DNA of 64,000 nucleotides from NCBI GenBank assembly GCA_051439605.1, contig JBFRWN010000065.1:1-64000 (forward strand), read 5' to 3'. Each line of letters begins with the position of its first letter. Within the stretch, counting starts at the first letter, position 1. Source of the DNA: Synechococcus sp. GTDB lineage: Bacteria > Cyanobacteriota > Cyanobacteriia > Thermostichales > PCC-7336. The translations under genes and the position numbers were made by a program. The notes beneath the pieces were generated by a model. It had not been told where the DNA came from, ran no database searches, and saw nothing but the letters and a program-made list of their open reading frames with translations. Positions 1 to 64,000 of the stretch are shown here, piece after piece.

Positions 1-125
1 GCGCCAGCGAGTTTCACGCTTGGTACGCAAAACCCTCTCCTTTTCCAAAAAGCTCGAGAATCATATCGGAGCTATCTGGATGTTTGTCCACAACTACAAC
101 GCATCCTTACTTGTCTAGGACTACC
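1..125 (+). mobile_element. Right end of an IS1-family insertion sequence
   Basis: The transposase stop lies inside ...CCTTACTTGTCTAGGACTACC, which ends at 125. Its reverse complement starts GGTAGT, an IS1-like terminal inverted repeat. Confidence 0.8.
2..118 (+). CDS. IS1-family transposase, C-terminal end (partial, runs off the left edge)
   Basis: Frame 2 reads RQRVSRLVRKTLSFSKKLENHIGAIWMFVHNYNASLLV*, the typical C-terminus of cyanobacterial IS1 InsB-like transposases. Not in the ORF track. Confidence 0.88.
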   Translation, partial: RQRVSRLVRKTLSFSKKLENHIGAIWMFVHNYNASLLV

Positions 126-765
126 AATCTTTCTGTCTAATGAGTTCGGATATCTTTAGCAAGTCACTAGGGGCTTTATCTTGAAAACGGATCTTGAGCT
201 CTAATCGCTTTTTTTGCAGTAATTTCTTTTTAGTTAGTTTGTGCCCTGAGATTAGATCGCCTATCTCTCTGATAAACCCTAAATAACTTGCCCACCACCA
301 AGCATGAATAGCTGTCGGAAACATTGACTGAATCAGGGCAGATCGCTCCCACACCTGCCTGAACAGTTGCAGTAGCGCGTAATCCCGCTCGGAATAAACT
401 TGATAAAACTGATATGCTTCTATATCAAGCGCTGAAGTATCCTCTAGTGGATATCCAAGCAAGTGGAACTTATGCCACTCACATAGAGCATTTGCTCTAC
501 AAGTCATATCTTCCACCAACAGGTCTAAGCCCCGAGTTTTGATTCCTTCTGTAGAGTAATCCTGGACGGAATTGATTGTGCTTGCATACCTTAAACTCAT
601 TCTTTTTAAGAAAAGAATTGAGTCTTTAAGCTGCTCTTGCGGGTCTTCGCACCTTACATTTTCAGCAATTGTTGCTGCTTCAGAGTAAAGTGCATTGAAT
701 AATTGCTCTAAACTTTGAATATCTAAATCTTGAATTACATACTCAATTTGATTTGCCGCTCCCAT
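121..765 (-). CDS. Hypothetical AT-rich cargo protein, probably 3'-truncated by IS1
   Basis: ATG at 765 overlaps the integrase stop (TGATG). The stop codon falls inside the IS1 terminal repeat. Visibly lower GC than core genes. Confidence 0.7.
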   Translation of the reverse strand: MGAANQIEYVIQDLDIQSLEQLFNALYSEAATIAENVRCEDPQEQLKDSILFLKRMSLRYASTINSVQDYSTEGIKTRGLDLLVEDMTCRANALCEWHKFHLLGYPLEDTSALDIEAYQFYQVYSERDYALLQLFRQVWERSALIQSMFPTAIHAWWWASYLGFIREIGDLISGHKLTKKKLLQKKRLELKIRFQDKAPSDLLKISELIRQKDW

Positions 766-1847
766 CAAGCACCTCCATACAGTTCAGGTAAGTTGAGATT
801 CCCCACCGTCCCGGCATAGTGGCGGGCTAGGGTGTCTACTCGGTGCCCCAAAACGGCAGCTACGCGAGTGAGTGGGGCACCAGCATCAATCAGGTGAGAT
901 GCGCATGTGGCCCTCATTACGTAGGGCCGCCTGTAATCAATTCCCAAAGCTGCCAAGGCAGGCACCCAGTGCCGCCGCCTAAAATTACGGTCGTCAATTG
1001 GCTTTCCATTTATCTCGAACACAAGATCCTCTGGTGCCGCATCCCCTTTCATCTCACGCAGCATTCGTATCAGTGGTAAAGATATAGGCACCACTCGCAC
1101 TTTTCCAGTTTTTGTGCTGCCCCTCGTCCTTGCCGTAGAGGAACCCTGAAATCGCTTTAAGCTCTCGGCTACTCTCACACGATTGCGGGCAAGGTCGATA
1201 TCTTTCCACCGCAAGCCAATAGTCTCCGACGTTCTCATCCCGGTTGAGAACTGCCACCGCACAAACTCCTCGTATGGCTTGCCCTCGAAAAATGTGAATA
1301 TCCGCTCAACCTCATCCTGGGTGAATGGCTGCACTTGCTTTCTAGGTGGGAGCTTGACCTTTATATGCCCGAAGAGTTCTGGGGAAATGACCTTGAGGGT
1401 GTCCAGGTAGCGATCGATGGTCCAGGGAGAGAGAGGCTTGCCCGTTGAAGTATTTTGGCGATCGCACAACCAGTGATAGAACTTGTCAGCATCCCCAACA
1501 GAACCTATCGGTCTGCCGTATGCCTGTAACACTCCAAGCAATGCCGAATCAGCGCTATTGAACCTATCCTTAATTCGTTTTCTTAGCCCGGACATTACAG
1601 AGCGATATATTCGCTCGCGGCTTTCAGTCCTCGTCCGGTACTTGTCTAGGGTGGGGTCGTAGTTGCCAGTGGCGATATCCCCCTGAATCGCGAAAGCAAT
1701 CTTCCCTGCGACCGCTCGATTGGTGGGATTATCAGGCAGCCCTACAGCCATCGTTTTCTGTTTTCCATCGAACCTCCATCGCAGTACCAACATCCCATCG
1801 CGGTTGTGGGTCCCCACTTCACCCTTTCGATATCGGTGTTTAGTCAT
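765..1847 (-). CDS. Tyrosine recombinase/integrase with N-terminal arm-DNA-binding (DUF3596-like) domain
   Basis: Arm domain LRWRFDGKQK...GLPDNPTNR...YDPTLDKY; catalytic motifs TGMRTSE, TKTG, RPYVMRAT, LGH, RHY; sits next to a tRNA 3' end. Confidence 0.93.
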   Translation of the reverse strand: MTKHRYRKGEVGTHNRDGMLVLRWRFDGKQKTMAVGLPDNPTNRAVAGKIAFAIQGDIATGNYDPTLDKYRTRTESRERIYRSVMSGLRKRIKDRFNSADSALLGVLQAYGRPIGSVGDADKFYHWLCDRQNTSTGKPLSPWTIDRYLDTLKVISPELFGHIKVKLPPRKQVQPFTQDEVERIFTFFEGKPYEEFVRWQFSTGMRTSETIGLRWKDIDLARNRVRVAESLKRFQGSSTARTRGSTKTGKVRVVPISLPLIRMLREMKGDAAPEDLVFEINGKPIDDRNFRRRHWVPALAALGIDYRRPYVMRATCASHLIDAGAPLTRVAAVLGHRVDTLARHYAGTVGNLNLPELYGGA

Positions 1848-1921
1848 TTTGACGCTCTCATTCTGTAATTTTTCTGGCGTCCAAAGACTGTAAGTACGTG
1901 TCCGTACATGTCTATTAAAAA

Positions 1922-1946
1922 CGCCTGGCCCTTTGGGGGCTAGGCG
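1922..1946 (-). terminator. Hairpin downstream of tRNA-Pro
   Basis: CGCCTGGCCC-TTTG-GGGGCTAGGCG stem; on the - strand it is followed by TTTTT. Confidence 0.6.
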
Positions 1947-1969
1947 ATAGAAGACTTATTCCATAAGGA

Positions 1970-2043
1970 TCGGGATGACAGGATTCGAACCTGCGGCCCC
2001 CTCGTCCCGAACGAGGTGCGCTACCAAACTGCGCTACATCCCG
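1970..2043 (-). tRNA. trnP: tRNA-Pro (anticodon CGG), CCA not encoded
   Basis: Reverse complement CGGGATGTAGCGCAGTTTGGTAGCGCACCTCGTTCGGGACGAGGGGGCCGCAGGTTCGAATCCTGTCATCCCGA folds as a cloverleaf with a GTTCGAATC T-loop. Confidence 0.97.
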
Positions 2044-2168
2044 AAAGCAATACAATCCTACACTGCCCACCCCCTTCTAAACCGCTGAAGTCGCGCCCCA
2101 AACGCCTACGGTATTGCACAGAGTCTTCCAGAATCAGAGCCCGAGCTAGACAAATAAGGCAAGGAATT

Positions 2169-2186
2169 GTTACATTTATTTACAAG
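2169..2186 (+). promoter_or_regulatory. HLR1 (RpaB-binding) direct repeat
   Basis: GTTACATT-TA-TTTACAAG matches (G/T)TTACA(T/A)(T/A)-N2-(G/T)TTACA(T/A)(T/A) with one mismatch. Confidence 0.7.
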
Positions 2187-2214
2187 AGGCGTTTTAATCC
2201 TCAAGGAGCGATCA

Positions 2215-2442
2215 ATGACTGCACTTGCAATTCTTTTCGTTAGTGGTTTCGTAGCAGCTGTTGTTCTGGGAACCCAAGCCTATTTTCTTGGCGAACTAAC
2301 TCGACCGATTCACGAGCGCAACTGGAAATCAGAAGGATTTCACAAACTCGCAAAAACCTTCACCGGTCGCTCTGTTAGTTATCAAGACCGCGCTTCGACC
2401 CCCTTTGTTGAAGCTGCACTGAACAACATCAGCGCCAACTAG
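2215..2442 (+). CDS. Small single-TM protein, Psb35-related photosystem II family
   Basis: AGGAG before ATG 2215; N-terminal TM helix followed by GTQAYF.GE.TRPIHERNW, a conserved cyanobacterial motif. Confidence 0.7.
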   Translation: MTALAILFVSGFVAAVVLGTQAYFLGELTRPIHERNWKSEGFHKLAKTFTGRSVSYQDRASTPFVEAALNNISAN

Positions 2443-2498
2443 AGGGTTCAACCAGCTCCCTAAAATTTCAGGAGCTCAGCTGTCTATCTCTAGTCCTA

Positions 2499-2531
2499 AA
2501 CAGCCCTAGCTCAGATGCAGCTAGGGCTGTT
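2499..2531. terminator. Intrinsic terminator hairpin between convergent genes
   Basis: AACAGCCCTAGCT-N7-AGCTAGGGCTGTT, a 13-bp perfect stem. Confidence 0.75.
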
Positions 2532-2751
2532 GCTTTGATTTCCCCGCTAGTTTCAAGCGGCGATCGCCATAGCTAACAATGAGAGCTGAGCAATTTCAGT
2601 TAGGACAGAAAAATCTATCTCTAGGTAGAGTTCTGGATAGCTAAAATGTCCTAAGCAACTTGACGGTCGCTTTAATTGGAGCAAGAACTATAAGTGAGCA
2701 ATCGCAAGTTGATGCGCCCGACAGTAGTAGGGGTAAAAAACAAACGAGAAG

Positions 2752-3027
2752 CTAAAAAAATGTTTTTTGATACACCTTTTGGAGACTTCTTAAGACCTCT
2801 GGAGAGCCTGTTCGTCGGACGACCCGAATAGATTCTTCTAAAAGTTGACGAGCCTCTGTGCGAGTGACTGATTCAAACACCGTTCGCTCGCGAGGGTTAG
2901 GATTGATGGTGACGCGGAAAAACAATCGCTGGGCATAAAGGGTCGTAAACAATCCCTGAGTTTCCCCTAAAGGACATAGGTTGAACAGAAGACCAAAGGT
3001 TGGGTGATGGAGATAGGTCTCTTGCAT
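2752..3027 (-). CDS. pipX: PII-interacting protein X
   Basis: ETYLHHPTFGLL...LFTTLYAQRLFF...FESVTRTEAR...RRTG; 91 aa from ATG 3027. Confidence 0.92.
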   Translation of the reverse strand: MQETYLHHPTFGLLFNLCPLGETQGLFTTLYAQRLFFRVTINPNPRERTVFESVTRTEARQLLEESIRVVRRTGSPEVLRSLQKVYQKTFF

Positions 3028-3417
3028 CCGAGATAAACTCTCTCGCTGCGGCGCAGCAATGGAACTGGTTAACGGGCCTTTCATAATCACATCACGCGGC
3101 TTGCTAGAGCGCAGCGCCACAATTACAGAAGGGATAACTGTTACCTCTTATGCCTATGTCTCGGACATGCTAGATAGAGCATGTGCACAGGCAAGCAAAG
3201 GTCCAGGAAATATCAAACTATTTAATCATTGAATGGCCGCAATGCACAGAATGCACATAAAAAAATCTCTCAAGAAAAGGTTTATTGAGTATCCTTGAAT
3301 TTATCTTAATTATGTATAGTTTTTGCAAGGCTAGTATTCTTCCAATGGACCCGGTAATTGGTCATTCCAGCACGCTGTGATTTACACTAAAAAAGGTTTA
3401 CAAAACTTAGTGCTCAT

Positions 3418-4284
3418 ATGGATTGCGTAATTTACCGCCGCGCACAGTTCGCAGCGAGCCATCGCTACTGGCTGCCAGAACTGACGCCTGAAGAAAATTC
3501 CGAGCGTTTTGGGATGGCTGCTAAGTTCCCCGGTCACGGTCATAACTATGAGCTACATGTGGGTATGCGGGGGGACGTGGATCGCTACGGCATGGTGTTG
3601 AATTTGTCGGAGGTGAAGCAAGTCCTGTGCTCGCGTGTTATCCAGCCGCTGAACTTTTCTTATTTGAATCAAGCATGGCCGGAGTTCGAGCAAACATTAC
3701 CTACAACCGAATGTATCGCACGAGCCATTTGGCTGCGTATATCCGATGCCCTGCCGGTGGTGTCCGTGCGTGTCAATGAAGATCCCGAATTATGGGCAGA
3801 GTATCGAGGAAACGGAATGGAATCACGTCTGACAATTAGAACTCATTTCAGTGCAGCCCACCGTTTGGCGTTGCCGGAGCTATCTTTAGAAGAAAACTCT
3901 GAAATTTATGGCTTGTGCGCCCGTACCAACGGTCATGGGCACAACTATTTTTTAGAAGTGACCGTAGTGGGCGATATGGATGAGCGGACGGGGATGATTG
4001 TTGACCTCGGCAAGCTTCAAGAAGCAATTGACACCCACGTGGTTAAGCCATTTGACCATACCTTCTTGAACAAAGACGTACCCTACTTCGCAGACGTTGT
4101 TCCCACCGCAGAGAATATCGCTCTGTGCGTTCGGCAACTGTTGACAGTCCCTATACGGCAGTTAGGCGTCAAACTAGACAAGATTCTGCTGCAGGAAAGT
4201 CCCAACAATAGCGCAGAGGTTTACGGGGAAGCCCCTGCGATCGCGGTAGAAGAGCGAGCAAATGCTGAGACCGTCACAGTTTAA
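3418..4284 (+). CDS. Tandem-domain 6-pyruvoyl-tetrahydropterin synthase / QueD-family protein
   Basis: Two T-fold repeats, each with F.A.HR, GHGHNY and PT.E motifs. Confidence 0.9.
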   Translation: MDCVIYRRAQFAASHRYWLPELTPEENSERFGMAAKFPGHGHNYELHVGMRGDVDRYGMVLNLSEVKQVLCSRVIQPLNFSYLNQAWPEFEQTLPTTECIARAIWLRISDALPVVSVRVNEDPELWAEYRGNGMESRLTIRTHFSAAHRLALPELSLEENSEIYGLCARTNGHGHNYFLEVTVVGDMDERTGMIVDLGKLQEAIDTHVVKPFDHTFLNKDVPYFADVVPTAENIALCVRQLLTVPIRQLGVKLDKILLQESPNNSAEVYGEAPAIAVEERANAETVTV

Positions 4285-4451
4285 AGTCTGCAATCAGCTG
4301 CCATAGCAGTTGTTGCGACAGAAATGAAGCCAGCCAGTGCTTCAAGTCCGAAATGTCAGCTAAGCAGCTTATCGTTGCAAAAAAAATCTCCGGTACACCG
4401 GAGATTTTGCTTTGGAGTGAATCTGGAGCACAAATTGACAGCGTGCGAGAG

Positions 4452-4769
4452 TTATGCGCCAGCGGAAGCGGTAGAAGGTTTAACCCTAGTGGAGGGAGAC
4501 TCGACTTTTTTCGTAGCCGTGGCATCAACTGGAGCCGCCTCAATGTGGTTAAACAACGTCGTTACAAAGGCGAAGAGCAGAAATGGCAGCGTAACAACCA
4601 GAACCAAAGCAACGGTGGCAAGCGCGTAAACAGGCTGGCTGCTTCCGGCCATGGCTGCCAGCGCAGCTGCCAAGCTGGCAAATATGATTAACAACCACAC
4701 CACTATCTGGCCGTAAATATCACCAAAGGTTAGGGTGCAACTGAGTCGATATTTTTGAAGATCGTTCAT
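4452..4769 (-). CDS. Conserved cyanobacterial two-TM hypothetical protein
   Basis: CTLTFGDIYGQIVVWL...LPFLLFAFVTTLFNHI; two hydrophobic helices. Confidence 0.75.
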   Translation of the reverse strand: MNDLQKYRLSCTLTFGDIYGQIVVWLLIIFASLAAALAAMAGSSQPVYALATVALVLVVTLPFLLFAFVTTLFNHIEAAPVDATATKKVESPSTRVKPSTASAGA

Positions 4770-5039
4770 TTTTAGAAATCTTGTAACGACTTGAGGGTTT
4801 TTCGAATCGATCGGCAATATTCAATGGGTACCTAAAACTAAGCGAATTTCTCACGAACTGGCTAATTTATTAAGCATCTAGGGGTCATTTTGTTACGGGG
4901 CGCAACATTGCTTGACAAGTCTCAACGGCCAGATGTGGATTGGCCAGCAAGGTTTTACCCCTACGAAGGGGCTATCTTCCCGAAAAAAGCGCTGCCATAC
5001 AACACACACCTCTATCGACTCACCTGGAACGACAGCCGC

Positions 5040-5225
5040 TCACAACCTACGTTCGAGATCGCCGTTCACGACGGGTAAACGTTCATCACCCCACCACCCA
5101 TCACACTGTTCTGCATATGTAAGAAACGAATTCGCTTGGAGTTGTTTCCACGCGAACAGCATCAGAACGATTGGGAACGTTAGGCTACTCAGGGCTAAAT
5201 TTGTGAGAGGGCAAGGGGAGCGCAT
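5040..5225 (-). CDS. Possible small hypothetical protein
   Basis: Hydrophobic N-half and a G.ERLPV ending loosely like a small cyanobacterial family; same strand as neighbours. Confidence 0.35.
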   Translation of the reverse strand: MRSPCPLTNLALSSLTFPIVLMLFAWKQLQANSFLTYAEQCDGWWGDERLPVVNGDLERRL

Positions 5226-5273
5226 TGCAATAGACTGGATACAGGTGTTGGCAATTCCAGCTTAGCCCGCGTT

Positions 5274-6002
5274 TTACTGGTAATCGGCTAATATATCACC
5301 CTCTAGGTCTGCCAGAGCTTCCAAACCTGCGGGATCCCCCAACCGCTGCAACGCCACTTGGGCATCATCTCTAACGCTGGTGTCACCATCCTGTAAAGCA
5401 GCAATTAAACCCTGAATGGATCGCCGATACAGTTCCTGCTGCTCGCTGGACCCATCCTGAAGACCCAGTTTCACCAGTACCTGGCCAATAGCCCAAGCAC
5501 AGTTGCTGCGAACGGCAGCCAGGGGCTCGTTCTTCAACGCGTTCAATAATGGTGGCAAAGATGCAGGCAGATTAAGCTGTCCCAAAGCACTGGCGGCCCA
5601 CAGTCGCACGGCCGTGATATCAGTTTTCAACACTTCGCTCAGCACGGGTAGCGCTCTGGCATCCTTAGCATTGCCCAATGCCCAGACGGCTCCTTTGCGA
5701 ACGTAGCCGTTCCAGTCTAAATTCAGCACATCGATCAGGGGCTCCACCGCACGAGGGGCACTGTTGCGACCCAAGGCATAGGCCGCACTCACCCGCACTA
5801 AGGCACATTCATCGGACAGTAGCTTGATGAGAGGATCGATCGCCTCAGGGGTTTCAATATCGCAGAAGGCTCGCGCTGCATGCATCCGCTGGGTGGTGTC
5901 ATCGCTATCCAGTAGTTCCAGCATGCTGGCGGTATCGGGGAGGGGAGGGGCTTCACCGATGTCATCCAGGGGTTCTAGGGGAGTAAAGGCTTTCTCGTAC
6001 AT
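5274..6002 (-). CDS. PBS-lyase HEAT-repeat protein
   Basis: Repeated VR..AA.ALG units; starts 6 nt after the thrC stop. Confidence 0.85.
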   Translation of the reverse strand: MYEKAFTPLEPLDDIGEAPPLPDTASMLELLDSDDTTQRMHAARAFCDIETPEAIDPLIKLLSDECALVRVSAAYALGRNSAPRAVEPLIDVLNLDWNGYVRKGAVWALGNAKDARALPVLSEVLKTDITAVRLWAASALGQLNLPASLPPLLNALKNEPLAAVRSNCAWAIGQVLVKLGLQDGSSEQQELYRRSIQGLIAALQDGDTSVRDDAQVALQRLGDPAGLEALADLEGDILADYQ

Positions 6003-6008
6003 ATGTTT

Positions 6009-7094
6009 TTAGAAGCCCATCACCTTGGCAACTGCGTCAAGATTAGCGGGCACCCCCGAATACATTTCAGTGTTGGAATGATCCACTGCGGTTATGGGGT
6101 CTTTGAGTCCATTCCCGGTCAGGACACATACGATGGTGGCTCCGGTGGGAACGCGCTCGCGGTATTTCAGCAAACCAGCCACCGAGGCGGCACTGGCGGG
6201 CTCGCAGAAGATGCCTTCTTCTCGCGCTAGCAATCGATAGGCATCCAGAATTTCAGCATCCGTGACACTACCAATATCGCCATTACTGAGATCGCGGACG
6301 GCAGTGGCTTTATTCCAGCTAGCGGGATTTCCGATCCGAATGGCAGTTGCGATAGTGGAGGGCTCGGTAATGATTCGGTCCAAAGCGATCGCCGCTGACC
6401 CTTCCGCTTCGAACCCAAACATTTTGGGGCGATGGGTGCACTTGCCCACATTCTTGTAATTGGCGAAGCCCATCCAGTAGGCGGTGATATTCCCCGCATT
6501 TCCAACGGGGATGCACAACCAGTCGGGGGCATCCCCTAGCGCGTCCACGATTTCAAAGGCAGCGGTCTTTTGACCGTTGAGACGGTAGGGATTGACCGAG
6601 TTCACCAAGGCCACGGGGTATTTCTCGGCCACCTGGCGGACAATCGCCAGCGCATCGTCAAAGTTCCCCTTGATGGCGATCGCCTCGGCCCCGTACATCA
6701 GTGCTTGCGCCAGTTTGCCCTTAGCAACGTAGCCGTCGGGAAGCAGTACGTAAGCCCGCATTCCTGCTTTGGCCGCATAGGCAGCAGCTGAAGCAGAGGT
6801 ATTCCCGGTGCTGGCACAAATAACCGCTTCAGACCCTTTTTCCTTCGCTTTAGACACCGCCATGGTCATGCCGCGATCTTTAAAGCTGCCAGTGGGATTG
6901 AGGCCGTCGAACTTAATAAATACTTGGCAAGGCTTACCGATCGCCTCGGCGATCGCCGGGGCTGGTACTAGCGGGGTGTTGCCCTCGTGCAGCGTAACCA
7001 CGGGGGTCTTGCCCGTCACGGGAAGATAGTCCCAATATTGACGGATGAGCCCTGGCCAGGCTTTGGATTCGGTACGAGGGGGGCTGAGGGTCAC
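6009..7094 (-). CDS. thrC: Threonine synthase
   Basis: [11 protein letters not shown] (PLP lysine), [25 protein letters not shown]. Confidence 0.96.
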
Positions 7095-7197
7095 AATAGG
7101 GAGAGCGTTGAGTCAAGTTAGCCCCATGATTATCGGGGAAAGTTATCGACTCGTCTAGAGGACGGACATTTAAAGATAAGTTCTTCTCGTAAGAGGC

Positions 7198-7506
7198 TCA
7201 ACGGTATCGGCGGGATCGGGTACGAGATTTGCCCAATTTCCAGCGCATGACTTCGGCTTTGTATTTGGTGTCGCCGTCTCCGTGCTCGTAAACCTGCAGG
7301 CCGACGGAGGTAGACCCAGGCAGCAACTTTTGTTCCGGGTCCGGTTCTTCCCCTTCCAGGGCCACAAAAAACTTCAGTTTGGCGACCAACTCCAGCATTG
7401 ACATGGATTTGGAGTCCTCCGGCACGAGGGCCCCCACAGACAAGTTGGCTTTGCGACCCTGTTTCAACACCTGCTTCCACAGCCCCTTCTGCTGCGAACG
7501 CACCAT
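7198..7506 (-). CDS. Hypothetical protein (start may be 7560)
   Basis: Fills the gap on the same strand as its neighbours; basic C-terminus; no family recognised. Confidence 0.5.
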   Translation of the reverse strand: MVRSQQKGLWKQVLKQGRKANLSVGALVPEDSKSMSMLELVAKLKFFVALEGEEPDPEQKLLPGSTSVGLQVYEHGDGDTKYKAEVMRWKLGKSRTRSRRYR

Positions 7507-7742
7507 CAGCTTCAATCCCTTTAATGGATTTAAACCGTAGGTAAACAGAACCGTGTACATGCGTTAAAACACTCTCATAAAGACTGGAATACTTATGCCA
7601 AATTACTCATATCCTAGCATTCGGGTATTAGAGAAATGCAGTTGCCAACGCAACGAAAAAAGGGTTAAAAACGATTCCACTAGCCCCCTCTTTATCAACT
7701 CATTATTTATTTATTGCTAGCTGCTCTGAAACGGCCAAGCGG

Positions 7743-8414
7743 TCACACCATCTCAGCCAAAATATCCCGCGCTGTGCAGGCTACATTCTTTTCGCCATCC
7801 TCAGTCAGAGATTCCAAAGTGGTGCGAGCGATATCTCCGCCAATTTTGCCCAGAGCAATGCAAACGCGATGCCGAGTTTGCCAGTCCGAATCCTTCGCTA
7901 GTTCCTGCAGTGCTGCTAAACCACGCTCGTCCCCCAAATCCCCCAGCGCACCAGCGGCCGTCGATCGCACCAAGACATTCTCGTCACTGGCGGCGGCAAG
8001 TACTGCATCAAGGGCCCCTAAATCACCCAGCTCCCCCAACGCGGCAATGATGCTCAGTTTCATTAACCACTCTCCCTCGCCATCAAGAGCCTCCAGCAGA
8101 TCCGGCAGCGTGTTGGGCAGCTTGAGGTCGCCGAGGGCAGCAGCAGCGGCTGCGCGCACATCCATCTCGGGGTCACCGGTTAACAGTTCCCGCAGCAAGG
8201 GAAGGGGAACCGTCTTATCAGTCAGATCCAGCGTGCCAATTTGGCTGACGGCAGCGTAGCGCACTCGCGTGTTAGGGTCTTTGGCTAAATTGGATAGCAC
8301 CGACAGTGCAGCATCAGCAGACAGCCCCCTCGCCTGATTGATGGCTTTGATGCGATCGCCCCAATCCTGCGACTTTGCCAACCGATTCAGTTCGTCTGCG
8401 TTTACCTGGGACAC
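7743..8414 (-). CDS. nblB: NblB-like phycobilisome degradation HEAT-repeat protein
   Basis: GDRIKAINQAR...D.NTRVRYAAVSQ...DVRAAAA.ALGDL...WL..SIIAALGELGD...DWQTR. Confidence 0.8.
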   Translation of the reverse strand: MSQVNADELNRLAKSQDWGDRIKAINQARGLSADAALSVLSNLAKDPNTRVRYAAVSQIGTLDLTDKTVPLPLLRELLTGDPEMDVRAAAAAALGDLKLPNTLPDLLEALDGEGEWLMKLSIIAALGELGDLGALDAVLAAASDENVLVRSTAAGALGDLGDERGLAALQELAKDSDWQTRHRVCIALGKIGGDIARTTLESLTEDGEKNVACTARDILAEMV

Positions 8415-8521
8415 TGGACTTTCCTCACTAACCGCATAGGTACCATCAGGTAACCTAACTCACTTTTTGAGATTGCCGTCAGGTCGGACGGAATTTACAT
8501 GGCGAACTGCGATTGCTGTTC

Positions 8522-9718
8522 TCAGTTCCCAGTGCTGGGATACACCCGTCCCTTCCAGGCTCCCCCCTTTCCCTGCCAGTGCTGCAGAGCAGAATCCACC
8601 GTCATCAAGGTATAGAGAAACGCGATCGCCGGTAGCGTCAAGGCCCACAGCGGTGACTGGTGATAGAACTTCAGGGTGGGCCAGTAGGAGAGTGCCATCA
8701 GTCCCCAGGTGGCGGCAGCAGCGATGGCAGCCATCCACTGATGGGCAAGCAAGCTCCACACCAGTCCAATCGGAGCCACCAGATAAATCAAGGTCATGGC
8801 CAACAGTGTTCCCAGCAGCAATAGGGTGGAGTAGTTCAGCTGGGTGAAGGCGGTGCGGGCCACCATTTTCCAAACGGTGTTCAAATCGGAATAGGGGCGC
8901 AAACTCACGATGTCAGAGCCCAACCCCAGCCAGATGCGGCTTTTGCCATCGGGGGTATCGGGGGACGGACTTTCCTTAACTTTTGCCGCCAGCGTACAGT
9001 CATCGATTAACGCTTCCTTCAGACAGCCCATACCACCAATCCGTTGCAGAGCCGCGCTGCGAATCAGAATGCAACCCCCCGCCGCCCCCGCCATATTCCG
9101 ATTGGGGTTATTCACCCAGCGGAAGGGGTAGAGCTTCATAAAAAAGAAGATGAAGGCGGGAATCAAGAACCGTTCCCAAGTGCTTTCGCAGCGCAGCCGT
9201 ACCATTACCGAGGCCATATCCAATTGCCGAGCAGTGGCCAATGCCATCAGCCGCCTCAAGTTCAGGGGGTCGTGCCGGATATCCGCATCTGTCAGCAGAA
9301 TGTAGTCCGGGTTGTAGTTGGCGATCGCAAACTGCGTCCCCTGCTCCATGGCCCACAGCTTTCCAGTCCAACCCGGCGGTAAGTCTTGCCCCGAGAGGAT
9401 TTCAAGCTGCCGATCGCCTCCAACCTCGTCCGCCGCTGCCCGCGCAATTTCCCCCGTACCATCCGAGCTTTGATCGTCCACCAAGACAATTTTCAGGTCA
9501 CCTGGGTATTCTTGCTCCAGCAGCGCCCGCACGGTGATACCGATTGTTTCCGCCTCATCTCGGGCGGGAATCACGGCGCACACAGAAGGCCATTCTGGTG
9601 GTTCAGGAAGATTGTCTTTGAGCTGTTGATCGGCGGTCCAAAACATTCCCCGCAGGGTAAGCAGGCCCACCCAGATGACCAGCGATAACAAGATGATGCC
9701 CAATGCGATCGCGCTCAT
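8522..9718 (-). CDS. hpnB: Hopene-associated GT2 glycosyltransferase
   Basis: IPARDEA, VDDQSSDGT, LPPGWTGKLWA, LTDADI, ALIDDC, WKMVARTAFTQL, GGAWKGR; divergent from shc. Confidence 0.85.
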   Translation of the reverse strand: MSAIALGIILLSLVIWVGLLTLRGMFWTADQQLKDNLPEPPEWPSVCAVIPARDEAETIGITVRALLEQEYPGDLKIVLVDDQSSDGTGEIARAAADEVGGDRQLEILSGQDLPPGWTGKLWAMEQGTQFAIANYNPDYILLTDADIRHDPLNLRRLMALATARQLDMASVMVRLRCESTWERFLIPAFIFFFMKLYPFRWVNNPNRNMAGAAGGCILIRSAALQRIGGMGCLKEALIDDCTLAAKVKESPSPDTPDGKSRIWLGLGSDIVSLRPYSDLNTVWKMVARTAFTQLNYSTLLLLGTLLAMTLIYLVAPIGLVWSLLAHQWMAAIAAAATWGLMALSYWPTLKFYHQSPLWALTLPAIAFLYTLMTVDSALQHWQGKGGAWKGRVYPSTGN

Positions 9719-9838
9719 GTTGGCAAAGTTCGGTGTTGTTCACGCTCAACCCTACAATGTCAGCATCCGTTCGAAAACTTGAAGAAACCTGAGACTGTCG
9801 TCCAGCCAGTCTCATCGGTGCAGAGGAGTGACCCGTTC

Positions 9839-11770
9839 ATGCAAACTCAGGACAGACCCGCAGCAACAAAAAGCTTGGCGGACACGATTGCTGCCAGTCA
9901 CGAGTATTTACTCTCGCAGCAGGACGAGGAAGGGTACTGGTGGGCAGAACTGGAGTCCAACGTCACCATCACCGTTGAGGTGTTGCTGCTCCACAAAATT
10001 TGGGGCACAGCCAGCGATCGTCCCGTTCATAAAATCGAGTCGTATTTGCGCCAGCAGCAGCGGAACCACGGCGGTTGGGAGCTATATTTTGGCGATGGTG
10101 GCGAGCTAAGTACCTCTGTGGAAGCCTACATGGGTCTGCGTCTGTGTGGCGTCCCGGCGAATGACCCAGCTTTGCTGAAGGCCAAAGACTTTATTCTGGC
10201 TAGGGGTGGCATCAGCAAAACCCGCATCTTCACCAAATTCCATCTAGCCCTGATTGGCTGTTACGACTGGAAGGGGCTGCCCTCGATTCCGCCCTGGATT
10301 ATGTTCCTGCCGGAATGGGGACCGTTTACGATTTACGACATGTCCAGTTGGGCGCGAGGCAGTACGGTGCCGCTGGCGATCGTGTTTGACCGCAAGCCGG
10401 TGTACGACGTCAATCCGCAGTTCGATATGAAGGAGCTGTACGCCGAAGGATACTTCAACGCTAAATTCGAGCTGCCCAAGAACAACGACTGGTCGGATAT
10501 CTTCGTCCACCTCGACAGCGTCTTCAAGCTGGGAGAAACCCTAGGGCTAGTGCCCCTGCGGGAAGAAGGTCTGCGGGAAGCGGAAAAGTGGGTGCTGGAG
10601 CGGCAGGAAGCAACGGGTGACTGGGGGGGCATTATCCCCGCCATGCTCAACTCTATGTTGGCCCTGAAAGCTCTGGATTATGACCTCCGTGACCCAATTG
10701 TCGATCGTGGCATGAAAGCCATCGATAACTTTGCGATCGAGCATGAAAACGACTACCACATCCAGCCCTGTATCTCCCCCATTTGGGATACTGCTTGGGT
10801 GGTGCGGGCAATGGCAGAGTCCGGATGCGATCGCGACCATCCCAAGTTAGTGCAGGCCACTCAATGGCTGATTGACAAGCAAATCTTGGATTACGGCGAC
10901 TGGATCGTGAAAAATCCCCAGGCCAATCCCGGTGGCTGGGCGTTTGAATTCGACAACCGCTTTTACCCCGATCTGGATGATTCGGCGGTGGTGGTGATGG
11001 CCATCAACCAAATTGAGATGCCGAACGAGGCGTTGAAGCAGGGCTGCATCGATCGCGCCAATAGCTGGATGCAAACCATGCAGTGCAAACAGGGGGGCTG
11101 GGGTGCGTTCGATATCAACAACGATGCCGACTGGTTGAATAGCCTGCCCTATGGCGACCTCAAGGCCATGATTGACCCCAATACGGCAGATGTGACCGCC
11201 CGCGTGTTGGAGATGCTGGGGGAGTGCAATCTGACGATGGAAGTCGGTCGGGTGGATCGGGCGATCGCGTACTTGAAGGGAGAGCAGGAGGCAGACGGTA
11301 GCTGGTTTGGTCGCTGGGGGGTGAATTATATCTACGGCACCAGTGGGGCTTTGTCGGCATTTGCCCAGCTGCGACCGGAAGAACATCAGAACGAGCTGCT
11401 GCGGGGGGCGGCTTGGCTGGTGAAGTATCAGAACGAAGATGGTGGCTGGGGGGAAACCTGCGACAGCTATCGCGATCCGGAATTGCGCGGTCAGGGGGAT
11501 AGCACGGCGTCTCAGACGGCTTGGTCCCTGATCGGTTTACTAGCAGTAGGGCACGCCACAGGGAAGTGGGAGCCTGAGGTTTTGCGTCGCGGCGTACAGT
11601 ACCTGATAGACACCCAAAGGGAAGATGGCACGTGGGATGAGGACTGGTTTACCGGCACCGGCTTCCCCCAACATTTCTACCTGAAGTACCACTACTATCA
11701 GCAGTATTTCCCACTGTTGGCGTTGGGTCGCTATCAAACTGCTTGCAAGGAAGTTCCTGAGTTAGTTTGA
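9839..11770 (+). CDS. shc: Squalene-hopene cyclase
   Basis: Catalytic YPDLDDSA (DxDD) motif, QW repeats, FTGTGFP; GAGGAG RBS before ATG 9839. Confidence 0.97.
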   Translation: MQTQDRPAATKSLADTIAASHEYLLSQQDEEGYWWAELESNVTITVEVLLLHKIWGTASDRPVHKIESYLRQQQRNHGGWELYFGDGGELSTSVEAYMGLRLCGVPANDPALLKAKDFILARGGISKTRIFTKFHLALIGCYDWKGLPSIPPWIMFLPEWGPFTIYDMSSWARGSTVPLAIVFDRKPVYDVNPQFDMKELYAEGYFNAKFELPKNNDWSDIFVHLDSVFKLGETLGLVPLREEGLREAEKWVLERQEATGDWGGIIPAMLNSMLALKALDYDLRDPIVDRGMKAIDNFAIEHENDYHIQPCISPIWDTAWVVRAMAESGCDRDHPKLVQATQWLIDKQILDYGDWIVKNPQANPGGWAFEFDNRFYPDLDDSAVVVMAINQIEMPNEALKQGCIDRANSWMQTMQCKQGGWGAFDINNDADWLNSLPYGDLKAMIDPNTADVTARVLEMLGECNLTMEVGRVDRAIAYLKGEQEADGSWFGRWGVNYIYGTSGALSAFAQLRPEEHQNELLRGAAWLVKYQNEDGGWGETCDSYRDPELRGQGDSTASQTAWSLIGLLAVGHATGKWEPEVLRRGVQYLIDTQREDGTWDEDWFTGTGFPQHFYLKYHYYQQYFPLLALGRYQTACKEVPELV

Positions 11771-12166
11771 CCCTCCTCAGCATTTTTTCGAAGCAACGAT
11801 CTAGCTCAGCATCTTAAAGTCACCGAGTCTATTTTTCTGAGCTTGATTTTGTTCGATCGAACCCACACATTAAAACCAGCATGTCGCGAGAGGGCTCCGA
11901 TCGAAGGGCATGCCTCTCCGTCGGCAAACGGTACATGTCGAGAGGCATTCTGTACTGACAAAACGAGCTGTTCTCTAAAAACCGAATTCTGGAGGAAGGT
12001 GCGATCGTTTCGCACTAATTCACGAAATTTGAGTGAAAAACTGCATAACTGCAGCTGAGCTAGGGATAGGTTTACATGTCCGCATCAGTCCCTCACAATG
12101 TCTACGTTGGTGAGACAATTGAGCTTTACCATCGATGCTCAAGCACTAAAGCGATCGCCGATCTAT

Positions 12167-13672
12167 ATGGGCTCTGCCTCTCGATATTGGAGGTTCGTGC
12201 GGATTGATGCTGCAGGGAAGCGCAAGATTGATAGTCTTGCGCCTGTAAAAACATTCTTTCAGCAACAGTTTGCCGACTCTATCTATCAGCTCAACGTGTC
12301 TGATGAAGACGCTCAATGTCGTTTGGTGCAATGGATGCGCGGGGGGGACGGGACAGGTTATGTCGATCGCGCGAGGTTTGCTGAAATCTGTTTGCGCTGT
12401 TTTATCTCTAACGCGATCGAGCAGGTGTGCGTTCAGCTCGAGAAACAATTTGGCAGCAAGCATGGGTTTTCCCGCTACGACCTGTTTCCGTTTGTCTTAG
12501 ACGACACGAATCCCCTGAGGGACAACTATGTCCAGCGAGACAGACCCCCTCTACCAGACACAGTTTCAATCGGGCGTTCTCGTCCCCTAGGGGAAACTCA
12601 GTCCGTCGAAAGCTACCGATCCTCCATTGACGATATCCTGCAAAACTTTGACCCCGAACGGGGCAGCCTCACCACATGGACCGTGCGTCTGGTCCGTCGC
12701 CATCGGGAACTGAATGCCTATCTGTTGGAATGTGGCGTTTACCTGATTAGCGACTGGGCCATTTTGAACGACACTAGTCCACAACAGGTGAGACGCATCC
12801 TCTCAGACTTTCACACTCTGACTGAGGGGGAAATTGTCATGGCATCCACGTTGCTGGCTGCCTTCCATGCGGTGTATCGCCAAGATCGATTGGAGCAACG
12901 TCGGACAGGGAGCACAGGTCGTTGCCACCCACCCTCTGAGCCGCAGCTGCGACGGATGGCGGATTTTATACTGGAAAGGAGTCAAGCTCCCAAGCAGCAA
13001 ACGCTGGGGAATGCGGCTCCCAGCAGATTATTGAGCCTGTTACAGGAATTGGCGGAACGGCTGCGGCAATATCGCATCCACGCCCGTGGAGGACCTGCTC
13101 CCGCGGATCCTCTAGATGGGAATAGCGTTCGAGAACTGCAGTTGGAGGATACTCGTCACCACAATGACGAGCGTGAAGAGCAGAGTGAGTTTTTGACCTT
13201 CTACCGCCAACAATTCTCCCACTGTATGGATCGAGCGATCGCCGATACCATCGAGCGCTGGGTCACCACCCTACAGCGAAAAAAAACTCCAAAACATCAA
13301 CAGTTTTTGCAGGCGCTGGCTTTGTTTCACGAGCAAGGACTCTCTATGGGGGAGATTGCTCCTAAGGTGGGGCTCCAAGCCCAATACCAGGTATCGCGAC
13401 TGCTCAAGCTCAAAGAGCTGCGGGCTGACATTCGTCAATCGTTGTTGCTGGAGCTCCGGGAGCGCGTCATGAAAAAGGCGGGAGATTACCACAGCGATTT
13501 GGGGCAGCTACAGGCGATGGATCGCAAAATCGAAGCCGCCCTCTCCGAACAGGTGGATAACATTTTGCACGAGGCAGCAGCAGAAGCCAGCGTTGCCCAG
13601 AGATCTCCAGTCCGCAGCCTATATACCCGCCGTCTCTGCCAATATTTGAATTCCAGGAGCCAGACCCCATGA
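12167..13672 (+). CDS. Sigma-70-like/HTH regulatory protein of the type found upstream of DUF1822 genes (alternative start 12098)
   Basis: Region-2-like FDPERGSLTTWT and C-terminal HTH-like LFHEQGLSMGEIAPKVGLQAQYQVSRLL; ATGA overlap with the next gene. Confidence 0.65.
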   Translation: MGSASRYWRFVRIDAAGKRKIDSLAPVKTFFQQQFADSIYQLNVSDEDAQCRLVQWMRGGDGTGYVDRARFAEICLRCFISNAIEQVCVQLEKQFGSKHGFSRYDLFPFVLDDTNPLRDNYVQRDRPPLPDTVSIGRSRPLGETQSVESYRSSIDDILQNFDPERGSLTTWTVRLVRRHRELNAYLLECGVYLISDWAILNDTSPQQVRRILSDFHTLTEGEIVMASTLLAAFHAVYRQDRLEQRRTGSTGRCHPPSEPQLRRMADFILERSQAPKQQTLGNAAPSRLLSLLQELAERLRQYRIHARGGPAPADPLDGNSVRELQLEDTRHHNDEREEQSEFLTFYRQQFSHCMDRAIADTIERWVTTLQRKKTPKHQQFLQALALFHEQGLSMGEIAPKVGLQAQYQVSRLLKLKELRADIRQSLLLELRERVMKKAGDYHSDLGQLQAMDRKIEAALSEQVDNILHEAAAEASVAQRSPVRSLYTRRLCQYLNSRSQTP

Positions 13673-15075
13673 TGTACGACTCCACTACGACCAATTTTTC
13701 GTTAGATTTTGAGGGCATTCCTGCAGCTGGAGTACAGTTGCGCCCCTCCAGCATTCAGCAAGCGGGGAAAATCGGGCAGTCAGCTATTGGGGAAGAGCAG
13801 CAGTGGTCTGTCTATCTCCAAGCTTTGGCTCTGTTTGGATTTGAAGACTGGCTTAGGGACAGCAGTTGCCCGCTTGCGCTGCAATCTGAGCAGTGTACGA
13901 CTCTACTGCCGTCCTTTGCTAACTTACTCTCGGCTGCCTGCAATCTAAAGGTTGGAGATTTCACCCTCTGCTTGGTCCCCATCGGAAGCTTGGGAGAGCG
14001 CTGGGTGAACCTTCCGTGGGCGGCGATCGAGTTGCCGGGATTTGCGGCCCATTTCTACGTCTTAGTGGAGGTACTAGAAGACTGCGATAGCAGCCAGATA
14101 TTAGGGGCAATCCCTCGCAACCTGCTGCTCGAACGTGTCAACAGCATGGCCAGTCCCGAGACTGAGGGCAATGCTGTCACCACTGATGCAGGCTCCGATC
14201 GAGGGGATTGGTCCTGTCGCATCCCTGTCGATTGGTTCAGCTTTGGCAGCGAAGATCTACTCCTGTGGTTGCGAGCAGCTAATGCCAACCTGCTTTCTCC
14301 GCCCAACTCTTCTGCTCATCTTTCCCCCAACCAGCACTCTGCTCTCCAGCCCATCACCGAGCAGTTGCGGGCAAGACTCCTCCAGCTACAGCCTCAACTG
14401 GCCCACAAGCCCATCTGGCAGTTTCTGAATTGGGAGCAGGGTCAATATCTAATGCAAAATCCGGGATGGGTCAACTGGTTATATCTAGTCGCCAGCGGAG
14501 CCACCAATCCCGTCATACCCTCAGAACAAGTACCCGAGGTTAATACCCCGAGCTTCGGCGAGCAAGCCCTTAATGTTGGACTGTGGCTGCAGGAGCGCAT
14601 GGACGCAGTTGCCGAAGAGTTGGCCTGGGTGTTGATGCCCCCTCTGTCTCCGCAAATGCGTGCGGTTCAAGAGGATGTGGACGCTATCGTGGGCGAGCTC
14701 GAACGGGACGGTATCTTGGTACCCACCCCTGCTCGCGGTGCCTATCTCCCCCTGCAATGGTCTGAACTGAACTTAAGGCTCTATGCCTTTACCTGGGCCC
14801 ATCTATCCTCAGGCAACGTGCCCGAATGGACTTTACTTTTGGTGTTAGGGCCACAACCCGGTCAAGCGCTCCCCCCAGACACCCGACTGCTGGTTAGGGA
14901 TGCATTGCAGCTCTTAGTCGAGCAGACCTCATCCCCCGAATTGGATGAGAGCTACCTCTACGCCCACGTGGTGGGGACTTGGGAAGAACAATTCTGGGTC
15001 ACGATTGAGGGGAATGCCTCTCAGCCCGACTCGGCAATTTCTCTTCCCCCTTTCAGTTTCAGCCCAGCGTCGTAA
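13669..15075 (+). CDS. DUF1822 family protein
   Basis: YLQALAL.GFEDWL, CNLKVGDF.LCL, AHFYVLVEV.E and C-terminal LLLVLGP...LP....L.V.D...YLYA.VVG..EEQF.VTI. Confidence 0.8.
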   Translation: MMYDSTTTNFSLDFEGIPAAGVQLRPSSIQQAGKIGQSAIGEEQQWSVYLQALALFGFEDWLRDSSCPLALQSEQCTTLLPSFANLLSAACNLKVGDFTLCLVPIGSLGERWVNLPWAAIELPGFAAHFYVLVEVLEDCDSSQILGAIPRNLLLERVNSMASPETEGNAVTTDAGSDRGDWSCRIPVDWFSFGSEDLLLWLRAANANLLSPPNSSAHLSPNQHSALQPITEQLRARLLQLQPQLAHKPIWQFLNWEQGQYLMQNPGWVNWLYLVASGATNPVIPSEQVPEVNTPSFGEQALNVGLWLQERMDAVAEELAWVLMPPLSPQMRAVQEDVDAIVGELERDGILVPTPARGAYLPLQWSELNLRLYAFTWAHLSSGNVPEWTLLLVLGPQPGQALPPDTRLLVRDALQLLVEQTSSPELDESYLYAHVVGTWEEQFWVTIEGNASQPDSAISLPPFSFSPAS

Positions 15076-15079
15076 AGCT

Positions 15080-17788
15080 ATGCCTCTTTCCTCTGGTACC
15101 TACATAGCCAACAGCTACGGGAATAGGAGGGGAACCTTTCGCGCTTCAACCTCTGCGATCGCCTATCGGCTGAAAATCCAGCAGTTGCACAATGTCTGTT
15201 TCTTTCAGCTGACTTGGGGTATCAGCCAACAACTGTCAGCTGCTCTGGCGTATCCCAAGGGAATAACAACGGCCTACGAAGAATGGAGGCGCGCTTATCT
15301 CAGTTTCTACAACAAGTCCGTCTGTGCAGCTCCTGAACTCAAGCCGATCTCCCAACCTGACAGCGGAGGAGACCCCCCTTCCCAAGGAATGTCATCCCCA
15401 GAACAGGACAAGGGAAAAGGTCAGTTGTCGCCCTTTCGTAAAACCCTAGACCCTCGTCAGTCCGGTTCTGACCCAAAGTCTCCTATGCGCGGGCGCGTCG
15501 CCGCCTCAGGGCGGCTAAAGCCTGTTACCAACGATCGCCAAGCTCGGCTAGCTAAAGCGGAAGCCAACCTCTTGCACCAATTTCAGCGCTGGTTGCGCAG
15601 TTCAGAACTCTATGAAATTCGAGCAGAAATTGCTCGCGCCGCCCGAGAGTCAGGGGAAAATGCCGACGGTCAAAATCCACAACCCATCGACCTCGTCCTT
15701 ACCTGCAGTCCTACCGACCTCGAACGGCTGCCTTGGGAAACTTGGGAAATTGGGGAGGAGCTGGCATCCTCCAGCAACATACGCATCAGTCGCTGTCCCC
15801 TGAACGTGCGGCGGGAAGCCTTCAAAATTCCACAACACCGGAAAAGCCGCATGCGGGTATTGGCCATCATGGGGGACGATCGGGGGCTGGACTTTGAAGT
15901 CGATCGCAAAGCTGTATCCCGTCTGGCTCCGATCGCAGACATCCAGTATTTAGGCTATCGACCCGGCATCTCTCCGGCTGCACTCAAGGCGGACATTGTC
16001 GCCACGATTGACGACGATCGCGGCTGGGATATTCTCTTTTTTGCCGGTCACAGCACTGAGGCAGACATCGTGGAAGGGGACTTATCCATTGCCCCCAACA
16101 CCGTTCTATCCATTAAAGATCTCGTGCCCTACCTTCAGCGGGCCTGCAAGCGGGGGCTGCAGTTTGCCATTTTCAACTCATGCAGTGGTTTAGGTCTGGC
16201 CCGGACTTGTATTGATGCCGGCTTAAGCCAAGTCGCCATTGCGCGGGAGCCCATCCACAATCAAGTGGCACAGGAGTTTTTGGTGTGTTTGCTACAACAG
16301 CTCTCGGCGGGGGCGGATGCCCATGACGCCGTTCGGGCTGCCAGTCGATGGTTCAAGCTGGAGAAAAATTTTACGTATCCGTCCGCCTATCTGCTGCCTT
16401 CGTTTTTCAGGCATCCCGACACAGCACTCTTTCAACTGGAATCCCTCACCCTCCAGCAGAAGCTAGTCCAGCTGTTGCCCAATCGCTCTCAGGCGATTGT
16501 GGCCGCGGTGGTGGCGATCGCCAGTTTGCTGCCAGGGGTTCAAGATGGATTGTTGCAAAATCGGACATTTGCTCAGGCTGTCTATCGAGATATAACCGGC
16601 CAAGTGCCGGCAACCACCACTCCCCCTGTTCTGTTAGTGCAAATCGAACGGGAGTCGATTGCTCGGGCCAATATGGCCGACCCTTACCCCATGGATCGAC
16701 AGTATTTGGCCAGTCTGGTCGAACGCCTGAGTGCCGCCGCCTTTCCTGCCATAGGTATTGACTATCTGCTCGATCGCCCCCAAGCCAATAACGATGAAGT
16801 GTTTGCCAACTCTGTGCGGCAGGCGGTGGAGGAACGGGGGTCATGGATGGTGCTGGCTGCCATCAGCCGCTACTACTCTTCCGCTGCCGCCAGGGACATT
16901 GCCCCGTTGGAATGGACACTGCGGGGGGATATTTTCTCCTACCCTAATTACATCAAGCTGCCTTGGCGCGGGGCCTGCTACGAGCAAACCTGCCCCTTTG
17001 CCTATGTTCTAGCCCTGTCTTATACCCTCAGTCAGGAACCCCTCAGCTTCAACCGACTGGTTCCCCATCCTAGTAGTGATGCGTATTTGCAAGCCCAGCT
17101 GGTGGATACCGTTCACAGCATTTCTGCACCGGGGAGCCCCACCAGACGACTGGCCAACCTCCACAAATCCCCCATTACCGAAGTCTCCAATTTCATCGGT
17201 CAGCTGTGGATGCAGCCGATTCTGGACTTTTCATTGCCCTCCGACTTGATTTATGAAACCGTACCCGCATGGCAAGTGCTCTCTGGTGAAGCAGATTTCG
17301 CCGCTAGTCAGCGCCAAATCGCCTTGATTGCGCCTGGAGGATATACGGAATCAGGTATCGGTGCGCCAGACTACTACGATGTACCGGCAGCGATGGAGTA
17401 TTGGCGCAATCGTCAGGGGAAGCAGGAGGAGGTCAATAGCGATCGCCCTGTTCTAGAAAGCGAGCATGTCTATACGGGAGCTGAAGCCCATGCATATAGC
17501 ATTCACCACCTGCTGAAAGGGCATTTGGTCATTCCGATTCCCGACCTGTGGATGGTGGGACTAGCACTGTTAGGAGGCAAGTGCTTGAGCTTGTGGATGA
17601 TTCGCCAACGGAGACAATCCCCAGAACGGATGCTGGCGCTGCGCTACCTAGGCGTCGGTACGGTAGCCTATACCCTGATAGTCCTGCAACTTTACATTTC
17701 GGCGGCTGTGGTGCTACCCGTTATCCTCCCCTCTCTGGCCATTTGGACCTTTGCCCTGCAGTCATTTAGGAGAACCCTACGTGATTAA
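15080..17788 (+). CDS. CHAT (caspase-family) protease fused to a CHASE2 sensor domain; membrane protein
   Basis: LPWETW, ILFFAGHS (His codon 16049), FNSCSG (Cys codon 16181), REPIHN.VA.EF; one TM; CHASE2 motifs MDRQYLA.LVE.L, IGIDYLLDRP, GAEAHAY; C-terminal TM helices. Confidence 0.88.
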   Translation: MPLSSGTYIANSYGNRRGTFRASTSAIAYRLKIQQLHNVCFFQLTWGISQQLSAALAYPKGITTAYEEWRRAYLSFYNKSVCAAPELKPISQPDSGGDPPSQGMSSPEQDKGKGQLSPFRKTLDPRQSGSDPKSPMRGRVAASGRLKPVTNDRQARLAKAEANLLHQFQRWLRSSELYEIRAEIARAARESGENADGQNPQPIDLVLTCSPTDLERLPWETWEIGEELASSSNIRISRCPLNVRREAFKIPQHRKSRMRVLAIMGDDRGLDFEVDRKAVSRLAPIADIQYLGYRPGISPAALKADIVATIDDDRGWDILFFAGHSTEADIVEGDLSIAPNTVLSIKDLVPYLQRACKRGLQFAIFNSCSGLGLARTCIDAGLSQVAIAREPIHNQVAQEFLVCLLQQLSAGADAHDAVRAASRWFKLEKNFTYPSAYLLPSFFRHPDTALFQLESLTLQQKLVQLLPNRSQAIVAAVVAIASLLPGVQDGLLQNRTFAQAVYRDITGQVPATTTPPVLLVQIERESIARANMADPYPMDRQYLASLVERLSAAAFPAIGIDYLLDRPQANNDEVFANSVRQAVEERGSWMVLAAISRYYSSAAARDIAPLEWTLRGDIFSYPNYIKLPWRGACYEQTCPFAYVLALSYTLSQEPLSFNRLVPHPSSDAYLQAQLVDTVHSISAPGSPTRRLANLHKSPITEVSNFIGQLWMQPILDFSLPSDLIYETVPAWQVLSGEADFAASQRQIALIAPGGYTESGIGAPDYYDVPAAMEYWRNRQGKQEEVNSDRPVLESEHVYTGAEAHAYSIHHLLKGHLVIPIPDLWMVGLALLGGKCLSLWMIRQRRQSPERMLALRYLGVGTVAYTLIVLQLYISAAVVLPVILPSLAIWTFALQSFRRTLRD

Positions 17789-18554
17789 CCGTCAATGGAT
17801 GCGTTGCACAATCGCTGGCTGCGCGATGCTGGCGATCGCCACGGGACTAGCGAGCTATGCCCCCGTGGCTTGGGCTCAGGAGCCCCCCTCCCCAGCCCGC
17901 AATCAAGCGGACTCGAACTCGAATCGGGCAACCAATCGGGAAGGAGGCGAACGGTCTCAGCAGCGCTCTAGCCTCAGCTCTGCCCTCAATACTCTGCGTC
18001 AGAAACTAGAGCGCCAAGAACCTCCCTTGGGGTCTCGCGGGGCTCAGTGCGCTTATTCCCCTGGATTGGTGGGGGAGAATGACACTATTTGGAGCGATCG
18101 ACCCATCTTTCTTTGGCGAGCTGCCGGTCAGACCCTCAGCCTGTACGACTACGAGTCAGAGGTATTGCTCTGGCAACGGGACGTAGAAGCCGGCACTCAC
18201 TCTACCCTCTACGACGGCGAACCCCTCACCCCCGGTGGATTATACCGGTGGGAGCTCACTCATCCAGAGGCTTCGGACTTTAACGCCACCTTTGCGGTGA
18301 TGGACATCGCTACTCGGGAAACGTTGAATGCCGAGCTGGGGCAAGCGCAGGCCAATTGGAGTGACGCCGGTCTGACAGGGGCCGAGCTTGTGGTGGCGCG
18401 AGCAACCTTCTTTGGTGATCGCCGTCTGTGGTCCGACGCCCTCCAAGAGCTGCATTCGGCTCGCGATTTTGCAGAAGTGGAGGAGATGGTGACGGATATG
18501 TCCATTTACCTCTGCGGTGCATTTGAATCAGACTTACAGGCAGCAGCAGAGTAG
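17781..18554 (+). CDS. DUF928-like exported protein
   Basis: AGGAG + GTG at 17781 overlapping the previous stop; Sec signal peptide (AWA-Q); GSRG.C, IWSDRP.FLW, L.PG..Y.W, LWSDALQEL. Confidence 0.75.
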   Translation: MINRQWMRCTIAGCAMLAIATGLASYAPVAWAQEPPSPARNQADSNSNRATNREGGERSQQRSSLSSALNTLRQKLERQEPPLGSRGAQCAYSPGLVGENDTIWSDRPIFLWRAAGQTLSLYDYESEVLLWQRDVEAGTHSTLYDGEPLTPGGLYRWELTHPEASDFNATFAVMDIATRETLNAELGQAQANWSDAGLTGAELVVARATFFGDRRLWSDALQELHSARDFAEVEEMVTDMSIYLCGAFESDLQAAAE

Positions 18555-18611
18555 GTAATCACGCCTTCATAACTTTCGCTTATGCCATAGACAGCGGAGA
18601 TAGGAGATGCC

Positions 18612-19589
18612 TTAACCTGCAGATCGGCCACCCCCCATCAAGTACAGCAGCGCCATCCTGACCGCTACGCCGCTGGTCACCTGCTGCTCGATCAGGCTGA
18701 TGGAGGGATCTTCCATCAAATCAGAACTCAGCTCTACGCCTCGATTGACGGGACCAGGGTGCAGTAACCTTACCCCTGGATTGCACTGCTGCAGGCGATC
18801 GCGGGTGATGCCAAACAGGCGATGGTATTCTCGCAAACTGGGCAATAAATGACCCTCCATGCGTTCCTTCTGCAGCCGCAACGTCATCACGAAATCTGTC
18901 CCGACTAGGTGCTCGTCTAGGCTCCAATGCACTGGCACACCATAAGCCGCTTGAAATGCCGCCGGTAGCAAGGTGGGTGGGCCGATGAGGTGTACATCAG
19001 CTCCCGCTGTTTTCAAACTCCAAATATTCGATCGCGCCACCCGCGAATGGAGAATATCCCCCACAATCAAGATTTTCTTACCGGCCAGCAGAAGGGGATG
19101 GGGTTCCACCGAGTCTATATGGGTGCAGAGGGTAAACAGATCTAGCAGCGCTTGGGTAGGGTGAGCATGTTGACCGTCACCGGCATTGAGCACACCTACT
19201 CGCCCTGGAAGGCGCTCCATCTCGTCGGCGATCGCCTGGGGTACCCCTGCCTGTTTGTGGCGAATCACCATAATGTCGGTCCCCATCGCCCAAAAGGTAC
19301 GCGCGGTATCCAAGATGGTTTCCCCTTTGCTGAGGGAGGAAGTACCAGGGGAAAAATTAACGGTGTCGGCAGAGAGCCGCTTAGAGGCTAATTCGAAACT
19401 AGTGCGAGTGCGGGTTGAGGGCTCGAAGAAGAGATTGGCAATGACTTTTCCTTGCAGAGCTGGAACTTTACGATTGCGGCGGGAAAGCACCTCCCGAAAG
19501 CTAGCTGCCGTCCGCACTACCATCTCGTACTCGTCTGCGGTGAAATCTGCCAGCGAGAGGACATGTCGTCGCTGCCACTGTCCGCTCAT
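18612..19589 (-). CDS. pyrB: Aspartate carbamoyltransferase catalytic subunit
   Basis: [44 protein letters not shown]. Confidence 0.97.
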
Positions 19590-19905
19590 ACTGTCTCCTG
19601 CCGTGCCACACTGGATTGACTCTGAAATGAAGTGTAGCGAGACTGTCCCAACAGCAACAGCCAGCTAGCTCTAATTCATGATGCAGACTGTATTTCGTAC
19701 AGCCAAAAGACGGGTCGGGATAACCGTTTATATGCCGCTGCACCCTAATTCGAATTGCCTACGATCGCTCTAAAGGTGTATCCCAAAAAATTGTTAGGTT
19801 ACACAACCCTTTGCTATGCTTGGCAGATGTATGATTGTTTGCTCGAATGAGGGCAGATGGCGTAGCAAATCATTTACGGGTTTCCACTAACTAGGAGCTT
19901 TAAAC

Positions 19906-20790
19906 ATGGGGTCTAAGCCAGATTTTTTGTTTATTGGTGCGATGAAATCCGCCACAACTACGATTAGCTCTCAATTAGATGCACAGCCTGGCATCTTCAT
20001 GGTCAGCAAGCCCGACAAAGAAATTTACTACTTTAGCTACGATAATAACTACGAAAGGGGCATGGATTGGTACACCGCTCATTTCGACCCGGCTGAGTCG
20101 GGCGATATTTGCGGAGAAGCGGCAACCACCTATACCCAACTGCCTACCTACCCCAAAGCTGCGGAACGCCTCTACCAAGACTTGCCCGACGCAAAGCTGA
20201 TTTATCTCATGCGTCATCCGATCGATCGCCTCATCTCCCATTACATGCATGAGTACACAATGCGTACTATGTCTGTAGACATCAACGAAGCCATTCATCA
20301 ATATCCCAATCTGGTGGACTACAGCAAATACGCCATGCAGCTGAAGCCCTATATTGAAAGATTTAAACATCAGCAAATACTTCCTTCTTTCTTCGAGCGA
20401 ATTAAGTCCGAGCCTCAAGCTGAACTCGAACGAATTTGCCAGTTTATTGGTTATTCGGATACCCCCACATGGGACTTTGACATGAAGGCCAAAAACGCCT
20501 CGAACGAACGGGTCATGGAGGGGCCTATGATGGATTTTTTAAGGAAGTCTCCTGTCACTGCAGGTATTCGAGCCCTGTTGCCAAAAGGCTTAAAATTCAG
20601 CATGAGAAAAGCGCTTTCCCCTAACATCGAAAAACCTGTGATTTCGACCGAAAACATTGAATTTCTCAAGTCAGTCTTTGATGAAGATTTGGCCGAACTG
20701 GGCGCATGGATGGGATTAGAGCTATCCTGCGATACCTTCACCTCAGCCGTAACGGAGGGAGTTCCCAATTGGGCTGACGCCTATGTCTAG
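19906..20790 (+). CDS. Sulfotransferase family protein
   Basis: PAPS-binding motifs IGAMKSATTT and LMRHPIDRLISHY; AGGAG RBS. Confidence 0.88.
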   Translation: MGSKPDFLFIGAMKSATTTISSQLDAQPGIFMVSKPDKEIYYFSYDNNYERGMDWYTAHFDPAESGDICGEAATTYTQLPTYPKAAERLYQDLPDAKLIYLMRHPIDRLISHYMHEYTMRTMSVDINEAIHQYPNLVDYSKYAMQLKPYIERFKHQQILPSFFERIKSEPQAELERICQFIGYSDTPTWDFDMKAKNASNERVMEGPMMDFLRKSPVTAGIRALLPKGLKFSMRKALSPNIEKPVISTENIEFLKSVFDEDLAELGAWMGLELSCDTFTSAVTEGVPNWADAYV

Positions 20791-21066
20791 CTCGACCGCA
20801 GACTGCTGGCTCGATTCAGTGTTTTTATAAACGCTGAACGGTTGTTCGAGCGTTCCCAACGACAGGTTCTGCATATCCAGACTGGTTTCCATCAGCCCGG
20901 CATCTTGATGACGCTGGGCGAGGGTGTCACGTCCCGTACCGTTGCCACCGGATCTTGCGAACAATATTGAACTACCCGCAGAAACCCCATGGGAGCTGAC
21001 CGTAGAGGATGGATTTTAAGCAAGAGCTGCAAGATTAAAACACTCTTTAAAGCCCACAGATAGTTT

Positions 21067-21108
21067 GTTTCACGGGATACGTTCTGAGTGAAGTCGGTCG
21101 CGTATTCT
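21067..21108 (+). promoter_or_regulatory. Putative class II NtcA-activated promoter
   Basis: GTT-N8-TAC (21067-21080), exactly 22 nt, then TATTCT (TAN3T -10 box). Confidence 0.55.
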
Positions 21109-21189
21109 GCTGTCAACAGCATCCGCAATTTCCGAGTAACACTCCTGACCACCTCATACCTAGCATCGCTACCCGGACAGATCTTTTTT

Positions 21190-22359
21190 ATGGGTTTATC
21201 GTTTAAACCTACTCAGACATCAAACAACGCCACCCCTCAGCTCCGTCAGGGGCTAGAAGGGGGGGTGTCTCTGCGTGGTGTGACGAAACGGTACGGTGCG
21301 TTTACCGCCATTGAAAACATCGATTTAGAGATTGAACCCGGGGCTTACACCTGTTTGTTGGGACCGAGTGGCTGTGGCAAAACCACAACCTTGCGGTCGA
21401 TCGCCGGCCACGAGAGCGTCAGCGAAGGGGAAATCTGGATTGGCGATCGGCTGGTGAACGGGCTGCCCGCCGCCCAACGAAATACCGCTATGGTGTTTCA
21501 AAATTACGCTCTATTTCCCCACAAATCGGTGTGGGACAACATCGGGTTTGGCTTGAAAATGCGGCACGTTCCCAAGCAGGACCAGCAGCAAAGAATTGCA
21601 GAGGTGTTAGCCCTCGTCGATCTAGTAGAATTTGCCAAGCGCAAGCCGTTCCAGCTCAGCGGCGGGCAACAGCAGCGGGTGGCCCTTGCGCGGGCATTGG
21701 TGACGCGTCCTCAGGTGGTTTTGCTGGACGAGCCTTTGAGCGCTCTAGATGAGTCCCTGCGGGCGAGAACGCGAATGGAGCTGCGCAAATTGCAGAAGCA
21801 GTTTGGAATGACGTTCATTCAAGTCACTCACTCGCAGGACGAAGCGTTTTCCCTTTCCGATCGCGTTGTGGTGATGGATCGAGGACGAATCGATCAGGTG
21901 GGTACCCCCAGCGACATTTTTAATCGGCCTGCGTCTCGGTTTGTGGCCCGCTTTGTGGGGGACAACAACATCATGGTTGGCCAGGTGGTGCGGGTCTGCC
22001 ACGGCAGCAGGGGGTCAGAGATCTGTCTCGACATCGATGGTATCGGTAGGCTGGTCTGTCGGGGTAATGCGGCCTCTGTCGGAGACCGGGCAGCCTGCTG
22101 CATTCGGGGCGATCGCCTGCACCTTATAGAAGCAGAAGCATCCCCCAATGTGGAAGCCTTGCCGAATCGGGTGCAAGCGCGGATTAGCTCCGTTGAATTT
22201 ACAGGGTTTGTCAGTCGTGTATCGCTAATTGTAGAAGGAGGAAACTGCGAGTTTTTATACAAAGTTCGCACTGACGATTGGATGCGGTTTGGATACCAAG
22301 AGGGTCAAAGCATCTCCCTTGGCTGGACCGCTGAAGATTGTATTTTTCTCTCCCACTGA
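21190..22359 (+). CDS. PotA-like ABC transporter ATP-binding protein
   Basis: GPSGCGKTT, LSGGQQQRVALARAL, LLDEPLSALD, C-terminal TOBE-like region. Confidence 0.92.
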   Translation: MGLSFKPTQTSNNATPQLRQGLEGGVSLRGVTKRYGAFTAIENIDLEIEPGAYTCLLGPSGCGKTTTLRSIAGHESVSEGEIWIGDRLVNGLPAAQRNTAMVFQNYALFPHKSVWDNIGFGLKMRHVPKQDQQQRIAEVLALVDLVEFAKRKPFQLSGGQQQRVALARALVTRPQVVLLDEPLSALDESLRARTRMELRKLQKQFGMTFIQVTHSQDEAFSLSDRVVVMDRGRIDQVGTPSDIFNRPASRFVARFVGDNNIMVGQVVRVCHGSRGSEICLDIDGIGRLVCRGNAASVGDRAACCIRGDRLHLIEAEASPNVEALPNRVQARISSVEFTGFVSRVSLIVEGGNCEFLYKVRTDDWMRFGYQEGQSISLGWTAEDCIFLSH

Positions 22360-22443
22360 TTGGAGGAACCACTGGCAAGATTGCGATCGGCATTGCCCAC
22401 AAATGCCGGCCCCCTCAACCATCCATATTGGGTAGGAGTGAAT

Positions 22444-23751
22444 ATGTCGAAACTCACGCGCCGCCGTCTCTTACAAACCGGTCTTGCTGCCGGGTCGATG
22501 CTAGCGGCCAAAGGGTTTTCAAATAACCCAGTGACTGCAGAACCCACCTCTAGCAAAGGGCCCATCATCATCGCCAATAAAATTAGCGATGTAACGCTGC
22601 GTTTCATTGGCACCGGGGTGTCCCAAACCAAAGGGATTAAAGAAAAGATCGAAGAGGACTTGGGGTTCAAAGTGGAGATGACTCCACTGAGCACCGATGA
22701 CAATAACCGCAAGGCAATTCAGCAGCCCAAGCAATGGGACATTTTTGATGGCGAATATTTCAGCCTGCCGTTGGTGATTCCCTCAGGCAATATTCAACCG
22801 ATTGACGTCAACAAGATTTCGCAGTTTGACAAGATTGTCCCCTTCTTCACCACCGGCAAATTTGACGGCATGCCAGTGGAGATCTCGCAGGGAACTGCTC
22901 CTTTCAAGGTTATGTACGTGACCGGTCCAGATTCGAGCGAATTTGCCAGCGGACAAACCGATTACGCCACGCTGCTGCCCTTCCAATACAACGCCGATAC
23001 CCTCGGTTGGCGTCCGGACTTGGTGGGAACGGAAATCACCTCTTGGGCACAGCTATTTGACGAGCAATTTAAGGGTAAAACCTCCATTCTCGATATCCCT
23101 TCCATCGGCATCATGGATGCGGCCATGGTGATTGAAGCCACCGGCCTCATGACCTTTGGTGACAAAGGCAACATGACGAAAGCAGAGCTGGATGAAGTCA
23201 CCAAGATCCTGATCGAGCAAAAACGCAATGGTCAATTCCGTGCCTTTTGGAAGTCATTTGATGAGTCCGTTAATTTAATGGCTCAGGGGGAAGTGATTTT
23301 GCAATCCATGTGGTCACCAGCGGTGACGGCGGTGCGGGCCAGAGGTCTGGAGTGCCAGTACGGTCCTCTAAAAGAGGGCTACCGTGGCTGGGGCGGTGGT
23401 GTTGGCCTCTCCAAGAACCTATCGGGAATCGAGCTGGATGCCGCTTACGAGTACCTCAACTGGATGATGGATGGATGGCTTGGGGCCTATTTGGGTCGCC
23501 AGGGCTATTACAGCGCTGCGCCTGAAAATTCCCGTCAGTTCATGGAGCCCTACGAGTGGGACTTCTGGTACGAAGGGAAGCCTGCTGCTCAGGATATCGT
23601 CGATCCCTTCGGCACTAAAATTGCGGATGCTGGTGTGGTACGCGATGGCGGTGCCTTTGCGGAACGAGTGGGCAATATTGTCTGCTGGAACTCCGTGATG
23701 GACGAGCAATCCTACTTGGTTCAAAAGTGGAATGAGTTTATTGCTGCCTAA
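22444..23751 (+). CDS. PotD/PotF-family substrate-binding protein with Tat signal
   Basis: AGGAG RBS; twin-arginine signal SKLTRRRLLQ; YNADTLG, QSMWSPAV, KEGYRGW. Confidence 0.85.
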   Translation: MSKLTRRRLLQTGLAAGSMLAAKGFSNNPVTAEPTSSKGPIIIANKISDVTLRFIGTGVSQTKGIKEKIEEDLGFKVEMTPLSTDDNNRKAIQQPKQWDIFDGEYFSLPLVIPSGNIQPIDVNKISQFDKIVPFFTTGKFDGMPVEISQGTAPFKVMYVTGPDSSEFASGQTDYATLLPFQYNADTLGWRPDLVGTEITSWAQLFDEQFKGKTSILDIPSIGIMDAAMVIEATGLMTFGDKGNMTKAELDEVTKILIEQKRNGQFRAFWKSFDESVNLMAQGEVILQSMWSPAVTAVRARGLECQYGPLKEGYRGWGGGVGLSKNLSGIELDAAYEYLNWMMDGWLGAYLGRQGYYSAAPENSRQFMEPYEWDFWYEGKPAAQDIVDPFGTKIADAGVVRDGGAFAERVGNIVCWNSVMDEQSYLVQKWNEFIAA

Positions 23752-23970
23752 CTTCTGTTGGAAAGTCTCATAGACATTCGGGTGCAGGGGGACGTTGTAA
23801 GCTCCTCCCCACAGCAACTGTATTAACGGTCTGGGGTACGGAATCGGTGAGCCCTGCCCCAGATATTGTTCAGTTTCGCGATCGCTCTTAGCTCATCTAC
23901 CGCTGAGTGCTTTTTAGGTCTACCCAATCGGGTTAACGTTCAGACCAAACGACTGTCACACCGTTCATCC

Positions 23971-24828
23971 ATGCCGAAACTGCCCCCTAAAGTTCTGCCC
24001 TACCTGCTGGTGCTGCCCCAGCTATTGGTGCTGCTGGTTTTTCTGGTCCTGCCGATCTCTCTTATCGCGATCGTCAGCTTCTGGCAATTCAACGGCTATT
24101 CCATGTCGGCAGCCTTCTCGCCAGGCAACTACATCAACATTTTCACTACCCGAGTTTACCTCGACACCTATCTCAATACCCTCAAGTTTGTCAGTTTGAT
24201 TTGGGGGGCTTGTCTCCTGATTGCGTATCCGGCGGCTTACTTCCTCGCCTTCTACATCAAAAGCTTTAAGTGGCAACTGTTCTGGTTTATTGTCTGCACC
24301 ATTCCCTTTTTCACCTCCAACATCATCCGCATGATTTCCTGGATTCCTTTATTGGGGCGGGAGGGGCTAGTGAATCAGGTTTTGCTCGGGCTAAACATCA
24401 TTCAACAACCGCTCGAACAGCTCTTATTCTCAGACTTTGCAGTCGTACTGGCCCTCGTGCATTTGTACGTGTTGTTCATGGTGGTGCCAATCTTTAACAG
24501 CCTGATCCGCATCGATCCCACACTCATTTCAGCCGCTAAAGATTTGGGGGCTTCGGGATTCGAGGTGTTTCGAGAGGTGATCTTGCCGCTATCGCGACCT
24601 GGCATTGCCATCGGGTCGATTTTTGTGGTGACCCTGGTAATGGGAGAGTTTATCACTGTCCGCTGGATGGGGGGAGGGCAATCCTCGTCAGTCGGCTATT
24701 TAATCAGCAATCAAATTGGCAGCCTGCAGTATCCGCTAGCATCTGCTAACGCCATGGTTTTGCTGGCTGTGACCACGATTTTTGTGGCTGGAATTCTGCG
24801 GCTGGTGGATATCCGCAAACAGCTATAG
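23971..24828 (+). CDS. PotB-like ABC permease
   Basis: Multi-TM; EAA-like loop AAKDLGAS.FEVFREVILPL. Confidence 0.88.
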   Translation: MPKLPPKVLPYLLVLPQLLVLLVFLVLPISLIAIVSFWQFNGYSMSAAFSPGNYINIFTTRVYLDTYLNTLKFVSLIWGACLLIAYPAAYFLAFYIKSFKWQLFWFIVCTIPFFTSNIIRMISWIPLLGREGLVNQVLLGLNIIQQPLEQLLFSDFAVVLALVHLYVLFMVVPIFNSLIRIDPTLISAAKDLGASGFEVFREVILPLSRPGIAIGSIFVVTLVMGEFITVRWMGGGQSSSVGYLISNQIGSLQYPLASANAMVLLAVTTIFVAGILRLVDIRKQL

Positions 24829-24881
24829 GGCAATCGCCCACTTCCGTTCGCGCAAGTATTCTCCATTGGGCCAACCTGTCT

Positions 24882-25700
24882 ATGTCTTCCTCTTCCCACA
24901 AACCAATATCTTTCTTCGTGCTGTCAGCCTTTTTCGGCCTGTTCGTGTTGTTTCTCTACGGCCCCATGCTGGCTATTTTCACCCTCTCCCTGCAGGGTCC
25001 CGAAGGGTCCCTTACCTTCCCGATGCGGGGATTTGGTTTCGACTGGTTGTCCGGAGTGTTTGAGGATCAGATTGTTGGGAATTTTATCGAGCCTTTTGGA
25101 CGATCGCTGCTGCTGGGCGTGATGGTGGCGGCGTTGACGGTGGCGATCGCGCTTTCGGCGGGCCTAGCCTTCCGCAAAGCGTTTTTTGGGGCAACGCCGT
25201 TGTTTTACCTAACCATTGCTAGCCTAATTGTTCCTGGCATTCTATTGTCGCTGGGAATTGGCTTGTTATTTGAACTGTCGGGTCTAGAAATTCAGTGGTA
25301 CTCTTCAGCGCTGGCGGGCCATTTAACCTGGACGTTGCCGTTTGCTTTTCTGATTATCATTGGCATCTTCAATCGCTTTAATCCGTATTACGAAGAAGCA
25401 GCCAGGGATTTGGGTGCCAGCCGGTTTGCAACCTTCCGCGAAATTGTACTGCCGTTAATTGCCCCCAGCCTGATTGGGGTGGCCATTCTCAGCTTTACCC
25501 TGTCCTATGACGAGTTCACCCGCACGTCTTTAATTTCTGGAGAAAGCAATACCCTGCCCCTAGAAATCTTTGCCATGACCACCAACGTGACTACTCCCGC
25601 CATCTACGCACTGGGCACCGTCACCACGCTGGTGTCTTTTGGAATGGTGGGACTGGCGATCGCCTCTTACCAATATTTCACTCGACGGCGAGGGAGGTAG
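24882..25700 (+). CDS. PotC-like ABC permease
   Basis: EEAARDLGAS..ATFREIVLPL, FTLSYDEF, TLPLEIF. Confidence 0.9.
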   Translation: MSSSSHKPISFFVLSAFFGLFVLFLYGPMLAIFTLSLQGPEGSLTFPMRGFGFDWLSGVFEDQIVGNFIEPFGRSLLLGVMVAALTVAIALSAGLAFRKAFFGATPLFYLTIASLIVPGILLSLGIGLLFELSGLEIQWYSSALAGHLTWTLPFAFLIIIGIFNRFNPYYEEAARDLGASRFATFREIVLPLIAPSLIGVAILSFTLSYDEFTRTSLISGESNTLPLEIFAMTTNVTTPAIYALGTVTTLVSFGMVGLAIASYQYFTRRRGR

Positions 25701-25813
25701 TGAATATAGTTATGGCCATTTCAGTTCAATCCAACCCGGTAATGTCTAGTCGGGATTCGGGAGATCTGTCATGTCCTCTGCGACTTGACAGTCGCTATAA
25801 ATAGAACAAAGGC

Positions 25814-26170
25814 TTAAACCTTGGCGTCCATGTGCCGCAACCATTCAGACAGCATCTTCATCATGTCGATGGCAAAGTAAGGGGTTTCCTGAACGAGAAA
25901 CAAGAACTCTTTACGATCCAGTATGGCGAGACGACACTCTTCTAACGCAACTGCGGAAGCACTTCTAGGTTTGGCATCAATGAACGCCATAATGCCTAAA
26001 ACTTCGCCTGGCTGGGCAACATGAACCGATTTTTGGTTGACTTGAACATCTACCCTGCCTTCCAGCAGAACGTAGCAAATTTCCCCAGGTTCCCCTTGTT
26101 GGAAAATCGTCTGACCGCTTGTGAAAGTATGAATTTTTTTGGATGTCTGAAAGAAGTCAACGAGATTCAT
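25814..26170 (-). CDS. Stand-alone cyclic-nucleotide-binding domain protein
   Basis: IFQQGEPG..YVLLEG.V, GEVLG.MA...PRSASA; no HTH. Confidence 0.88.
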   Translation of the reverse strand: MNLVDFFQTSKKIHTFTSGQTIFQQGEPGEICYVLLEGRVDVQVNQKSVHVAQPGEVLGIMAFIDAKPRSASAVALEECRLAILDRKEFLFLVQETPYFAIDMMKMLSEWLRHMDAKV

Positions 26171-26411
26171 ATCGGAAAGCCATCAACGATTCAAGCGTTC
26201 TCTTGAGACTATCGCGTGATTGAAGGGGAAACCAAGAAAAGCGATGGGTTCTAGCTGCCACCACTTGATGAAGGTTCTATCAGCCGAACTATCCCCACTG
26301 ACTTCAGATCGAGCTCCCCGATCTGGAATAGCCAATTCCCAAGGCAAGTGACCCATCCAGAAGAAGATAGCTCCTCCCATATTGATTCAGTAATTCATCA
26401 GCTCCATAGAT

Positions 26412-26450
26412 AAAGAGGCCAGCCCAAGCAACTGCAGGACTGGCCTCTTT
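26412..26450. terminator. Terminator hairpin after the DUF3155 gene
   Basis: AAAGAGGCCAG...CTGGCCTCTTT inverted repeat. Confidence 0.6.
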
Positions 26451-26502
26451 AACTGATTTATCACTAGTTGTAGGTAAACCCACCTACACAGCGAAGCTCG
26501 GA

Positions 26503-26808
26503 CTATCGACCAGCCGCAACAGGCTCGTCAGAAATCAGCGATCGCAAGCTGGGGAAAAGGAAATGGTTCTCTTCAACATACTGAGCACCAAACAGACCTT
26601 TCTCAGCCCAGAAGAACCGATCGACAGTATGCTCGTTACGGCGAACCAACAGCAATGCCGGTGGGGTAATCCCATTGGCTGCAATATAGTTACGCGCAGC
26701 AGTTACTGGCTTTTCACTTCCACTATCTAGACTGACCTGGGGGATAAGCTCCAGGATTTTTCGCCCTTCTTGTCTACGGCGACTTTTGCGCTTTCGTCTT
26801 CTAGCCAA
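26503..26808 (-). CDS. DUF3155 family protein
   Basis: GGGAGG RBS + TTG; ARRRKRKSRRR.EGR.ILE, KPVTAAR, RRNEHT.DRFFWAEKGLFGAQY.EENHFLFPSL. Confidence 0.85.
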   Translation of the reverse strand: MARRRKRKSRRRQEGRKILELIPQVSLDSGSEKPVTAARNYIAANGITPPALLLVRRNEHTVDRFFWAEKGLFGAQYVEENHFLFPSLRSLISDEPVAAGR

Positions 26809-27179
26809 AGAAAGCCTCCCAGGGATGTTAACAAATTGATAAGGCACGCGGCAGTACCGTAACGTTCTGTGACGTCGGATACATAAGCCGCCCGAATTAT
26901 AGCGATTTTGCCTTGAAAAAGCAATTACCTTTATCACGTGATGCGGATCAATCTCGATTTGTTAACGTTTTTTTTGCTTCCAATCGAATTTTGTATCAAA
27001 TTTGTAACAAGGGTGCTGCTGTGTCACGTTGATAGCCGTTGGGATCTGCTAAGAAGAGTAAGATTACGCTACCCACTGAGAAGTCTCGACTCTTAAGATT
27101 GAGGCAATTATTCCAAATTTGCGCCTCAACCAACATAGACCCAAACTGTCATATGCGCTACTAAACAGCAGGATTGCCC

Positions 27180-27422
27180 ATGTGTATTTGCATTCACTGT
27201 AATTTTGTTGATCGCTGCGAAACCTACCATGCCGTTGAAACCCAGCATCAGCAACCCCACCTCACCCAAACCCCGTCATTTGAGGCTGTGCGGCCACAAA
27301 TTAATGTCAATATCCGCAACAACGGGCAAGAGATGGAATGGGATGTAGTGGGATGCGACAGCTTTGTAGAGCACAAGGATAAGTGGGCCCGCCTGCGACC
27401 GGGAGAGGTCGTACCGACATAA
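27180..27422 (+). CDS. ycf34: Ycf34 family protein
   Basis: MCICIHC.FVDRC.TYHAVE.QH, P.INVNI, EWDVVGC.SF, W.RLRPG. Confidence 0.9.
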   Translation: MCICIHCNFVDRCETYHAVETQHQQPHLTQTPSFEAVRPQINVNIRNNGQEMEWDVVGCDSFVEHKDKWARLRPGEVVPT

Positions 27423-27730
27423 TTGTGCCGATATGAAAAAGGGATCGAGGAGTTAGCCGAACTGGGATATTCTATTTGATTGCTAGATGTGTCGGGCTGG
27501 TTGTCAGTCTTTTCGTCCGGTGGGATGATAATTGGGCTATTCCAGCTATAGCGATCGTCAAGTCGCTTCTGACATTTTAGCTATCCCAATCCATGACTGG
27601 GCATAGAGACTTGCGTCCTCACTAAAATGTCAAAGATTTATTATGACGGCGATTAATGGCGATAGGGTCTTTAATCATCGCCAGTTAACATAGATATTTT
27701 TGACCATACCCCCATTAGAAGAATCGTTCT

Positions 27731-28732
27731 ATGACCACTACTTCAGAGGCTCCGGTGCAGACCACGCGAGAACGCGTCAGTCAGTTTTTAAAATCCCTAC
27801 AAGACACTATCTGCGATACCCTCGAACAGCTAGATAAAGAAGCATCTTTTCAAGAGGATTCTTGGGTGCGCGAGGAAGGGGGCGGGGGTCGCTCTCGAGT
27901 GTTGACAGAAGGGCGAATTTTTGAAAAGGGTGGTGTCAACTTCTCGGAAGTAGAGGGCTCGAAGCTGCCGCCATCGATTATCAAGCAACGGCCAGAAGTG
28001 GAAGGACACGGATTCTATGCCACCGGTACTTCGCTAGTGATCCATCCCCGCAACCCTTACGTACCAACCGTTCACATGAACTACCGTTATTTTGAGGCGG
28101 GACCGGTTTGGTGGTTTGGTGGGGGAGCTGACTTGACCCCCTACTACCCGTTTCGGGAGGATGCAGCCCACTTTCACAAAACACTGAAGGGTGCCTGCGA
28201 TCGCCATCATGCAGATTACTATCGGGCATTCAAGTACTGGTGCGATCGCTACTTTTACTTGCCCCATCGAGGAGAGACGCGGGGGGTTGGTGGCCTGTTC
28301 TTTGACTATCAAGATGGTCGTCCAGGTCCATTGTGCAAATCTAGCGCCCCCAATATTGATGAAAGTATCGCTCAATTGTCGATTGGCGATCGCAGCTGGG
28401 AAGATATCTTTAGCTTTGTCCAAGATTGTGGCAATGCATTCTTACCCTCATACGTGCCCATCGTAGAACGGCGCCACGAGACCGAATATGGACATGCCGA
28501 GCGTCAATTCCAGCTCTACCGCCGGGGTCGTTACGTAGAATTTAACTTGGTCTACGACCGAGGAACTATTTTTGGATTGCAAACCAACGGCCGCACCGAA
28601 TCCATCCTGATGTCCTTACCGCCATTGGTGCGCTGGGAGTACGACTACCACCCGGAGCCAGGCACCCCCGAAGCAGAGCTCTACGAGGTGTTTCTAAAGC
28701 CCCAACCTTGGGCTACTGAAACCGTTAGCTAG
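27731..28732 (+). CDS. hemF: Oxygen-dependent coproporphyrinogen III oxidase
   Basis: [47 protein letters not shown]. Confidence 0.97.
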
Positions 28733-28801
28733 GACGCTTCAAATCGAGATCCATGTCAGACCGACAAGGGATGTTTTTCTTGCAGAGGCCAACTTTTGCT
28801 T

Positions 28802-30790
28802 TTAACAATCTTGTGGGTCTGACTCCTTAAGCATCGATTCATCAGTATTGCGAATCGCTCGATCGTCCGGCGAAGGTTTAGGCTCACTGGCTAGATGGCC
28901 ATTTTGAGGTCGCGGCGACAGCAGCCTTTCTAGCGCAGCAGATGCACGAATGTTGAGGTCCCGCTGCGGGAATGGCATTTCTACCTGTTGGCGACGAAAT
29001 TCCGCGTCGATCGCAAAGTTTAGATCGCTGATTAATGGCGAGCGCTCGGCAGGTCTAAAGGTCCAAATCAACAGCTCAAAATTTAAAGCAGAATCGCCAA
29101 ACCCCTGAAACTGAACCTGCGGGGCAGGGGACTGCAGCACTCTCGGATGTTCGCGAGCCACCTTGAGCAGCGCCTGTTTCACAACCTCCGTATCCGAGCC
29201 GTAGGCTACCCCCACGGGGACATGTAGGCGACAGCGGGAATCCCGATACGTCCAGCTAACGACGTTCGATTCCATAAAGCGGGAATTCGGCACAATGACG
29301 TTGATGCTGTCGAGGGTACGGACAATGGTCGCCCGCAGGCTGATGTGTTCTATGGTGCCTAGCAGCCCATCCACCTCAACAAAATCCCCCACCTGAACGG
29401 GACGCTCGAACAGCATGACGATACCGCTGATGAAGTTATTGGTGAGATTTTGTAATCCGATACCAATTCCCAATCCCACAGCACCAGTGGCAATCGCCAG
29501 AGAACTAAAGTTAATTCCCAGCGTCGGCAGCAAAATTAGCATGCCAATAACGGTCAGGACGTACTTGAGAACGATGGCAAACGATTCTCGAGAGCCCACA
29601 TCCTCTACGAAACGAGCCAACAATCGCCGTTTAAGAAGGTTGCTCAGTCGCCTTGCTCCGACAAAGATAAAACTGCCTAAAATCACGAAGGCAGCAATGC
29701 TGAGGATGGAGATGTCGTTGAACAGCAGCGGACGGTCGAAGATTGACCAAGTGGTAACTACCACCTCCCAGAGATGTTGGTAAAGCTTTTGCCGCAATAG
29801 CCGCAGAATGGGCAAGGTGGCCAGAGAGAAGTGCAGTGCCAACACCAGCCAAAGTACCCGCGCCAGCCACCGACCGATCGCGACGGTAAAGTCAATCACT
29901 AGTTTCCAGCTGAAGCCAAACCGTTTAATTGCCCAGATTTTTGCCTGGCGGATCCCGCGATCGCTGACTTTCATGAATACCGCTGCAGCCGCACATATGG
30001 CGATCGCTGCGGCGATACCCAACCCGATCGACCAGGGCTGTCTCCCCTGCAAGCGCGCCCGGCGTATATCCCACTCCGCCTGCAGGGCAGGTCCTAGAAG
30101 CTGGGTCCACTGACGGGCAACTTGCCCCACATCTTCAGTGCTAATCTTCTCGGGCCGTTCGTCTAAGAAAGCGGCTGCATCGTCCTTGGTGACAGTCACT
30201 AGGTGGACAGTGGAGGGTGATTCGGAGTTGCGATTAAATAAGCGAATGATGAATTGCTCGTTGTCATCAAACGCTGCCTCCACTTGGGGAAAGGGAATCC
30301 GACCCTCTTCATTCAGCTGAAGAAAGTTATCGATGCGAGTGCGGACAAGCCCGACACGTTCCTGTGCAGAAAGAGTTGCAAATGACTGAAGTTGAAACAG
30401 TTGTTCTCCTCCCACGACAACGTAAACGCTGGGATCGCGGGGCTGTTGCTGCTCTTCTTTCGACTCGGTCGGTTCTGCGTCGCGTTCTGCATCATTGCGA
30501 TTGCCCGGATTTGTTTGGGCGACAGCTGATGCTGGAGTCAAAGCGATCGTTGCAACTTCAAGCCGATCTGATATGAGCTCTACATCTGGACTGTTATCCA
30601 GTCCAGATGTAGACGGCAGATCTAGGGCAGATGCCTGAGAAGTGCCCGCCGGGTTTGCAACGGCCACAACGTTGACAATCGCCACAAATGCCAATGGAAC
30701 GATTGCCCCCATCGCAACGGCGAGAAATTTTACCAACAGGCTCCAACACAATTGAAGCCTGCGACTAAATAGCTGTTGTTGAACTGACAT
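28802..30790 (-). CDS. MscS-family mechanosensitive channel with long periplasmic N-terminus
   Basis: GIGLQNL.NNFISG..MLFERPVQVGD, VPNS.F, VGVAYGSD, FGDSALNFEL, PFPQRDL. Confidence 0.92.
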   Translation of the reverse strand: MSVQQQLFSRRLQLCWSLLVKFLAVAMGAIVPLAFVAIVNVVAVANPAGTSQASALDLPSTSGLDNSPDVELISDRLEVATIALTPASAVAQTNPGNRNDAERDAEPTESKEEQQQPRDPSVYVVVGGEQLFQLQSFATLSAQERVGLVRTRIDNFLQLNEEGRIPFPQVEAAFDDNEQFIIRLFNRNSESPSTVHLVTVTKDDAAAFLDERPEKISTEDVGQVARQWTQLLGPALQAEWDIRRARLQGRQPWSIGLGIAAAIAICAAAAVFMKVSDRGIRQAKIWAIKRFGFSWKLVIDFTVAIGRWLARVLWLVLALHFSLATLPILRLLRQKLYQHLWEVVVTTWSIFDRPLLFNDISILSIAAFVILGSFIFVGARRLSNLLKRRLLARFVEDVGSRESFAIVLKYVLTVIGMLILLPTLGINFSSLAIATGAVGLGIGIGLQNLTNNFISGIVMLFERPVQVGDFVEVDGLLGTIEHISLRATIVRTLDSINVIVPNSRFMESNVVSWTYRDSRCRLHVPVGVAYGSDTEVVKQALLKVAREHPRVLQSPAPQVQFQGFGDSALNFELLIWTFRPAERSPLISDLNFAIDAEFRRQQVEMPFPQRDLNIRASAALERLLSPRPQNGHLASEPKPSPDDRAIRNTDESMLKESDPQDC

Positions 30791-30800
30791 TACTTAGCGC

Positions 30801-31205
30801 CTACAGGGTTTGCCCGTTATCCCAATCCTGCGAACGCACAAATCGCCTCAAACTGGCGAGCGTCACATTCAACCCTAAATCTAACGGAATCAAGGAAACG
30901 GCTTCCACGTGTAACTGCACCCAGCCATCCCCCCATCGCCATTCGTTCCACCCGTCGATCGCCCCCCACAACGTCAGTACGAGGTGGCTGTCATCCAATT
31001 CCTTCACCTGATGTCCAATGCGGATGGGGCCAAGACGCGAATAAAACTCATCATCAGGGGTGAGTCGAGACGGCAATACAGCCTCCAGACTCTGGGGCCA
31101 TACCCATTGCTGGAGGAGTTCCGCCTCTGTCAAACATCGGGCCAGCATATCGGCGGAAGCATCAACGGCCACCCGCACGGTAGCTGACTGCATGCGCCCA
31201 AACAT
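30801..31205 (-). CDS. Conserved cyanobacterial hypothetical protein (SRPBCC-like)
   Basis: R..VDAS, QWVWPQ, IGHQV, IDGWNEWRWGDGWVQ; 10 nt upstream of the MscS gene. Confidence 0.7.
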   Translation of the reverse strand: MFGRMQSATVRVAVDASADMLARCLTEAELLQQWVWPQSLEAVLPSRLTPDDEFYSRLGPIRIGHQVKELDDSHLVLTLWGAIDGWNEWRWGDGWVQLHVEAVSLIPLDLGLNVTLASLRRFVRSQDWDNGQTL

Positions 31206-31378
31206 ACTCACCCTCCATATACCCTGCATCCATTGTGCCGTTCAAAGTCCATCCTTCCACCTCCCGATTTCGACACATAAAGACCGAACTCTTCGTATCG
31301 TTTCGGACTTAGCCTACTGAGGTTCCAAAAGAAATCTCGATGGCAATGGAAAATTTTTCTTACGCAACAACTCACACC

Positions 31379-31732
31379 CTTTCCCCAGCTTTTTCCCCAA
31401 GCTAGAACGAGTTTTGCCCAATGTTTTCCACAGGTTTCCACAGGTTTTCCACAGGCTGACATCGATCCCTTGCGGGTTTGCGGGAAGTCTGGGGAAAAGA
31501 AAACCAGATTTTGACTCCTCCTACTGGATGACGAATAAATATTAAGTATTTCGTGACTATTCGTCGAGTTTATCGTGCGAGGGTTGCGGATTTTCTCGCG
31601 GCTTTCAGGGTGGAAAGCCGTTGACAGGACCGGTGAAGTTGTGGAAAAAATAGAGCCCTAACGCAACATCTATGTGAACAGCAGCCCAGATTCAACCGCC
31701 AACAACGTGAGGAGATATCAGGCTGTGGAAAA
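31379..31732. repeat. Cluster of cyanobacterial DnaA boxes (TTTTCCACA), oriC/datA-like
   Basis: Perfect boxes at 31424, 31445 (+) and 31640, 31724 (-); 1-2-mismatch boxes at 31379, 31391, 31412, 31434 (+) and 31490, 31609 (-). Confidence 0.75.
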
Positions 31733-31822
31733 TAGCCCTTGCAATCTATCTGTCACGAACAGGGCAAGCACGGCGAGCACCGACTTCTATCAAATACTGT
31801 CATTCTCAGGGGACCGCGAGCG

Positions 31823-32020
31823 ATGAGTACAACCGTCAGCATTTTGACCGAGGTTCCCGAAGAGCTGGTCGAAACATTGCAGTCTTACCTTTCTACTCAC
31901 CCCGACTGGGATCAAGACCGAGTGTTTACGGCCGCTTTATCTCTGTTTTTGTTACAAAATGGCGACACCGATCGTCGGGCCGCCAAGGTTTATCTAAACA
32001 GCCTGTTTCAGCGCTCCTAA
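31823..32020 (+). CDS. DUF2811 family protein
   Basis: VSIL.E.PEEL...L..YL..HPDWDQDRVFTAALSLFLLQNG..DRRAA.VYL. Confidence 0.88.
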   Translation: MSTTVSILTEVPEELVETLQSYLSTHPDWDQDRVFTAALSLFLLQNGDTDRRAAKVYLNSLFQRS

Positions 32021-32114
32021 GTGGTGCATGAACTCCTCCACATGCCGCAGTTCTTAAATACAGCTGAACTGGAAAGAGAGGGACAGTCGCACAACAGTTT
32101 GTGAATCAGCTAGT

Positions 32115-33464
32115 ATGCTCATCCCGTCATTGACGCTTGCCCCCGAACAATTGATGGAGGCGGCCCAAGCAGCCGGAGCCGAAGCAATAGAAATTTATTG
32201 GTTTGCCTCCCATTCTCGACCTGTGACATTCGAAGGCAACCGACTGAAACAGTTGGAGCAGTTGGAATCTTCAGGAATTGCCCTAAGAGTGTGGCAGGAC
32301 GGTCGCTGTGGTTTGGCAGTGGGATGCGGCCCCATTGACATTGACTATCTGGTTGAAAAAGCGATCGCCCTCAGTACCTTAAGTCAACCGACGGAGATAT
32401 TGCTGGCGGAACATTCCCCTCCAACTTGGAACCTATCACCTCCTGACATCACAGTTGAGATATTGGTGGAGATGGGGAAAGCAGGCATTGAACAGTTGAG
32501 GGCAATGCAACCCGACGTGATTTGCAACGGTGAACTCAGCTATAGCGCTGATACCACTGGGTTAATGAATTCTCGAGGATTGCAGTGCCAGTTTGTGGAC
32601 TTCAATACCGATGGGTATTTAGGAGTGGAATGGGTCCGTGGGGAAGATTTTTTGGAGGTAGATTCCGGTCAATCCATCTCCCCTCGACCAGAAGGGGCGG
32701 AGGGATCGTTGCAACCCCAGTTGTGGGTGCAGGCGATTCATCGTCGCTTGCAGTGGGGTCAACAGGTCGTGGAGGTCGCCTCCGGTAACTATCCTGCAAT
32801 TGTTTTGCCCACGGCTGTGGAAATGCTTCTGGACTCTGTCATCGAAGCACTGGATGGACGACAGCTCTCGCGCAAAGCGTCTCCATGGTGGGACAAGCAA
32901 GGCGCTCGCATTGCAACGCCTGACTTCTGCCTCTCTCAGATGCCCTTGTTGGGATCCTATGGAGTGCCGTTTGACGATCAGGGGATCGCCACGCAATCTC
33001 TCGACTTCATTCGCGATGGCGTCATGCAGCAGGGTTACTGCGATCTCCGCTTTGCTCGCAAATTAGGGGTGGAGCCTACAGGGAATGGATTTCGGGGGGG
33101 ACTAAATAGCTATCCTGAACCGGCTCTATTTAACGCTGTACTGCCATGCCCTTCGCGTTCTTTTCCAGAGCTGCTCAAGCGTATGGACACAGGGCTGTTA
33201 ATCGAGCGAGTCATGGGGAACTGTGGAGATGTTTCGGGGGAGTTTTCAGTCTCGGTGGAGCTGGGCTACTGGGTGGAAAACGGCGAGATTGTCGGGCGAG
33301 TAAAAGATGTCATGCTGGCAGGTAATAGCTACGATCTATTACACAAGATTGACGCTTTTGGGGCGGCACCGGACGGGCTGACCTCAGACGGGCGCGATTG
33401 GGCTGGAGCTTACTGCGTTCCTGCTGTTTTAGTCAGCGAATTAGCAGCGATCGCCCGAATATAA
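32115..33464 (+). CDS. TldD/PmbA family protein (PmbA/TldE-like)
   Basis: FEGNRLKQ, PFDDQG, PTGNGFR, SGEFS..V.LG..VENGEI.GRVKD.M.AGN. Confidence 0.87.
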   Translation: MLIPSLTLAPEQLMEAAQAAGAEAIEIYWFASHSRPVTFEGNRLKQLEQLESSGIALRVWQDGRCGLAVGCGPIDIDYLVEKAIALSTLSQPTEILLAEHSPPTWNLSPPDITVEILVEMGKAGIEQLRAMQPDVICNGELSYSADTTGLMNSRGLQCQFVDFNTDGYLGVEWVRGEDFLEVDSGQSISPRPEGAEGSLQPQLWVQAIHRRLQWGQQVVEVASGNYPAIVLPTAVEMLLDSVIEALDGRQLSRKASPWWDKQGARIATPDFCLSQMPLLGSYGVPFDDQGIATQSLDFIRDGVMQQGYCDLRFARKLGVEPTGNGFRGGLNSYPEPALFNAVLPCPSRSFPELLKRMDTGLLIERVMGNCGDVSGEFSVSVELGYWVENGEIVGRVKDVMLAGNSYDLLHKIDAFGAAPDGLTSDGRDWAGAYCVPAVLVSELAAIARI

Positions 33465-33777
33465 TCTCCATCGATCGATCTAACCGCACCCTCGCCTTTC
33501 AACGGTGCCAGGGCCATTTGCGGGAACTGTTGAGGACGACAGACCGTCTTCAACAGATGAAATCTTTTACCATCCGAGCCTGGGGACAAACACGAGGTAC
33601 TAACCAGTCGGGTCAAAATGGCGCCGAGACTACAACAAGATGACCACCCATTCGCAATAATGGCGCCTATCTTTAACGAACCACCGTAAGGTTGCCTCGC
33701 AGGACTGCAATGCCGGTCTGCAGCAATACTTTTATTCGACCCATACCGTCTTTATCTTGAATCGTGAGGAGAATCTC

Positions 33778-34575
33778 ATGCGTCTATCAAAACTTTGGAT
33801 TGTAGCAGGCCTTACTGTAGGCATGGGGATCTCACCTGCTGTATTGGCGGACGTGCCCGATTTAGGTGGGGCCAAGATTAGTGTGGGGTCAGATACGGCC
33901 TATCCTCCATTTGAATATGTGGATGAATCGGGAGAGATAGTTGGTTTTGATGTCGACTTGCTCAATGCTATTTGCGAGCGAGCCAACTGCACAGCAACGT
34001 TTGTGACTGCTGGCTTTGATGGCATTTTTGCAGCACTTGCAGCGGGGGAGTTCGATGCAGTGGCCTCTGCCGTCACCATCACCAAAGAACGCGCCAATGT
34101 GGTCAATTTCTCCCGTCCCTACCTCAATGCCGGTCAGGTGGTCACGGTAGCAGTGGGCAGCGAAATTGAGGGGCCAGAGGATCTGGCAGGAATGGTGGTG
34201 GGGGTTCAGTTAGGTACCACAGGAGACATAGAGGCCAGCAACTATACCCCTGATGACAACATCCGACGATTGGCAACCATTGATTTAGCTATGGCGGCAT
34301 TGGCTCAGGGGGATATTGACGCGGTGATTGCCGATGCCCCCACATCGGTCGATATTGTCACCAAACAGTTTTCCGATAGCCTGCAGATAGTGGGCGCTCC
34401 ATTTACCACCGAGTATTACGGTATTGCCGTTCAACAAGAAACTCCCGAGCTCGCAGGTGCCTTCAACGCGGCGATCGCCGAATTAGCTGAGGACGGCACG
34501 CTGGCTGAGATTGCTGAATCTTGGGGGATTCCGTCTGGGGCTGTGACCGATTTACCCGAGAGTGGTTTGAAATAA
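33778..34575 (+). CDS. Polar/basic amino-acid ABC transporter substrate-binding protein
   Basis: DTAYPPFE, GFDVDL, FDGIF.AL, ITKER...VNFS.PY, GVQ.GTTG, E.YGIA; signal peptide. Confidence 0.92.
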   Translation: MRLSKLWIVAGLTVGMGISPAVLADVPDLGGAKISVGSDTAYPPFEYVDESGEIVGFDVDLLNAICERANCTATFVTAGFDGIFAALAAGEFDAVASAVTITKERANVVNFSRPYLNAGQVVTVAVGSEIEGPEDLAGMVVGVQLGTTGDIEASNYTPDDNIRRLATIDLAMAALAQGDIDAVIADAPTSVDIVTKQFSDSLQIVGAPFTTEYYGIAVQQETPELAGAFNAAIAELAEDGTLAEIAESWGIPSGAVTDLPESGLK

Positions 34576-34635
34576 ACCACCAACTGAGGGGATGAAGAAT
34601 ACTATGGGTTCATTTATCCATAAGGGAGTGAGCCG

Positions 34636-35514
34636 ATGCCCCCTGAGCCCATGCCAGATCGGTCCATGTCTAATCCTGCGACCCGCAATCCTCTCGTATC
34701 CCTTTTCATTCAAGTGCCTTTATGGCTAGTTCTATTAATAGGGCTAGCCCTTGTTATCGTTGTTCAAGTTTTGGGGTCTCCCGATTCCCGCGATATCCTG
34801 GCTATCCTGGCACGCGGATTGGTACTCACCCTCAAGATTTCGGTCACTAGCTATCTGTTGGCCCTAATCATTGGCTTTTTTGCCGGGTTAGGGCGAGTAT
34901 CCAGCAATCCATTGATAAAGGCGATCGCGACTCTCTATGTTGAGGTGATGCGGGGAGTGCCAATCCTTGTGGTGCTGTTGTACGCAGCGTTTGTCATTGC
35001 TCCGGGGTTAGGAAAATTTGTGGGGTCGCTAGCTCCAGATGTAGTAGAGCCAACAGGGCTGACGAACTTAGCAATCGCTGTCTGCGAAGGGATTCAGGGG
35101 GCGCTTCGGTCCAATTTTTGGCGAGCGGTCATTGCACTAGCGATTAGCTACGGGGCGTATTTAGCGGAAGTGTATCGCTCGGGGATTGAGGCGATCGGGT
35201 CGGGGCAAAGGGAGGCGGCGCGGGCATTGGGGTTGAGTCAGTGGCAAACGACGTCGCTGATTGTCATGCCGCAGGCGTTTCGGATTATTTTGCCGCCGTT
35301 GGGCAATGATTTTATTGCGCTTCTGAAGGATTCGTCACTAGCCAGCGTTATCGGTTTGGCAGAGCTGACGCAGCAGACTCGGTTTTACGTTTCGCGAACG
35401 TTTGACACGTTTGGGGGTTGGACGATGGCGGCATTGCTCTATCTGAGCATGACGTTAATTTTGTCCCTAGCTGTAAGGCTCTTGGAGCAATACTCGAAAG
35501 TGAAAGAGCGCTAG
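34636..35514 (+). CDS. Polar amino-acid ABC transporter permease
   Basis: YVEVMRGVP.LV, AY.AEV.RSGI.AI..GQ.EAA.ALG, PQAFR..LPPLGN.FI.LLKDSSL. Confidence 0.92.
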   Translation: MPPEPMPDRSMSNPATRNPLVSLFIQVPLWLVLLIGLALVIVVQVLGSPDSRDILAILARGLVLTLKISVTSYLLALIIGFFAGLGRVSSNPLIKAIATLYVEVMRGVPILVVLLYAAFVIAPGLGKFVGSLAPDVVEPTGLTNLAIAVCEGIQGALRSNFWRAVIALAISYGAYLAEVYRSGIEAIGSGQREAARALGLSQWQTTSLIVMPQAFRIILPPLGNDFIALLKDSSLASVIGLAELTQQTRFYVSRTFDTFGGWTMAALLYLSMTLILSLAVRLLEQYSKVKER

Positions 35515-35624
35515 TCTTGGTATCCTTTAAAAATGAATATTTTTAGCACAATAATAAAACTACATGCGCTGACGGTGTGTCCGACCTCAATAGGGCGTTC
35601 AATTTTACTCGGCACAATATCGAA

Positions 35625-36032
35625 ATGGATCCATTACATTCCACTGATACATTGGGGTTGTTGGCCGGAGCGTTGACTACAGTTGCCTTTTTACCTCAGC
35701 TTGTTAAGACGTGGCGATCGCAGTCGGCAGAAGATGTGTCCATTGGCATGTTTTTGCTGTTCGCAGCAGGTGTGGTGTTATGGGGAATCTATGGTTGGGA
35801 AATTCACGCGCTGCCAGTGATTTTGACGAATATCGTGACCTTTATCTTAGCAGCCGCGATTTTGGTGCTTAAACTCATGTTTGACAAGCGCTCCCAGGAT
35901 GACTCAAACGATGATGTCGCAGACCCCGTTAGCATCAGCCCCCTTGAACCCGAGAATACTGAAGTTCGCCCAGATGACGACCCTACCCATTTGGCAGCGC
36001 TAGAGTCATTCCCTACCCAAGCCCGATCGTAA
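35625..36032 (+). CDS. SemiSWEET (PQ-loop) transporter
   Basis: G..AG.LTT.AFLPQ..KTW.S.SA.D.S..M, LW..YG, P.I.TN; acidic C-terminal tail. Confidence 0.88.
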   Translation: MDPLHSTDTLGLLAGALTTVAFLPQLVKTWRSQSAEDVSIGMFLLFAAGVVLWGIYGWEIHALPVILTNIVTFILAAAILVLKLMFDKRSQDDSNDDVADPVSISPLEPENTEVRPDDDPTHLAALESFPTQARS

Positions 36033-36167
36033 GCTATTGACCCAACCCTCTGGAAAAAGTGCTTGACGAATGGCCACAGGCAAAAGTCACTCCCAATCAA
36101 AAAGCCACACAGATTTTTTATAGGTTTGAAATATAAAACTAGTATTACAGTTGATTAATTCAATCAT

Positions 36168-36818
36168 TTACTCTCGCACTTTCTTAGGATCGAAGGTCGC
36201 TAATTTAGGGATAGAAAATGCTGCAAAGAGAATGGAAATCGCTGCATTCATTTCAAAGACTTCTTCCATAACAGGGTGGTAAACGATGCTCAGGTCTAAA
36301 ATGACCGCTGAACAGAAAAGAAAGAATGCAGAAGCAAGAATATAATAATAGGCAGGATGTTTCTCGACAAACTTTCGGACATTCCGGCCAAATCTTTTCC
36401 ATAAGTACCAAATAACAAAGATGATCGGGATGAGGAGATAGGTTCCCAGCACTTTATAGAACAATGACAAAAAATCGTGGAACGAGTCAATATCTACACC
36501 AATTACCTTTAAGGATGGCGTCTTGAACCACATATTTTTATAGGAAGTTTCCTCCAAAAAGCCCAGCAGGCCAAACAACGGAATTGCGATATAGGTTAAT
36601 TTCCTGGAATGAAACTTTATACGGAGAAGATTTACGATACCAACTAGAAAACCGCACAGAAATAAGAATGCAGTAAATTTATCTAAAATTTGATCGCTAG
36701 AACTCAAGGGATCCTTTAAATGAGGGAACAACAGATCGATCAGAAAGAAAGCAATCGAGTTGACTCCAATAACAACAGCAAAAATTATTAGATTTTGTTT
36801 GGTTCTCAAGACGGACAC
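36168..36818 (-). CDS. Hypothetical AT-rich multi-TM membrane protein
   Basis: About 6 hydrophobic segments; intramembrane LEETS, HD and MEEVFEM motifs. Confidence 0.7.
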   Translation of the reverse strand: MSVLRTKQNLIIFAVVIGVNSIAFFLIDLLFPHLKDPLSSSDQILDKFTAFLFLCGFLVGIVNLLRIKFHSRKLTYIAIPLFGLLGFLEETSYKNMWFKTPSLKVIGVDIDSFHDFLSLFYKVLGTYLLIPIIFVIWYLWKRFGRNVRKFVEKHPAYYYILASAFFLFCSAVILDLSIVYHPVMEEVFEMNAAISILFAAFSIPKLATFDPKKVRE

Positions 36819-37143
36819 ACTTACATTCCTAGTTTGTTAATGGTCATCACCCTTTCCCTTGCCTACCTATAAAATGCGCTAAGACTCATCTTCAGATGAA
36901 GCATCGACAGTATAGAGCGCTGGATGCGTGAAGTTTATCTGTCAATCGGATGTCGATGGCTCGAATCATAATGGCGGTTTGGCAAAACTGAAACCGACCT
37001 ACCGCTGGCTATGTCGTCATGATGTTGTCCTGAATTCTCCTCGGGTGGCAAGAGCAATGAGCCTGCTCAAGCAAAGTTGAAGGCAAGAGACTAGCCCGCA
37101 ATGCCATACATGTCATTGTTAGAGAAACCCGATCGCTTCCCAA

Positions 37144-39717
37144 TTATTTGATGACAAAATTCACCAACTTCTTGGGAACCACAATCACCTTCCGCAGCGT
37201 GCCCTCGGCCATATACTTCTGAGCGGCTTCAGTCTCTCTGGCCAACGCCTCCTGTATATCCTTCGACACATCGGACGGAGCCTCAAACTCACCCCGCCGC
37301 TTGCCGTTGACTTGAATCACAATCGTGACGCTATCAGTCACTAACGCCTCGGCATCAGCCACAGGCCAAGCACTGCAGTGGACCGACTCGCTATGCCCTA
37401 ACTCAGACCACAGCTCTTCAGCAATATGGGGGGCAAACGGCGCTAACAGCTGCACCAGGGTTTGCAGACCCTCTGCATACACCGGAGAGTCTAGCAGCTT
37501 GGAGTCATTGAGAGCGTTGTTGAGCTTCATCAGCTCGGCGATCGCTGTATTGAACTGATAGCCCTCTTCCACATCCTCGGTCACTTCCTGAATGGCAACG
37601 TGAATCGCCCGCCGCAGGTTTTTCTCAGACTTACTCAAATCTCCCGATCGGTAGACCTTCGGTTTCGACTCTTGAGCCACAAAATCATGTACTAAGCGCC
37701 AAACGCGGTTCAGGAAGCGGAATTGCCCTTCCACATCCGCGTCATCCCACTCCAAATCCTTCTCCGGCGGAGCCTTAAACAGGATGAACATGCGAGCGGT
37801 ATCCGCACCGTAATGCTGCAGAACTTCCTTGGGATCGACGCCGTTATACTTCGACTTCGACATCTTTTCGTAGAACACTTCCAGTTTGTTGCCGGTATTG
37901 GGGCTGACAGGATTGTCTAAATCCTCAATTTGCGCTGCTGGAATGTATTCGTTTGTCTTGAGATCTTTGTAGGTCAGCGACTGCACCATACCCTGAGTCA
38001 GTAGACGCTTGAAGGGCTCGTCAACATTGAGCAACCCGCGATCGCGCACCACCTTCGTGAAGAAACGAGAATACAGTAGGTGTAAAATCGCGTGCTCGAT
38101 TCCGCCCACGTACTGATCCACAGGCAGCCAGTCGTTTACCTTCTCGGGCAGAAAGACAGTGTTCTCATTCTTGGCATCGGGATAGCGCAGGAAATACCAC
38201 GAGGAGTCGATGAAGGTATCCATCGTGTCGGTTTCTCGACGGGCTGCTGCACCGCATTTCGGGCAATCCACGTTTACCCAACTTTCCAGCTGGGCGAGGG
38301 GGGACGCGCCACGCCCGGTAAATTCAACCTCGGAAGGCAGTTCAACCGGTAACTGGTCATCGGGGACAGGGACGATGCCACAGTGGGGGCAATGGATGAC
38401 GGGAATGGGGCAACCCCAATACCGTTGGCGGGAAATTAGCCAGTCCCGCAGGCGGTAGTGCACTTGAGCGGTGCCGATCGCCTTTTCTTCCAAATACTCA
38501 ATAACTTTGTTCTTAGCCTCAGGTACCGTCAATCCATCCAGCGGACCGGAATTGCGCAGGACACCAGCAGCGTTATCCACATACGCTTCTGTGAGTTCTG
38601 AGTCTGTTTTGGGGTCGGCATTCGGTGGAAAGACAACGGGCACGATCTCGAGCCCAAACGCAGTCGAAAATTCAAAGTCACGCTGGTCGTGGGCCGGAAC
38701 TGCCATGATTGCCCCAGTGCCGTAACCCATCAGAACGTAGTCGGCAATCCAGATGGGGATTTTGCGGTTGTTGACAGGGTTAATGGCATAGCTGCCAGAA
38801 AACACCCCGGTCTTCTCGCGGTTCTCGTCGGTGCGATCGATTTCGCTCTTGGCTGCAGCTTCCGTTCGATAAACCTCAACCTTTTCCTGCGTTTGCGGAG
38901 TCCAAAGTTCGGGGACCAAGGGATGCTCGGGGGATAGCACCATAAATGTAGCTCCCCAGAGGGTATCGGGACGGGTGGTAAAAACGGGGATTTCTGCACC
39001 CGCTTCGGTCTTAAAGACCACCCGCGCGCCCTTAGACTTACCAATCCAGTTTGCCTGCATGGCCCGTACCTTATCCGGCCAGCCCGGCAGTTTGTCTAAA
39101 TCCTGTAGAAGTTGTTCGGCATAGTCGGTAATTTTGAGAAACCACTGGCGCAGCATGCGCTTTTCCACGACCGCGCCCGATCTCCAGGACTTGCCTTCCG
39201 CATCGACCTGCTCGTTGGCCAACACTGTTTGGTCGATGGGATCCCAGTTAACCGCCGACTCCTTCTGATAGGCCAAACCACCCTCAAAGAACTGTAGGAA
39301 CAACCACTGAGTCCAGCGGTAATAGTCAGGATTGCAGGTGGTCACCTCCCGACCCCAGTCGTAAGACAGTCCTAACTGCTGCAGTTGGGTCCGCATCTGG
39401 GCGATGTTCTGCTTTGTCCACACGGCTGGAGAAATCCCGCGATCGATCGCAGCGTTCTCCGCTGGCAAACCAAACGCATCCCAGCCCATGGGATGCAAGA
39501 CTCGGTAGCCATTCATGCGCTTAAAGCGAGCGATCACATCGGTAATGCTGTAATTGCGCACGTGCCCCATGTGCAGGTTGCCGGAAGGGTACGGAAACAT
39601 CGAAAGCGCGTAGAATTTGGGGCGATCGCCGTCTTTTCCAGTGATGTCAGCCCCCGTATCTTGCCAAGTTTGTTGCCACTTTGGCTCAATCGCTTGGGGA
39701 TTGTAGCGCTCTTCCAC
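37144..39717 (-). CDS. leuS: Leucine--tRNA ligase
   Basis: [20 protein letters not shown] editing domain, KMSKSK; AGGAG + GTG at 39717. Confidence 0.97.
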
Positions 39718-40320
39718 GGGCCTGACTCCTAACCGTTCCGCATGTGATTCCCTCATATTCTAGACGCCGGTTACTCCCCAACATGCGGGAATTTGGGTGG
39801 GGTTCAAACTTGTTAGCCGTAGGGTCACATTCCGATCGGAGGTTTCATCGCTGAATAGCTTATTCGGAAGGTTGTTGAGGCTTTGATACATACCTGAAAG
39901 TGTTGCCAAAGCGTGAACCATGGCGCAGCTTCCACCTCAGCGTCAACCTGATTGTGGGTGATTATCCAGGTTAGGGAGATCGAGCTTTTTCATGAGGTGA
40001 TAATTAGGACGAAATCATGCTCGGTCATGACAAATCTCGAGGGGACATTCTATGCCCCTGACTCAAAATGATTAGTAGAACCCTGTAAACCCAATTATCT
40101 GAGTGGTTTCACGATCATCATTACAGGGTGCGGCGAAGGGCGTCATGCACGCAGCAACATCACCTAGTCGGGAAATGGCTTTGCAAAACTGCCTACGAAT
40201 CAACTTCATCCAGTTTTAGGCATGACGTCGCGGTGGACATTCACATTTATGTTCCTACAGCCTGAACGCTTACCATCCGGGTGTCATTCCCGATGGGGCA
40301 ACGCGAACACTTCAAGCGAC

Positions 40321-41250
40321 TCAATACTTACCAGTGCGCTTATCGATCATGTCCGCTAGCAACGCAAACATCGAAATTTGAATGGAGGTGACAAATAAAA
40401 TCAGCGTTGACTCAGTGAGATCGCTCAGCACGAACAGGTCTGCCCATAAGGAAACCAGAAATCCAATAAAAAATATCCCTGCAACCGGCAGGAAAATCCT
40501 TAATGGCGCAAAATACACCCCCGTTCTCAGCACCAGTTGAATAAACCGCAGCGTATCCCGAATCGGTTGAATTTTGCTGCGACCAGCTCGGTGAAAATAG
40601 TTAATAGGCTCGTATCGAACGATATAGTTATTCGTTAACATTGCCAACGTAATCGTGGTGGTGAAGCTAAACGTATCCGGTAATATGCCAAAGAAATTCA
40701 TCACCGAGCTTTTGCGAAATACCCGCATGCCGCTATTTAAATCGGGAATTTTCTGCTTCACAATCCATTGGGCGAAGTGGACGAGGAACCACTTGGGAAT
40801 TTTCCGCAAATTGGAGTAGGTAACGTTTTCTCCCGTCCGCGCGCCTACCACCATGTCTGTATCTTGGGCAAGCCGAACCAAGTCAAGTAGGCGATCGCTC
40901 GGGTAAGTGCTGTCTGCATCGGTAATCGCAACGAAGGGGTACTTAGCCCTAGCAATTCCAGTTTTTAAAGCAGCTCCGTAACCGCGATTTTCACTGTGGC
41001 GAATCAAGCGAATATCCTGCCTGGGGGCCAAAATTTCGGGTGTGCGATCGCCGGACCCATCATCCACCACAATGACTTCATAACGACATTTGGAACTCTG
41101 TAGCACCCGATGCAAGTCATCTAGGGTTTGGGTTACCCCCTCTTCTTCGTTATAGACGGGAATCACCAGGGAAAACTCCAGCGGGCTCGAACGCGATAAA
41201 TCACGGCGATCGTCCACACCGGACACAGGATAATTAGAGATATTCCCCAT
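40321..41250 (-). CDS. Glycosyltransferase family 2 (polyprenol-phosphate glycosyltransferase-like) with C-terminal TMs
   Basis: IPVYNEE, VDDGS.D.T, NRGYGAALKTG, TDAD.TY, DLNSGMR.F. Confidence 0.88.
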   Translation of the reverse strand: MGNISNYPVSGVDDRRDLSRSSPLEFSLVIPVYNEEEGVTQTLDDLHRVLQSSKCRYEVIVVDDGSGDRTPEILAPRQDIRLIRHSENRGYGAALKTGIARAKYPFVAITDADSTYPSDRLLDLVRLAQDTDMVVGARTGENVTYSNLRKIPKWFLVHFAQWIVKQKIPDLNSGMRVFRKSSVMNFFGILPDTFSFTTTITLAMLTNNYIVRYEPINYFHRAGRSKIQPIRDTLRFIQLVLRTGVYFAPLRIFLPVAGIFFIGFLVSLWADLFVLSDLTESTLILFVTSIQISMFALLADMIDKRTGKY

Positions 41251-41345
41251 GAGCAAGCCTGAATAGCAGCAGCATCTTATCAAGATTTACTGCTTGGGGC
41301 AGATTCACACAGTCCTCGCCCCCTTTTCGATCTGTACCGCGATCG

Positions 41346-42542
41346 CTAGTGGGCGATCTTCCACAACAGCCAACCGGCGGCAGTCCAACCCACGACATTG
41401 GGTATCCAAGCGGCAATGAAGGGACTCACTGCATCGCTTTGTCCCAGTCCTTGGGCAATTGAAAGCAACGCATAGTATAAGAAAATCACCAAGATGCTGA
41501 GGCTAAAGCCCAATGCACCATTGGTGCGCTGCAGCCGCATTCCCAGTGGTGCCCCTATCAGACCAAATGTTAGGCAGGCAAAAGGAATCGCATACTTCAA
41601 CTGCAAATCCATCCGCAAGCCCCGAACCTTTTTACGCTGCCCCGCTTGCTCCTGAAGCCGAATATAGTCACGCATCTCGGCTATATTCATGCTTTCAGTA
41701 TCCTGAGACATGCTGGCATCAATAGGAGTCCGGGGCAAATCTACAAGCTGCTGCTGAAACGGATCCACCGTGCGATAGGATCCATCATCGTTGATAACAT
41801 ATGTGGTGCCGTTGGTGAATTCCCAGACTTCATCATCGCTTAACCAAACCCCTTTCTGGGCTATCACAATGGTGCGTTCCTCGGAGGTGAAATCCAGTAG
41901 CGTAATGCCACTCATAGTTTCCCCATCAAACCGGCGGGCGAAAAACAAGCGCTGCAACTTGCGGTTCTCATCTTCAGTAGAGTCGTTGTCGGTATTGAGG
42001 GTATCGCTACTCCCCAGCTCTTGATAAAGGATATTGTTGTTGCGAATGTTCACGTGTGCACCCAGCACTTGAGCCGTCATCTCCTCCACCTGTCGGCTAG
42101 TTCCTGGCACAATGACCTCGTTGAACGCAAAGGTCAATCCCGTTACCAACAAGCTCATCACAACCGCAGGCACAATTAAGCGCAAAGGACTGACTCCACA
42201 GCTGCGCAAGGCCACTAGTTCGCTGTCTGCAGACATGCGATTGTAGACAATCAACGTCGCCAACAGTACTGACATTGGAAAGGTCAACACAATAATTTTG
42301 GGCATGCTCAGCAGGTAAAGCTGAACACCCACCAGCAGAGGCAGCCCATCGCCCACCCACCGAAGAATTTTAAACAAAGATTCAATGGTCGAGCCCACAC
42401 CAGTAAAGGCAACTACTCCAAATAAAAATGGCACTATCATCTGCTTGAGAGCATAGCTATCAAACAGACCAACAGACCACCATCCGATCTTTATCGTGGG
42501 GGCGATAGGTTTTTGGGGCGGGGATCTAAATGTTACAGCCAA
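41346..42542 (-). CDS. LptF/LptG (YjgP/YjgQ) family permease
   Basis: PF.FGV..FT, P.SVLLATL..Y.RMS.DSE.VALRS.G.S, K.AIPFACL.F.L.G.PLG, AAW.PN. Confidence 0.9.
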   Translation of the reverse strand: MAVTFRSPPQKPIAPTIKIGWWSVGLFDSYALKQMIVPFLFGVVAFTGVGSTIESLFKILRWVGDGLPLLVGVQLYLLSMPKIIVLTFPMSVLLATLIVYNRMSADSELVALRSCGVSPLRLIVPAVVMSLLVTGLTFAFNEVIVPGTSRQVEEMTAQVLGAHVNIRNNNILYQELGSSDTLNTDNDSTEDENRKLQRLFFARRFDGETMSGITLLDFTSEERTIVIAQKGVWLSDDEVWEFTNGTTYVINDDGSYRTVDPFQQQLVDLPRTPIDASMSQDTESMNIAEMRDYIRLQEQAGQRKKVRGLRMDLQLKYAIPFACLTFGLIGAPLGMRLQRTNGALGFSLSILVIFLYYALLSIAQGLGQSDAVSPFIAAWIPNVVGWTAAGWLLWKIAH

Positions 42543-42706
42543 GACAATACTCTCCTTGGGCTGGCAAAAACAAGCGATAAATGACCCTAGGAGGAATGCG
42601 GCGTCCGCTGGCAGGCACGACAGACAGGGGTCAAATTGAATCTATTAAAAAGCCTATTCGATCGATAAATCGCTTGACTACCGATCTAACGTCATAGGGT
42701 ATTATC

Positions 42707-42844
42707 GGCCGAAAGCGAGTGTTCGGCCAAACTCTGCAACCAGAGTGGCGGTAAGGCGAGCGATCCCGAGTAACCAATGGAAGCCTATGGGTAACTTAAT
42801 GTGCCCTTCCCAGTTTAGAACCTTGCGTCAGAGCCGTGCTTTTT
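42707..42844 (+). ncRNA. Candidate structured non-coding RNA
   Basis: Several local and long-range helices with G-U pairs on the + strand, ending in a T run. Family not recognised. Confidence 0.3.
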
Positions 42845-42901
42845 AGGCTGTCCAATAGCTTTCAGCATGTATTGATAAGTTTCTAAGTGACGTCAGTTTA
42901 C

Positions 42902-44125
42902 TTACGCAGCCAGCGATCGCCATAGCAAGTTCCCCGAACCGCCCACCGAACGCATCAGTCCCCAACGGACATCATTGGGCGCCTGCCCAAACAACCCCAA
43001 CATGGCCCGCACCAGCTCGGGGGAGGAAAGGGTATCGCTTAAAAATCCAGACCAATCTGGCTGGGGCAAGCGGAAGAAAGTATGGAAGTGATGGTTCAGT
43101 CGGTCAGCTTCAAATCCCATCAAAGCATCCAACCCGAACAGATAGAGATAGTGCTTGCGTAGGCGATCGCGCGTCCACAAGCCCTGCCAGCCTGCTCTAG
43201 CAATCTCCGCAGGGCTGCGATCGGAATCCCCTAGGGCCTGGGCCACGCTTGCAGCCATCTCCGGCGCCCGCCTCAGTAATGCTCCGACCATATAACCCGA
43301 GGCAGGATGCACCATACTAGCTGCCCCCCCAAAACCCAGCACGGGCTGCGAGAAATCTGGCAGGGGCAAGTTCATGGGAAACATACAGCGTTCCACATGA
43401 TGAACCTCAGTCACTTCGACATGTGACTGCGCTAAACGCTGGTGCAAGCGTTGTTCCAATACCTCAAAAGACACCGCGGGACTATAGGCAAGAGAAGTTT
43501 CCTCCACAAAGAAGAACCCTTTGCCCAGATCCATGGCATAGAGAAACGTGGGGGGAAGGCAGCGCTCATCCGGCGTGAGATGGTCGCTGCGATAATCCAT
43601 CAAGACAAACTGATTGGGTTTAATCGGGGGCTTGGAAAACTGACCGACAATGCCGTAGGCCATCTGGTAGGCCACATTCTGTTTGCGAGGTCGGCGCACA
43701 AACGCAGGTTTATGGCCACTAGCGTCGATCGCAATCCGTGCTTGAATCGTCCGACCATCCGCAGTCGCCACGGTGGAAGTGCGATCGTTATGATGAATGG
43801 ACGTCGCTTTGTCCGTAAACCACTTCACCTTCTGGGTGCGATCGAGTAAATGCTGCTGAAGTTGTTGTTTGTCAAATAATCCGTAGGCCCGGGAATGGCG
43901 GGTCACCGAAGCATCAAAATACGACACGCAGTTTGTCCAGCAGTGCCCTAACAGATGGATGAGGTTGAGATCCTCCAATTCATCCCGCCAAATTCCGTAG
44001 GTATTTTCCCAAGGGGTAGCAGAGCACTGAGGACTGAGGGCAGCAACCGAAAGTCCTAAATCGCAGAGGGATGCAGCAATGGACAACCCGGCAGGGCCAG
44101 AACCGATAACAAGAGCATCAAACAG
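42902..44125 (-). CDS. crtL: CrtL-type lycopene cyclase (probable CTG start at 44125; ORF open to TTG 44176)
   Basis: DALVIGSGPAG, W.NTYGIW.DE, Q.AYGI.G, LMDYR, PTFLYAM, FVEETSL, GGAASMVHPASGY. Confidence 0.88.
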   Translation of the reverse strand: MFDALVIGSGPAGLSIAASLCDLGLSVAALSPQCSATPWENTYGIWRDELEDLNLIHLLGHCWTNCVSYFDASVTRHSRAYGLFDKQQLQQHLLDRTQKVKWFTDKATSIHHNDRTSTVATADGRTIQARIAIDASGHKPAFVRRPRKQNVAYQMAYGIVGQFSKPPIKPNQFVLMDYRSDHLTPDERCLPPTFLYAMDLGKGFFFVEETSLAYSPAVSFEVLEQRLHQRLAQSHVEVTEVHHVERCMFPMNLPLPDFSQPVLGFGGAASMVHPASGYMVGALLRRAPEMAASVAQALGDSDRSPAEIARAGWQGLWTRDRLRKHYLYLFGLDALMGFEADRLNHHFHTFFRLPQPDWSGFLSDTLSSPELVRAMLGLFGQAPNDVRWGLMRSVGGSGNLLWRSLAA

Positions 44126-44424
44126 CGGTTTATTCCTCCTACAACAGCTACATCGCAGGCTATTGACTGCTTTCAAAATAACTTACCAGCGATCGCGACT
44201 CTCCCCATCAGCCAGTCTTGAGAGAGAAAGTGTATTGCCCCTAGTTTTTGCCTTTGAACAGCTGTCCCGTTGCCGAATCTAAGTGATTTACAACCGAATC
44301 AGTCGAGACAAGGTATGCAGGCCTACGGTCAACATTTGCAAACCCAGCAGTATTCTGGTTTGAGTCCTCCGCATGGACCACACTGAACGTCCACCTTACC
44401 GCTCTTTCACCGAACACAATCTCT

Positions 44425-44880
44425 ATGTCCCAATTATGGAGAATTGCCCGCACCTTTGTGAGGCTATTGCTACGGCGGCCTTTACCAGGCACCAGTATTG
44501 TTCCGGTGCTCGACGATGGACGGGTTGTACTAGTTCAGCGGCGTGACAGTCAGAGATGGGCATTGCCAGGGGGGTTAGTGGATTGGGGAGAAGATATTCG
44601 CGCCGCTGCCCAACGGGAACTCAAGGAAGAAACGGGGCTTGAGATGACAGACACAGCTCAGCTGGTTGGGGTGTACTCAAGTCGGGATCGCGATCCGCGC
44701 ATGCACTCAATCTGTATTGCGGTTACTGCTCGGGTGCAGGGAGAGTTTCAAATTTCTGATACCGCTGAAATAATGGCAGTTAGGGCATTCTCAAGGCAGG
44801 ACATTCCCTTAGAGTCTCTAGCTCACGACCATACCCAGCAACTATCCGACTACTTTAGTGGAATAGTTGGACTTTCGTAA
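44425..44880 (+). CDS. NUDIX hydrolase
   Basis: Nudix box PGGLVDWGED...AAQRELKEETGL. Confidence 0.92.
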   Translation: MSQLWRIARTFVRLLLRRPLPGTSIVPVLDDGRVVLVQRRDSQRWALPGGLVDWGEDIRAAAQRELKEETGLEMTDTAQLVGVYSSRDRDPRMHSICIAVTARVQGEFQISDTAEIMAVRAFSRQDIPLESLAHDHTQQLSDYFSGIVGLS

Positions 44881-45001
44881 CGGCCCCCTTTATGGCTGTA
44901 GCTATTTCATCTAGCCCAGCAAAGACGAGTCCAACTCAAGATTGCGACTGCTCAAATGTCCTTGGCCGTTTGACAGCCCCGCTACTAGCGAATCTCAAAA
45001 C

Positions 45002-45027
45002 AAAAAAGAGGAGCCATGTGACTCCCC
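45002..45027 (-). terminator. Intrinsic terminator of petBD
   Basis: - strand GGGGAGTC-ACAT-GGCTCCTC-TTTTTT. Confidence 0.75.
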
Positions 45028-45067
45028 TAACAGAATGAATTCTGAAAACTAGAAGAATGGATTCAGC

Positions 45068-45550
45068 TTAAAACAGTCCCAAGGAGAGGGACTTGTCGAG
45101 GGGTAGGGTTGCACCAATGCCCATATACAGCGCGAATACAGTGCCAAACAAAAATACTGCAGTGGCAACAGGGCGACGTAGTGGGTTCTGGAACTTGTTA
45201 ACGTTCTCAATGAAAGGAACGAATAGCAGACCGGCTGGAATAGCGCTCATCAGTGCGATACCGAGTAGCTTGTTAGGAGCAATCCGCAGCAACTGGAATG
45301 CAGGGTACAAGTACCACTCAGGCAGAATTTCCAGGGGAGTTGCAAACGGATCTGCTGCTTCGCCTACACCAGCAGGCTCCATCACAGCAAAAGCTACAAC
45401 CATAGCGATGGTTCCCAAAATTACAACCGGGAACATAAACAGCAGGTCGTTGGGCCAAGCGGGCTCACCGTAGGTCATGTGACCCATGTTTTTTTCGAGC
45501 TTGGCGCGAACCTTGGGATTATCAAGATCGACTTTTCTAATAACGGGCAT
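45068..45550 (-). CDS. petD: Cytochrome b6f subunit IV
   Basis: [33 protein letters not shown]. Confidence 0.97.
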
Positions 45551-45636
45551 GGCAAGAACTCTCTACTCGTGCAAATACAAACGTAAAAAACGAGATGGTA
45601 AGGCTCACACTAGCCTCACCATCCAAATTTATGAAT

Positions 45637-46284
45637 TTACAAGGGGCCGGAGATACCCTGCTTACGAATCATCAAGAAGTGCATCAGCATGAAGACGGCA
45701 ATCAGCCAAGGAAGCACGAAGGTGTGCAAGCTGTAGAAACGAGTCAAGGTAGCTTGGCCAACGCTCTCGCTACCGCGAATGAGCTCAACCAGGGTGCCGC
45801 CTACAACGGGAATCGCACTGGGAACACCAGATACAATTTTTACAGCCCAGTAACCAACTTGGTCCCAAGGAAGAGAGTAACCAGTAACGCCGAAAGAAAC
45901 GGTGATTACCGCAAGGATGACTCCAGTCACCCAGGTTAGTTCGCGGGGCTTTTTGAATCCGCCGGTCAAATACACACGGAAGGTGTGCAAAATCATTACA
46001 AGCACCATCATGGAAGCACTCCAGCGGTGGATGGAGCGAATCAGCCAACCAAAGTTGACCTGCTGCATGATGAAATTAACCGATTCAAACGCCTCAGCTA
46101 CAGTGGGCTTGTAGTAAAAGGTCATCGCAAAACCGGTTGCAAACTGAATGATGAAGCAAACCAGCGTGACGCCACCTAAGCAGTAAAAAATATTGACGTG
46201 CGGGGGAATAAACTTACCAGTTGCATCATCCACAAAGGGGGTCAGCTCCAGCCGCTCGTCTAACCAGTCATAAACCTTCGCCAT
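45637..46284 (-). CDS. petB: Cytochrome b6
   Basis: [40 protein letters not shown]. Confidence 0.98.
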
Positions 46285-46510
46285 AAAAGTTAAACCTTAA
46301 GTGCAAATCCTCTCCAGATATGAAATCACCCTATCACAGACCGCCTTAATTGTAGCCTTGTGTAAACTATGCATACCTACAGTTACATTCCTGCTCGATC
46401 CTTGCCAAATAGAGCATTGAACTCACTTCTAACTACCAACTAGAGTGGCGATCTCCAGTTAGGGCAGATAATAATATTCAGGTTCGGCTATCTCTGCTTC
46501 GCAGTTTTTT

Positions 46511-47833
46511 ATGACGCTCTTATTTACATCAATAACCACAATTATCGCTGTGGCTCAGCAGAGTGCCCGTTGGCTGAAGGCTGGGGCAAAGCTGTTGCCC
46601 CAACGACAGCTGTTCCTTGTTATGGTGGTGCTTCTCAGCTGTTTTAACCTGACAGCCTGCCAACCGCGTCCTAGCTGGGGTGAAGAGCAGAAACTGTTAG
46701 CACAGGTGTGGACAACCATTGACCGTGCCTATGTGGACCCCACCTTCAATCAACAGGACTGGTGGGAAGTGCGACAAACTTACCTGCGCCAGCCGATGTC
46801 TACGCCATACGCTGCCTATCAGCAGATTGAGGCTATGCTCTCGACGCTTGAGGATCCCTTCACTCGCTTTTTGCCCCCCGCCAACTACCGCAGCCTGCAG
46901 ACATCTACCGCTGGAGAGCTGAATGGAGTGGGATTGCAAATTGCAATGGACAATGCAGGGACAATTCGAGTCATTGCTCCTCTTGAGGGCACGCCAGCCG
47001 ATCGCGCAGGTTTACAACCGGATGACAGAATTCTGACAATTGACGATATTGCCGTCGATAGCTGGACCTTGGATGAAGTCGCTAACCACTTGCGTGGAGC
47101 AGCCAATACCAGCGTTTACCTCAAGCTCGAGCGGGATGACCGCGAATTTGAGGTCAAACTCAAACGAGAGGCGATCGAAATTAATCCCGTGCGCAGCAAA
47201 ATCATCCCTAGAGCTATAGATCGACAGAATGTCGCGTATATTCGCCTCAATCAGTTCAATGGTAATGCCGTTAGCGAGATGCAGGTGGCTATCGATCGGG
47301 CAGAAGCGCAATCCGTTGCTGGCTACGTTCTCGATTTGCGGGGCAACCCTGGGGGATTGTTGCGGGCGGGAATTGAAATTGCTCAAATGTGGATTAATGA
47401 AGGCCCTATCGTCTACACCATCGATCGCAATGGAATTAGCGACAGCGCTGACGCAACTGCAACGATTCTGACGGATAAGCCGATGGTGGTGCTGGTCAAC
47501 AAAGGGACAGCAAGTGCGGCAGAGGTACTTGCGGGTGCCATACAAGATAGCGGTAGGGGGCTATTGGTCGGAACGCGGACCTTTGGTAAGGGGCTGATCC
47601 AATCCCTCTTCGACATGCCTGATGGAGCTGGGCTTGCAGTCACTGTCGCTAAATATGCCACCCCCAGCGGTCGCGATATCAACAGGCTTGGCATCGAACC
47701 TAATTATTTAGTCAGCCTGGAAAACAACCGGACGCTGGAACGAAAGGAACTGGCAACGGAACGAGATCCTCAATTTACCGAGGCCCTAGAGGTCCTAAGG
47801 CAACAGTTGACGCTGCCAGAAACTGCAATCTAA
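46511..47833 (+). CDS. ctpA: C-terminal processing protease (S41)
   Basis: L.DPFTR, PDZ GVGLQI, LDLRGNPGGL, TASAAE, TFGKGLIQ; divergent from petB. Confidence 0.88.
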   Translation: MTLLFTSITTIIAVAQQSARWLKAGAKLLPQRQLFLVMVVLLSCFNLTACQPRPSWGEEQKLLAQVWTTIDRAYVDPTFNQQDWWEVRQTYLRQPMSTPYAAYQQIEAMLSTLEDPFTRFLPPANYRSLQTSTAGELNGVGLQIAMDNAGTIRVIAPLEGTPADRAGLQPDDRILTIDDIAVDSWTLDEVANHLRGAANTSVYLKLERDDREFEVKLKREAIEINPVRSKIIPRAIDRQNVAYIRLNQFNGNAVSEMQVAIDRAEAQSVAGYVLDLRGNPGGLLRAGIEIAQMWINEGPIVYTIDRNGISDSADATATILTDKPMVVLVNKGTASAAEVLAGAIQDSGRGLLVGTRTFGKGLIQSLFDMPDGAGLAVTVAKYATPSGRDINRLGIEPNYLVSLENNRTLERKELATERDPQFTEALEVLRQQLTLPETAI

Positions 47834-48122
47834 CTGGATCTGCAACTTCCTGCCGAGATACTTGCCCTTCTCAGTAATATTTTGAACCAAAAGTATGGTC
47901 TAAACAACCGTTTTCTAGCGGTGCATGCACCTATGTGGGCTAGGAAGATAAAACAATCCTGTCAAGGTTATGCCATCAATCGGTACTCAATTGTTCAGTG
48001 GCTTTCGCTTATATCCTCTCTACAATTATGAGTACACATTGTTAATGGGCCGTGCATCCAGATCCCTTTTTAGATCCAGAACGCCTGAGAGCATTGATGT
48101 TAGTTATGAGTTTCCGGGCTAT

Positions 48123-48965
48123 ATGACAGTGAAATTATCGGACACCGCAAGTGGTTTGCTACCGCGAGCTGAGTTGTTGAAAGGAGTCGAAAATCGTGTA
48201 GTTGTCGCCCGTACTATCGATCTAGCCGAACAAGCTCTAAAAAATTGGGAAATTGTCTGTTCGGATTTCCTCTCCCCCCCAGAGATTGATGAGGCTCTTT
48301 CGGTATTAGACTCCCTCACTGAGGTAGAAGCTATTGCATGGGGGGGCTACCCGCAGGCAGAGCGGCAAAGACTGGCGATCGCTCGTCCATCTATCCTGAT
48401 TAATCCCGATCCCAACTGCCCCAACGATTTTGCTCGGGCAGTGGTAGAAATGGCAGCTGTCGAAATACGCGGTAATTTCCTCTTCGATACTGCTACCCAT
48501 CGCGACTTTTTAGGCTCAATTTTGGGCACTGGTATTGTGCGGGAAAAGGTGGGTGACATCCTGCTTTTGGGGGAACAGGGAGCCCAAGTCTTGGTTTCCC
48601 CCCAGCTCGTACCGCATCTAGAGATGAACCTCACCCAAGTGAGATCGGTCCCTGTTAAAGCCAAGGCAATCTCTTTAGATGAACTGCGGGTACGTCCCCC
48701 CAGAACCAAAGCTCTAACAACTGTTGAAGCTTCAATGCGCTTGGATGCGATCGCCTCAGCAGGGTTTAGTTCTTCTCGTAATCGCATTGCCGGAGATATT
48801 CAGGCAGGGGATGTCAAGGTGAATTGGAAAACAATCACGCAAGCTAGCCGTCCTGTCAACACCGGAGACTTAATTACTATTCGTGGCCGAGGTCGAGTCC
48901 AAGTGGGGGACGTCACTAAGACGAAAAAAGGTCGATATCGAGTAGAGCTAACTCGATATCTCTAG
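48123..48965 (+). CDS. Photosystem II S4-domain protein (YlmH/Sll1252 family)
   Basis: DFLSPPE, GGYPQAERQR, GNFLFD.A.HRDFLG, TVEASMRLDAIASAGF, S4 domain. Confidence 0.9.
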   Translation: MTVKLSDTASGLLPRAELLKGVENRVVVARTIDLAEQALKNWEIVCSDFLSPPEIDEALSVLDSLTEVEAIAWGGYPQAERQRLAIARPSILINPDPNCPNDFARAVVEMAAVEIRGNFLFDTATHRDFLGSILGTGIVREKVGDILLLGEQGAQVLVSPQLVPHLEMNLTQVRSVPVKAKAISLDELRVRPPRTKALTTVEASMRLDAIASAGFSSSRNRIAGDIQAGDVKVNWKTITQASRPVNTGDLITIRGRGRVQVGDVTKTKKGRYRVELTRYL

Positions 48966-49028
48966 TGTTAGCTGATATGACCGTTCTGGAATAGAGACAG
49001 TTTGCAACTATCCTCGGGATTGCAACAT

Positions 49029-49637
49029 CTATAAAAGAGAGTCTTTAACAAAGGACAGAAGGTTAAAACCGATTGTCAAAATCAAGCCAGTTACTAGCAG
49101 GCCGAAGGCCGATAGTGTTACACCAATGCTGGAAACAATGCCATCTTCGTCCAATAAACCTACGCCAATGATGAATATGGACATAGCAGGTATGGTGTTA
49201 GTCCCTGGAATGGGAATCATCATGGAAATTGCCATAAGTGAGATCGCTACGGCCAAGGCCCGATGACCTACCCTACTGCGACAAATCCAGCTCCATCGGG
49301 GGCGAGAAAGCAGCTCAACCTTTTTGAGGATCCAGCTGCCTTTTTCCAGGACCACTTTCGCAAAATTCGTGGGGATCGACCACCGTTGTACTTGCTCTGG
49401 CAACCAAGGTTCATGGTAACCAACCATCATTTGAGAAGCTAGGAAGAATAAAAGGACGCCGAAGGGGATGGAATAGCCTGCGGCCGGAGCAGGAACCCCA
49501 GAGGGCAGCGCCAGCAGTGCTAAAAAGAAACCAAACCCTCGCTCTCCGGCCATGTGCTGCAATTCCAGCAAAGAGATTCGCTCCCCCCGTTCGGGATCCT
49601 GTAAAAATGCGTCGAGGTCAGCAGACAGTTTGGCCAT
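49029..49637 (-). CDS. ExoD family exopolysaccharide synthesis protein
   Basis: GERGFG..L.LLALP..P.PA.GYS.PFG, PWLP, PIPGTNT.PA, DEDG. Confidence 0.88.
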   Translation of the reverse strand: MAKLSADLDAFLQDPERGERISLLELQHMAGERGFGFFLALLALPSGVPAPAAGYSIPFGVLLFFLASQMMVGYHEPWLPEQVQRWSIPTNFAKVVLEKGSWILKKVELLSRPRWSWICRSRVGHRALAVAISLMAISMMIPIPGTNTIPAMSIFIIGVGLLDEDGIVSSIGVTLSAFGLLVTGLILTIGFNLLSFVKDSLL

Positions 49638-49896
49638 AGCAGTCAGTGAATCACTTGGTTAGGGAAGAAATACTTAGCGATTGCTGTAAGCATCCTGACA
49701 GAAAAAGCGATCGCGCAGAAGGGTAAAAATCGCTTTAGTCTGGATAAGCGTGGCAATTGCAATCGCGAACAGTTCAATGAAGGTGGGCGGTGTCACCCCG
49801 CTCAATGTTCTCGTTCAAGAAATGCCCTAAACGATTTTCTGGTCGCTACGCGGCCTCATGCTCATTTGATCGGATGTAATTTCCCAATTCCCAACT

Positions 49897-50268
49897 ATGG
49901 CTACTAATACACATACCGTACGGATTTTTCATCGCCAAGACAACAAACACTACACCGTTCAGGTGCCCGGCGATCGCTATATTTTGCAGGCCGCAGAGGA
50001 ATTGGGAGCAGAGCTACCATTCTCCTGCCGTAATGGAGCTTGCACCGCCTGTGCGGTTCGCATCAAGTCTGGGGAAATTTTTCAACCGGAGGCCATGGGC
50101 CTCTCAAGGGATTTAAAAAAGCAAGGGTACGCGTTGCTTTGCGTCAGCTACGCCTGTAGCGATCTCGAAGTGGAAACCCAAGACGAAGACGAGGTCTACG
50201 AACTGCAATTTGGTCGTTACTTTGGTAAAGGCAAGACTAGGCTCGGGCTCCCACTGGACGAAGAATAA
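49897..50268 (+). CDS. 2Fe-2S ferredoxin, Fed2/FdC2 type
   Basis: PFSCRNGACTAC...LLCVS plus the C-terminal extension QDEDEVYELQFGRYF. Confidence 0.9.
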   Translation: MATNTHTVRIFHRQDNKHYTVQVPGDRYILQAAEELGAELPFSCRNGACTACAVRIKSGEIFQPEAMGLSRDLKKQGYALLCVSYACSDLEVETQDEDEVYELQFGRYFGKGKTRLGLPLDEE

Positions 50269-50496
50269 GGTTCTAACGGTGCAAGGATGCCGTCAGTAGA
50301 ACTACCCACCGCAGCGTCCCTTGAGTTGATTAGAACAGTGTTGGTGAAGGGGAGCCCCTTTGAATCCTTTCTCTTGCAGTTCTGACTGACAGTCCCAGAA
50401 CTATTTCCGAAGGCAACATTCTTGCGAAGACAAGGATTGGGGATGTCCGTGGACAGTATCTGCTTCCCAGACATGTTTGAGTGCTGCTAGCTACTT

Positions 50497-50531
50497 AAAA
50501 AGACGGACTTCCATTTGGAAGACCGTCTTTT
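50497..50531. terminator. Bidirectional terminator between the ferredoxin gene and psbM
   Basis: AAAAAGACGG-ACTTCC-ATTT-GGAAGA-CCGTCTTTT. Confidence 0.75.
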
Positions 50532-50607
50532 GCAAAAAACGAGAGTTCAATTGATGAAGCTAGGATTGAGCTTGAGCGTCCGCCCAGCCTTGAGGAGAAC
50601 TCGAGTC

Positions 50608-50715
50608 TTATCCCTTACCCTGGCTAGCCGTTTGTACGTAGAGAAGTACCAAAAAAATTGAAGGGACAAACACTACTAGGATGAAAGCCAGCAGACCTAG
50701 ATAATTGGTTTCCAT
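50608..50715 (-). CDS. psbM: Photosystem II reaction centre protein M
   Basis: Manual translation [35 protein letters not shown] (35 aa); below the ORF-track cutoff. Confidence 0.93.
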
Positions 50716-51050
50716 AAATCTGTGATTGAAAGCGCGACGGATTGCTTATAGGCTAACACCCCCTGCAGCTGGTTGATTCAGCACCTTCTGAAAATTAAGA
50801 AACATAACGCAGGATTACGTTCCCGGTAGAGAAGTCTCTACAAGTATCTTCCAAGGGTGACGATCCTGGATTTACCTTTAAGGACTCCCCTAATCTAGGT
50901 GGGTTGCCTACAACGTGTATGAGCAAGCGATGTGCGATCGAGCTTCAAAACGAAGTTAGGTTCAAGTCAATGCCGTAGAGAGCTATTCGCTGACCAGGCA
51001 TGTAATCTTACAGCTTGTTTTACAGTATTTCGTACAGCAAGGAGGGATTG

Positions 51051-52073
51051 ATGACAACTCGTGTAGCCATTAATGGATTTGGCCGTATCGGTCGGATGTT
51101 TTTGCGCAGTGTGATTCAAAAACCAGGTGATTTAGAAGTTGTTGCCATTAATGACTTGGCCGATCGCGAAAACCTTGCCTACCTTCTTTCCTACGACTCT
51201 GCTCAGGGGCCACTTAAGACAGCCGTAGCATTGTCAGAGGACGGTTTTATCGTCGGAGGTCAGCAGATTCGCTTATTGTCGGAACGGGACCCTGCCCAGC
51301 TTCCTTGGGCCCAAATGAACGTTGACATCGTAGTAGAAGCTACTGGGTTCTTCACGCAGCGTGACAAAGCAGCGCTACATCTGCAGGCAGGGGCTCGCAA
51401 AGTTATCATTTCTGCACCCGCCAAGAACCCCGACCTGACGGTAGTCATGGGGGTCAATGACGGCCAATACGATCCCAATCAGCATCACATTATTTCGAAT
51501 GCATCCTGTACCACTAACTGCTTAGCCCCTCTGGCCAAGGTGGTCATGGACAATTTCGGCATTGAAACCGGATTTCTTACTACCTGTCATGCATTCACCG
51601 CCACTCAAGGATTAATCGATCGGCCTGACAAGAAAGACATGCGCCGTGGTCGTTCCGCCGCCATGTCAATCGTTCCATCTTCCACCGGAGCCGCAACTGC
51701 GGTTGCCACAGTGTTACCTGAGTTGGCGGGGAAACTAGACGGCATGGCATTGCGAGTGCCAACCGTTACTGGTTCCGTAGTTGACTTTGTGGTGCGTACC
51801 GAAAAGCAAATTTCTATCGATTTACTCAGTGCAGCATTGCGCAGTGCCGCCAGCGGATCCATGCTAGGAGTGCTTGGGATCGCCCCATCGAATATGGTGT
51901 CCTGCGACATCATCGGCAATCCCTTATCTTCCATCGTTGACATTCAATCCACGATGGTGCTTGGGGAATACACAGCCAAGATTCTCTCCTGGTATGACAA
52001 CGAGTTTGGCTATGCTTCTCGGGTGAAAGACTTGGCGCAAATGGTGGGAGCCAAGCTGGCCGTAACGGTTTAG
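51051..52073 (+). CDS. gap: Type I glyceraldehyde-3-phosphate dehydrogenase
   Basis: INGFGRIGR, SNASCTTNCLAP, PSSTGAA, RVPT, WYDNE; AGGAGG RBS. Confidence 0.95.
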   Translation: MTTRVAINGFGRIGRMFLRSVIQKPGDLEVVAINDLADRENLAYLLSYDSAQGPLKTAVALSEDGFIVGGQQIRLLSERDPAQLPWAQMNVDIVVEATGFFTQRDKAALHLQAGARKVIISAPAKNPDLTVVMGVNDGQYDPNQHHIISNASCTTNCLAPLAKVVMDNFGIETGFLTTCHAFTATQGLIDRPDKKDMRRGRSAAMSIVPSSTGAATAVATVLPELAGKLDGMALRVPTVTGSVVDFVVRTEKQISIDLLSAALRSAASGSMLGVLGIAPSNMVSCDIIGNPLSSIVDIQSTMVLGEYTAKILSWYDNEFGYASRVKDLAQMVGAKLAVTV

Positions 52074-52454
52074 CAAAATTTTGGAAATGGGCTAAGGGTC
52101 GCGTTATGGTAATCGGCAGCTGGCTTGCATTTCTCTGCCATCCAGTTCCTTTGCCGGGCAATAGTGTTGCTGCCCTAATGAAATAGCTGCATCTATAAGC
52201 TGTAGAAACGAGCGATGGCCTTTCAGGTGTTCGGTGCTCGTTTTGCGATCCTTACCTTTGTAGAGCAAAGCCTACGCGCCAATACAGCGATTCGGTTTAA
52301 GCAATCCCCCCTGCAGCTCCTATACGCCTCTAGCGAGTGACAAATTCAGTCTTTACCTTTGCACTTGTAGTGATTCACTCGCAGGCGCTCGATGCCCCCA
52401 TTCAGTCCCACTACAATGATGTGAAGTGCACCTGCATAAGAGGTACAAAGCGCC

Positions 52455-52934
52455 GTGATAAGGAATAGTTCGATGGTTCAAGAGCGGCTGCTAGCCTGCT
52501 TACCCTACATCCTGCCAATGGTTCAAGCGTTACCGTTGGGGATGGACTTATACCGAAGAGTTCCACTCATCGGCCAGCTTGTCAGACCGCTATTTCCCCT
52601 CTTTCCAATTCTCGAAGGTAACTTTCTTATCAGCTTAGCCATCTTCTTCGGATTGTTGTTCGGCGTTGTGCGAAATCGCTCGATTGGCCGGTTCATTCGC
52701 TTCAACACGATGCAAGCTTTGCTAATGGTTATCGGTCTCAGTCTGCTGCAGATCCTATTTGGAGCTTTAGTGCCAATACTTCGAGGCCTGGGTCCGCTGA
52801 CAACAACTATGGCTTCCGGACTATTTTTACTGACCTTTGGGTTGTCTATTTACGCGTTTGTCCAAAATCTGCAGGGTAAGTACACAGACATTCCGGTTCT
52901 CTCGCAAGCAGCTGAGAGTCAAGTCGGCTATTAA
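52455..52934 (+). CDS. Tic20/Ycf60 family membrane protein
   Basis: ERLLACLPY.LP, FF.L..GVVRN..I.RFIRFNTMQALL, G.Y.DIP.LS.A..Q. Confidence 0.88.
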   Translation: MIRNSSMVQERLLACLPYILPMVQALPLGMDLYRRVPLIGQLVRPLFPLFPILEGNFLISLAIFFGLLFGVVRNRSIGRFIRFNTMQALLMVIGLSLLQILFGALVPILRGLGPLTTTMASGLFLLTFGLSIYAFVQNLQGKYTDIPVLSQAAESQVGY

Positions 52935-53038
52935 GCCAGCAGCAAATTAGTGGTATGCATATTAGCCTTAAACCACGCGATTACACCCTTCAGCCTGTTA
53001 TCGACTGGCCCCGATCGACAGCATGACTTGGTACGGTA

Positions 53039-53087
53039 TGAGATAGTGCCATGCTGAGGACATTGCCATGATGAGACAGTGCCATCT
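53039..53087 (+). repeat. Three tandem imperfect 16-17 bp repeats
   Basis: TGAGATAGTGCCATGC / TGAGGACATTGCCATGA / TGAGACAGTGCCATCT. Confidence 0.7.
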
Positions 53088-53142
53088 TTAAGGAGGGTTA
53101 GCAGTTTCCACGATAAAAAGGTATGAGATATTGTTGAAATCG

Positions 53143-53169
53143 GGAACTAAAGTTTTCTTCGGTGCGTCT
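53143..53169 (+). promoter_or_regulatory. Putative ECF (SigG) autoregulatory promoter
   Basis: GGAACT-N17-GTCT about 80 nt upstream of sigG. Confidence 0.6.
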
Positions 53170-53250
53170 TAAAGACAAGTGTGAATATTACTGCATCAGA
53201 TGCAGTTGTAGGTAGCGCTAGAAACCTACGTACCGGAGCATTCATTCTAT

Positions 53251-53907
53251 ATGAGCGAAGCTTCATCTTTGACTTGGTCACAATCCATTGCGCAGTCTAG
53301 GCGACCTCTACCGCCAGCCAACTTAACGACGTTGGAGTTAATTGTTTCCTGTCAGTCAACGCTACGTCCTAACAAACCGGCATTTGCCGAACTGATTCGT
53401 CGCCATCAGTCAGATGTAGATCGTATCTTGTACCACTTGGCCCCAGATTGGAACGATCGCCATGACTTAGCCCAAGAGGTATGGTTAAGGGCATTCCGTA
53501 ATCTGCGTCGATTGAAGGATCCAGCAAAGTTTAAGGGATGGCTCAACCGCATCGCCACTAATTTGTTTTATGACGAATTGCGCAAGCGTAAACGTAATCG
53601 CCGCCCTCTTTCGTTAGATGCTCAAATTCCCGTCAACGATGGGGCAATCGATTGGGAATTGCCAAGCGAAGCCATCAGCCCGGATGAAGCTCTCAGCACC
53701 CAAGAATTTTACGAGCACCTGCATAGAGCGGTACAGGAGCTACCGGATGCTTTTCGACAAACCATTGTACTGCGAGAGATTCAGGGGTTGCCCTACGAAG
53801 ACATTGCTGAAATCACTAATGTCTCTTTGGGAACTGTAAAGTCACGCATTGCTAGAGCGCGTACGCGATTGCAAGCTATGCTAAAACCCTATTTAGAGGG
53901 TAAATGA
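53251..53907 (+). CDS. sigG: ECF RNA polymerase sigma factor
   Basis: LYHLAPDW..R.DLAQEVW.R, F.GWL.RIATNLFYDELRKRKR, IVLREIQGL.Y..IA..T.VSLGTVKSRIARAR. Confidence 0.92.
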   Translation: MSEASSLTWSQSIAQSRRPLPPANLTTLELIVSCQSTLRPNKPAFAELIRRHQSDVDRILYHLAPDWNDRHDLAQEVWLRAFRNLRRLKDPAKFKGWLNRIATNLFYDELRKRKRNRRPLSLDAQIPVNDGAIDWELPSEAISPDEALSTQEFYEHLHRAVQELPDAFRQTIVLREIQGLPYEDIAEITNVSLGTVKSRIARARTRLQAMLKPYLEGK

Positions 53908-53923
53908 GGAGGGTCACTATCTG

Positions 53924-54490
53924 ATGAAACATCGACCCAGACAACACCTGTCTTCATTTGAGCCAGATGAAACAAGGTGGGAGCTGTTAAGTGCCTATAT
54001 TGATGGAGAGTTAACTGCTCCTGAACGCCAACAGGTGGAGCAATGGTTGCAATCTGATTCGAGATATCAGCAAGATTGCCGAAACTTTATGCGACTAAAG
54101 CATGGGCTCTCTAACGTATCCGTGCCCTCTACAGCAACCACAGCCAGTGTTTCTGGCAATGAAGTGGCCGAACGAGTTTTGGAAGAATTGGATCGATCTC
54201 CGCTAACTGCGTTTGTTTCTCCTAAAGTCGCTCGGCGTTGTGCCCAAGTCGCAGCTGGCTTAGCACTGCTCATCGGTGGAGGAGTGTTTTGGCAACTCAA
54301 TCAAAATCAGTCTCATCAACTAGCCGTTTCGATCGACCAGCCTCTCGTTGAAATTCCAGACGATCTACCCTCCGATCCATCCATTGAGGCTTTTTCCTCC
54401 GAGCTGGTGTCTACGGATGAAGCTAAGTTATACCTGCTTTCGCCAAGCAGCTCTGACGACGCATATTCCATTCTATTGACTGACGGTTAG
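53924..54490 (+). CDS. Membrane-anchored anti-sigma factor (SapG-like)
   Basis: ELLSAYIDGE.T..ERQQVEQWL N-terminal domain, one TM; directly after sigG. Confidence 0.82.
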   Translation: MKHRPRQHLSSFEPDETRWELLSAYIDGELTAPERQQVEQWLQSDSRYQQDCRNFMRLKHGLSNVSVPSTATTASVSGNEVAERVLEELDRSPLTAFVSPKVARRCAQVAAGLALLIGGGVFWQLNQNQSHQLAVSIDQPLVEIPDDLPSDPSIEAFSSELVSTDEAKLYLLSPSSSDDAYSILLTDG

Positions 54491-54681
54491 ACAAATGAAT
54501 AGAGTTTCTAACTAGTAAGCCTGAGTTTGTTAGGAATCCCCGTTATCTTAGGAAAATAGGATTAGTCCGAGACACAAGACTCGTCGTTCAAATTCTTTTC
54601 GGTGCGTCCCTGACGTGTCTATCACTAACGTGTCAGAGGATATCAGCACATATTCTGTTCCCTTGGTTATGTTCTTGTCTC

Positions 54682-55266
54682 ATGCTTTTCTCTGCGGCCT
54701 CTAGATTACAGTCGATCTCTAAGTTAAAAGCGATCGTCCGCACTATTGAGGCGTATCTTTACAGCGATGTGGCAGGAGCGATCTTGGTGGCTAGCGTCCT
54801 GGGGATATCTGTAGGCTCTTCCGCTCCGGCACAAACTATGCCACCAGTAGGCGAGCTGTCTGACCCTGTCACGAACCGTCTTCTTGAATCCGAGGGGGCT
54901 AACAAACTTTTGTCGGAATTAGAGTTAAATAGTTTACCTCAGCCCCTCAAGCCTTTCCCCTTACTCGATTTAGAGCTTCTCATCCTGCTGCCTAACACTG
55001 AAACCATCGCGTGGCTAGATCGACAATTTGCTGCAGCTGTAGCTCCCATCAATGCCCGCATTGAATTTCGTCAGGATCTGCTGTTGCAACTGCTCAGCGA
55101 ACCTAACACTAGCGATCATCAAATTCGTCAAGCGCAATTGATACTCAGTCAGTTGCGGGCGGAAAGAGATCGAATGGCCATAGAGCATTTACTGCTAGTG
55201 CGCCAATTAAGTGATGACGGTAAGCTACCTCGTCCATCCGAGCAACCCCTGGTAAGACTGGATTAG
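54682..55266 (+). CDS. Exported helical protein, Spy/CpxP-like
   Basis: Signal-like hydrophobic segment; helical C-half (LLQLL.EP...QIRQ.Q..L.QLR...LL.VRQL); follows the sigma/anti-sigma pair. Confidence 0.5.
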   Translation: MLFSAASRLQSISKLKAIVRTIEAYLYSDVAGAILVASVLGISVGSSAPAQTMPPVGELSDPVTNRLLESEGANKLLSELELNSLPQPLKPFPLLDLELLILLPNTETIAWLDRQFAAAVAPINARIEFRQDLLLQLLSEPNTSDHQIRQAQLILSQLRAERDRMAIEHLLLVRQLSDDGKLPRPSEQPLVRLD

Positions 55267-55390
55267 CTGATTGGCAGGTGCTTAAGCTAAAACTGTCAAG
55301 GTCAAGAAAACCTCACGAGCGTATCCAAAGATAGGGGTTTTGTGGATAAAAGTTACTGAACGAACTTGACGTCTACTATTTCTGCTCACC

Positions 55391-55603
55391 TTATCTCCGG
55401 CTATTGGCTCGAATCCACTCTCTGCCCCCCCACTCAGCAGCGGTAGGGTTAGAAAATATGCGATCTCCATGGTAGATAAACCCCGAACTGTTCATAACCT
55501 CGAAGTGACAGCCATGACAATCGCTGAAACATAGCAACATGTAGTCTCCAGTAGCTATTACCAGGTGGATTCTCACATTCACAGGTGGCATTCCCTTGCC
55601 CAT
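55391..55603 (-). CDS. Small hypothetical protein
   Basis: 70-aa ORF ending F.V....G......IF..P.AAE..GREWI, resembling small cyanobacterial hypothetical proteins. Confidence 0.4.
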   Translation of the reverse strand: MGKGMPPVNVRIHLVIATGDYMLLCFSDCHGCHFEVMNSSGFIYHGDRIFSNPTAAEWGGREWIRANSRR

Positions 55604-56187
55604 CTGGGCTGCAGGGGGTCTTCTTAAACCATACTGGCTTTTACTGACAATTTTTATTTTTTCTTAAGTAACTGTTGCTGATAGGGCTGATGTGAAAATA
55701 ATTCCTCATTGCGAAATAACGCTCTGGTTGATGCTGGAACTCTGGACGACCCATAGAGTTCGATTCCGCATTTCTTTCAATCAAAAGAGCGATCTCAGCC
55801 AAAATCATTACTCAAAGGACTTTCAAGAGAGCAGTTGAGGACAGCAAGCTCAATGAGAAGGGGAGCAGGCGAGCGAAATCTCGATCCTAAAATTCCCACA
55901 AATAACTGTAGTAATTTCACACAGGGTAGTGGAACTCAACTGAACAGGATTTGCGGGGGTGTGAAATTACCACGCAGCTGGAATTTCTATCGATCGCCAT
56001 AGAGTCAGTTGACAAACAGAGTTAGGGACTCTACTGGTATGTTGCCAGCAGCCATCTAGGTCGATGCCGCCACCAATCGCTACAACAATTATCACTCTTC
56101 AAAGAGCTAGCGATTGTCTGACAGCCATCGCAGTCCAACCAGCTTATTATTGGGCTGGCTCTTACCGGCATTCTGACAAGTCCCCAT

Positions 56188-56493
56188 TCACCGACGATGG
56201 CGAGATCGAGACCGAACTGTTAAGCCAATCTGGATGAGTTGGAATATGCTCGCAACCTGTTGTGAAAGCTGCTTTATTTTCTGGTTGCTGTTGAAAATCA
56301 GCTGATTGAGTCGATCGAACCGATCTGGAACTAACTCTAAAGGCTGGGCTGCGATATAACGACGATCGAAAAAGCGCTGAGCACTTTTGAGCCATCGGGG
56401 TAATTTGAGGACTACCCGTAGCACCCGAAACAATAGCAAAAGAAAGCCGAAATTAAATGCCACAACGGCGATCGCCCAAAGATTAACCGGCAT
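56188..56493 (-). CDS. Hypothetical single-TM protein
   Basis: N-terminal TM followed by an amphipathic/coiled region. Confidence 0.55.
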   Translation of the reverse strand: MPVNLWAIAVVAFNFGFLLLLFRVLRVVLKLPRWLKSAQRFFDRRYIAAQPLELVPDRFDRLNQLIFNSNQKIKQLSQQVASIFQLIQIGLTVRSRSRHRR

Positions 56494-56543
56494 ATTTATG
56501 CAGCCCTCTATAAATCCTGCCGAAGTATATTCATACTGTTTGA

Positions 56544-57290
56544 GTGGTGTTGACGGTTGTTGCTTTGAGCCCCTCAGACTGTATAGCTATCATCGTACCG
56601 ACCTATCAAGAGGAAGGCTCCATTGCGACCTGCCTGCAAAGCTTGCAGGGACAGACACCTCCTTTTGAAATTATTGTCGCGGATGGTGGTTCCACCGACC
56701 GCACCCAAGCAATTGCCTTCAGCCAACGGGTCTTGAGCTCGGCCGGAGATACAGTCCCAATTCAGGTACTGCAATCCCCCTATCGGGCTAGAGCATTGCA
56801 GATGAACTTCGGGGCTCAACAGACCCGCGCGAATATTTTGCTCTTTCTGCATGCAGATTCTTTGTTGCCAGAAAAGGCGCTGCAAGCTGTCCGACAGGCG
56901 ATGCTCTCCCCACAAACGGTAGGAGGTCGATTCAGTGTAGACCTGGATCGGCCAGGTTGGCCCTACAACGCTATCTCCTGGGGCATCAATGTGCGTTCGC
57001 GCATCACCGGTTTGTTTACTGGAGATATGGGGATTTTCGTGCGGCGATCTCTATTCGAGCAACTGGGTGGATATCCAGATCAACCTCTTATGGAAGATTT
57101 TGAACTCTCCCGGCAGCTGCAAAAGCTGGGCTCGGTGGCCTACTTAACCAATCGAATTGTCACCTCTAGCCGCCGCTGGCAACAAGATGGTCCCTGGAAA
57201 ACCGTGGCATTGATGCAAATGATTCGAGCCGGCTACCAGGCCGGTATCTCCTCTGAACAACTGGCCCGCTGGTATCGAACTATTCGCTAA
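56544..57290 (+). CDS. TIGR04283-like GT2 glycosyltransferase
   Basis: IVP.YQEE, ADGGSTD.T, RA.QMN.GA, LFLHADS.LP, GD.GIFVRR..F..LGG, PLMED, TSSRRW. Confidence 0.87.
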   Translation: MVLTVVALSPSDCIAIIVPTYQEEGSIATCLQSLQGQTPPFEIIVADGGSTDRTQAIAFSQRVLSSAGDTVPIQVLQSPYRARALQMNFGAQQTRANILLFLHADSLLPEKALQAVRQAMLSPQTVGGRFSVDLDRPGWPYNAISWGINVRSRITGLFTGDMGIFVRRSLFEQLGGYPDQPLMEDFELSRQLQKLGSVAYLTNRIVTSSRRWQQDGPWKTVALMQMIRAGYQAGISSEQLARWYRTIR

Positions 57291-57508
57291 TCTGCGTTCT
57301 GTCAGAATCACCAGTTAACCCTCAAATCTTAGACTGGTCTGTCTTAGCTACACTCGAAAGACGATTTGGCCCTGAAAAACAACTGGCAAGATACGGCCCT
57401 ATTACGCTTGTTATTCAGGCCATCTACAAATTGTTGGAATCTTGTCCGTAAGAGGGCTTTTGAACAGGTGTTCCAACACGAACAAACCGGTTCCCAATCC
57501 ATGAAAAT

Positions 57509-58504
57509 CTAAACCTTCATTGCTCCACGAGGATCGTAGGACTGAACCTGCTGCAGCTTCTCGTATAGTTCGCGTTCCGCTGGAGTGATCGTACTCGGCA
57601 CATTTACCTGAATCACCACAAACTGGTCGCCGCGGATCCCCTTTCCTTTTGGAAATCCTTTGCTCCCCAGCCGCATTTTTTGGCCGGACTGCACCCCCGC
57701 TGGCAAATTCAGCTTGACTGATCCATCCAATGTAGGCACCTCCACGGGTCCCCCTAAGGCTGCTTCGCTGGGGGAGATCGGCAAATTGCAATAGATATCC
57801 GCCCCTTCTAGGCGAAAAAAGGCGTGCGGCTTTATCTCAACTTTTAGATACAGGTCTCCTTGCCCACCGCTCGGGTTGGGGTGACCCTGTCCCCGCAAGC
57901 GAATCTTCTTGCCATCCGTTACCCCAGCTGGAATATTAATCTCTAGGGTGCGCGAGCCTTCAACCCGCAGGCGGCGCTTGCCCCCCGCATAGGCTTCAGG
58001 AATCGTTAACGGAATGGACGCTTCAGCGTTATAACTGGGCTGGGACCGACCCCCCCTCGGAGCCCCCACATTGCCGAATCCCGAAGTTCCAAAACCAGAA
58101 CCGCCAAATCCAACTCCTGGGCCGTAGCCGCCGCCGCTGCCTCCCATACGCCCCAGCAGTTGATCGATGAAATCTTGGAAGTCATCGAACTGGCTAAAAT
58201 CAACCGTCTGGCCCACAGCAGGATCGAAATCCCCAAAGGGGCTGCCGGCAGCCCGACCTCCACCTCGGAAGCCACCCTGGTTGAAATACTGACCAAATTG
58301 ATCGTACTGTTGGCGCTTTTTTCTGTCGGAGAGTACTTCGTAGGCTTCGCTGACATCTTTGAATTTATTTTCTGCCCCTTTATCTCCAGGGTTAACATCG
58401 GGGTGATATTTGCGGGCTAGCTTGCGGAATGCACCTTTAATCTCTTCGTTACTAGCACTGCGACCCACCCCCAAAATTTTGTAGTAGTCCTTAAAATTTT
58501 GCAT
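57509..58504 (-). CDS. Class B J-domain protein (CbpA/DnaJ-like, no zinc finger)
   Basis: J domain with HPD, G/F-rich linker, DnaJ C-terminal domain. Confidence 0.93.
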
Positions 58505-58675
58505 TTCGTCTTCCTCAACAACCGACGAGACGGATTGTGGGTCTCATCTCTACTACTCAATCAAACCGAAAGATTCGATCGAAGTGAGGGGATGAGGGCT
58601 TGCCAGCACACAACCAGCCAAGCGATCCCACCCACCCAATACTCAAGCTCATGATCCCTTCGTCCAAGCACTTAC

Positions 58676-58718
58676 AAAAACGGGGCATGCCGTTTGTCAT
58701 GTCAACAAGCACGCCCCG
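58676..58718 (-). terminator. Intrinsic terminator after dnaK
   Basis: - strand CGGGGCGTGC-N18-GCATGCCCCG-TTTTT. Confidence 0.65.
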
Positions 58719-58811
58719 CTTCGAAATCATTAGCTCAAGAAACGGCCATCCCGAGATTTCTCTTTTTCAAGCACGAGTCTCGAGACACTGCAAAGCTACA
58801 CAACAAGCGCT

Positions 58812-60719
58812 TTAGCTTTCGGTGAACTCAGCATCGATGACATCTTCTTCGCCACCGCTGGCACCGCCACCTGGGGCGTCAGCACCGGGGGCACCAGCCG
58901 CTGCACCCTCTGGAGCCGCCTGTTGATACAGTTCGCTGCTGATGGCATACAGAGCTTCTTGGAGAGCAGTCTCCTTCGCCTGAATGGCATCGTCATCTTC
59001 TTTTTGAATGGCATCCCGCAATTCAACGATTAGAGTTTGCAGGTTGTCTTTCTTGTCGGCAGGAATCTTATCGCCATTATCAGCAATCTGCTTTTCTGCT
59101 TGATAAGCCAAGCTGTCGGCACGGTTACGACGCTCAATTTTCTCGCGGCGCTCTTTATCTTCATCCGCGAATTTCTCGGCTTCGGACACCATTCGATCGA
59201 CCTCAGCATTGTCGAGGGTGGATGCACCTGTGATGGAGATGCTCTGCTCCTTACCGGTTCCCTTGTCTTTAGCAGATACGTTGAGCAGACCGTTGGCATC
59301 AATGTCAAACGTAACTTCAATTTGAGGGACGCCGCGGGGAGCAGGGGGAATGCCGTCTAGTTTGAATCGACCCAGAGACTTATTGTCCCGAGCCATTTCG
59401 CGCTCGCCCTGAATGACATGAATTTCTACAGAGGACTGGCCGTCTTCTGCAGTGGAGAAGGTCTCGGACTTGCGGGTAGGAACGGTGGTGTTACGGGGGA
59501 TGAGTTTAGTAGACACTCCACCAAGGGTCTCAACACCTAGAGACAGAGGGGTCACATCCAGCAGGAGAACGTCCTTGACTTCACCCGCAAGAACACCCGC
59601 TTGGATTGCAGCACCGACAGCAACCACCTCATCGGGGTTTACAGACTCGTTGGCGTCTTTGCCAATCAAGTCCTTAACCAGAGTCTTGACAGCAGGAATC
59701 CGGGTAGAACCACCCACCAGAACCACTTCATCGATGTCAGACTTACTCAGCTTGGCATCGGCGATCGCCTGTTCGACAGGATGGCGAATGCGATCGAAGA
59801 GGCCGGAGGAGATTTTCTCGAACTGGGCACGGGATAGTTTCAGGTCGAGATGCTTGGGACCTTCAGCAGTCGCAGTAATGAAGGGCAGGTTGATACTGGT
59901 TTCTGCAACGCTGGACAGCTCTATTTTGGCTTTTTCAGCTGCTTCGGTCAGCCGCTGCAGTGCTTGACGATCCTTAAGCAGATCGACACCTTCCAGCTTT
60001 TGGAATTCATCGGCCAGCCAGTCCACGATCGCCTTATCGAAGTCATCCCCCCCCAATTGGGTATCGCCGCTGGTGGACTTCACTTCAAAGACGCCATCGC
60101 CCACTTCTAGGACGGAAACGTCGAAAGTACCGCCTCCAAGGTCAAATACGAGAATCATCTCGTTGCTCTTGCGGTCAAGGCCGTAAGCCAAAGATGCAGC
60201 TGTAGGCTCGTTGATAATGCGCTTGACTTCTAAACCGGCAATGCGGCCAGCGTCTTTCGTTGCTTGACGTTGAGAGTCATTGAAATAGGCGGGAACGGTA
60301 ATCACAGCCTCGGTCACAGTCTGACCTAGGTACTTACTGGCTTCGTCCACCAGCTTGCGCAGCACCATGGCCGAAATTTCTTCGGGGGCAAATTCTTTTC
60401 CTTGGCGCGGGCAATTGATCTTGACGTTTCCCTTGGAGTCCTTGATTGCTTTGTAAGGAATCTCCAGAGTTTGGGGATTGAGTTCGTCGTACTTGCGACC
60501 GATAAATCGCTTAACAGAAAAGAATGTATTTTCGGGGTTGAGGACCGCTTGACGGCGGGCCATTTGACCGACCAAACGATCGCCATCTTTGCTGAAACCA
60601 ACAACAGAGGGGGTGGTGCGGGTACCTTCTGCGTTTGCAATAACGGTGGGCTGTCCCCCTTCCATTACTGCAACCACCGAGTTGGTGGTACCTAAGTCAA
60701 TTCCGACTACTTTGCCCAT
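58812..60719 (-). CDS. dnaK: Chaperone DnaK
   Basis: [25 protein letters not shown], ends [19 protein letters not shown] before ATG 60719. Confidence 0.97.
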
Positions 60720-61480
60720 AAATTTCAGCCCTCCTAGCGGCTGCAATGATCGTGTTGGGGAGTTAAAGCTGATGAATCGAGCTGGCCTAATCGAGGAAGC
60801 CCCGAACTCAGCGATAATACTCGGCACAAGCGCTAGAGGTGGCGCTGGGGCTGGCTGAACTGTTTGGAGGGAGAGATTTGCCCACGCTGAATCGCTTAAG
60901 GCAATTTCTTTCACAGCAATCTCTGGTTTACAAGGGGCGATCGCTTATTCATCGCGAACTTAAGAGTGCCACCGTCAAAACCGAGTTCAGCTCGACGAGA
61001 TTAATTGCATGATAGAAAAGCGGCATGGGGGAGTCTGTAGAGATAACCCCACCTTGATTGTGGTGATTCCCTTGAAGGCAGGCTCAGAAGAGCCGCTTGC
61101 AGGCTCAGTAGGCTTGGGTAGAGAACTAGCTTTTGGGGTTTTGGTTAGGACATTAGGATTTAGGCCCAGTCAGGGGGTAACCGATCGGACTTCTCAGGCA
61201 CTTGACGGGATCGACTGGTTTGTCCACCGAAATTTAATCTGAACTTCAACGCATCTAGAGGCAAAACGGCACAAGCTTGTAGTTGACCTAGCCGCGAATT
61301 GCGGGTGTAACCTGCAGCACACTGAAAAACTCCACACGATCGAGATGCTGGTATCCCAGCTGTAAAGCTGATGCTTCAGCAACAAAGCTTGGGAGATCTT
61401 TGACTGACATCAGCAATCAATAGACTTTCATCGATCGGCAGTCCATCAATAAGGGCAATAGCCCGCAGAAAAGGAGGAGA

Positions 61481-62221
61481 ATGATGGTTGAGTCCTGGCC
61501 ATTAAAGTCTTTCCAGCTAGAAGTCAGAGCCGACGTGGCAGGAATGGTTGAACGGGGTATCGCTCTATGGCAACAGTGGGCCGCAGAGGCGATCGCAAAA
61601 CGGGGATTTTTTGCCGTGGCGTTAGCTGGCGGCGGCACGCCCAAAGTGTTTTACGAGGGGTTAGCAACCGCAGATTTGCCGTGGGATAAGTTCTACGTTT
61701 TCTGGGGGGATGAACGCTACGTTCCTGCCGATCATCCCGACAGCAACTATCGCATGGCCAAAGAAGCGCTGCTCGATCGCGTGCCGATTCCTACCCAGCA
61801 AATCTTTCCCTTCCCCACCCAGTCAGGGAATCCACAAGCGGATGCTTCCACCTACGGCGATCGACTGCGAAAGGTCTTCCAAACTTCAGTACCCACGATG
61901 GATTGCACGCTGTTGGGGGTGGGTACGGACGGTCATACTGCTTCTTTATTCCCAGGCACTGAAGCCCTCAACTCTCAAGCATCCGTTGCGGTAGGCAGTA
62001 AATCTGGCGAGCCTCGGCTGACCCTCACCTACCCATCACTCAATGCCAGCCGTCGGATAGTGTTTTGGATTGCTGGAGAGGGCAAAGCAGAGATTGTCAG
62101 TAAACTTCTGATGTCAGATGAGGGTTTACCCGCCCAAAGGATTCAGCCAGCTGGGGACTTAATCTGGATGCTAGATAGGGCAGCCGCATCGAAGCTACCT
62201 CTGTTAGCTTTAAACATTTAA
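61481..62221 (+). CDS. pgl: 6-phosphogluconolactonase
   Basis: LAGGGTP, FWGDERYVP..HPDSNY, LLG.G.DGHTASLFP, PRLTLT. Confidence 0.95.
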   Translation: MMVESWPLKSFQLEVRADVAGMVERGIALWQQWAAEAIAKRGFFAVALAGGGTPKVFYEGLATADLPWDKFYVFWGDERYVPADHPDSNYRMAKEALLDRVPIPTQQIFPFPTQSGNPQADASTYGDRLRKVFQTSVPTMDCTLLGVGTDGHTASLFPGTEALNSQASVAVGSKSGEPRLTLTYPSLNASRRIVFWIAGEGKAEIVSKLLMSDEGLPAQRIQPAGDLIWMLDRAAASKLPLLALNI

Positions 62222-62341
62222 ATCTTGGAACAGGAAAGCCACGGTCGAGTAAGCTATGGGCGGTAAACCGAACATTGTTACAATCGGTGAAAATTCCCCT
62301 CAGCGGTTAGTCACTGTCATTCTGTTCCCTTGCATGTTGTC

Positions 62342-62782
62342 ATGAACCGTTTCATTCATTCCTGCCTAATAATAGTTGCTATGTTGGGCTTGCTATTGGG
62401 TGGCGACCCGCTTGTAGCCAAAGATTTGGCGAGCCAGGAGGCTATCCCCATGAAGGTCGAGTTGGGGTCGTTAGAGAACAGCTTTCGATTCTCTCCAGAC
62501 ACCCTGCACTTTAAAGCCGGAAAGCTGTACCGCCTCACCCTCAGCAATCCCAGCCCTGTAAAACACTACTTCACCGCCAAGGATTTTGCCGATGTGGTCT
62601 GGACTCGCAAAGTGGATGTCGCAGGGGTAGAAGTGAAAGGAAAAGTCAGTGAATTAGAGCTCAAGCCAGAAGCTAGGGCGGACTGGGTGTTCGTACCGCA
62701 AAAATCTGGAGAATACGACTTGCAATGTAGTGTCCCAGGCCATGCCATGGCAGGAATGGTTGGCAAGTTGATTGTCGATTAG
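62342..62782 (+). CDS. Exported cupredoxin (blue-copper) domain protein
   Basis: Signal peptide; His in KHYF and type-1 Cu ligands C-SVPG-H-AMAG-M. Confidence 0.85.
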   Translation: MNRFIHSCLIIVAMLGLLLGGDPLVAKDLASQEAIPMKVELGSLENSFRFSPDTLHFKAGKLYRLTLSNPSPVKHYFTAKDFADVVWTRKVDVAGVEVKGKVSELELKPEARADWVFVPQKSGEYDLQCSVPGHAMAGMVGKLIVD

Positions 62783-62854
62783 AGTTTGTGTCATCACGCA
62801 TCAACAGTGGCACTCTGCCTCAGAAACTAGTAGTAGGGGATACCGATCTTACAG

Positions 62855-63598
62855 ATGAATCCAATCACTGCAGCAGAGTGGCTGCAGCACATTAAGCGGG
62901 ATCGCATTATTGCGGTCATTCGGACGGGCAGCCAAGAAACATCCTTTCGTCTGGTGGAAGCGGCGATCGCCGCTGGGCTTCGTCAAATTGAAATCACCAG
63001 CACGTCCGCAGGTTTTACGCGGACCATCGCCCAATTGCGAGCACGATATCCCACTTGCACGATCGGCACCGGCACAGTGTTGAATGCCAAAGTAGGTCGC
63101 GAAGCGATCGCAGCAGGGGCGCAGTTCATATTTAGCCCGTACCTCACTGTCGATGTGATTGAGCTAGCCCTCCAGCACGATATCGCCGTTGTTCCGGGGG
63201 CACTCACCCCCACTGAAATTGGTACTGCTTGGAGCGCTGGGGCGACCGCCGTCAAAGTGTTTCCCATTCAAGCGGTGGGTGGGGCGCAGTATCTACAGGC
63301 ACTACAAGGGCCAATGGGGCATATTCCCCTGATTCCCACGGGTGGGGTCTGTTGTGGGGACGCCCATAAGTTTTTTGACGCTGGCGCGATCGCCGTGGGC
63401 TTAGGTGGCAGCCTATTTCCCAAACAGTTAGTCGGTGCGCAAGACTGGCAAGGGCTTGAGTTCCATATCCGCACCTTTTTGGCTACGCAGCTCGATCGTC
63501 GTCCTCCTGGAACTCTTCCTATGGGGAAACTGCAATCTGATAGACAGACCATCCCGTGCCATCCATGTGACGGCCACCCCCAGTCTTTGCCACACTAG
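62855..63598 (+). CDS. eda: KDPG/KHG aldolase
   Basis: IAVIR, IEIT, IGTGTV, GAQFIFSP, PGALTPTE, VKVFP, IPTGGV. Confidence 0.9.
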   Translation: MNPITAAEWLQHIKRDRIIAVIRTGSQETSFRLVEAAIAAGLRQIEITSTSAGFTRTIAQLRARYPTCTIGTGTVLNAKVGREAIAAGAQFIFSPYLTVDVIELALQHDIAVVPGALTPTEIGTAWSAGATAVKVFPIQAVGGAQYLQALQGPMGHIPLIPTGGVCCGDAHKFFDAGAIAVGLGGSLFPKQLVGAQDWQGLEFHIRTFLATQLDRRPPGTLPMGKLQSDRQTIPCHPCDGHPQSLPH

Positions 63599-63658
63599 AA
63601 TTGCAACAATTACGAAAGCCGACACAGTCAATCCACTACATGCCACGGGGGCAACAGC

Positions 63659-64000
63659 ATGGAATCAGCCGTCGATCGAGAACAATTGAATCGAGAGCAG
63701 GTTTACCAAGGGCAGTTTGGGGATTTTACAATTACGGCGGGCGATCGCCGTGGGGTGATCGTTTATCGGTCAGCGCTGATGGTAGCCGCCCTCTGTTTTT
63801 CAGCATCAACGGGCCTAACCTTGTGGCAACCCAACTCAACAACAGTTCAGTGGGCCATCACCAGCTTGTTTGGGGGATTTTCTCTGGCGATGGGTATTGC
63901 CCTGTTCACCATCCATATCTACATGCGATCGCTGCATAGAACGCTGCAGCTGTTTTGGGGCATCGGCTCCCTCACAGCAATCATTTTGGCCGTGCTGTTT
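63659..64000 (+). CDS. DUF2301 family membrane protein (partial, runs off the right edge)
   Basis: Manual translation MESAVDREQLNREQVYQGQFGDFTITAGDRRGVIVYRSAL...IHIYMRSLHRTLQLFW. Confidence 0.82.
   Translation, partial: MESAVDREQLNREQVYQGQFGDFTITAGDRRGVIVYRSALMVAALCFSASTGLTLWQPNSTTVQWAITSLFGGFSLAMGIALFTIHIYMRSLHRTLQLFWGIGSLTAIILAVLF

Follow-up and report, generated by a model that had tools for sequence, protein, structure and literature searches.

In the type III CRISPR modules Csx29-Csx30-sigma and CalpL-CalpT-CalpS, a protease cuts a sigma-binding protein, and the trigger, which is target RNA or cyclic oligoadenylate, acts in the cytoplasm. Such a cut is also the core of the circuit proposed here for a four-gene operon of Synechococcus sp.; unlike those modules, however, the operon has no flanking cas genes. 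In DdvS/DdvA, the membrane protein DdvA is itself the anti-sigma factor and its CHAT domain is periplasmic, whereas in our operon the protease is predicted to be cytoplasmic and the inhibitor soluble. DdvS/DdvA of Myxococcus xanthus is reported as an ECF sigma factor under the control of a membrane protein, with involvement of a CHAT domain (PMC6061681).

The HetF-PatU3-HetZ switch starts the formation of nitrogen-fixing cells (heterocysts) in Anabaena PCC 7120 (PMC9457339, PMC13342950, PMC8406250). HetF cuts PatU3 after R117, between R117 and S118 (PMC9457339), and PatU3 inhibits HetZ, a proven sigma factor that carries three insertions (PMC13342950). Since HetF cuts PatU3 and PatU3 inhibits HetZ, a circuit in which a protease cuts DUF1822 gains a close experimental precedent that the first-pass annotation overlooked, and this switch is a better model for the operon than the type III-E CRISPR system invoked there.

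The layout of the operon has been catalogued before, as an EACC2-caspase system: Kaur et al. (2021) describe proteins that join EACC2, caspase and CHASE2 and lie beside genes for ECF sigma factors and DUF1822, and they put forward a path from sensing through activation of the caspase to a sigma output (PMC8195603). The earlier statement that no functional description of the circuit was known is thereby superseded. The text and files of that paper that were searched name no substrate or cleavage site, leave the first gene as “??” in the relevant rows and draw no link to HetF, PatU or HetZ (PMC8195603). Our literature search found no paper tying DUF1822 to PatU or testing the operon; supplements of the closest papers could bear on novelty. 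We propose, with a probability of roughly 0.55, that a sensor-gated cut at Arg331 of the DUF1822 protein releases the sigma factor encoded by the first gene, a reading that draws on conservation and on the analogy with HetF-PatU3-HetZ.

A conserved four-gene operon

The window (the whole stretch of 64,000 nucleotides that was analysed) holds four co-oriented open reading frames (Table 1). Direct reading of the sequence reproduced all three junctions given by the first-pass annotation, namely an ATGA overlap between genes 1 and 2 (13669-13672), a 4-nt gap between genes 2 and 3 (15076-15079) and an 8-nt overlap between genes 3 and 4 (17781-17788). The flanking genes encode a squalene-hopene cyclase and an aspartate carbamoyltransferase. 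Promoter and terminator scans gave scores not above those of shuffles. In one metatranscriptome, 8% of the words were present and 15 low-depth contigs came from a relative, one of them spanning the gene 2/3 junction; neither observation is evidence of transcription.

Table 1. Features of the operon, with positions in the window
Feature	Position	Strand	Size or basis
Gene 1, unannotated sigma-70-type factor (supported)	12167..13672	+	501 aa; model pLDDT 88, fold and profile comparison
Sigma region 2-like domain, gene 1 residues 46-190	12302..12736	+	fold and profile
Helical insertion, gene 1 residues 193-310, SANT/Myb-like arrangement	12743..13096	+	fold comparison
Sigma region 4-like helix-turn-helix, gene 1 residues 343-427	13193..13447	+	fold and profile
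Gene 2, DUF1822 protein, proposed anti-sigma factor and protease substrate	13669..15075	+	468 aa; Pfam, model pLDDT 85
Arg331 codon, predicted scissile residue, gene 2	14659..14661	+	conservation; analogy with PatU3 R117-S118
Gene 3, EACC2-type N-terminal domain, CHAT protease, TM, CHASE2 and three TMs	15080..17788	+	902 aa
Arg137 (L/M-R-G), candidate self-cleavage or self-inhibition loop, gene 3 N-terminal domain	15488..15490	+	conservation
Catalytic dyad of gene 3: His324 16049-16051 (FAGHS), Cys368 16181-16183 (FNSCS)	16049..16183	+	conservation; HetF alignment
TM (470-488), predicted extracytoplasmic CHASE2 (476-833) and C-terminal TMs (823-883), gene 3	16487..17728	+	hydropathy, usual CHASE2 layout
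Gene 4, predicted exported protein (DUF928 at family level), S-R-G-x-x-C motif (R86 = 18036-18038) and C245	17781..18554	+	257 aa

Among the best 80 of 376 loci, close kin included, the gene right after gene 1 encodes DUF1822 in 72 of the 73 loci with room, gene 3 directly follows the gene 1-2 pair in 34/64 and comes after an insert in 9/64, and a DUF928 gene follows gene 3 in 37/39. The co-occurrence of the four families on which the first-pass annotation had staked its reading is thus conserved (72/73, 43/64 and 37/39 loci), and the operon is real and conserved, with the same order in many genomes and beyond what chance would give. The operon is also present in Acaryochloris marina. In 21 of the 64 loci the downstream stretch within reach holds no gene 3, several other DUF1822 loci have no adjacent CHAT gene, and this genome, which has a second DUF1822/CHAT pair on contig C76, encodes a second EACC2-CHAT protein. 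These observations would fit two separable modules, sigma/DUF1822 and CHAT-CHASE2/DUF928, the latter acting on another substrate while another CHAT protease may cut gene 2. We consider such a separation improbable, as gene 3 is close by in 43/64 loci and nine of ten tested genomes with a gene 1-2 locus lacking gene 3 encode a full-length homolog elsewhere. The pairwise distances of the four proteins also correlate (Spearman 0.63–0.74 over 34 loci, run without a housekeeping control; shared ancestry may explain the correlation).

The sigma-type protein and its DUF1822 neighbour

Gene 1 combines an N-terminal extension, a sigma-2-like domain, a helical insertion, a sigma-4 helix-turn-helix and a C-terminal helical extension; an alternative ATG at 12098 would give 524 aa, and the family starts at the Met at 12167. 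Its region 2 superposes on SigA domain 2 (4x8k_A; Z 7.4, rmsd 3.6, 98 residues aligned) and contains FDPERGSLTTW, which resembles the sigma region 2 motif FDP..G..F.TY. Region 4 superposes on AlgU (8z6g_B; Z 5.2, rmsd 2.5, 73 aligned), and the insertion on 1ofc_X (Z 7.6, rmsd 3.5, 97 aligned), a score below 8 that is a lead only. Sigma chains make up 14 of the 21 top fold rows for the gene 1 model. These rows are individually modest: all fold matches of the gene 1 and gene 2 models have Z ≤8.0, and Foldseek returned nothing for either model at E ≤0.001. The gene 1 profile matches a TIGR02937-positive family (four of four members tested pass TIGR02937) at 98.7% (E 1.7e-16, 281 columns), and A398, Q406, V409 and R411 are invariant among 117 homologs. 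Together with the fold rows, this match bears out the sigma-region-2-like segment and C-terminal helix-turn-helix described earlier and supports gene 1 as an unannotated sigma-70-type protein, predicted to bind RNA polymerase, of a family of 694 clusters at 50% identity.

Neither Pfam nor NCBIfam matches gene 1 itself, all 17 family members tested fall below the cut-offs of the curated NCBIfam sigma models (best member 18.6 bits versus 42.9), and the insertions are large, as might be expected if gene 1 were a DNA-binding regulator derived from a sigma factor but unable to recruit RNA polymerase. That gene 1 has lost this function is nevertheless very improbable, given that it retains regions 2 and 4 in their proper order and that HetZ, with its three insertions, is a sigma factor (PMC13342950). 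PDB sequence searches with the profiles of genes 1, 3 and 4 gave nothing meaningful. One gene 1-DUF1822 fusion (P0206) diverges from the family sequence where the two parts join; it could be a frameshift artefact and was left out.

Orthology of gene 1 to HetZ was rejected: HHalign gave 2%, on the helix-turn-helix alone, and the genome has no NF037963 match. Because this probability is only 2%, the HetZ analogy is one of logic and not of orthology. No sigma HetZ chain appeared among the gene 1 sequence or fold search results. The genome yielded no hetZ or patU match; it also yielded no hetF match, but the search controls likewise gave none.

Gene 2 matches the DUF1822 Pfam model with 114.5 bits (cut-off 25), a family with matches in 98 of the 151 cyanobacterial genomes sampled. 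Its model shows a restriction-endonuclease-like N-terminal fold (residues 42-208 versus 2ost_A; Z 8.0, rmsd 3.1, 117 aligned), a helical middle and a C-terminal Ig-like beta-sandwich (residues 352-468, fold rows with Z about 6–7). Kaur et al. call DUF1822 a TPR protein (PMC8195603), whereas the gene 2 model shows no TPR and Pfam likewise lends that assignment no support; none of the 74 gene 2 homologs has a TRADD-N match. Arg331 is the most conserved Arg of the protein, kept in 73/74 homologs (next Arg, 66/74), within M-R-A here and M/L-R-S in the family, and lies in a coil or loop before the beta-sandwich of the model. In a wider DUF1822 set this place holds Arg in 93/108 and R-[S/G/A] in 70/108, against a background of 8%.

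PatU has Arg at the same place in 41/41 sequences and R-[S/G/A] in 40/41, followed by 138–157 residues in 32 PatU and by 137 in gene 2. In a profile alignment of the C-terminal parts the R-S motifs fall in register with a score of 24.1 (E 0.004, HHalign probability 8%), compared with 13.8 for the reversed profile, 14.9 for the best of 20 shuffles and 20.2 for the best of 36 control segments. An ESM Atlas search with gene 2 residues 290-468, DUF1822 clusters excluded, returned PatU clusters as its first two matches at 0.81, below the lead threshold of 0.9. None of the 120 PatU homologs listed has a Pfam label, and HMM searches of DUF1822 against PatU in both directions gave no significant cross-match. 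Relatedness over the whole length was rejected (HHalign 0.1%; whole-protein profile comparisons found nothing). Any likeness of gene 2 to PatU is confined to the C-terminal third, where the Atlas search and the profile alignment point weakly to a relationship. What gene 2 and PatU3 have in common is an Arg-Ser-type site, predicted in the case of gene 2, some 140 residues before the C terminus, and a gene directly after an insertion-bearing sigma gene.

The N-terminal endonuclease-like domain of gene 2, of which PatU has no detectable equivalent, would suit a partner that is cut at Arg331 yet serves as a co-activator or nucleic-acid-binding protein rather than an anti-sigma factor, the cut switching on the nuclease-like domain to work with gene 1; PatU3 is reported among RNA-binding proteins (PMC11797042). 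We judge this unlikely. The strand positions inspected hold no conserved acidic or Lys residue (C91, N92, C101-A104 pattern), so nuclease activity is probably absent, as far as inspection by sequence rather than structural alignment can tell, and the sigma-then-partner gene order and the PatU3 precedent favour inhibition.

The membrane protease and its probably exported neighbour

The CHAT domain of gene 3 (residues 273-430, 35.8 bits) scores above the Pfam cut-off and CHASE2 reaches 60 bits. His324 and Cys368, within clan CD-type GH and NSC motifs, are each kept in 39/39 homologs, as are the acidic positions D266 and D/E275. By hydropathy, a single TM lies at 470-488 (a modest 1.67) and three overlapping segments fall within 823-883; combined with the usual CHASE2 layout, this would place CHASE2 outside and CHAT in the cytoplasm. 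No kinase or cyclase domain and no output domain after the TMs was found in gene 3. The intact dyad, TM, CHASE2 and further TMs read earlier from the letters thus agree with Pfam, hydropathy and the homologs.

The protease region alone aligns with that of HetF (95%, E 2e-8), dyad on dyad, and HetF has a membrane-anchored cytoplasmic CHAT protease, as is predicted for gene 3; gene 3 had no match to the HetF equivalog NF045509 at E ≤0.1. HetF, whose gene lies elsewhere, combines a single TM with a periplasmic TPR region, whereas gene 3 has CHASE2 and a DUF928 neighbour in one operon. The N-terminal profile of gene 3 matches the N-termini of CHAT proteins with other C-termini, including a kinase-bearing one (L183; E 1.5e-12 in a 64-protein set), so that this domain can be called EACC2, a name that follows the published description and not a profile. 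EACC2-caspase systems likewise have a constant N-terminal domain, a caspase, a TM and CHASE2 (PMC8195603); gene 3 has the variable C-terminal sensor (CHASE2 and TM), and its neighbours are an ECF-like sigma gene and a DUF1822 gene.

Arg137 of the N-terminal domain is kept in 39/39 homologs and Gly138 in 38/39, and the loop may serve in self-cleavage or self-inhibition. The invariant Arg-Gly would fit self-cleavage as the main step, which counts against a relay through Arg331. It would suit a conflict or stress system of the kind that Kaur et al. describe, in which a sensor triggers EACC2-caspase self-cleavage at Arg137 and the freed cytoplasmic fragment acts on DUF1822 or sigma, DUF1822 not being the key substrate. 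Section 9 of their paper proposes autopeptidase activation (PMC8195603), visual inspection shows an Arg in the same loop of most of the other EACC2 proteins examined, gene 1 homologs are also found fused to CHAT+TRADD-N and to AAA_35+TRADD-N, and the spread is patchy (17/151 genomes, up to four copies). We hold this for rather unlikely: it leaves the conservation of gene 2 Arg331 (73/74) unexplained, the substrate of HetF, the sole relative to have been studied, is a separate protein, and self-cleavage could equally be the activation step before a cut at Arg331.

Gene 4 itself has no Pfam match, PF06051 included, and the earlier DUF928 label stands at the level of its family, 24/37 members of which match PF06051 at E ≤0.01 (best 5e-08). 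The signal peptide claimed for it agrees with an N-terminal hydrophobic segment in gene 4 and in 37/37 family members, as judged by hydropathy. R86 (36/37), C90 (35/37) and C245 (34/37) are conserved.

The conserved R86 would also fit a two-tier relay, in which a secreted TPR-CHAT protease cuts DUF928 between R and G of S-R-G-x-x-C, the resulting product switches CHASE2 and, on the cytoplasmic side, CHAT then cuts DUF1822 between R and S and frees sigma. DUF1822 and PatU would then share an ancient C-terminal “CHAT-substrate” module, and HetF-PatU-HetZ would be one specialised offshoot of a large cyanobacterial caspase-sigma relay family that also occurs in genomes without heterocyst genes. 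C-terminal-CHAT genes, most with a signal-like N-terminus, lie near 14/80 loci (1.09 Mb; six were profile seeds), and this genome has one elsewhere (C39). The background is roughly one per Mb (24 strong matches in 25 Mb of five other genomes chosen for few DUF1822 genes, and hence perhaps too low). Taken as a whole, the two-tier scheme is speculative and unlikely.

The proposed relay and its implications

The cut at Arg331 would make the operon a one-step transmembrane relay of protease, anti-sigma factor and sigma factor. Outside the cytoplasmic membrane, gene 4 and CHASE2 of gene 3 would form the sensor; the TM helices would carry its signal to the EACC2-CHAT protease in the cytoplasm, whose dyad is intact. 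Conservation and analogy suggest that this protease is Arg-specific and cuts DUF1822 after Arg331, splitting off the beta-sandwich. As long as DUF1822 is uncut, it would hold the sigma factor encoded by gene 1, which on cleavage would become free to bring RNA polymerase to promoters of its own. The logic would be that of HetF-PatU3-HetZ, with the periplasmic TPR region of HetF swapped for a CHASE2/DUF928 sensor and all components in one operon.

If true, this reading would turn a catalogued gene neighbourhood into a specific one-residue prediction (R331 versus C368) and describe a receptor with a caspase-like protease output instead of a kinase or cyclase, and the sensor-protease-sigma cassette could become a compact engineering tool. 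It would also give a function to DUF1822 and to an unannotated sigma family, and would suggest an origin for the heterocyst HetF-PatU-HetZ switch.

Operon layout, conservation and published record

Direct reading of the sequence bore out the four co-oriented genes, their two overlaps and the 4-nt gap. As the first-pass annotation had it, Pfam identified gene 2 as DUF1822 and gene 3 as CHAT with CHASE2; genes 1 and 4 gave no domain match, so that the DUF928 label stands at the family level (24 of 37 members match) and not for gene 4 itself. On one side the operon is bordered by a squalene-hopene cyclase gene, on the other by a convergent aspartate carbamoyltransferase gene, and its flanks vary between related loci. 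Directly upstream, a glycosyltransferase family 2 gene diverges from the squalene-hopene cyclase gene (hopanoid synthesis; window positions 8522-11770), a pair that is not kept beside the operon in other genomes. TPS-domain (two-partner secretion) genes occur near the operon in 10 of 80 loci (L008, L012, L013, L031, L056, L062, L067, L069, L072, L080).

A scan of species genomes returned 376 gene 1 relatives, the closest named one belonging to Synechococcus sp. PCC 7336 (62% identity). The expected co-occurrence is conserved: among the best 80 of the 376, of which 7 loci were too short for the next-gene test, DUF1822 directly follows gene 1 in 72 of 73; because close kin are among the loci, this and the following locus counts are not independent events. 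Where at least 1.5 kb lay beyond DUF1822 (64 loci), a gene 3 homolog follows directly in 34, behind an insert in 9 (TPR or TPR-CHAT genes in 7 of these) and was not seen in 21; 9 of 10 searched genomes from these 21 loci encode a full-length homolog elsewhere. DUF928 follows gene 3 in 37/39 loci. Across an even sample of the phylum, the gene 1 profile matches 17 of 151 genomes, with copy number reaching four. A cytoplasmic-looking TPR protein of 360-450 aa, a possible adaptor linking protease and substrate, recurs right behind DUF1822 (L014, L017-L019, L023, L026, L028, L044, L070, L073).

The four-gene feature is genuine, a variant among the EACC2-caspase systems. The earlier statement that no functional description exists does not hold: passages of Kaur et al. 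2021 (PMC8195603) treat EACC2-caspase proteins that carry CHASE2 and have sigma and DUF1822 genes as neighbours, record nearly the same gene arrangement in Fischerella and suggest activation by autopeptidase action. CHASE2 and DUF928 genes are connected in one passage, which refers to a DUF928 protein that responds to acid stress (PMC5587647). Literature on DUF1822/DUF928, EACC2 and related terms yielded no operon test and no PatU link, and the main text of the 2026 HetZ paper (PMC13342950) contains neither "DUF1822" nor "HetF".

Coordinates of the operon genes, gene 1 fold matches and related loci (G000, genome of the window; C, contig; L, locus)
Feature	Location	Remarks
Gene 1, sigma-like	window 12167..13672 (+)	
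Gene 2, DUF1822	window 13669..15075 (+)	
Gene 3, EACC2-CHAT-TM-CHASE2	window 15080..17788 (+)	
Gene 4, DUF928-family	window 17781..18554 (+)	
Sigma domain 2-like	gene 1 residues 46-190	Z 7.4
SANT-like bundle	gene 1 residues 193-310	Z 7.6
Sigma domain 4-like	gene 1 residues 343-427	Z 5.2
Second module: sigma-70-type (418 aa), DUF1822, EACC2-CHAT-Ser/Thr kinase-TM (859 aa)	G000:C76:52953-58094 (L001, L183)	
TPR-CHAT gene, 889 aa, signal-like N-terminus	G000:C39:27726-32199	beside 584-aa exported-looking gene; candidate secreted protease
DUF928-like exported protein, 349 aa	G000:C89:28276-31612 (L179)	gene 4 profile, weak, E 7.5e-4; R-P-G-G motif; between TM-TPR-like gene and CHAT gene truncated at contig edge
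Third short gene family, 213-269 aa	L137:1376-2044, L138:799-1464, L140:746-1387, L143-L146, L148	upstream of DUF1822 and CHAT genes; no NCBIfam match in two members tested; possibly a still more divergent sigma

A sigma-70-type protein and a predicted cytoplasmic protease

The sigma-like reading of gene 1 is supported by both fold and profile. Sigma chains make up 14 of the top 21 fold rows for its model (pLDDT 88), all at Z <8, and the best Foldseek row is sigma S (E 0.057). The sequence link is stronger: comparing the gene 1 profile with the family that precedes other DUF1822 genes gives a 98.7% match (E 1.7e-16), 4 of 4 tested members of that family pass the sigma-70 model TIGR02937, and Sigma70_r4 is present in ESM Atlas neighbours at 0.91-0.94. 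Identity with HetZ, the sigma member of the Anabaena HetF-PatU3-HetZ set, was rejected by sequence comparisons, and the best reading of gene 1 is a sigma-70 branch that lacks annotation and carries insertions of its own. The family is connected to the Kaur et al. systems by fusions, in which some homologs follow CHAT+TRADD-N or AAA_35+TRADD-N; the proteins P0259, P0210 and P0125 have gene 1-type sigma domains behind CHAT+TRADD-N or AAA_35 (STAND-like) modules.

The predicted His/Cys pair of gene 3 is intact: all 39 homologs keep His324 and Cys368. They also all keep D266 and an acidic position 275, a pair that would be compatible with an Arg-binding pocket. Its protease region matches true HetF proteins, identified by NF045509 (95%, E 2e-8). 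With no N-terminal signal, one TM ahead of CHASE2 and three behind, the protease is expected on the cytoplasmic side, as reported for HetF (PMC8406250, PMC9457339). The N-terminal domain is common to CHAT proteins with different C-termini, as described for EACC2, and carries an invariant Arg-Gly of its own (R137).

DUF1822, Arg331 and the HetF-PatU3 precedent

In the gene 2 model (pLDDT 85), an N-terminal domain resembling PD-(D/E)xK nucleases (Z 8.0 to I-Ssp6803I) is accompanied by a C-terminal Ig-like sandwich (Z about 6-7), and no TPR was seen. Catalytic acidic or Lys residues are not conserved in the alignment columns inspected, and the nuclease-like domain therefore probably lacks activity. 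Among the small (about 2 Mb) genomes of one family in the 151-genome sample, 49 of 57 have one weak DUF1822 match each (E 1e-5 to 1e-11), which may represent the nuclease-like domain on its own.

Among the Arg residues of gene 2 the most conserved is Arg331 (73 of 74 homologs, followed by Ser in 52), which lies in a loop shortly ahead of the last helix and the sandwich. A wider DUF1822 set has Arg there in 93/108, and some of the 15 scored without it have insertions shifting the motif beyond the stretch scored. HetF cleaves PatU3 at the R117-S118 bond, and mutating R117 makes PatU3 resistant (PMC9457339); the equivalent Arg is kept, within two positions, in 41/41 PatU proteins fetched, with 138-157 residues following it to the end compared with 137 in gene 2.

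A shared C-terminal module was predicted first and then tested. Five earlier comparisons of DUF1822 with PatU found nothing; the first two Atlas hits of the gene 2 C-terminal part are PatU clusters (0.81), at lead level only. When the profiles were enlarged, they aligned across 150 columns and placed the two R-S motifs opposite each other (score 24.1, probability 8%), against 13.8 for the reversed control, at most 14.9 for 20 shuffles and 20.2 for the best of 36 control segments; the sandwich alone scores 20.4 against 12.8. These comparisons suggest a possible common ancestry. In the Kaur supplement (PMC8195603), some proteins labelled DUF1822 begin with different domains (TRADD-N, HTH, EAD4), which would fit an independently travelling C-terminal module.

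A putative relay

Sensing by DUF928/CHASE2 would lead the gene 3 protease to cut gene 2 at R331, and DUF1822 would act as an anti-sigma for gene 1; we give this sensor-protease-anti-sigma-sigma relay a probability slightly above even (about 0.55). Neither hetZ, patU nor hetF has a match in this 99.98% complete genome, the hetF search controls being likewise unmatched, so the relay would not serve heterocyst formation here. The DUF1822 protein of the second module has S-L-R-S-T at the predicted site, and that module is a natural control for protease specificity. The architecture is already in print; with a named site and HetF-PatU-HetZ as precedent, the relay can be tested directly.
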